Shown here: positions 1 to 21,092 of the stretch, in pieces | Position numbering within the stretch: position 1 is the stretch's first letter | Layout of the letters: each line of letters starts with the position of its first letter | Source of the DNA: Promethearchaeota archaeon | GTDB lineage: Archaea > Asgardarchaeota > Lokiarchaeia > Sigyniarchaeales > SOKP01 | Length of the DNA stretch: 21,092 bases | Assembly: GCA_019058015.1 (NCBI GenBank) | Contig: JAHLWH010000158.1 | Span: forward strand, 1 to 21,092 | Direction: 5' to 3' | Position numbers and translations under genes: made by a program | The notes under the pieces: generated by a model | What the model was told of the DNA's origin: nothing | Databases searched by the model: none | The model's input: the letters and a program-made list of their open reading frames with translations, nothing else

Positions 1-168
1 CAGTAAGACCATAGCTGTTTGATGCCAAGAGATATGAAAACCCACTTTTGTCACTTCAGACAAATTAGATTTCTTCACATCTGTAAAAATAAATTTATTT
101 CCCCAAAAAGTATGAGCTCCAGATAAAAAAATCGATAATATGCCTCCAATTAGATAAAATAGATTCAT
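1..168 (-). CDS. Partial (5' end) small membrane protein, runs off the window start
   Basis: Minus-strand ATG at 168 with AGGAGG SD about 10 nt upstream; open to base 1: MNLFYLIGGILSIFLSGAHTFWGNKFIFTDVKKSNLSEVTKVGFHISWHQTAMVLL, hydrophobic segments. Confidence 0.7.
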   Translation of the reverse strand, partial: MNLFYLIGGILSIFLSGAHTFWGNKFIFTDVKKSNLSEVTKVGFHISWHQTAMVLL

Positions 169-394
169 AATTTATATTCCTCCTATTTTCAAATTAAAAG
201 TATTCTATTAATATAACATAATCAATAATAATTCTCTATTGATTTATTAATTTATATTTTATATTTTTTACCAATGTGATCGATATAAAAAACCATATCT
301 AAATCTCGAATAAAGAATAAACAAAAATGAAGATCATCATTTAATACAGAAAAAATATTATTTGAATAGTAAGTAAGAGAAATGTGTTAAATCT

Positions 395-1345
395 ATGGTT
401 GAAAGTAATAATTATGTCCTTATCATTGGCTCTTCTAATATGGATTTAAATGTCTATTTAGAACGTTTGCCTAAACCGGGAGAAACCATAACTGGGGGGG
501 TGTATAAGCAATTCTTAGGCGGAAAGGGAGCAAATCAAGCGGTTGCGTCAGTTCGCTCTGGTGCAAAGACAGTCTTTATCGGAAAGATTGGTAAAGATAC
601 ATTTGGAGATCAAATGCTCTCTCGTTTGAAAGCAGAAGGTATAGACACCAGTCATATTTTTAGAGATCCTAATGAAGCAAGTGGAGTTGCGTTAATTATG
701 ATAGATTCTAATGGTGAAAATATAATTGGGGTTGCTCCTGGAGCCAACTTTGGATTAACTCCTGACGAGGTAAAGATTAAATCAGACTTAATAAAAAATG
801 CTGGAGCAATTGTTGTTCAAATGGAAATTTCAATTGAGACTATTGATACAATATTCAGAATTGCTTCACAGGGAACAGCAATAAAAATATTAAATCCAGC
901 ACCTTTAAAACCGGTTCCATTAGATATACTGAAGAAAATTGATATTATCATTCCCAATGAAGGAGAATTGTTAAGGTTGCATTCCTTTTCAATTCAAAAA
1001 GAACTTTCCGGCTCTAATGAAGAAAAAATTAAGCAAGCGTCTAAAAATTTAACCAAATTAGGTGTTAAAACAATAATAACAACCCTAGGAAAGAAAGGTG
1101 CTCTAATTTATTATGGGGATAAAGATAAATTTGAAATTATACCAGCATTAAAAGTGCAAGCAGTTGATACGGTTGGAGCTGGCGATTGCTTCAACGGATG
1201 TCTAGCAAGTGCTCTCTCTAAAGGAAAAACCATATTAGAAGCAGCCAAGTTTGCAACAGCAGCCGCTTCAATTGCCGTAACAAGAAAGGGAGCACAAAAA
1301 TCAATGCCTTATTATGAAGAAATAATTAAAAAGATAAAGAATTAA
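395..1345 (+). CDS. rbsK: Ribokinase (PfkB family)
   Basis: GSSNMD, PKPGET, GGKGANQA, NPAP, PNEGE and DTVGAGDCF motifs typical of ribokinase. Confidence 0.92.
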   Translation: MVESNNYVLIIGSSNMDLNVYLERLPKPGETITGGVYKQFLGGKGANQAVASVRSGAKTVFIGKIGKDTFGDQMLSRLKAEGIDTSHIFRDPNEASGVALIMIDSNGENIIGVAPGANFGLTPDEVKIKSDLIKNAGAIVVQMEISIETIDTIFRIASQGTAIKILNPAPLKPVPLDILKKIDIIIPNEGELLRLHSFSIQKELSGSNEEKIKQASKNLTKLGVKTIITTLGKKGALIYYGDKDKFEIIPALKVQAVDTVGAGDCFNGCLASALSKGKTILEAAKFATAAASIAVTRKGAQKSMPYYEEIIKKIKN

Positions 1346-1374
1346 GAATAACTATTAAAAATTAAATTCTTATT

Positions 1375-2067
1375 ATGAAAATGAACTTTCGTGAAACAAT
1401 TTCTAGAGGATATAGCTCAATTTTAAGGAAGAATGGTTCTGAAACACTCCAAATGGACATTTTGCAAAAAAAAGGAGTTAATTGTTATGTAATAAATGGA
1501 GAAGAGCTAATAAAATTTGAAGTAAAAGATGTTTTATATTTTACTATAACAATTAACCCTAAGACTTACTACATGATTTTTAATATATCAAATTCAGATT
1601 TGGTTGTAACTTACTCCCATGATCCATCTCTTGATGAAGAAATTTATGACCCATATAAATACGAAAATTCTGACAAAGTTGATATCGATCCGGAGGAACT
1701 CAAAAAATTTTTTAAAATCCCAGATGGATATGTCGATACATTACCAAAATGGTACAGCTTCAAGTTTACATATGAAAAATATAATTTAATTTTTATAAAA
1801 CCTAATATGGGCATATCATGGCAACGACATGAAAAAAGAAACGAATTTTGGGAGATTTTAGGAGGTAATCCAATCATAATTAATAAAAATAAAGTCCATT
1901 ATTTTGTAAAGGATCATAAAAAATTTGAAATTCCAATAGGTACTATACATTCTGTAATTAATTCAAATAGAAATAAGGATGAGTGGGTAATAATAAGAGA
2001 AAGTTGGAATGGAGACTTTGATGAGATGGATATCGAGAGGATATTCAATCCAAATCAATATTTTTAA
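1375..2067 (+). CDS. Cupin protein, C-terminal domain like type II mannose-6-phosphate isomerase, with an unassigned N-terminal domain
   Basis: IKPNMGISWQRHEKRNEFW...IPIGTIHSVIN...DEMDIERI resembles the PMI-II cupin pattern VKPG.LSLQ.H.HRAEHW...IP.G..H.L.N...EDDIVR. Confidence 0.7.
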   Translation: MKMNFRETISRGYSSILRKNGSETLQMDILQKKGVNCYVINGEELIKFEVKDVLYFTITINPKTYYMIFNISNSDLVVTYSHDPSLDEEIYDPYKYENSDKVDIDPEELKKFFKIPDGYVDTLPKWYSFKFTYEKYNLIFIKPNMGISWQRHEKRNEFWEILGGNPIIINKNKVHYFVKDHKKFEIPIGTIHSVINSNRNKDEWVIIRESWNGDFDEMDIERIFNPNQYF

Positions 2068-2134
2068 ATTAACTTTATGGAAAAATATTACCGATAAAAA
2101 TTATTATCTCTTCTTTTTAGGGAAATACCCGAAT

Positions 2135-2148
2135 CGAAAATTTAATAA
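2135..2148 (+). promoter_or_regulatory. Candidate archaeal BRE-TATA promoter for the ribosomal cluster
   Basis: CGAAAA followed by TTTAATAA, 140 nt upstream of rps19; AT-rich background lowers specificity. Confidence 0.35.
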
Positions 2149-2287
2149 ACAATGAATGAAGGAAGTTTTGATTACAAATTTTGCTTACTTTTGAAAAAAA
2201 TTTTTTAATTATGTTTTATTGAATTCACTATCTGAAAAAAGGATAATATTGGAATAAGAAATAAAAATAAAAAGGTTTGAAGAAATA

Positions 2288-2836
2288 ATGCCTCCACCGG
2301 AAAATCAAGAGAAAAATGTTGATGATCAAGAGGAATCTAAAGAAAAAAATGAAAAGATTACAGAAAAGGAAGGTAATATTGAAGGAGATAAGCTAGAGAT
2401 AGAAGAAGAACTAGATGAAGAAGAGGAATTGGCAAAAAGACAATTTCTTTATAGAGGTAAAACAGTTGACGAGCTAAAGAGGATGAATATGGATGAATTT
2501 ATTCAACTTTTACCAGCAAGACAGCGTCGAAGTCTTAAAAGAGGTCTTCCAAATAGACACAAGAAACTTCTCGAGCGATTGAGAAGATCATATAGAGCAA
2601 AAAAAAAGGGAAAAGAATTAATAGTAAGAACCCACTGCAGAGATATGATAATTTTTCCGGAAATGGTGTCACTTACTGTGGGGGTTTATAATGGACATGA
2701 GTTTGTTACATATAAAATTTATCCAGAAATGATTGGGTGCTTTTTAGGAGAATTCTCAATTCCTACAATACACGTATCACATGGAAGCCCGGGCATAGGA
2801 GCGACCAGGAGCAGTAAATATGTACCGTTAAAGTGA
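2288..2836 (+). CDS. rps19p: 30S ribosomal protein uS19 (S19P) with acidic N-terminal extension
   Basis: FLYRGKT..EL, PARQRRSLKRG, RTHCRDMII, PEMIG.FLGEFS, HGSPGIGATRSSKYVPLK. Confidence 0.97.
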   Translation: MPPPENQEKNVDDQEESKEKNEKITEKEGNIEGDKLEIEEELDEEEELAKRQFLYRGKTVDELKRMNMDEFIQLLPARQRRSLKRGLPNRHKKLLERLRRSYRAKKKGKELIVRTHCRDMIIFPEMVSLTVGVYNGHEFVTYKIYPEMIGCFLGEFSIPTIHVSHGSPGIGATRSSKYVPLK

Positions 2837-2905
2837 GTCTCCTGAGAGATTGAACGAAAAAATATATAAAAAAATAAAATAAAATAAATAAAAGGGGTTA
2901 AATAA

Positions 2906-3379
2906 ATGCCGGTATTTGGATATTCTGCAGAAGCATTAAATTTAGATAATGACCGTATTGCGAAAGCAAGTGGAAGGGATCTCAGAGTATCTCCTAAAAT
3001 GTGTAGAGAAGTCTGTAATACGATTAAGGGTATGAGAATTGAACAAGCAAAGAAATTCCTTGAAGAAGTTATTCTTTTAAAACAAGCGGTTCCTTTTAAA
3101 AGACATAAAAAAAAGCAAGCTCATAGAAATAATCTTAAAAAATGGAAGTGGTACGCAGGTAGATATCCAATAAAAGCAGCTAGTATGATTTATGATATTA
3201 TTACGAGCGTGGAATCTAATGCGGAATTTAGAGGTTTAGATATTGAGTTGTGTAGAATTGTGCATGCTGTTACTCATCGCGCTCGCAAAATAAAGCGATA
3301 TATCGAACGTGCTCATGGACGCTCTACCCCGAGATTTAAAAATTTAAGTCATATAGAAATTGTTGTGTTTGAAGAATAA
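2906..3379 (+). CDS. rpl22p: 50S ribosomal protein uL22 (L22P)
   Basis: AKASGRDLRVSPK, VPFKRH, GRYPIKAA, NAEFRGLD, RAHGRSTP...SHIEIV. Confidence 0.97.
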   Translation: MPVFGYSAEALNLDNDRIAKASGRDLRVSPKMCREVCNTIKGMRIEQAKKFLEEVILLKQAVPFKRHKKKQAHRNNLKKWKWYAGRYPIKAASMIYDIITSVESNAEFRGLDIELCRIVHAVTHRARKIKRYIERAHGRSTPRFKNLSHIEIVVFEE

Positions 3380-3394
3380 ATAGAGGAAAAAATA

Positions 3395-4231
3395 TTGCCG
3401 TTGAAGAGACATTTTATTGAAAGGGGAATAAAGCAGATGCAAATTAATGAATATCTTCGTAAAGAATTAAATAGATCTGGATTTAGTGGAGTTGATATTC
3501 AAAAAACACCCTTAGGTGTTCGCATCACATTGAAAACAAGCAGACCAGGGCTCGTTATTGGAAAAAGCGGTAAGCGAATAAGAGAGTTGACCGATGAGCT
3601 GCAACAAAGATTTGACTTAAATCTTCCGCAAATCGAGGTGGAGGAAATTCCGAATCCAGAATTGAATGCACAGATAATGGCTGAGAGATTGGCATTTAGT
3701 CTTGATAGAGGGCGTCAATATAGACGTGCATCATATTATATCCTGAGAAAAATAATGGCAGCTGGTGCGAAGGGAGTAGAAATTAAAGTTTCTGGGAAAG
3801 TTACATCTCAAAGATCTCGAACTCAAATATTTCGAGCAGGTACCATGTCTAAGTGTGGTCAACCAGCTTTGGAATCTGTCGATAAGGGATTGACCCAATG
3901 TATTCAAAAGTCGGGCGTGTTGGGAATAACCGTTAAAATAATGCCGGCTGAATATAAAACAGGCGACGGTTTTTATCTAAATAAAGAACTTATTGAGAAG
4001 GATAATAAAGAATTAGAAATAAGAAAAGTAGCTAAAGTGGGAGAACTTGAAGTTGAAGAAATAGAAAGGGAGCCAACTGAAGAAGAACTAGAATTAATTG
4101 ATCAAATAGATGAGGAGGAAACTAAAGAAATTTCCCTCACTACACCTGATGAAAAAACTGAAATTGAAACCGAAGAAGAAACTGGAGAAGTTTCTAAGGA
4201 AGAAGAAACAGAGGATAAAGATAAAAAATGA
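3395..4231 (+). CDS. rps3p: 30S ribosomal protein uS3 (S3P) with long acidic C-terminal tail; TTG start
   Basis: KTPLGVRITL...RPGLVIGKSG KH motif, PELNAQIMAE, GAKGVEIKVSGK, GVLGITVKIMP. Confidence 0.97.
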   Translation: MPLKRHFIERGIKQMQINEYLRKELNRSGFSGVDIQKTPLGVRITLKTSRPGLVIGKSGKRIRELTDELQQRFDLNLPQIEVEEIPNPELNAQIMAERLAFSLDRGRQYRRASYYILRKIMAAGAKGVEIKVSGKVTSQRSRTQIFRAGTMSKCGQPALESVDKGLTQCIQKSGVLGITVKIMPAEYKTGDGFYLNKELIEKDNKELEIRKVAKVGELEVEEIEREPTEEELELIDQIDEEETKEISLTTPDEKTEIETEEETGEVSKEEETEDKDKK

Positions 4232-4269
4232 AATTTTTCAAAAGAAAAATTAATTTATAGTGAAATAAT

Positions 4270-4485
4270 ATGCCCAAACAAATAAAAGCCGAAGAAATAA
4301 GAACTTGGTCAGATGTCGAGAGAAAGAAAAGATTGACTGATCTCAGACATGAACTATTGGCATTAAGATCAATTCATACAGGTGGGGGAGTAAGAGATAA
4401 TCCGGCCAAACCCAAACAACTTAGGCGTGCAATTGCACGAATTTTAACAGTTATGAATGAAAAGAAAAATGAAATTGAATCCTAA
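4270..4485 (+). CDS. rpl29p: 50S ribosomal protein uL29 (L29P)
   Basis: EIR...ER.K.L.DLR.EL...NPAK.KQLRRAIARILTV; canonical position after S3. Confidence 0.95.
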   Translation: MPKQIKAEEIRTWSDVERKKRLTDLRHELLALRSIHTGGGVRDNPAKPKQLRRAIARILTVMNEKKNEIES

Positions 4486-4792
4486 ATATTTAATATATCA
4501 CGATTTAATTGGACTAGAAAATGTATTAGCATTAAGGAATGATGAAGAAAAGAGAGGAAAGGAATGGAAAAATATTGGAACAGTAATTGATGAGACAAAA
4601 AATATGCTAATTACATTAAATAATAATAATAAAAAAAAAATGTATATAAAAAATAATCATAAGTTTCGGTTCATGCTTCCACAGAATGATGGTGAAGAAC
4701 CAATTATTCTTGAAGTAGAGGGGCGTAAAATCGTTGGACGCCCTGAGAATCGAATAAAAGATATAAAAAAAAGAAGATGGCTTAAAAAATGA
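4469..4792 (+). CDS. rnp1: Ribonuclease P protein component 1 (Rpp29/POP4)
   Basis: LIYHDLIGL, GTVIDETKNML, VEGRKIVGRPENRIK; position between L29 and S17; start at 4469 preferred over 4457. Confidence 0.92.
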   Translation: MKLNPKYLIYHDLIGLENVLALRNDEEKRGKEWKNIGTVIDETKNMLITLNNNNKKKMYIKNNHKFRFMLPQNDGEEPIILEVEGRKIVGRPENRIKDIKKRRWLKK

Positions 4793-5139
4793 GCGTTAGA
4801 AATATTGGAATACCAGGTGTGGATGCCCCAAAGGAAATATGTGATGATATAAATTGTCCTTTTCATGGAACTTTAAGAATCAGGGGTAGAATTCTTCAGG
4901 GAGTCGTGGCAAAAAAAAATATGAAGAATTCTGTTATAATTAGAAGAGATTTTGTACATTTTATTAGAAAATATCAGCGTTATGAACGCAGAAATTCCAG
5001 AATTGCTGCTCATTTACCGCCATGTTTAAAAGATGAAATTAATGTTGGTGATCTTGTAAAAATTGGAGAAACTCGGCCGATCTCGAAAACTAAGGCATTT
5101 TGTGTAATTCAAAAACTAAAAAAGAAGGGAGATAGTTAA
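4789..5139 (+). CDS. rps17p: 30S ribosomal protein uS17 (S17P)
   Basis: CDDINCPFHG.LRIRG, KYQRYERR, HLPPC, ETRPISKTKAF. Confidence 0.97.
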   Translation: MSVRNIGIPGVDAPKEICDDINCPFHGTLRIRGRILQGVVAKKNMKNSVIIRRDFVHFIRKYQRYERRNSRIAAHLPPCLKDEINVGDLVKIGETRPISKTKAFCVIQKLKKKGDS

Positions 5140-5564
5140 TGGGTACTCGAAGAAAAATTGGTAGAAAAATAGCTACAAGACATAAGATTTCAAGGGGTTT
5201 GCTTAATGGTTCAAGATTAAAAATTGCTGATAATTCAGGAGCAAAAATTATCGAGATAATTAATGTGGACGGATTACATACTCGACTCAATCGCATTCCA
5301 GCAGCTGCAATTGGCAATGTAGTATCGTGCACAGTTAAGAAGGGAAAACCTGAATTAAGAGGTATAATCATGAAGGCGGTTATTGTTCGACAAAGGAAAA
5401 TTTATAAAAGAATCGATGGAACACGGTTATGTTTTGAAGATAATGCAGCAGTATTGATTTCTAGAGAAGGAGACCCGAAAGGCACGGAAATTCGTGGTCC
5501 GATCGCACGTGAAGTCGCTGAATTATATCCACGTTTAGCATCTATAGCATCTTTAATTGTTTAA
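5139..5564 (+). CDS. rpl14p: 50S ribosomal protein uL14 (L14P)
   Basis: ADNSGAK, VKKGKPELR, AVIVRQRK, FEDNAAV, PKGTEIRGPIAREVAE. Confidence 0.97.
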   Translation: MGTRRKIGRKIATRHKISRGLLNGSRLKIADNSGAKIIEIINVDGLHTRLNRIPAAAIGNVVSCTVKKGKPELRGIIMKAVIVRQRKIYKRIDGTRLCFEDNAAVLISREGDPKGTEIRGPIAREVAELYPRLASIASLIV

Positions 5565-5588
5565 TTAGTACAAAAAGTGATAAAAGCT

Positions 5589-6005
5589 ATGAAAATAAAA
5601 AGTAAGAAACCACGCAAACAGCGCAAAGCATTAGCACATTATAAACCACATCAAAGGTCTAAATTGCTTTCATGTAGAATAGCTGATTTCTTGCAAGAAG
5701 AATATGGAATAAAACGGCTTCCCGTAAGAGTAGGCGATAATGTTCGCTGCGTTAAGGGGGATTTTGTGGATATTGAAGGTGAAATTTTGGAAATTAAGAA
5801 AAATTTGAAACTTATTATTAAAGAATGTAAACTTGAAAAAGTTGATGGCACAACTTATTATGTACCAATTCATGTTTCTAAAGTGATCATTACTAAGTTT
5901 AAGGGAGAGGGTAAAAAAATGGATCCTTTAAGAAGGCAAATAATTGAACGGAAGTTAGGGTATGAATATGTTGAGGAAGAATTAAAAGCACCAATTAAAA
6001 AATAA
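5589..6005 (+). CDS. rpl24p: 50S ribosomal protein uL24 (L24P)
   Basis: SKKPRKQRK, LPVRVGD.V...KGDF, EKVDGT...PIHVSKVIITK; ATG at 5589 preferred over GTG 5577. Confidence 0.95.
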   Translation: MKIKSKKPRKQRKALAHYKPHQRSKLLSCRIADFLQEEYGIKRLPVRVGDNVRCVKGDFVDIEGEILEIKKNLKLIIKECKLEKVDGTTYYVPIHVSKVIITKFKGEGKKMDPLRRQIIERKLGYEYVEEELKAPIKK

Positions 6006-6019
6006 GGAGTGAAAAAAAA

Positions 6020-6772
6020 ATAACTTCACATGGAAATAAAAAACATACAAAAAGGCTAGCGACGCCAGGACATTTACAAATTAAAAGAAAACATGGAGAG
6101 TTTTTTGTAAATGCTTCGCCTGGTCCGCATTCTAGAAGATTTTGCCTTCCTTTACTTCATATTGTAAGAGATTTATTAAAAATTGTTCCATATTATAGGG
6201 ATGCAAAAAAATTAATTGGACAAGGTTATTTTAAAGTTGATGGTCGAATCATAAGGGATTTAGGATTTCCATTAGGGTTCATGGATGTTCTATCCATTGA
6301 AAAGATAAAGGAATATTATCGAATTATGCCCGATTCACATCATGAATTAAAATTATTTAAAATTCCAAAAAAAGAATCTGATATTAAATTATGTAGGATT
6401 AATAGCAAAACAACCTTGAAAGGGGGACATGTTCAACTTAATCTTCATGATGGGAGAAATATAAAAATTGAAGTAAAAGATCCTACAAAACCAGTGGAAG
6501 ATGTGTATAAAAGAATGGATGTTTTAAAATTATCAATCCCAACTCAAGAAATTTTATCTCATATCAAGTTTAAAGAAAATTCATTAGCAATTATTGTGGC
6601 AGGAAAAAATGTTGCTAAAGTTGGAACAATAAATAATGTAATCAAAAGATTTGGCCCTAATGCGAGTACCGTTGAAATTATTCAGAAAGATGGTACTCCG
6701 GTCGAAACATTATATGATTACGTTCTAATGCTGGGAGATAAGGAGTCTGAAATAAAATTACCAAAAATTTAA
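6020..6772 (+). CDS. rps4e: 30S ribosomal protein eS4 (S4e), about 250 aa; apparent ATA start at 6020
   Basis: Frame of the 6281 ORF is open back to a TAA at 5996-5998 and encodes the conserved N-terminus TSHGNKKHTKRLATP...SPGPHS...LPL...RD.L...KVDG...D..FPLGFMDV; C-terminus has QLNLHDGRNI and GKN. Confidence 0.95.
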   Translation: MTSHGNKKHTKRLATPGHLQIKRKHGEFFVNASPGPHSRRFCLPLLHIVRDLLKIVPYYRDAKKLIGQGYFKVDGRIIRDLGFPLGFMDVLSIEKIKEYYRIMPDSHHELKLFKIPKKESDIKLCRINSKTTLKGGHVQLNLHDGRNIKIEVKDPTKPVEDVYKRMDVLKLSIPTQEILSHIKFKENSLAIIVAGKNVAKVGTINNVIKRFGPNASTVEIIQKDGTPVETLYDYVLMLGDKESEIKLPKI

Positions 6773-6796
6773 AGATAAAAGGATGTGAAAAGTGAA

Positions 6797-7396
6797 ATGT
6801 CTGCGGATTCAAAAAAAGCAAAAGTTGCAAAAATGAAAAAATTGGAACAAAATTTTGAAGAAGATTGGAAAAATCCAATGAGACTCCCCTATTTAGAGAA
6901 AATTGTGTTAAATATCGGTGTTGGTACGGGTGGAGAAGAGCTTGAACGAGCTGGAAAAGTTTTGGAAGATATTGCTAAACAAAAGCCGGTGAGAAGGCTT
7001 GCAAGTAAATCTGTAAAAGAATGGGGAATTCGAAAAGGAACTCCGATTGGTGTAATGGTCACTGTGAGAGGTGATGTCGCAATAAAACTATTGAAAAAAT
7101 TATTAATTGTATACAATAACAGAATTTTACGCAAGAGTTTTGATGACTACGGAAACTTTTCTTTTGGTATTGATGAGCATATTTCAATTCCTGGTGTAGA
7201 ATATGATAGCACAATAGGAATATGGGGATTGAATATCTCAGGGCGAATAGTGAGGAAGGGAATGCGTGTTAGAACTAGACGTAAAAAACGGACTAAAATT
7301 AAAAAAGATCATTATGTTAAGAGAGAGGAAACACAATATTTTCTCAAAAAATTTTTCAAAGCTCGAATTGTTAGAAGATTGGAAATAGAATATTAA
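6797..7396 (+). CDS. rpl5p: 50S ribosomal protein uL5 (L5P)
   Basis: NPMR.P.LEKIVLNIGVG..GE.L, WGIRKG.PIG..VTVRG, FDDYGNFSFGIDEHI.IPG..YD..IGIWG; start uncertain (GTG 6785 or ATG 6797). Confidence 0.96.
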   Translation: MSADSKKAKVAKMKKLEQNFEEDWKNPMRLPYLEKIVLNIGVGTGGEELERAGKVLEDIAKQKPVRRLASKSVKEWGIRKGTPIGVMVTVRGDVAIKLLKKLLIVYNNRILRKSFDDYGNFSFGIDEHISIPGVEYDSTIGIWGLNISGRIVRKGMRVRTRRKKRTKIKKDHYVKREETQYFLKKFFKARIVRRLEIEY

Positions 7397-7430
7397 TAAT
7401 ATGAATTAAAAAGTTAAAAGCGAATCAAAT

Positions 7431-7580
7431 TTGCCTAGCAACAAGAAATATGGAAAAGGACAACGGGTTTGTCGTAGGTGTGGCACACATAGAGCAATCA
7501 TAAGACGTTATGGATTATTTATCTGTCGTCGTTGTTTTCGAGAAATTGCTAAGGATATTGGGTTCAAAAGATTTGAATAA
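7431..7580 (+). CDS. rps14p: 30S ribosomal protein uS14 (S14P, Zn-binding); TTG start; not in the ORF track
   Basis: [49 protein letters not shown], CxxC...CxxC, canonical position between L5 and S8. Confidence 0.95.
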
Positions 7581-7605
7581 GAAAAAAAATAGAGGTAAAT
7601 ATTTA

Positions 7606-7992
7606 ATGCCTAATACATTAGGAGATGCTTGTATTCAGATAAAAAATGCCGAGATGGCAAGGAAGAAAAGTTTAATAATAACTCCAGCTCCAGATTTACT
7701 TCAAAAAATCTTGAGGATCTTCCAAGCCCACGCATACATAGGTGAATTTGAGCGCTATGAAGATGGTCGTCAAAATAAATTTAAAGTTAACCTTCTTGGA
7801 AAAATAAATGAGTGTAAAGCAATAATTCCGCGCTTGAATATTAAAGTTTCTCAATATGAAGATTTTGAAAAACGATTCTTGCCAGCAAAAAATTTTGGAT
7901 TGATAATAGTTTCTACCAATGAGGGGGTTATAACTCATAATGAAGCAAAATCAAAGAATTTAGGGGGAATTTTATTAGCATATATTTATTGA
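7606..7992 (+). CDS. rps8p: 30S ribosomal protein uS8 (S8P)
   Basis: L.DA...IKNAE, YIGEFE..EDGR, L.GKINEC.AI.PR, FLPAKNFG.IIVSTN.GV.TH.EA; true start ATG 7606 with GAGGT SD (the 7510 extension overlaps S14). Confidence 0.96.
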   Translation: MPNTLGDACIQIKNAEMARKKSLIITPAPDLLQKILRIFQAHAYIGEFERYEDGRQNKFKVNLLGKINECKAIIPRLNIKVSQYEDFEKRFLPAKNFGLIIVSTNEGVITHNEAKSKNLGGILLAYIY

Positions 7993-8019
7993 TAATTAAA
8001 AGAAAGTGAATAAAATAAG

Positions 8020-8598
8020 ATGGTGAAAATTGCCTTTTTGGAAGAATCATTGGACATTCCTGAAAATGTGGAGATATCATTAAAAGATCCAAATATTATT
8101 ACGATAAAGGGACCTAAAGGGGGACCAATTGTAAAAGATTTTTCTCACGCACGAAAAATCAAAATTGAATTAGAAGGAAAATCTAAATTAAAATTTACAT
8201 CAAATTTCCCCAGAGGAAATACAGTTGCTCTAGCAAAAACTGTAAGAAATTTAATAAAAAATTTAATTTTAGGAGTTCAGGAAGGTTATATTTATAAATC
8301 TAAAATATGTTATTCACATTTTCCGATTACTGTCGAAATTCGAGGTAAAAAAATTCACATAAAAAACTTTAATGGAGAGCGAGCCGATAGGGTTGAAAAT
8401 ATTATAGATGGCGTAGATATATCAGTTGAAGGTGATGATGTAATAATCACAGGGATAGATAACCAAGTTGTCGGACAAATGGCAGCAAATCTCCAAAGGG
8501 CTTGTCGGTTAAGAAAGAAAGATAAACGAGTCTTTCAAGATGGAATTTACGTATATCAAAAATGGTTAGGAGAGCATATACTCTGGCAAATAAAATAA
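8020..8598 (+). CDS. rpl6p: 50S ribosomal protein uL6 (L6P)
   Basis: IPENV, IKGPKG, YSHFPI, NF.GER, VGQ.AAN, KDKRVFQDGIYV. Confidence 0.96.
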   Translation: MVKIAFLEESLDIPENVEISLKDPNIITIKGPKGGPIVKDFSHARKIKIELEGKSKLKFTSNFPRGNTVALAKTVRNLIKNLILGVQEGYIYKSKICYSHFPITVEIRGKKIHIKNFNGERADRVENIIDGVDISVEGDDVIITGIDNQVVGQMAANLQRACRLRKKDKRVFQDGIYVYQKWLGEHILWQIK

Positions 8599-8603
8599 AA
8601 AAA

Positions 8604-9212
8604 ATGGTGTCTATGAAAATGCATAAAGATAAAAAAAGATTGATGAATTATAGAACACATTTACAGAAGGTTCGACCGTCTTTTAGGAGAATTGAATCTT
8701 GGCGATATGTCAGAGTTAAAGATTCTTGGCGCAAATCACGAGGTATTGATTCAAAAACCCGTAGAAAGTGGAAAGCCGGTGTAAAATCTCCCAATATTGG
8801 CTATAGGACACCGAAAGCAGTAAGACATCTTCATCCTTCTGGTTTTACCGAAGCTTATGTTATAACTCCAAAAGATCTCGAAGGATTAAATCCAAAAATT
8901 CATGCATTAAGAATTAGTAGTAGGCTTGGTGCGAAGAAAAGAATAAGACTTCTCGAACTTATTGAAGAAAAAGGATTTAAAATCTTAAATCTAGGTGCAG
9001 CTCAAAAAGAACTTGAAGCATTAGAGGAAATTGCTGATAGGGGTACTATTCTTGAAGAGGAAGAAGTAGAAGAGGAAGAAGAGGTGGAGGAAGAAGTGGA
9101 AGAGGAAGAAGAGGTGGAGGAAGAAGTGGAAGAGGAAGAAGAAGAAGACAAGGAACTAGCTGAATTAAGAGAATTAGCTTCAAAAACGAAAAAAAGAGGT
9201 AAGAAGAAATAG
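8604..9212 (+). CDS. rpl32e: 50S ribosomal protein eL32 (L32e) with Glu-rich C-terminal tail
   Basis: RPSFRR.ESWRY.RV..SWRK.RGIDSK.R, PNIGYRTPK.VRHLHPSG, GAKKR; start at ATG 8604, 8613 or 8619 rather than 8562. Confidence 0.95.
   Translation: MVSMKMHKDKKRLMNYRTHLQKVRPSFRRIESWRYVRVKDSWRKSRGIDSKTRRKWKAGVKSPNIGYRTPKAVRHLHPSGFTEAYVITPKDLEGLNPKIHALRISSRLGAKKRIRLLELIEEKGFKILNLGAAQKELEALEEIADRGTILEEEEVEEEEEVEEEVEEEEEVEEEVEEEEEEDKELAELRELASKTKKRGKKK
9057..9142 (+). repeat. In-frame 30-bp tandem repeat (about 2.9 copies) encoding EEEEEVEEEV in the L32e tail
   Basis: AGAGGAAGAAGAGGTGGAGGAAGAAGTGGA is exact at 9071-9100 and 9101-9130, with partial copies on both sides. Confidence 0.9.
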
Positions 9213-9229
9213 GAAAAGGTGATTATATT

Positions 9230-9685
9230 ATGAATCTAAGCGCACAAAAAAGAATGGCGGCTGAAATATTAAAATGCGGTGAGAACCGAGTTTGGTTTGA
9301 TCAATATTTTATTGAAGATATCAAAATGGCAATTACGCGCGAAGATGTAAGGAATCTAATTAAAGAAAGAATAATAAAGAAGAAATATAAAATTGGAATA
9401 AGTAAATTTCGAAAGAAAAAACTTCATGAAAGGAAAAAGAAAGGAAGAGCACGAGGTTATGGATCTCGAAAAGGTAAAAAAGGAGCCCGAACAGCAAAAA
9501 AACAACAATGGATTAAAAAAATCCGTCCAATTAGAAGAAAGTTAAAAACTCTAAGAGATAGAAAAATTATAACAACATCAACTTATCGCAAACTATATCG
9601 GGAAGCAAAGGGTAATATGTTTCATAATGTGACACATCTAGAGAGGTACATTAAAGAAAAAAATTTAACAAGGAGGGGTAGATAA
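9230..9685 (+). CDS. rpl19e: 50S ribosomal protein eL19 (L19e)
   Basis: MNLSAQKRMAAEILKCGENRVW, AITREDVR.LI, GRARGYGSRKGKKGAR, YRKLYR.AKG. Confidence 0.97.
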   Translation: MNLSAQKRMAAEILKCGENRVWFDQYFIEDIKMAITREDVRNLIKERIIKKKYKIGISKFRKKKLHERKKKGRARGYGSRKGKKGARTAKKQQWIKKIRPIRRKLKTLRDRKIITTSTYRKLYREAKGNMFHNVTHLERYIKEKNLTRRGR

Positions 9686-10269
9686 ATGGCTAAAGGACCT
9701 ACTTATAAATTACCTCCTCGACGTAGAAGAGAAGGAAAAACTAATTATCATAGTAGAAAGAAATTAGTAATGTCTAAAAAAATAGATTGATAATACGAGC
9801 TTCGAATAAAAATATTATTGTTCAGTTTATAAAATCCAAATTTGGAGGAGATTTGGTATTAACATCTGCATTTTCAAAAGAACTTGTAAAAAGTTATGGG
9901 TGGCAATTAAATACAGGAAATTTACCTGCCGCTTATTTAACTGGATATATTGCTGGTATAAGGGCTAAAAAGGAAAATATTAATGATTCAATTTTAGATT
10001 TCGGATTAATGAGTCATTTTCATAGGCAACTGGCTGCCTTTAAGGGTGTTTTAGATGCAGGAATAGAAGTTCCTCATAAAGAATCTTTCTTTCCTCAAGG
10101 TTTTGAAGAAAGAATAAAGGGTAATCATATTCAAAATTATGCTAAACTACTGGCAGTTGATGATGAGCAATACAAATTAAAGTTTTCAAATTATCTAAAA
10201 ATAATTGATCCACTAAAAATAACCAGTATCTTCAACAAGACCTTAAATGAAATTAAAAGAACAGTATAA
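9686..10269 (+). CDS. rpl18p: 50S ribosomal protein uL18 (L18P), split by a frameshift in an A7 run at 9776-9782
   Basis: ATG 9686 gives [32 protein letters not shown] then TGA 9788-9790; the rest (RLIIRASNK...GD...SA.SKEL..YGW...[10 protein letters not shown]...RIKG.HI..YA) lies in the -1 frame. Confidence 0.93.
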
Positions 10270-10302
10270 AAATTTTAAAAAAATTATGGGTATTTTAAAA
10301 TA

Positions 10303-10935
10303 ATGTCAGATGCAAGGAGAGATAAACGACAACCAAGAAAAGTGGAAAGAGAATGGATACCTCAGACTGAGTTAGGCGAAATGGTTCAAAAAGGTGAAAT
10401 TACAATCGATCAAATTTTTAATGAGAATTTAGTCGTTCGAGAAAAGGAAATTTTTGAGATGCTTTTGCCAAATCTTGAAGAGGATGTAATTACCATAAAA
10501 ATGGTACAACAAATGACAAGGTCAGGTCAGAGGTCTAGATTTAAAGCAGTAGTCATCGTCGGATGTGAAGGATATATTGGATTTTCTTCTACAAAAAGTC
10601 CTGAAGTGGGTCCTGCAATAAGAAAAGCAATAACCAAAGCAAAATTGAATATTGTTCCCGTAATGAAAGGGTGTGGTTCATGGGAATGTGATTGTGGTGG
10701 TTATCATTCAATTCCTTTTAAAGTATCAGGAAAATGTGGAAGTATTCGAATAACATTAATTCCTGCTCCTGCTGGTATCGGTTTAGCATGTGCTGATCAT
10801 GTGAAAAGTGTATTAAAATTAGTCGGTATTGAAGATATCTGGTCTAAAACTCGAGGAGATACACGCACGTCAGAGAATTTAGTGAAAGCAACAATTGACG
10901 CACTAAAAAATGCATATAAAATGATATTGAAATAA
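10303..10935 (+). CDS. rps5p: 30S ribosomal protein uS5 (S5P)
   Basis: WIPQTELG.MV, VQQMT.SGQR.RFK, GCGSWEC.CG..HSIPFKV.GKCGS, LIPAP.GIGL, GIEDIWS. Confidence 0.97.
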   Translation: MSDARRDKRQPRKVEREWIPQTELGEMVQKGEITIDQIFNENLVVREKEIFEMLLPNLEEDVITIKMVQQMTRSGQRSRFKAVVIVGCEGYIGFSSTKSPEVGPAIRKAITKAKLNIVPVMKGCGSWECDCGGYHSIPFKVSGKCGSIRITLIPAPAGIGLACADHVKSVLKLVGIEDIWSKTRGDTRTSENLVKATIDALKNAYKMILK

Positions 10936-10951
10936 AAATAATAAATTGTAG

Positions 10952-11476
10952 ATGGAAAAAATGACCATGACCGAAATCAAAAATTCTATTGTGGAACACG
11001 AAACCCCCAAATTGTTATTCATTGTAAGAATCCGGGGAGCTCCAGGTATGCAACGTAAAATTCTTGATACTCTTATAATGTTTAGACTTCATAAGGTAAA
11101 TCATTCAGTTTTAGTGTTTCCAAATAAAAGTTATATGGGAATGCTACAAAAAGTTAAGGATTATATATGTTATGGTGAGATCAATAAAAAAATGCTCTTA
11201 AAATTATTACGAAAAAGAGCCTGTGTCGAAGGAAATGAACCTTTAACTGAATATCACATCAAAATTAAAACTAAATATAAAACTTTAAATGCTCTAGCAG
11301 ACGGTTTATTAAAAGGGGAAATTCAGTATAAAGATATTCATAAAATAAAACCAATATTTAGAATGCATCCTCCCCGAGGTGGATATCGGGGAACAGTTAA
11401 ACGTAGTTATAAAGCTGGTGGTTCTCTTGGCTATGTTGGTGATTATATTAATATACTTCTATTTAAAATGCTATGA
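10952..11476 (+). CDS. rpl30p: 50S ribosomal protein uL30 (L30P, long archaeal form)
   Basis: VRIRG, TL.M.RL.KVNH, GML.KVKDY..YGE, FRMHPPRGG, GG.LGY.G..IN.LL.KM. Confidence 0.96.
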   Translation: MEKMTMTEIKNSIVEHETPKLLFIVRIRGAPGMQRKILDTLIMFRLHKVNHSVLVFPNKSYMGMLQKVKDYICYGEINKKMLLKLLRKRACVEGNEPLTEYHIKIKTKYKTLNALADGLLKGEIQYKDIHKIKPIFRMHPPRGGYRGTVKRSYKAGGSLGYVGDYINILLFKML

Positions 11477-11495
11477 TTCCCATATGGTGAATTAA

Positions 11496-11972
11496 ATGAC
11501 AAGGAAATTTAAAAAGAAAATAAGAAAAAAGCGCGGAACACGAACAGTTGGATATGGTAGGGTCGGTCAGCATAGAAAAAAAGGACAACGCGCTGGTGCT
11601 GGAAAAACAACACAATGGAAAAAAAGTAAAAAATCTTTATATTTTAAACAAAAAAAGTTAGGATTTCCAGATCCTGATTGGCGCATGGGTAAAAAAGGCT
11701 TTAAACGACCCCAAAAGATTAACCGTATTGAAAAATTAAATGCCATTAATGTTAAAGATTTAGAATTCAAATTGGATAAATTTATTGAGAATAATATTGC
11801 AGAGAAATCTGGAGAAATATATTCAATTGATTTGTTAAAAATAAACGTTCAAAAATTGATTGGTAAAGGAGAAATAAGTAAGAAAGTTAATGTATCTGTT
11901 AATAAAGCAAGTGAAAGAGCAGTCAAAAAGATTGAAGCCGCTGGCGGAAAGGTTGTTTTATTAAAAAAATGA
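11496..11972 (+). CDS. rpl15p: 50S ribosomal protein uL15 (L15P)
   Basis: RK.RGTRT.GYGRVGQHRK.G, GKKGF.RP, INV..L, KLIGKG, AS..A..KIEAAGG.V. Confidence 0.96.
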   Translation: MTRKFKKKIRKKRGTRTVGYGRVGQHRKKGQRAGAGKTTQWKKSKKSLYFKQKKLGFPDPDWRMGKKGFKRPQKINRIEKLNAINVKDLEFKLDKFIENNIAEKSGEIYSIDLLKINVQKLIGKGEISKKVNVSVNKASERAVKKIEAAGGKVVLLKK

Positions 11973-12149
11973 AAAAAAACAGTATTTAATTTTTAAAATA
12001 TTTATTATTTTCATTCTCTTTTAAATTATTGAAAAATGACTTTTACAAAATCTTAACATATTTGATTGGTTTTCTTAAAAAATTTATGAATTTCTTTAAA
12101 AAATCATTATGACATTTTATTTTTTTCTTCTATAAACAAAATAATTTAA

Positions 12150-12166
12150 CGAAAGATTTTTTAATA
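12150..12166 (+). promoter_or_regulatory. Candidate BRE-TATA promoter for the 12229/13050 pair
   Basis: CGAAAG directly upstream of ATTTTTTAATA, about 65 nt before the TTG; AGAGGT SD at 12212-12217. Confidence 0.4.
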
Positions 12167-12228
12167 GCCAAACTTTCCTAATAGATGACTCATTAAATCT
12201 TATTCAATAAAAGAGGTTTAATAAAAAA

Positions 12229-13011
12229 TTGAGGCATTTTAAAAAAATAGGCATGATTTTTTTAATTTTACTTGGAATTGGCTCTATATTTCAAGCAACC
12301 AACGGATTATCGGCATTTACAACAACACTTCCTGATCACTATTCTTCTTTATTGACTGCTAACACTACATATAATTATCAAGTGATTGAATTTAATGGAC
12401 CAGTAAATTGGTGGACTGAAAGTAAATATTTATATACTAACCAATCTGGTGAAATTTCCATAACATTATTAGGTTTTGCGAATCAATCAGCATTTTCTTG
12501 GGTATCGAATTTAAATCCGGTTCCCTTTTGTAATATCACTTCAAAATATTTAGATGATGGCGTTTTGAAGAAAAATGTTACTTTTGTAAATAAATCAACA
12601 ACTGAAATTGGTATTATGCTTGTTTTAGGTTATAATAATTATAACCCGGGGTTTATTACATCTGTTAATTGGACGCATGAAAAATTGTTGGCTAATAATT
12701 CCGTTGATCCTATGGGATGGGTGCCAGGTACTGTTACTTTCGATGAGTCTAACCCAGCACAAATTAAGATGTTATTTAAACAAGATCCTGCTTCTGGAAA
12801 CCAAAATACGACACTTATATATAATAAAGAGACCGGAGTCCTAATTTATGCAAAAACTGAAATTTTCATATTTAATTTATATAGATTAGAAATTCAGCTT
12901 AAAGAAAGTAATATTCCGGGATATTCTATTGAGATCTTTGGTTTATTGAGTATTATAGCTGTGATAGTAATAGTATTGGTGAAAAAAAGGAATATCTTTA
13001 ATACAAAATAA
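12229..13011 (+). CDS. Secreted, C-terminally anchored surface (glyco)protein with IPGY-TM-basic sorting tail (Loki-CTERM/PGF-CTERM-like)
   Basis: N-terminal signal peptide (KK + hydrophobic), several N-x-S/T sequons, C-terminal IPGYS-hydrophobic helix-KKR. Confidence 0.75.
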   Translation: MRHFKKIGMIFLILLGIGSIFQATNGLSAFTTTLPDHYSSLLTANTTYNYQVIEFNGPVNWWTESKYLYTNQSGEISITLLGFANQSAFSWVSNLNPVPFCNITSKYLDDGVLKKNVTFVNKSTTEIGIMLVLGYNNYNPGFITSVNWTHEKLLANNSVDPMGWVPGTVTFDESNPAQIKMLFKQDPASGNQNTTLIYNKETGVLIYAKTEIFIFNLYRLEIQLKESNIPGYSIEIFGLLSIIAVIVIVLVKKRNIFNTK

Positions 13012-13049
13012 AATATTTAAACATTAATTTTTTCATTTTTTTTTAATAA

Positions 13050-13505
13050 GTGATCTTCTTGGGAAAAACCCTGAAATTTCTATTAATTGGAATTATTGCA
13101 TCAATCTCCATAACATTTTTAATTTTATTCCAGTTAGGTGTCTTTATTCCACCAAATAATAATGGTAACGGTGACAACGGACAGCTAATTATATATAAAG
13201 AGTCTGTGAGTAATATAACATTATATATAGATTATGGAAATGAAACCGTTGATATATGTGTTGGATATTCGCTTTATAATTACAACACTTCCGTTTTTCA
13301 CGCACTAGATATGTATTATGATTTAGAATATGAATATTATGCAATTTATGATGATTATTTAATTACCTCAATTAATGGAATTTCACAGAATTCAACTCAT
13401 GCTTGGCATTTTTGGGTTAATGGAGTGATAAGTCCTATTGGTTGTTATAAATATGCTTTAGACAATGATTCAATAATAAATTGGAATTTTACTACCGGTA
13501 TGTAA
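13050..13505 (+). CDS. Membrane-anchored DUF4430 / transcobalamin C-terminal-like domain protein
   Basis: N-terminal TM, Asn/Gly linker, then TL.IDYGN...SVF.AL...ITSINGI......W.FWVNG....IG...Y.L...D.I.W typical of DUF4430. Confidence 0.8.
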   Translation: MIFLGKTLKFLLIGIIASISITFLILFQLGVFIPPNNNGNGDNGQLIIYKESVSNITLYIDYGNETVDICVGYSLYNYNTSVFHALDMYYDLEYEYYAIYDDYLITSINGISQNSTHAWHFWVNGVISPIGCYKYALDNDSIINWNFTTGM

Positions 13506-13540
13506 TTTGCAAAAAATTTAGCTTAAAGACTTATCTCTGT

Positions 13541-14278
13541 TCATTTGTTTTGTGTAATATAAAAAACATATCCATAATACTCAGAATATTTCTTATACAA
13601 GGTAATTTCTTCTAGTTCCTGATCTAAAGCCTTATTGGCTTCGATATTACCTTGATACTTTTTTCGTAAGAGAGCGATACGATTTTCGAGGGGTGTATAA
13701 TATTCATCCCACCAGCCCGATTCAGGAATAATAAAATTATGTAGAAAATTATAACCTAAATTCTTTATAATCCGTATGTTTTTTTCAATCAATTTAATAC
13801 TTGGATAATATTTATTCCAGAAACCTTTTACTTCTTCTGGTGGATTCTGTTTTAGCCAAGAAAGTTCGGATATAACAAAATATCCCTTTCCTTTTAAAAA
13901 TCGGCGCCATTCTTTAAGTCCCTTTTCAAAACCAAATATGTAAATTGCTGCTTCAGACCAAATTAAGTCAAAGAAATTATCTTCAAAATCCATAGAAAAC
14001 ATTGAGTTATTAACAGTTTCAATTTTATCTTGAACACCTTCCCTTCTTGCACGTCGATTCAATTCGTCCAGAAATGGCTGATGAGTATCTAAAGCGATAA
14101 TTTTGCAATCTGCTATTTTAGCTAACTGTATAGTTTGCATACCCGGACCACACCCTATATCCAAAATGCGGGGAATAGGAGGTAATTGTTTTAAAAAAGA
14201 AAATGCTTTTTTTGTTGATTCATTATCACCTGGTCCCTCTCTCGGTAAATCCTTATGAATTTCAAAAAATATCGACAT
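13541..14278 (-). CDS. Class I SAM-dependent methyltransferase
   Basis: ILDIGCGPG motif I, FDLIWSEAAIY, LK.KGY; N-terminal LPREGPG signature. Confidence 0.9.
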   Translation of the reverse strand: MSIFFEIHKDLPREGPGDNESTKKAFSFLKQLPPIPRILDIGCGPGMQTIQLAKIADCKIIALDTHQPFLDELNRRARREGVQDKIETVNNSMFSMDFEDNFFDLIWSEAAIYIFGFEKGLKEWRRFLKGKGYFVISELSWLKQNPPEEVKGFWNKYYPSIKLIEKNIRIIKNLGYNFLHNFIIPESGWWDEYYTPLENRIALLRKKYQGNIEANKALDQELEEITLYKKYSEYYGYVFYITQNK

Positions 14279-14442
14279 AGATTTTATTAAAAATCATAAA
14301 GATTATTTAATTTTTTTAGTAAAATTTATTCAAATTTTATTATGAAATCATTTTATTTTATTAAAAACTAGCAGACTCATTCATTTTAGAAATTAAGATT
14401 TACTTAATTACTTAATTGAACTAACAAAGTAGTTAAAATAAA

Positions 14443-14640
14443 AAGGTGGATCAAAGAAATAGTATTTCTTTTAAAACCATATTGCATTGGAACAATAATA
14501 GTATTCTCTGAGGATTTCCTTCAATTGTGGAAAAGAGCTCTCATATCGAGAGAATAAAGTAGTCCAAGATGTCTATAGGCTATTGGATAGGGGCTACTGG
14601 TTTTGACCCTCATGAATAAGGCACTTTGATGCAAACTTCA
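14443..14640 (+). ncRNA. Candidate structured non-coding RNA of unknown family (four-way junction inside a closing stem)
   Basis: About 36% GC versus about 14% in the 160 nt upstream; nested helices listed in findings; G-U pairs favour the + strand; T8 tract at 14650-14657; no credible ORF. Confidence 0.55.
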
Positions 14641-14856
14641 TGTAAACAATTTTTTTTAAAATTTGTTAATAATTTTAAATAAATTCAATAAAATTGATAA
14701 CCTATCCATTTTTACTCTCTATTTGACTTTTTAAAATCGAAATTAAATAAATAATCAAGCTTCAACATAGCTTTAAACTTGATTTGGATTTTTAATATTT
14801 TATTGTTTTAACTATAGATAAATTTTATAGGTAACTTATCCTATATTAATTTGAAA

Positions 14857-15471
14857 ATGGAAAAAGAATCATTAAAATCAGATACTAAATTTAATCTATT
14901 AGACCAAGATTCGTTTAATGTAGCAATTATCAGTGTATTTTCTGCATTAACCGTGCTTGTTGGATATCTCTTGTATGCCATCCCAAATTTTGAACTTTTC
15001 AGTTTAATGTTGTTTTTTTGTGGTTTTTCTTTTGGTAAAAAAAATGGGTTTTTCATAAGTGTTATTAGTGTCACCATTTTTTGTTTTTTGAATCCTATGG
15101 GTCCCTCACATCTTTTATTATTTGCTACTCAAATATCACTCTACTCAATTTTGAGCCTTTTAGGGTTTTTTTCATTTAAATATTTGAAAAATAAAGAGTA
15201 TTTTAAGCCTACTGAAGATCTTTACGTATTAAGAGTTTTAATTTTATTTGGAGTGGTCGGCTTTTCATGGACATTCATTTATGATATAATTGCTACTATT
15301 GGGGGGTATCTTCCTTTTGTTGAATTAAGTTTTGAAGTTTGGATTCCAATTTTTATTGCAGGTATCCCATTTTCAGTTATGCATATTATTTCAAATACAT
15401 TATTATACATATTTGTGCTTCCAGCTATAATTCAAATTAGCTCAAAAATATTTAAAATTTCAGAGTTTTAA
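14857..15471 (+). CDS. ECF transporter S component, CbrT-like (predicted cobalamin/corrinoid)
   Basis: About 6 TM helices; A...AL, IPNFE...F..G..FG...G, ..Q...Y, AGIPF...HI.SN match CbrT-type S components; start at TTG 14851 or ATG 14857. Confidence 0.75.
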   Translation: MEKESLKSDTKFNLLDQDSFNVAIISVFSALTVLVGYLLYAIPNFELFSLMLFFCGFSFGKKNGFFISVISVTIFCFLNPMGPSHLLLFATQISLYSILSLLGFFSFKYLKNKEYFKPTEDLYVLRVLILFGVVGFSWTFIYDIIATIGGYLPFVELSFEVWIPIFIAGIPFSVMHIISNTLLYIFVLPAIIQISSKIFKISEF

Positions 15472-15489
15472 TTTGGGACGTAAATATAT

Positions 15490-15918
15490 TTAATAAAAAG
15501 CAGATTTAATCTTTACATCTTTTAATAATTTTTCGATTTCTCTGTAAGATTTATTAATCTTATTGAAATAATAACCAAGAGACGCCTCCTTTTTGGAATG
15601 AGTTACCAACATAAAGTTACTTTCCTGAGAACTTGTTGTGATAATTGTAAACCCTTCAACCCCACGAACAACAATATCTCTTAATTCTCCTTGGTTTAAA
15701 CCTTTAGAGATGTTTATTCCTAAGGATACTAAAGTTGCTGGACTTGCACTGAAAAGATCTGCAACAGTAGAGGCAGTATCTGAGCTAGCTATCCTAATTC
15801 CTGTTTTAGAAATAATTGCTGTCCCCTCAAGATCAGTTTTAGTTTCCAAATTTTCTAGTTGTCGCATCAATTCAACTTGAAGTTCTTTTGCAATTTCTAG
15901 CTCTTCTTCAACAGACAT
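15490..15918 (-). CDS. Roadblock/LC7 (MglB/LAMTOR2-like) domain protein
   Basis: L..LE....LEGTAIIS..G..IAS...SA..A.L..LG..I...L.QG.L..IVVRG.EG..I...LG pattern, 142 aa. Confidence 0.85.
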   Translation of the reverse strand: MSVEEELEIAKELQVELMRQLENLETKTDLEGTAIISKTGIRIASSDTASTVADLFSASPATLVSLGINISKGLNQGELRDIVVRGVEGFTIITTSSQESNFMLVTHSKKEASLGYYFNKINKSYREIEKLLKDVKIKSAFY

Positions 15919-16015
15919 GCTAAATATTAATAATTTATTTTTTTTATATCAGTCTAGTATAATATTATAATAAATTTTATATTTAATAATTTTGATTAAT
16001 TTTTGATTAACTCTC

Positions 16016-17500
16016 CTAAAGATTATATGTCTGCCCTTGTTTTATGTTAAAACTACGCAGTTCTTTTAATATTACTTGATCTCCATTAGATAATTTAATT
16101 TTTTTTTCTTTTAAGCTAACTACAACACCACCTTTTGTTCCAAAAGTGTCAATCACTTTATCAAAAGGGAGTTCTAATTTTTTACCTATGATTTTTTTAG
16201 CACCAGCAAGGCTTTTTGCTAAATTATTAACAATAATTCCTTGAGGATGGTTAGAATTTTTGACTATACCCTTTTTGATTTTAAATTTATGTAATTTTAG
16301 AGGGTGTTCGTATATTTCTATTATTTCTCCTACTCCTACTATTCTAAGTGTAGTTGCTGGTAGGTCTAAACGGCTGATAAGGAATTTTTCATAATTTTTA
16401 CTTTGCTTATTTTTTAAGAATACTAAATTTTTAATTAAAACTGGTTCAATTGTAGATATTATTGCGTCAAAATTAACATCATTTTCGTTTTGATTAAATG
16501 CAATGAATTTATTGTTAATTTCTTTAAATGGAAAGATATAAGCAGGAATTGTATTCATTCCTAAGGTAATATGTGTTTGTATGCCAAATTTAAAACTTGC
16601 CTTATAATACTTATTTATATAAATTTTAGATTTAAACAAATTTCCCGAAATAAAATTTTCTTTATTACTTACAACATAACAACCTCTAAAAACTGCCTTA
16701 TAATCAAGTCCTTTAATTGCGATACCAACCCTATCACCGGCTTCAGCTTTACTAACATCTTGTTTGAATATTTGGAGTGATTTAACTCGCCCAGATTTAT
16801 TTATAGGAATAATATTTAAATTTTGATTTACTTTAATTGTTCCTTGAAGAATTGTACCAGTAATTACAGTTCCAATTCCTTTAATTGGAAAATGATGATC
16901 TATTGGAATTATTAAATCATTTGATTTATTTCTTTTCACTTTGATTTTGTTTAATAAATCTAATAAACCTTTTTTTAACTTTTCAAAACCTTTTTTATTC
17001 TTTGCAGAAACTGTAAAAATTGGAACATCTGAGCCAAATGAGGTACTCTTAAAAAAGGATGTAACTTTTTCTATTATTAGATTTAATTGTTCTTTTGAAA
17101 TAAGGTCGATTTTATTCAGTGCTACAATTATGTGGTTAATACCAAGTGATTCCAATATTATTAAATGTTCTCCAGTTTGTATTTGTGGCCCATGTACTGC
17201 ATCAATTACGATAATAGCACAATCAATAATATTAATTGATGCTACAACAATCCTTATTAAATCTGCATGACCTGGTAAGTCAACCAATGTTACTAAAAAT
17301 TTTTCTAAAATTAACGAAGTAAAACCCATGTCAATGGTAATACCTCTCTCTTTACTTTGAGGATGTGCATCTATTCCAGCAGTCGATACAAATTCGCTCA
17401 AAACTTCGGCGATTGCTGTTTTACCACCATCGATATGTCCAAATAACCCTACATTAACTGAAATTTTATCTTTGATATCAAGAGTATTAACTATTGGCAT
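16016..17500 (-). CDS. selB: Selenocysteine-specific translation elongation factor (archaeal SelB / eEFSec type)
   Basis: NVGLFGHIDGGKT, STAGIDAHPQSKERGITIDMGF, DLPGHADLIR, QTGEH, NKID, DHHFPIKGIGTV.TG, RLDLPATTLRI, FGTKG; no bacterial winged-helix SECIS-binding tail; tRNA-Sec and SepSecS nearby. Confidence 0.92.
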   Translation of the reverse strand: MPIVNTLDIKDKISVNVGLFGHIDGGKTAIAEVLSEFVSTAGIDAHPQSKERGITIDMGFTSLILEKFLVTLVDLPGHADLIRIVVASINIIDCAIIVIDAVHGPQIQTGEHLIILESLGINHIIVALNKIDLISKEQLNLIIEKVTSFFKSTSFGSDVPIFTVSAKNKKGFEKLKKGLLDLLNKIKVKRNKSNDLIIPIDHHFPIKGIGTVITGTILQGTIKVNQNLNIIPINKSGRVKSLQIFKQDVSKAEAGDRVGIAIKGLDYKAVFRGCYVVSNKENFISGNLFKSKIYINKYYKASFKFGIQTHITLGMNTIPAYIFPFKEINNKFIAFNQNENDVNFDAIISTIEPVLIKNLVFLKNKQSKNYEKFLISRLDLPATTLRIVGVGEIIEIYEHPLKLHKFKIKKGIVKNSNHPQGIIVNNLAKSLAGAKKIIGKKLELPFDKVIDTFGTKGGVVVSLKEKKIKLSNGDQVILKELRSFNIKQGQTYNL

Positions 17501-17615
17501 ACTAAATATTTAAAAATTAGTTCTTTAATCAAAATAATAATATATAATATATATTAATAATTTGCAATATTGAGAATTATAAAAGAAATCTATTAAGAAG
17601 ATTAGGTGAATTAAA

Positions 17616-18527
17616 ATAACAAACTTTTGCCCATATTGCGGTAAGAAATCGAAGTCAAGTGATAAATTCTGCATTTATTGTGGAAAACCACTTTTAACTG
17701 GTCTTGAAAAGCCAGAACCAGAGGAAAAGACAGAAATTGTTAAAACTGAAGAGAGTTTAAAAATAGAGGAAAAGGAGATTCCATCAATTGATGAGCCAAT
17801 AGAAGAGAAAGAGCAAATTGAGGTGGGAGAAAAAGAAGAAGTGAAACAAAAAAACGATAAAAAAGCAAAGAAAGTTAAAGAAAAGCATAAAGAAGAATTT
17901 AAAGAAATACCACCTCTCTCTGATGAGATTAAAAAGCGATTAGAATTAATGGTTGATCTCCGAGACATTAAAAATAAGAAAAAAAGACTTGCCGCAAAGT
18001 TTGAGGATGTGGAGAAATTAATTGAAGATGATCAATATGAAATAGATGCAGAATATACGGAAGATGTAAAGATTAAACTTGACGCGTTAAAAAAGATAAA
18101 ATCGGATTTAGAAGTAAAAGAGCAAGAGATTAAAGGTCAGATGGATGGCGAATTTGAATATTTCACATATGAAAAGATAATTGCTGAAAAAAAAGACCAA
18201 TTGAATTCATTGCATATAAATTTGAAACTTAGAAAAGTAGATAAGGAGATTTATGAAAATCTAAAATTGGAATATAAGAAAGAATTAGAAGAAGCAAAAC
18301 AAAATCTCAAAAATTTACAACTCGGCATAAAATTATGGTTAGCAAGAATAGAAGCCGAGAAATCTGATTTAAAAAGAGATTTAAAATTCTTAAAAGGTAG
18401 ATTAGGTACAAAAGAAATAAATGAAGATGAATTCAAACCTAAAGAGAAAGATTTAGAAGTTAAGATAAGAAAAAAGTACCTAATGATACAGACTCTGAAA
18501 AAATATACAAAAGATAAAAAAAAATAA
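17616..18527 (+). CDS. Zinc-ribbon + acidic linker + coiled-coil protein (CdvA-like coiled coil), about 303 aa; apparent ATA start
   Basis: Frame of the 17823 ORF extends upstream to TNFCPYCGKKSKSSDKFCIYCGKPL; in-frame TGA at 17607-17609; AGGTGA SD 6 nt before ATA 17616. Confidence 0.8.
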   Translation: MTNFCPYCGKKSKSSDKFCIYCGKPLLTGLEKPEPEEKTEIVKTEESLKIEEKEIPSIDEPIEEKEQIEVGEKEEVKQKNDKKAKKVKEKHKEEFKEIPPLSDEIKKRLELMVDLRDIKNKKKRLAAKFEDVEKLIEDDQYEIDAEYTEDVKIKLDALKKIKSDLEVKEQEIKGQMDGEFEYFTYEKIIAEKKDQLNSLHINLKLRKVDKEIYENLKLEYKKELEEAKQNLKNLQLGIKLWLARIEAEKSDLKRDLKFLKGRLGTKEINEDEFKPKEKDLEVKIRKKYLMIQTLKKYTKDKKK

Positions 18528-18594
18528 GTTTAAATTATTAAATTAAAAAATTTTATTTAAAATTAATAATTATTTTGATATGAGTTAAAAAAAT

Positions 18595-18720
18595 ATGAGA
18601 ATGAAAATAATTAGTGTTATTGCTCTTCTTGTTGCTTTAACATTCATAACGATAGGCTTAAGTATGAACCAAATAGACTTAATTTTCTCTTATTTTAATC
18701 AAATGGCAAACATACCTTAG
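18595..18720 (+). CDS. Small single-TM protein (41 aa), not in the ORF track
   Basis: MRMKIISVIALLVALTFITIGLSMNQIDLIFSYFNQMANIP; fills the gap between convergent genes and is more GC-rich than its flanks. Confidence 0.55.
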   Translation: MRMKIISVIALLVALTFITIGLSMNQIDLIFSYFNQMANIP

Positions 18721-18736
18721 TTATTTTTCTTTTATC

Positions 18737-19066
18737 TTATTTATCCCAAGGACTAATCGCTTTCTTTTTACTTGCTATACCATATCGTGAATTTTCAGTA
18801 AAGACATTTTTCTTCGTTAGTTTTTCTGCTGATTTGCGATATTTATTAGCAGCTTTATAATGCACCTTACATAAATAGAAATTCCTATCTTTTGATTTCT
18901 TTAATTTTAGATTTGCTCTCTCAGCATATGGCTCCCATTTTTGCTTTGATAAGGAGCGGATCGCAATTTCTCCGCATTCTTCAACCGTACATTTTTTATT
19001 TATCCTTCTGGGACCATTTCCTTTTTTATTCTGCTGTAATTCTTTAGGTAATTTCAAATAAACCAT
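18737..19066 (-). CDS. Small basic C2CH-type zinc-finger protein
   Basis: C-x4-C (CTVEEC), AIRSLS, LC-x2-HY (LCKVHYK); Lys/Arg rich. Confidence 0.7.
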   Translation of the reverse strand: MVYLKLPKELQQNKKGNGPRRINKKCTVEECGEIAIRSLSKQKWEPYAERANLKLKKSKDRNFYLCKVHYKAANKYRKSAEKLTKKNVFTENSRYGIASKKKAISPWDK

Positions 19067-19129
19067 TAATTATTTCTTTAAAATTATATTATAAAATTAA
19101 ATAGAAAAATAAAATTTTACGAATTATTC

Positions 19130-19777
19130 ATGAATAATAATAACATTGATATACAAATTATTAAAAGTAAATTATTAAACTTTGATTCTCCTGAAAGATT
19201 AAAAATTGAGCATGAATTATTTAAAAATTCTGCTGTGTTGTTTCCATTCATGGAGACTGACAAACTCCTCAACGTAATTCTCATCAAAAGAACAAATGTA
19301 GGAAAACGACATCGTAAAGAAATGTCATTTCCAGGAGGGAAATTTGATCCAAATCTCGATAATTCACTTCTAGATACAGCTCTTAGAGAAACTGAAGAGG
19401 AAATTGGTATTTCTAAAGAAAATATCAAAATACTCGGGTGTTTGGATGATTTACCAACCACTACAAGATATATTATAACTCCTTTCGTAGGTTTAATCCA
19501 AAGTGGAGCTCAAATGAAAAAACAAGATACTGAAGTAGAGAAAATTTATCAAATTCCCATGGATTTCTTTTTAGACCAACAAAATTTCACCGAAACTTAT
19601 TTTGAAATTGGTTCAAAAAAATTTCCAATTTACCGTTATCCAAAATATAATGTATGGGGCGCCACTGCGCATTTAATTGTATCATTTATATATAGAGTTT
19701 ATAGGGTATCTTTATCCAAATCTGGATTAAAACGACTTAATGTCGAACAACTAGCTGCAATCGAACTTCCTAAATAG
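19130..19777 (+). CDS. Nudix hydrolase, CoA pyrophosphatase (NudL/NUDT7-like)
   Basis: SAVL.P, L.KR....RH..EMSFPGGK.D, Nudix box TALRETEEEIG, ITPFVG, EV..I..IP, VWGATA. Confidence 0.9.
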   Translation: MNNNNIDIQIIKSKLLNFDSPERLKIEHELFKNSAVLFPFMETDKLLNVILIKRTNVGKRHRKEMSFPGGKFDPNLDNSLLDTALRETEEEIGISKENIKILGCLDDLPTTTRYIITPFVGLIQSGAQMKKQDTEVEKIYQIPMDFFLDQQNFTETYFEIGSKKFPIYRYPKYNVWGATAHLIVSFIYRVYRVSLSKSGLKRLNVEQLAAIELPK

Positions 19778-19835
19778 TATAAATGGATTAAAAAAATAAA
19801 GAAATATCATCTAACAGTTTAAACGGTTTCCTTGT

Positions 19836-19849
19836 GAAAAGTTTTATTC
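19836..19849 (+). promoter_or_regulatory. Candidate BRE-TATA for a leaderless crotonase transcript
   Basis: GAAAAG + TTTTATTC centred about 26 nt upstream of ATG 19871, no SD. Confidence 0.4.
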
Positions 19850-19870
19850 TATTTTACCATTCTACTTATT

Positions 19871-20695
19871 ATGGATATTAAAGATTTTAAGGATATTTTA
19901 GTTGAAAAGGAAGAAAATGGAATAGTCACTATTACATTAAACAGACCAGAACGTAAAAATGCACTCTCTTCGCTGTCTCTTTTGGAATTATGGTATGCAA
20001 TTGATATTGCGGAGAAAGATAAAGAAATTAAAATAGTTATTTTAACCGGTTGCGAAGAAGCTAAAGCTTTTTGTTCAGGAGGTTATTTTTCTAAGGATAT
20101 GTTTAAAGAAATTCCTTCTGAATATATTAAGGAAATCAATTTAAGAGATATGGCTTCAAAAAAATTATGTTTAAAATTCTGGAATTTCTCAAAACCAGTA
20201 ATTACGGCAATTAATGGTCTTGCTGTTGGTGGTGGCTTTACATTGCCTTTAGTCTGCTCTGATTTAGTTTATATTTCAGAAGATGCATGGATTGCACTTT
20301 TTTTTATCAAAAGAGCGGTTATGCCAGATTTTGCTACAACCTTTCTCCTGCCACTTGTTATTGGATTTCAAAGAGCAAAAGAATTATTCTATTTTGGAGA
20401 GAAACTTACCGCTCAGCAGGCTTATGACTTAAACATTGGAATTAATAAAGTTTTACCAAAAAAAAAGTTAATGCCTTACGTTAGGAAACAAGCATTACGA
20501 TTAATTCCTCCAATGGGTCCTAGTTTATCAATTAAATTAATGAAAAAGACGATGCATGCTTATTTTAAAGATATAATAGAAAAACAGTTAGATTTAGAAA
20601 ATAAAGGATGGATAAAAACACTAGTAAGTAAAGATTTTAATGAATCCTTAAATGGTTTAAAAGAAAAAAGAGAACCGAAATTTATTGGAAAATAA
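19871..20695 (+). CDS. Enoyl-CoA hydratase/isomerase (crotonase) family protein
   Basis: ITLNRPERKNALS, AFCSGG, KPVITAINGLAVGGG, IG..RAKEL...GE.L.A..A, EKREPKF.GK. Confidence 0.92.
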   Translation: MDIKDFKDILVEKEENGIVTITLNRPERKNALSSLSLLELWYAIDIAEKDKEIKIVILTGCEEAKAFCSGGYFSKDMFKEIPSEYIKEINLRDMASKKLCLKFWNFSKPVITAINGLAVGGGFTLPLVCSDLVYISEDAWIALFFIKRAVMPDFATTFLLPLVIGFQRAKELFYFGEKLTAQQAYDLNIGINKVLPKKKLMPYVRKQALRLIPPMGPSLSIKLMKKTMHAYFKDIIEKQLDLENKGWIKTLVSKDFNESLNGLKEKREPKFIGK

Positions 20696-20801
20696 GATAA
20701 TGATAAAAAATATCGAAAACATATTTTTTATTTTAAAATTCTTTTTATTTAATATCAATTCTTATAACACAAATACAAAAAATAATAAAACAATATCATA
20801 T

Positions 20802-20894
20802 GGCCTCTGACGGTTTGAGTGGTCTTAGACGCTGGACTTCAAATCCAGTTACTCTGCGAAGGAGTAGGGGTTCGATTCCCCTCGGAGGCCGCCA
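20802..20894 (+). tRNA. selC: tRNA-Sec (anticodon TCA), archaeal/eukaryotic 9/4 fold, CCA encoded
   Basis: 9-bp acceptor GGCCTCTGA/TCGGAGGCC; 7-bp D stem GTTTGAG/CTTAGAC with 4-nt loop; anticodon arm GCTGGA-CTTCAAA-TCCAGT (TCA at 20839-20841); long variable arm TACTCT/GGAGTA; 4-bp T stem GGGG-TTCGATT-CCCC; G discriminator + CCA. Confidence 0.96.
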
Positions 20895-20926
20895 TATTAT
20901 TTATTTATCATATATAGATTGAAAGA

Positions 20927-21092
20927 ATGAGTATGTTTGAAAAAAAAATAAAGGATTTAATTAAAGGCTCGAAAATTCCACAAAATATGATTAATAGGGG
21001 ACAAATTGTTCTAGATAATTGGTTAAAGCCAATTAAAAATTTATTAGAACAAAAACGAGTTCCGGAAGAGCCTTGGGAAGATGAGCAAATAA
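20927..21092 (+). CDS. spcS: O-phosphoseryl-tRNA(Sec) selenium transferase (SepSecS), 5' part only
   Basis: MSMFEKKIKDLIKGSKIPQNMINRGQIVLDNWLKPIKNLLEQKRVPEEPWEDEQI matches the archaeal SepSecS N-terminus (IP.NM..RG..VL...L..I.......K.PE....D..I); 32 nt after tRNA-Sec. Confidence 0.85.
   Translation, partial: MSMFEKKIKDLIKGSKIPQNMINRGQIVLDNWLKPIKNLLEQKRVPEEPWEDEQI

Follow-up and report, generated by a model that had tools for sequence, protein, structure and literature searches.

Gene-less, mobilised omegaRNA modules are already in print, and the element described here is of this known kind and not a corrinoid switch. PATE-like elements, for example, "often encode omegaRNAs", which are used in trans, as stated in the available text of the source (PMC10055086). 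Stand-alone omegaRNAs also work in trans, according to the excerpted part of a second report (PMC10691335). In IS607 systems, the target of the transposase TnpA and the TAM of the nuclease TnpB coincide, as described in the accessible portion of the work on these systems (10.1101/2023.11.20.567912). A search of the literature on MITEs and omegaRNAs in Asgard and other archaea returned nothing specific to Asgard mini-elements.

The window, i.e. the whole stretch of 21,092 nt that was analysed, belongs to contig C156 of the source genome (G000). An earlier note on it had described a structured RNA with a four-way junction, placed upstream of an ECF transporter gene and possibly tied to corrinoid uptake. 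We find instead that positions 14273-14704 of the window are a 432-bp insertion, located at an AATAT motif within codon 2 of the methyltransferase gene adjoining the ECF gene. The tie to corrinoid uptake does not survive this result, as the insertion is mobile and is missing from the orthologous methyltransferase-ECF spacer of two same-genus genomes and of contigs from three other metagenome runs. In our reading, to which we give a probability of about 0.88 with the mechanism proposed below included, 14273-14704 is a miniature, protein-less derivative of the IS607 family that carries a TnpB guide-RNA scaffold (omegaRNA, also reRNA). The element and its immediate surroundings are organised as follows.

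14268-14272, + strand: left flank AATAT, candidate TnpA target motif and candidate TnpB TAM
14273-14704, + strand: whole non-autonomous IS607-family element, 432 bp
14273-14341, + strand: left end (LE); its homologues are the LE that precedes tnpA in autonomous copies and the LE of deleted copies
14342-14371, + strand: tnpA start remnant, an ATG and nine codons followed by TAG, aligning with the tnpA ATG of C45
14372-14481, + strand: A+T-rich interior, which includes the hairpin 14454-14470 of the earlier note
14482-14524, + strand: fragment like tnpA codons 1-11 (TTG CAT ...) with a 10-nt insert, aligning with C54 from position 682 onward
14525-14556, + strand: probable decayed tnpB 3' region, from a by-eye comparison with C203; contains hairpin H1
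14550-14704, + strand: predicted omegaRNA scaffold core, in which the decayed tnpB 3' end is followed by the right end (RE)
14650-14657, + strand: run of eight T (T8) within the scaffold, after the last G+C-rich helix; the RE end follows 47 nt later
14705-14724, + strand: would-be guide, host DNA past the RE; its length of 20 nt is assumed, and its position follows from omegaRNA geometry

The empty form of the locus is found in several assemblies. In two same-genus genomes (G004, contig C2, and G002, contig C294), the flanks of the methyltransferase-ECF locus are 83-96% identical to the window by BLAST, and position 14272 is joined to 14705 with one T between them. Contigs from three other metagenome runs (X5, X6 and X10) join 14271/14272 to 14703/14705 and thereby skip 431-432 nt; the empty-site contigs are 36,454 nt long for X10 and 9,724 nt long for X5, and X6 is represented by one contig. 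Run X3, which comes from the source's own study, tiles the occupied form. Because it is missing from two genomes of the same genus, the insertion is recent. TATC stands at both junctions of the window copy (14270-14273 and 14703-14706), so that the boundary is ambiguous by up to 4 nt. By eye, the junction core of the other copies has only TA in common to both ends, and the empty sites are a 1-2 nt indel apart from the predicted joint. In the source genome, 6 of 6 copies have a left flank that closes with ATAT (AATAT in five, GATAT in one), and AATAT is present in the empty sites as well. By analogy with the shared TnpA target and TnpB TAM of IS607 systems, we take AATAT as the candidate for both roles.

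The empty sites are informative for the ECF gene too. The earlier note had suggested that this gene may have its own promoter, and this proposal holds: the motif CGAAATTA... is kept in genomes without the element, and can therefore be assigned to the ECF gene itself, outside the insertion. The BRE/TATA-like motif is present, but at 14738-14750, one base off the 14739-14751 given before.

Within its own genome the element belongs to a family. Seven copies, on C156 (the window), C235, C203, C45, C91, C79 and C272, were recovered with blastn and the covariance model R1 (see below), and BLAST revealed a second, more distant group on C267, C110, C226, C251, C237 and C38. The flanks of the other six copies of the first group are unrelated to those of the window copy. 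Six of the seven copies end with the RE terminus ...GATAACCTA, and C272 ends with the variant GATAACTTG; beyond this point all diverge. The lack of similarity past a common terminus places the RE end of the window copy at 14704.

Two of the copies point to the origin of the family. The stretch homologous to the window forms the 3' end of an ORF of 422 aa on C203 and of one of 429 aa on C45, both with the TnpB domains PF01385 (55-59 bits) and PF07282 (44-49 bits). Furthermore, a 200-aa serine recombinase TnpA (PF00239, 69.7 bits) is encoded on C45 just upstream of tnpB. The C203 and C45 elements are thus IS607-type insertion sequences. The partners that the source genome could offer to a gene-less copy are two full TnpB genes of the scaffold's subfamily (C203 and C45; the copy on C91 is cut by the contig end) and a single intact TnpA (C45:1640-2239). 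The cognate TnpB proteins do not have the canonical RuvC-II glutamate, and carry a Glu six residues before the zinc-finger position.

Comparison with these autonomous copies allowed the 432 bp to be divided into parts. As judged by alignment, the element keeps an LE, two short tnpA-start remnants, a decayed tnpB 3' stretch and an RE. Neither a transposase gene nor a nuclease gene is intact within it, and of TnpB it retains only C-terminal pieces interrupted by stops. No ORF of at least 40 aa is found on either strand in 14279-14840, in agreement with the absence of a good ORF reported in the earlier note. That note had itself considered a decayed protein gene or a MITE as the alternative to its RNA, and this is what the locus contains: a decayed TnpB C-terminus with stop codons, together with IS607-type ends. 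The terms "PATE" and "MITE" are loose labels in this case, because the window element has no subterminal DNA palindromes.

The LE assignment is supported by blastn of 14260-14450, which aligns with C79 (81% identity over 102 nt), C272 (80% over 70 nt), C235 (78% over 162 nt), C45 (77% over 88 nt) and C203 (75% over 88 nt). Window positions 14264-14366 are accordingly 75-81% identical to the LEs of C45 and C203, which precede tnpA, and of the deleted copies on C79, C272 and C235. Searches with the A+T-rich ends alone gave hundreds of low-complexity matches and are uninformative below about E 1e-10. The interior is shared less evenly. Positions 14372-14435 align with G002:C371, C235 and G002:C495, and more loosely with G019:C106. 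The following stretch, about 14436-14481, has a counterpart in G002:C371 and a looser one in G019:C106, and none in C235 or G002:C495. Weak similarity was also seen between the interior 14372-14481 and the LE interior of a second MITE family.

Further downstream, the C54 counterpart of 14482-14524 continues in frame into a TnpA helix-turn-helix, and this C54 frame is 46% identical to the TnpA of C45 (residues 11-51 on both, E 3e-12). The tnpA-like fragment of the window ends at TCAA (14521-14524), where it abuts sequence resembling the tnpB 3' region; by eye, the tnpB-like part corresponds at this joint to what follows the codons for ...NADVNGA in C203. The tnpA-start remnants were detected only by DNA alignment to C45 and C54, and a tblastn search of the window with TnpA returned nothing beyond chance-level fragments. 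For TnpB, tblastn aligned residues 381-404 with window positions 14556-14621 at 54% identity, with two stops and then a frame shift. Hammerhead, C/D-box, H/ACA and K-turn readings of the motif CTGAGGA...GAAA were weighed by eye and dropped: they have no Rfam match, and the stretch aligns to the tnpA coding start.

The G+C-richer part of the element, 14482-14704, consists of the decayed tnpB 3' stretch, the RE and one tnpA fragment. The earlier note had described this region as a G+C island. Its counts are exact (71 of 200 in 14441-14640, 22 of 160 in 14281-14440), yet the resulting 35.5% G+C is only a modest excess over the window mean of 30.2% (6370/21092).

The RNA character of the right-hand part is indicated by its position, its homologues and its covariation, and it is on these three that the name omegaRNA rests, because no Rfam family covers the scaffold. 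At gathering scores, the only match in the whole window is a tRNA-Sec at 20802-20890. A permissive Rfam scan (E up to 10) of 14350-14750 returned four chance-level matches, the best with 21.3 bits against a gathering score of 90, and ARAGORN found neither a tRNA nor a tmRNA at the site. The earlier observation that no cobalamin-riboswitch, SRP, RNase P, SAM, TPP or SECIS consensus is recognisable here is borne out by Rfam scans of both the window and the site. In the gene-bearing copies on C203 and C45, the scaffold lies across the tnpB 3' end, in the orientation of the gene, and stops at the RE boundary. The same arrangement is found more widely. Wherever the 3' flank of a close tnpB locus was complete (17 of 17 loci), the R1 scaffold covers roughly the final 130 nt of tnpB and extends about 28 nt beyond the gene; these loci encode TnpB proteins 58-91% identical and come from Promethearchaeota/Promethearchaeia, Borrarchaeum and Hodarchaeota MAGs. 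On sequence comparison, this scaffold geometry is that of a TnpB omegaRNA.

The scaffold core 14550-14704 folds into six local helices and not into a four-way junction. The fold was derived from alignment A1, which holds 13 homologues of 14550-14704 from five genera, and on which RNAalifold predicts 31 pairs, 15 of them with compensatory changes. The helices and neighbouring hairpins are listed below, with their state in the window copy where it was scored.

14562-14567/14583-14588, + strand: helix Pa; 97.4% paired and 2 of 6 pairs compensatory on A1, 95.7% paired on 39 sequences; 6 of 6 canonical in the window
14591-14596/14604-14609, + strand: helix Pc; 5 of 6 compensatory on A1; 5 of 6 canonical in the window
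14611-14616/14637-14642, + strand: helix Pd, which encloses Pe; 3 of 6 compensatory on A1; all canonical in the window
14621-14623/14630-14632, + strand: helix Pe; 1 of 3 compensatory on A1; all canonical in the window
14656-14663/14681-14688, + strand: helix Pf, A-U-rich and the weakest of the six; 87.5% paired and 3 of 8 compensatory on A1; 6 of 8 canonical in the window
14538-14542/14548-14552, + strand: hairpin H1, loop ATATC; 94% paired and 3 of 5 compensatory in 10 sequences
14487-14491/14507-14511, + strand: hairpin; 100% paired in 10 sequences, with wobble changes only

Taken together, the named helices are 93.6% paired on A1, and 14 of 29 pairs have compensatory changes, a result reached by 0 of 500 shuffles, with slid controls at 31-50%. 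Two larger alignments gave similar values, 89.9% paired with 20 of 32 pairs compensatory for the 39 copies (A3), and 91.1% with 22 of 32 for 22 tnpB-linked sequences from named Asgard and other MAGs (A4), although both lean towards the model because they were fitted to it. In none of the scaffold covariation tests were the observed values attained by any of 500 shuffles, and the slid controls are 31-53% paired. H1 is also present in the minimum free energy (MFE) fold. The assignment to the + strand made in the earlier note is confirmed by G-U pairs on that strand (e.g. GU:23/AU:14 and GU:22/GC:12/AU:5).

The four-way junction fared differently. The seven strand pairs quoted for it lie where the earlier note had placed them, and all are complementary. 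However, the junction with its 44 pairs is 78.4% paired across 5 homologues and shows compensatory changes in 3 pairs, a result equalled by 220 of 500 shuffles. Its GTAGTCC/GGGCTAC helix is 79.1% paired in 13 sequences (58 of 500 shuffles as good), and TTTCC/GGAAA is 80% paired without covariation. Mutual compatibility had been part of the proposal, yet four of its helices conflict with the local hairpins supported by covariation. The closing stem, the inner stem, TATTCTC/GAGAATA and GTAGTCC/GGGCTAC claim bases that belong to Pa, Pc, Pe or H1, and thus cannot coexist with those hairpins. The loop TTGGA at 14487-14491 had been suggested to pair with TCCAA (14563-14567), whose actual partner is the TTGGA at 14583-14587. 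The folding energy is no better than that of shuffled sequence: the MFE of 14440-14660 on the + strand is -47.1 kcal/mol, where dinucleotide shuffles give -42.8 +/- 4.2 (z -1.04; 27 of 200 are as stable), and the z-score of the - strand is -1.72.

The distribution of the scaffold was determined with R1, which was built from A1 and scores the window copy at 153.3 bits (E 1.4e-31). A search of the own genome and 40 relatives found 39 copies in 7 of 41 genomes, namely 7 in G000, 7 in G002, 17 in G007, 5 in G019, and 1 each in G014, G021 and G016. No R1 copy was found in G001, G003 and G004, which are three of the four other same-genus genomes searched. Six of the 39 copies have a full-length TnpB upstream, 30 have none, and 3 are unassessable because of contig ends. 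Gene-less copies therefore dominate the scaffold family, with 30 against 6 of the 36 assessable. The earlier note had asked whether homologues stay 5' of ECF or DUF4430 genes; they do not among the 39 copies examined.

How such an element could work can be sketched after the model described for PATE-like elements, stand-alone omegaRNAs and IS607. The TnpA of the autonomous copy on C45 would move the element in trans. A transcript would start in the LE and run through the scaffold into the flanking host DNA, and TnpB from C45 or C203 would bind the scaffold. Guided by the flank from 14705 onward, TnpB might then cut the empty site formed by AATAT and the target, and recombination would restore the element. 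In the window copy, the would-be guide 14705-14724 corresponds, as reverse complement, to the native start of the methyltransferase gene, i.e. the ATG and the ribosome-binding region that were displaced.

The strongest competing explanation concerns the state of this copy. The insert may be a dead relic, i.e. a decayed IS607 deletion derivative with a young or inherited fold and without a working guide RNA, whose sole effect is the disrupted 5' end of the methyltransferase gene. We consider this a serious possibility, a little short of an even chance. It draws on the T8 tract, noticed earlier and indeed present. Oligo-T runs act as archaeal transcription terminators. The longest T run in this stretch of the scaffold is 8 in the window copy only, and at most 5 in the other 38 of the 39 copies; the T8 run is a possible terminator that would yield a guide-less RNA, and the window copy may therefore be impaired. 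In addition, the TATA-like motif in its LE is altered, with a G where the other copies have a T (the promoter was read by eye). On the other hand, the window copy keeps 29 of 32 pairs, which equals the low end of the 29-32 seen in the six tnpB-linked copies, although its TnpB frame has two stops and is shifted. Its genome also encodes one cognate TnpA and two cognate TnpB proteins, and the insertion is recent, as indicated by the two same-genus genomes without it.

The 17 tnpB-less copies of G007 can be read in both directions. Their difference from the consensus is 0.116 per site at paired and 0.121 at unpaired positions, so that no selection on the fold is apparent once tnpB was lost, and the scaffold covariation may be inherited from tnpB-linked ancestors, as the relic explanation would have it. 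Of 60 one-sided changes, 36 disrupt the pair. In contrast, pairing survives in 24 of 33 two-sided changes, a count that common descent may have raised. Decay is also suggested by the weaker scaffold copies, which keep only 23-27 of 32 pairs, and by the persistence of tnpB-less copies in G007 and G019, two genomes in which no cognate TnpB came to light.

The latter two genomes raise another possibility. The search of G007 (98% complete) and of G019 (100% complete) yielded no full-length TnpB above 46% identity, and their orphan scaffolds (17 and 5, respectively) keep 23 to 30 of 32 pairs. These orphan scaffolds could be served by a distant TnpB, in a form of guide sharing across families, or the RNA could have a TnpB-independent role in the host or in transposition. 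We regard both variants as unlikely.

A host-encoded, stand-alone Asgard ncRNA with a cellular function and a four-way junction, as the earlier note had offered as an option, is already contradicted and has a very small probability. The sequence is indeed conserved and covarying and has no ORF, as such an RNA would be, but its occurrence is patchy and multi-copy (7 of 41 genomes with 1 to 17 copies each, and no match in 3 of 4 same-genus genomes), each end of the element matches a transposon end, and it is not the four-way junction that covaries. The idea of a stand-alone ncRNA holds only if it is taken to mean a transposon guide-RNA module that stands by itself. Least probable of all, and already refuted by the empty sites, is a cis-acting corrinoid riboswitch or attenuator of the downstream CbrT-like ECF transporter: a conserved, structured RNA-type sequence does stand 146 nt upstream of the ECF S-component ORF (14851-15471) on the same strand, with a DUF4430 gene nearby (13050-13505), but the 432 bp are missing in G004, G002 and the contigs of three runs, whereas the ECF gene is retained there together with its promoter motif, the other six copies in G000 have unrelated flanks, Rfam gives no match to the cobalamin or any other riboswitch family, and the Pfam match of the ECF protein is itself below threshold (24.6 vs 30.7 bits).

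With the reading as a guide-RNA-bearing IS607 derivative, a false lead is removed, since no new archaeal riboswitch or corrinoid-sensing RNA exists at the site. What remains is a clearly bounded case, in Promethearchaeia-type Asgard archaea, of a guide-RNA-only mini-element derived from IS607. Its empty sites are exact, and its omegaRNA family, for which Rfam holds no model, now has a fold backed by covariation. These results, together with the count in which gene-less copies predominate, are of use for the annotation of A+T-rich Asgard genomes, in which G+C-richer islands are easily mistaken for cellular RNA genes, and for the mining of compact TnpB-guide pairs; our knowledge of how such systems work is unchanged.

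Compared with known systems, the element shares with a cobalamin riboswitch only its position upstream of a putative corrinoid-related transporter gene, and differs from it in having no Rfam match, in not being conserved at the orthologous locus and in being mobile. The IS607/IStron elements of Clostridium botulinum share more with it, as far as they are described in the available part of the source (10.1101/2023.11.20.567912). They likewise have a serine TnpA and a TnpB, and a scaffold that overlaps the tnpB 3' end and stops at the RE. A short motif in the left flank is both insertion target and TAM (here a candidate), and the last bases of the scaffold resemble this motif; in our element, this resemblance is between ...CCTA and AATA/TAT, by eye. 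Unlike those elements as presented there, ours has no group I intron and its candidate motif is the A+T-rich AATAT instead of TGGG. The cognate TnpB differs too, by its missing canonical RuvC-II glutamate, and the window copy has no tnpB.

PATE-like IS200/IS605 elements and stand-alone omegaRNAs, in the excerpted accounts of both (PMC10691335, PMC10055086), are similarly gene-less, bounded by LE and RE, multi-copy, and equipped with a scaffold at the RE. In these accounts too, the genome also holds effector-bearing copies, a potential source of TnpB and TnpA in trans. Unlike the PATE-like elements covered there, the parent is IS607-type, with a serine recombinase, and not Y1/IS605. The element resides in an Asgard host of about 30% G+C, and it keeps recognisable remnants of the tnpA start and the tnpB end.

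The 432-bp gene-less element (window 14273-14704, + strand) has inserted in codon 2 of a SAM-methyltransferase gene (13541-14278, - strand). As a result, the native start and ribosome-binding region of this gene are displaced by 432 bp and now lie at 14705-14725 (- strand). A new in-frame ATG is supplied by the left-end terminus of the element (14273-14278), so that the methyltransferase ORF now reads MSIFFEIH..., versus (TTG)EIFFEIH... in the two related genomes with an empty site. Other features of the window:

14851-15471, "CbrT-like" ECF S-component, sub-threshold to PF12822 (24.6 bits vs. a cut-off of 30.7), ORF beginning with TTG
16016-17500, - strand, archaeal SelB-type elongation factor (PF21440)
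20802-20890, tRNA-Sec (60.1 bits)

The presence of both tRNA-Sec and a SelB-type factor within one window indicates that the organism uses selenocysteine. A single in-frame TGA was seen in one TnpB relative, on contig C498 of the related genome G002.

Scaffold copies without tnpB were also found in the related genomes G007 (17 copies) and G019 (five copies), and no full-length TnpB above 46% identity was found in either genome (98% and 100% complete, respectively). The G019 copy on contig C106 carries an additional 49-nt insert between hairpin H1 and helix Pa, able to form its own hairpin (CATGAA...TTCATG), while the remainder of the element is collinear.

A further gene-less family, of ~355 bp and distinct from that of the window element, is present in the window's own assembly in six copies:

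C110:5895-6247, second gene-less family, with the other copies on C226, C251, C237, C38 and C267

Both families share a module made of tnpA codons 1-11 and H1. The second family gave no match to the scaffold-core covariance model R1 at E 0.001, and its right part matches the 3' end of another TnpB (C105:7593-8798, 404 aa; this protein is 45% identical to the TnpB of contig C203). In the IS607 copy at C54:682-880, tnpA is truncated after ~65 codons and is followed 3' by an apparently complete tnpB, starting at C54:1004, which shows that tnpA decays stepwise in the IS607 family here.

The C203 protein itself has several unusual motif residues:

L009:941-2206 (L009 being a stretch of C203), TnpB

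It has R-K at the position of the RuvC-II E-D of Cas12f-type structures, DFG rather than DPG in RuvC-I, and largely lacks the zinc-finger cysteines. A Glu lies six residues ahead of the first zinc-finger position (VDESYTSKC), a placement that corresponds to the "C-terminally shifted glutamate" pattern described for IS607 TnpBs and Fanzors (10.1101/2023.08.09.552727).
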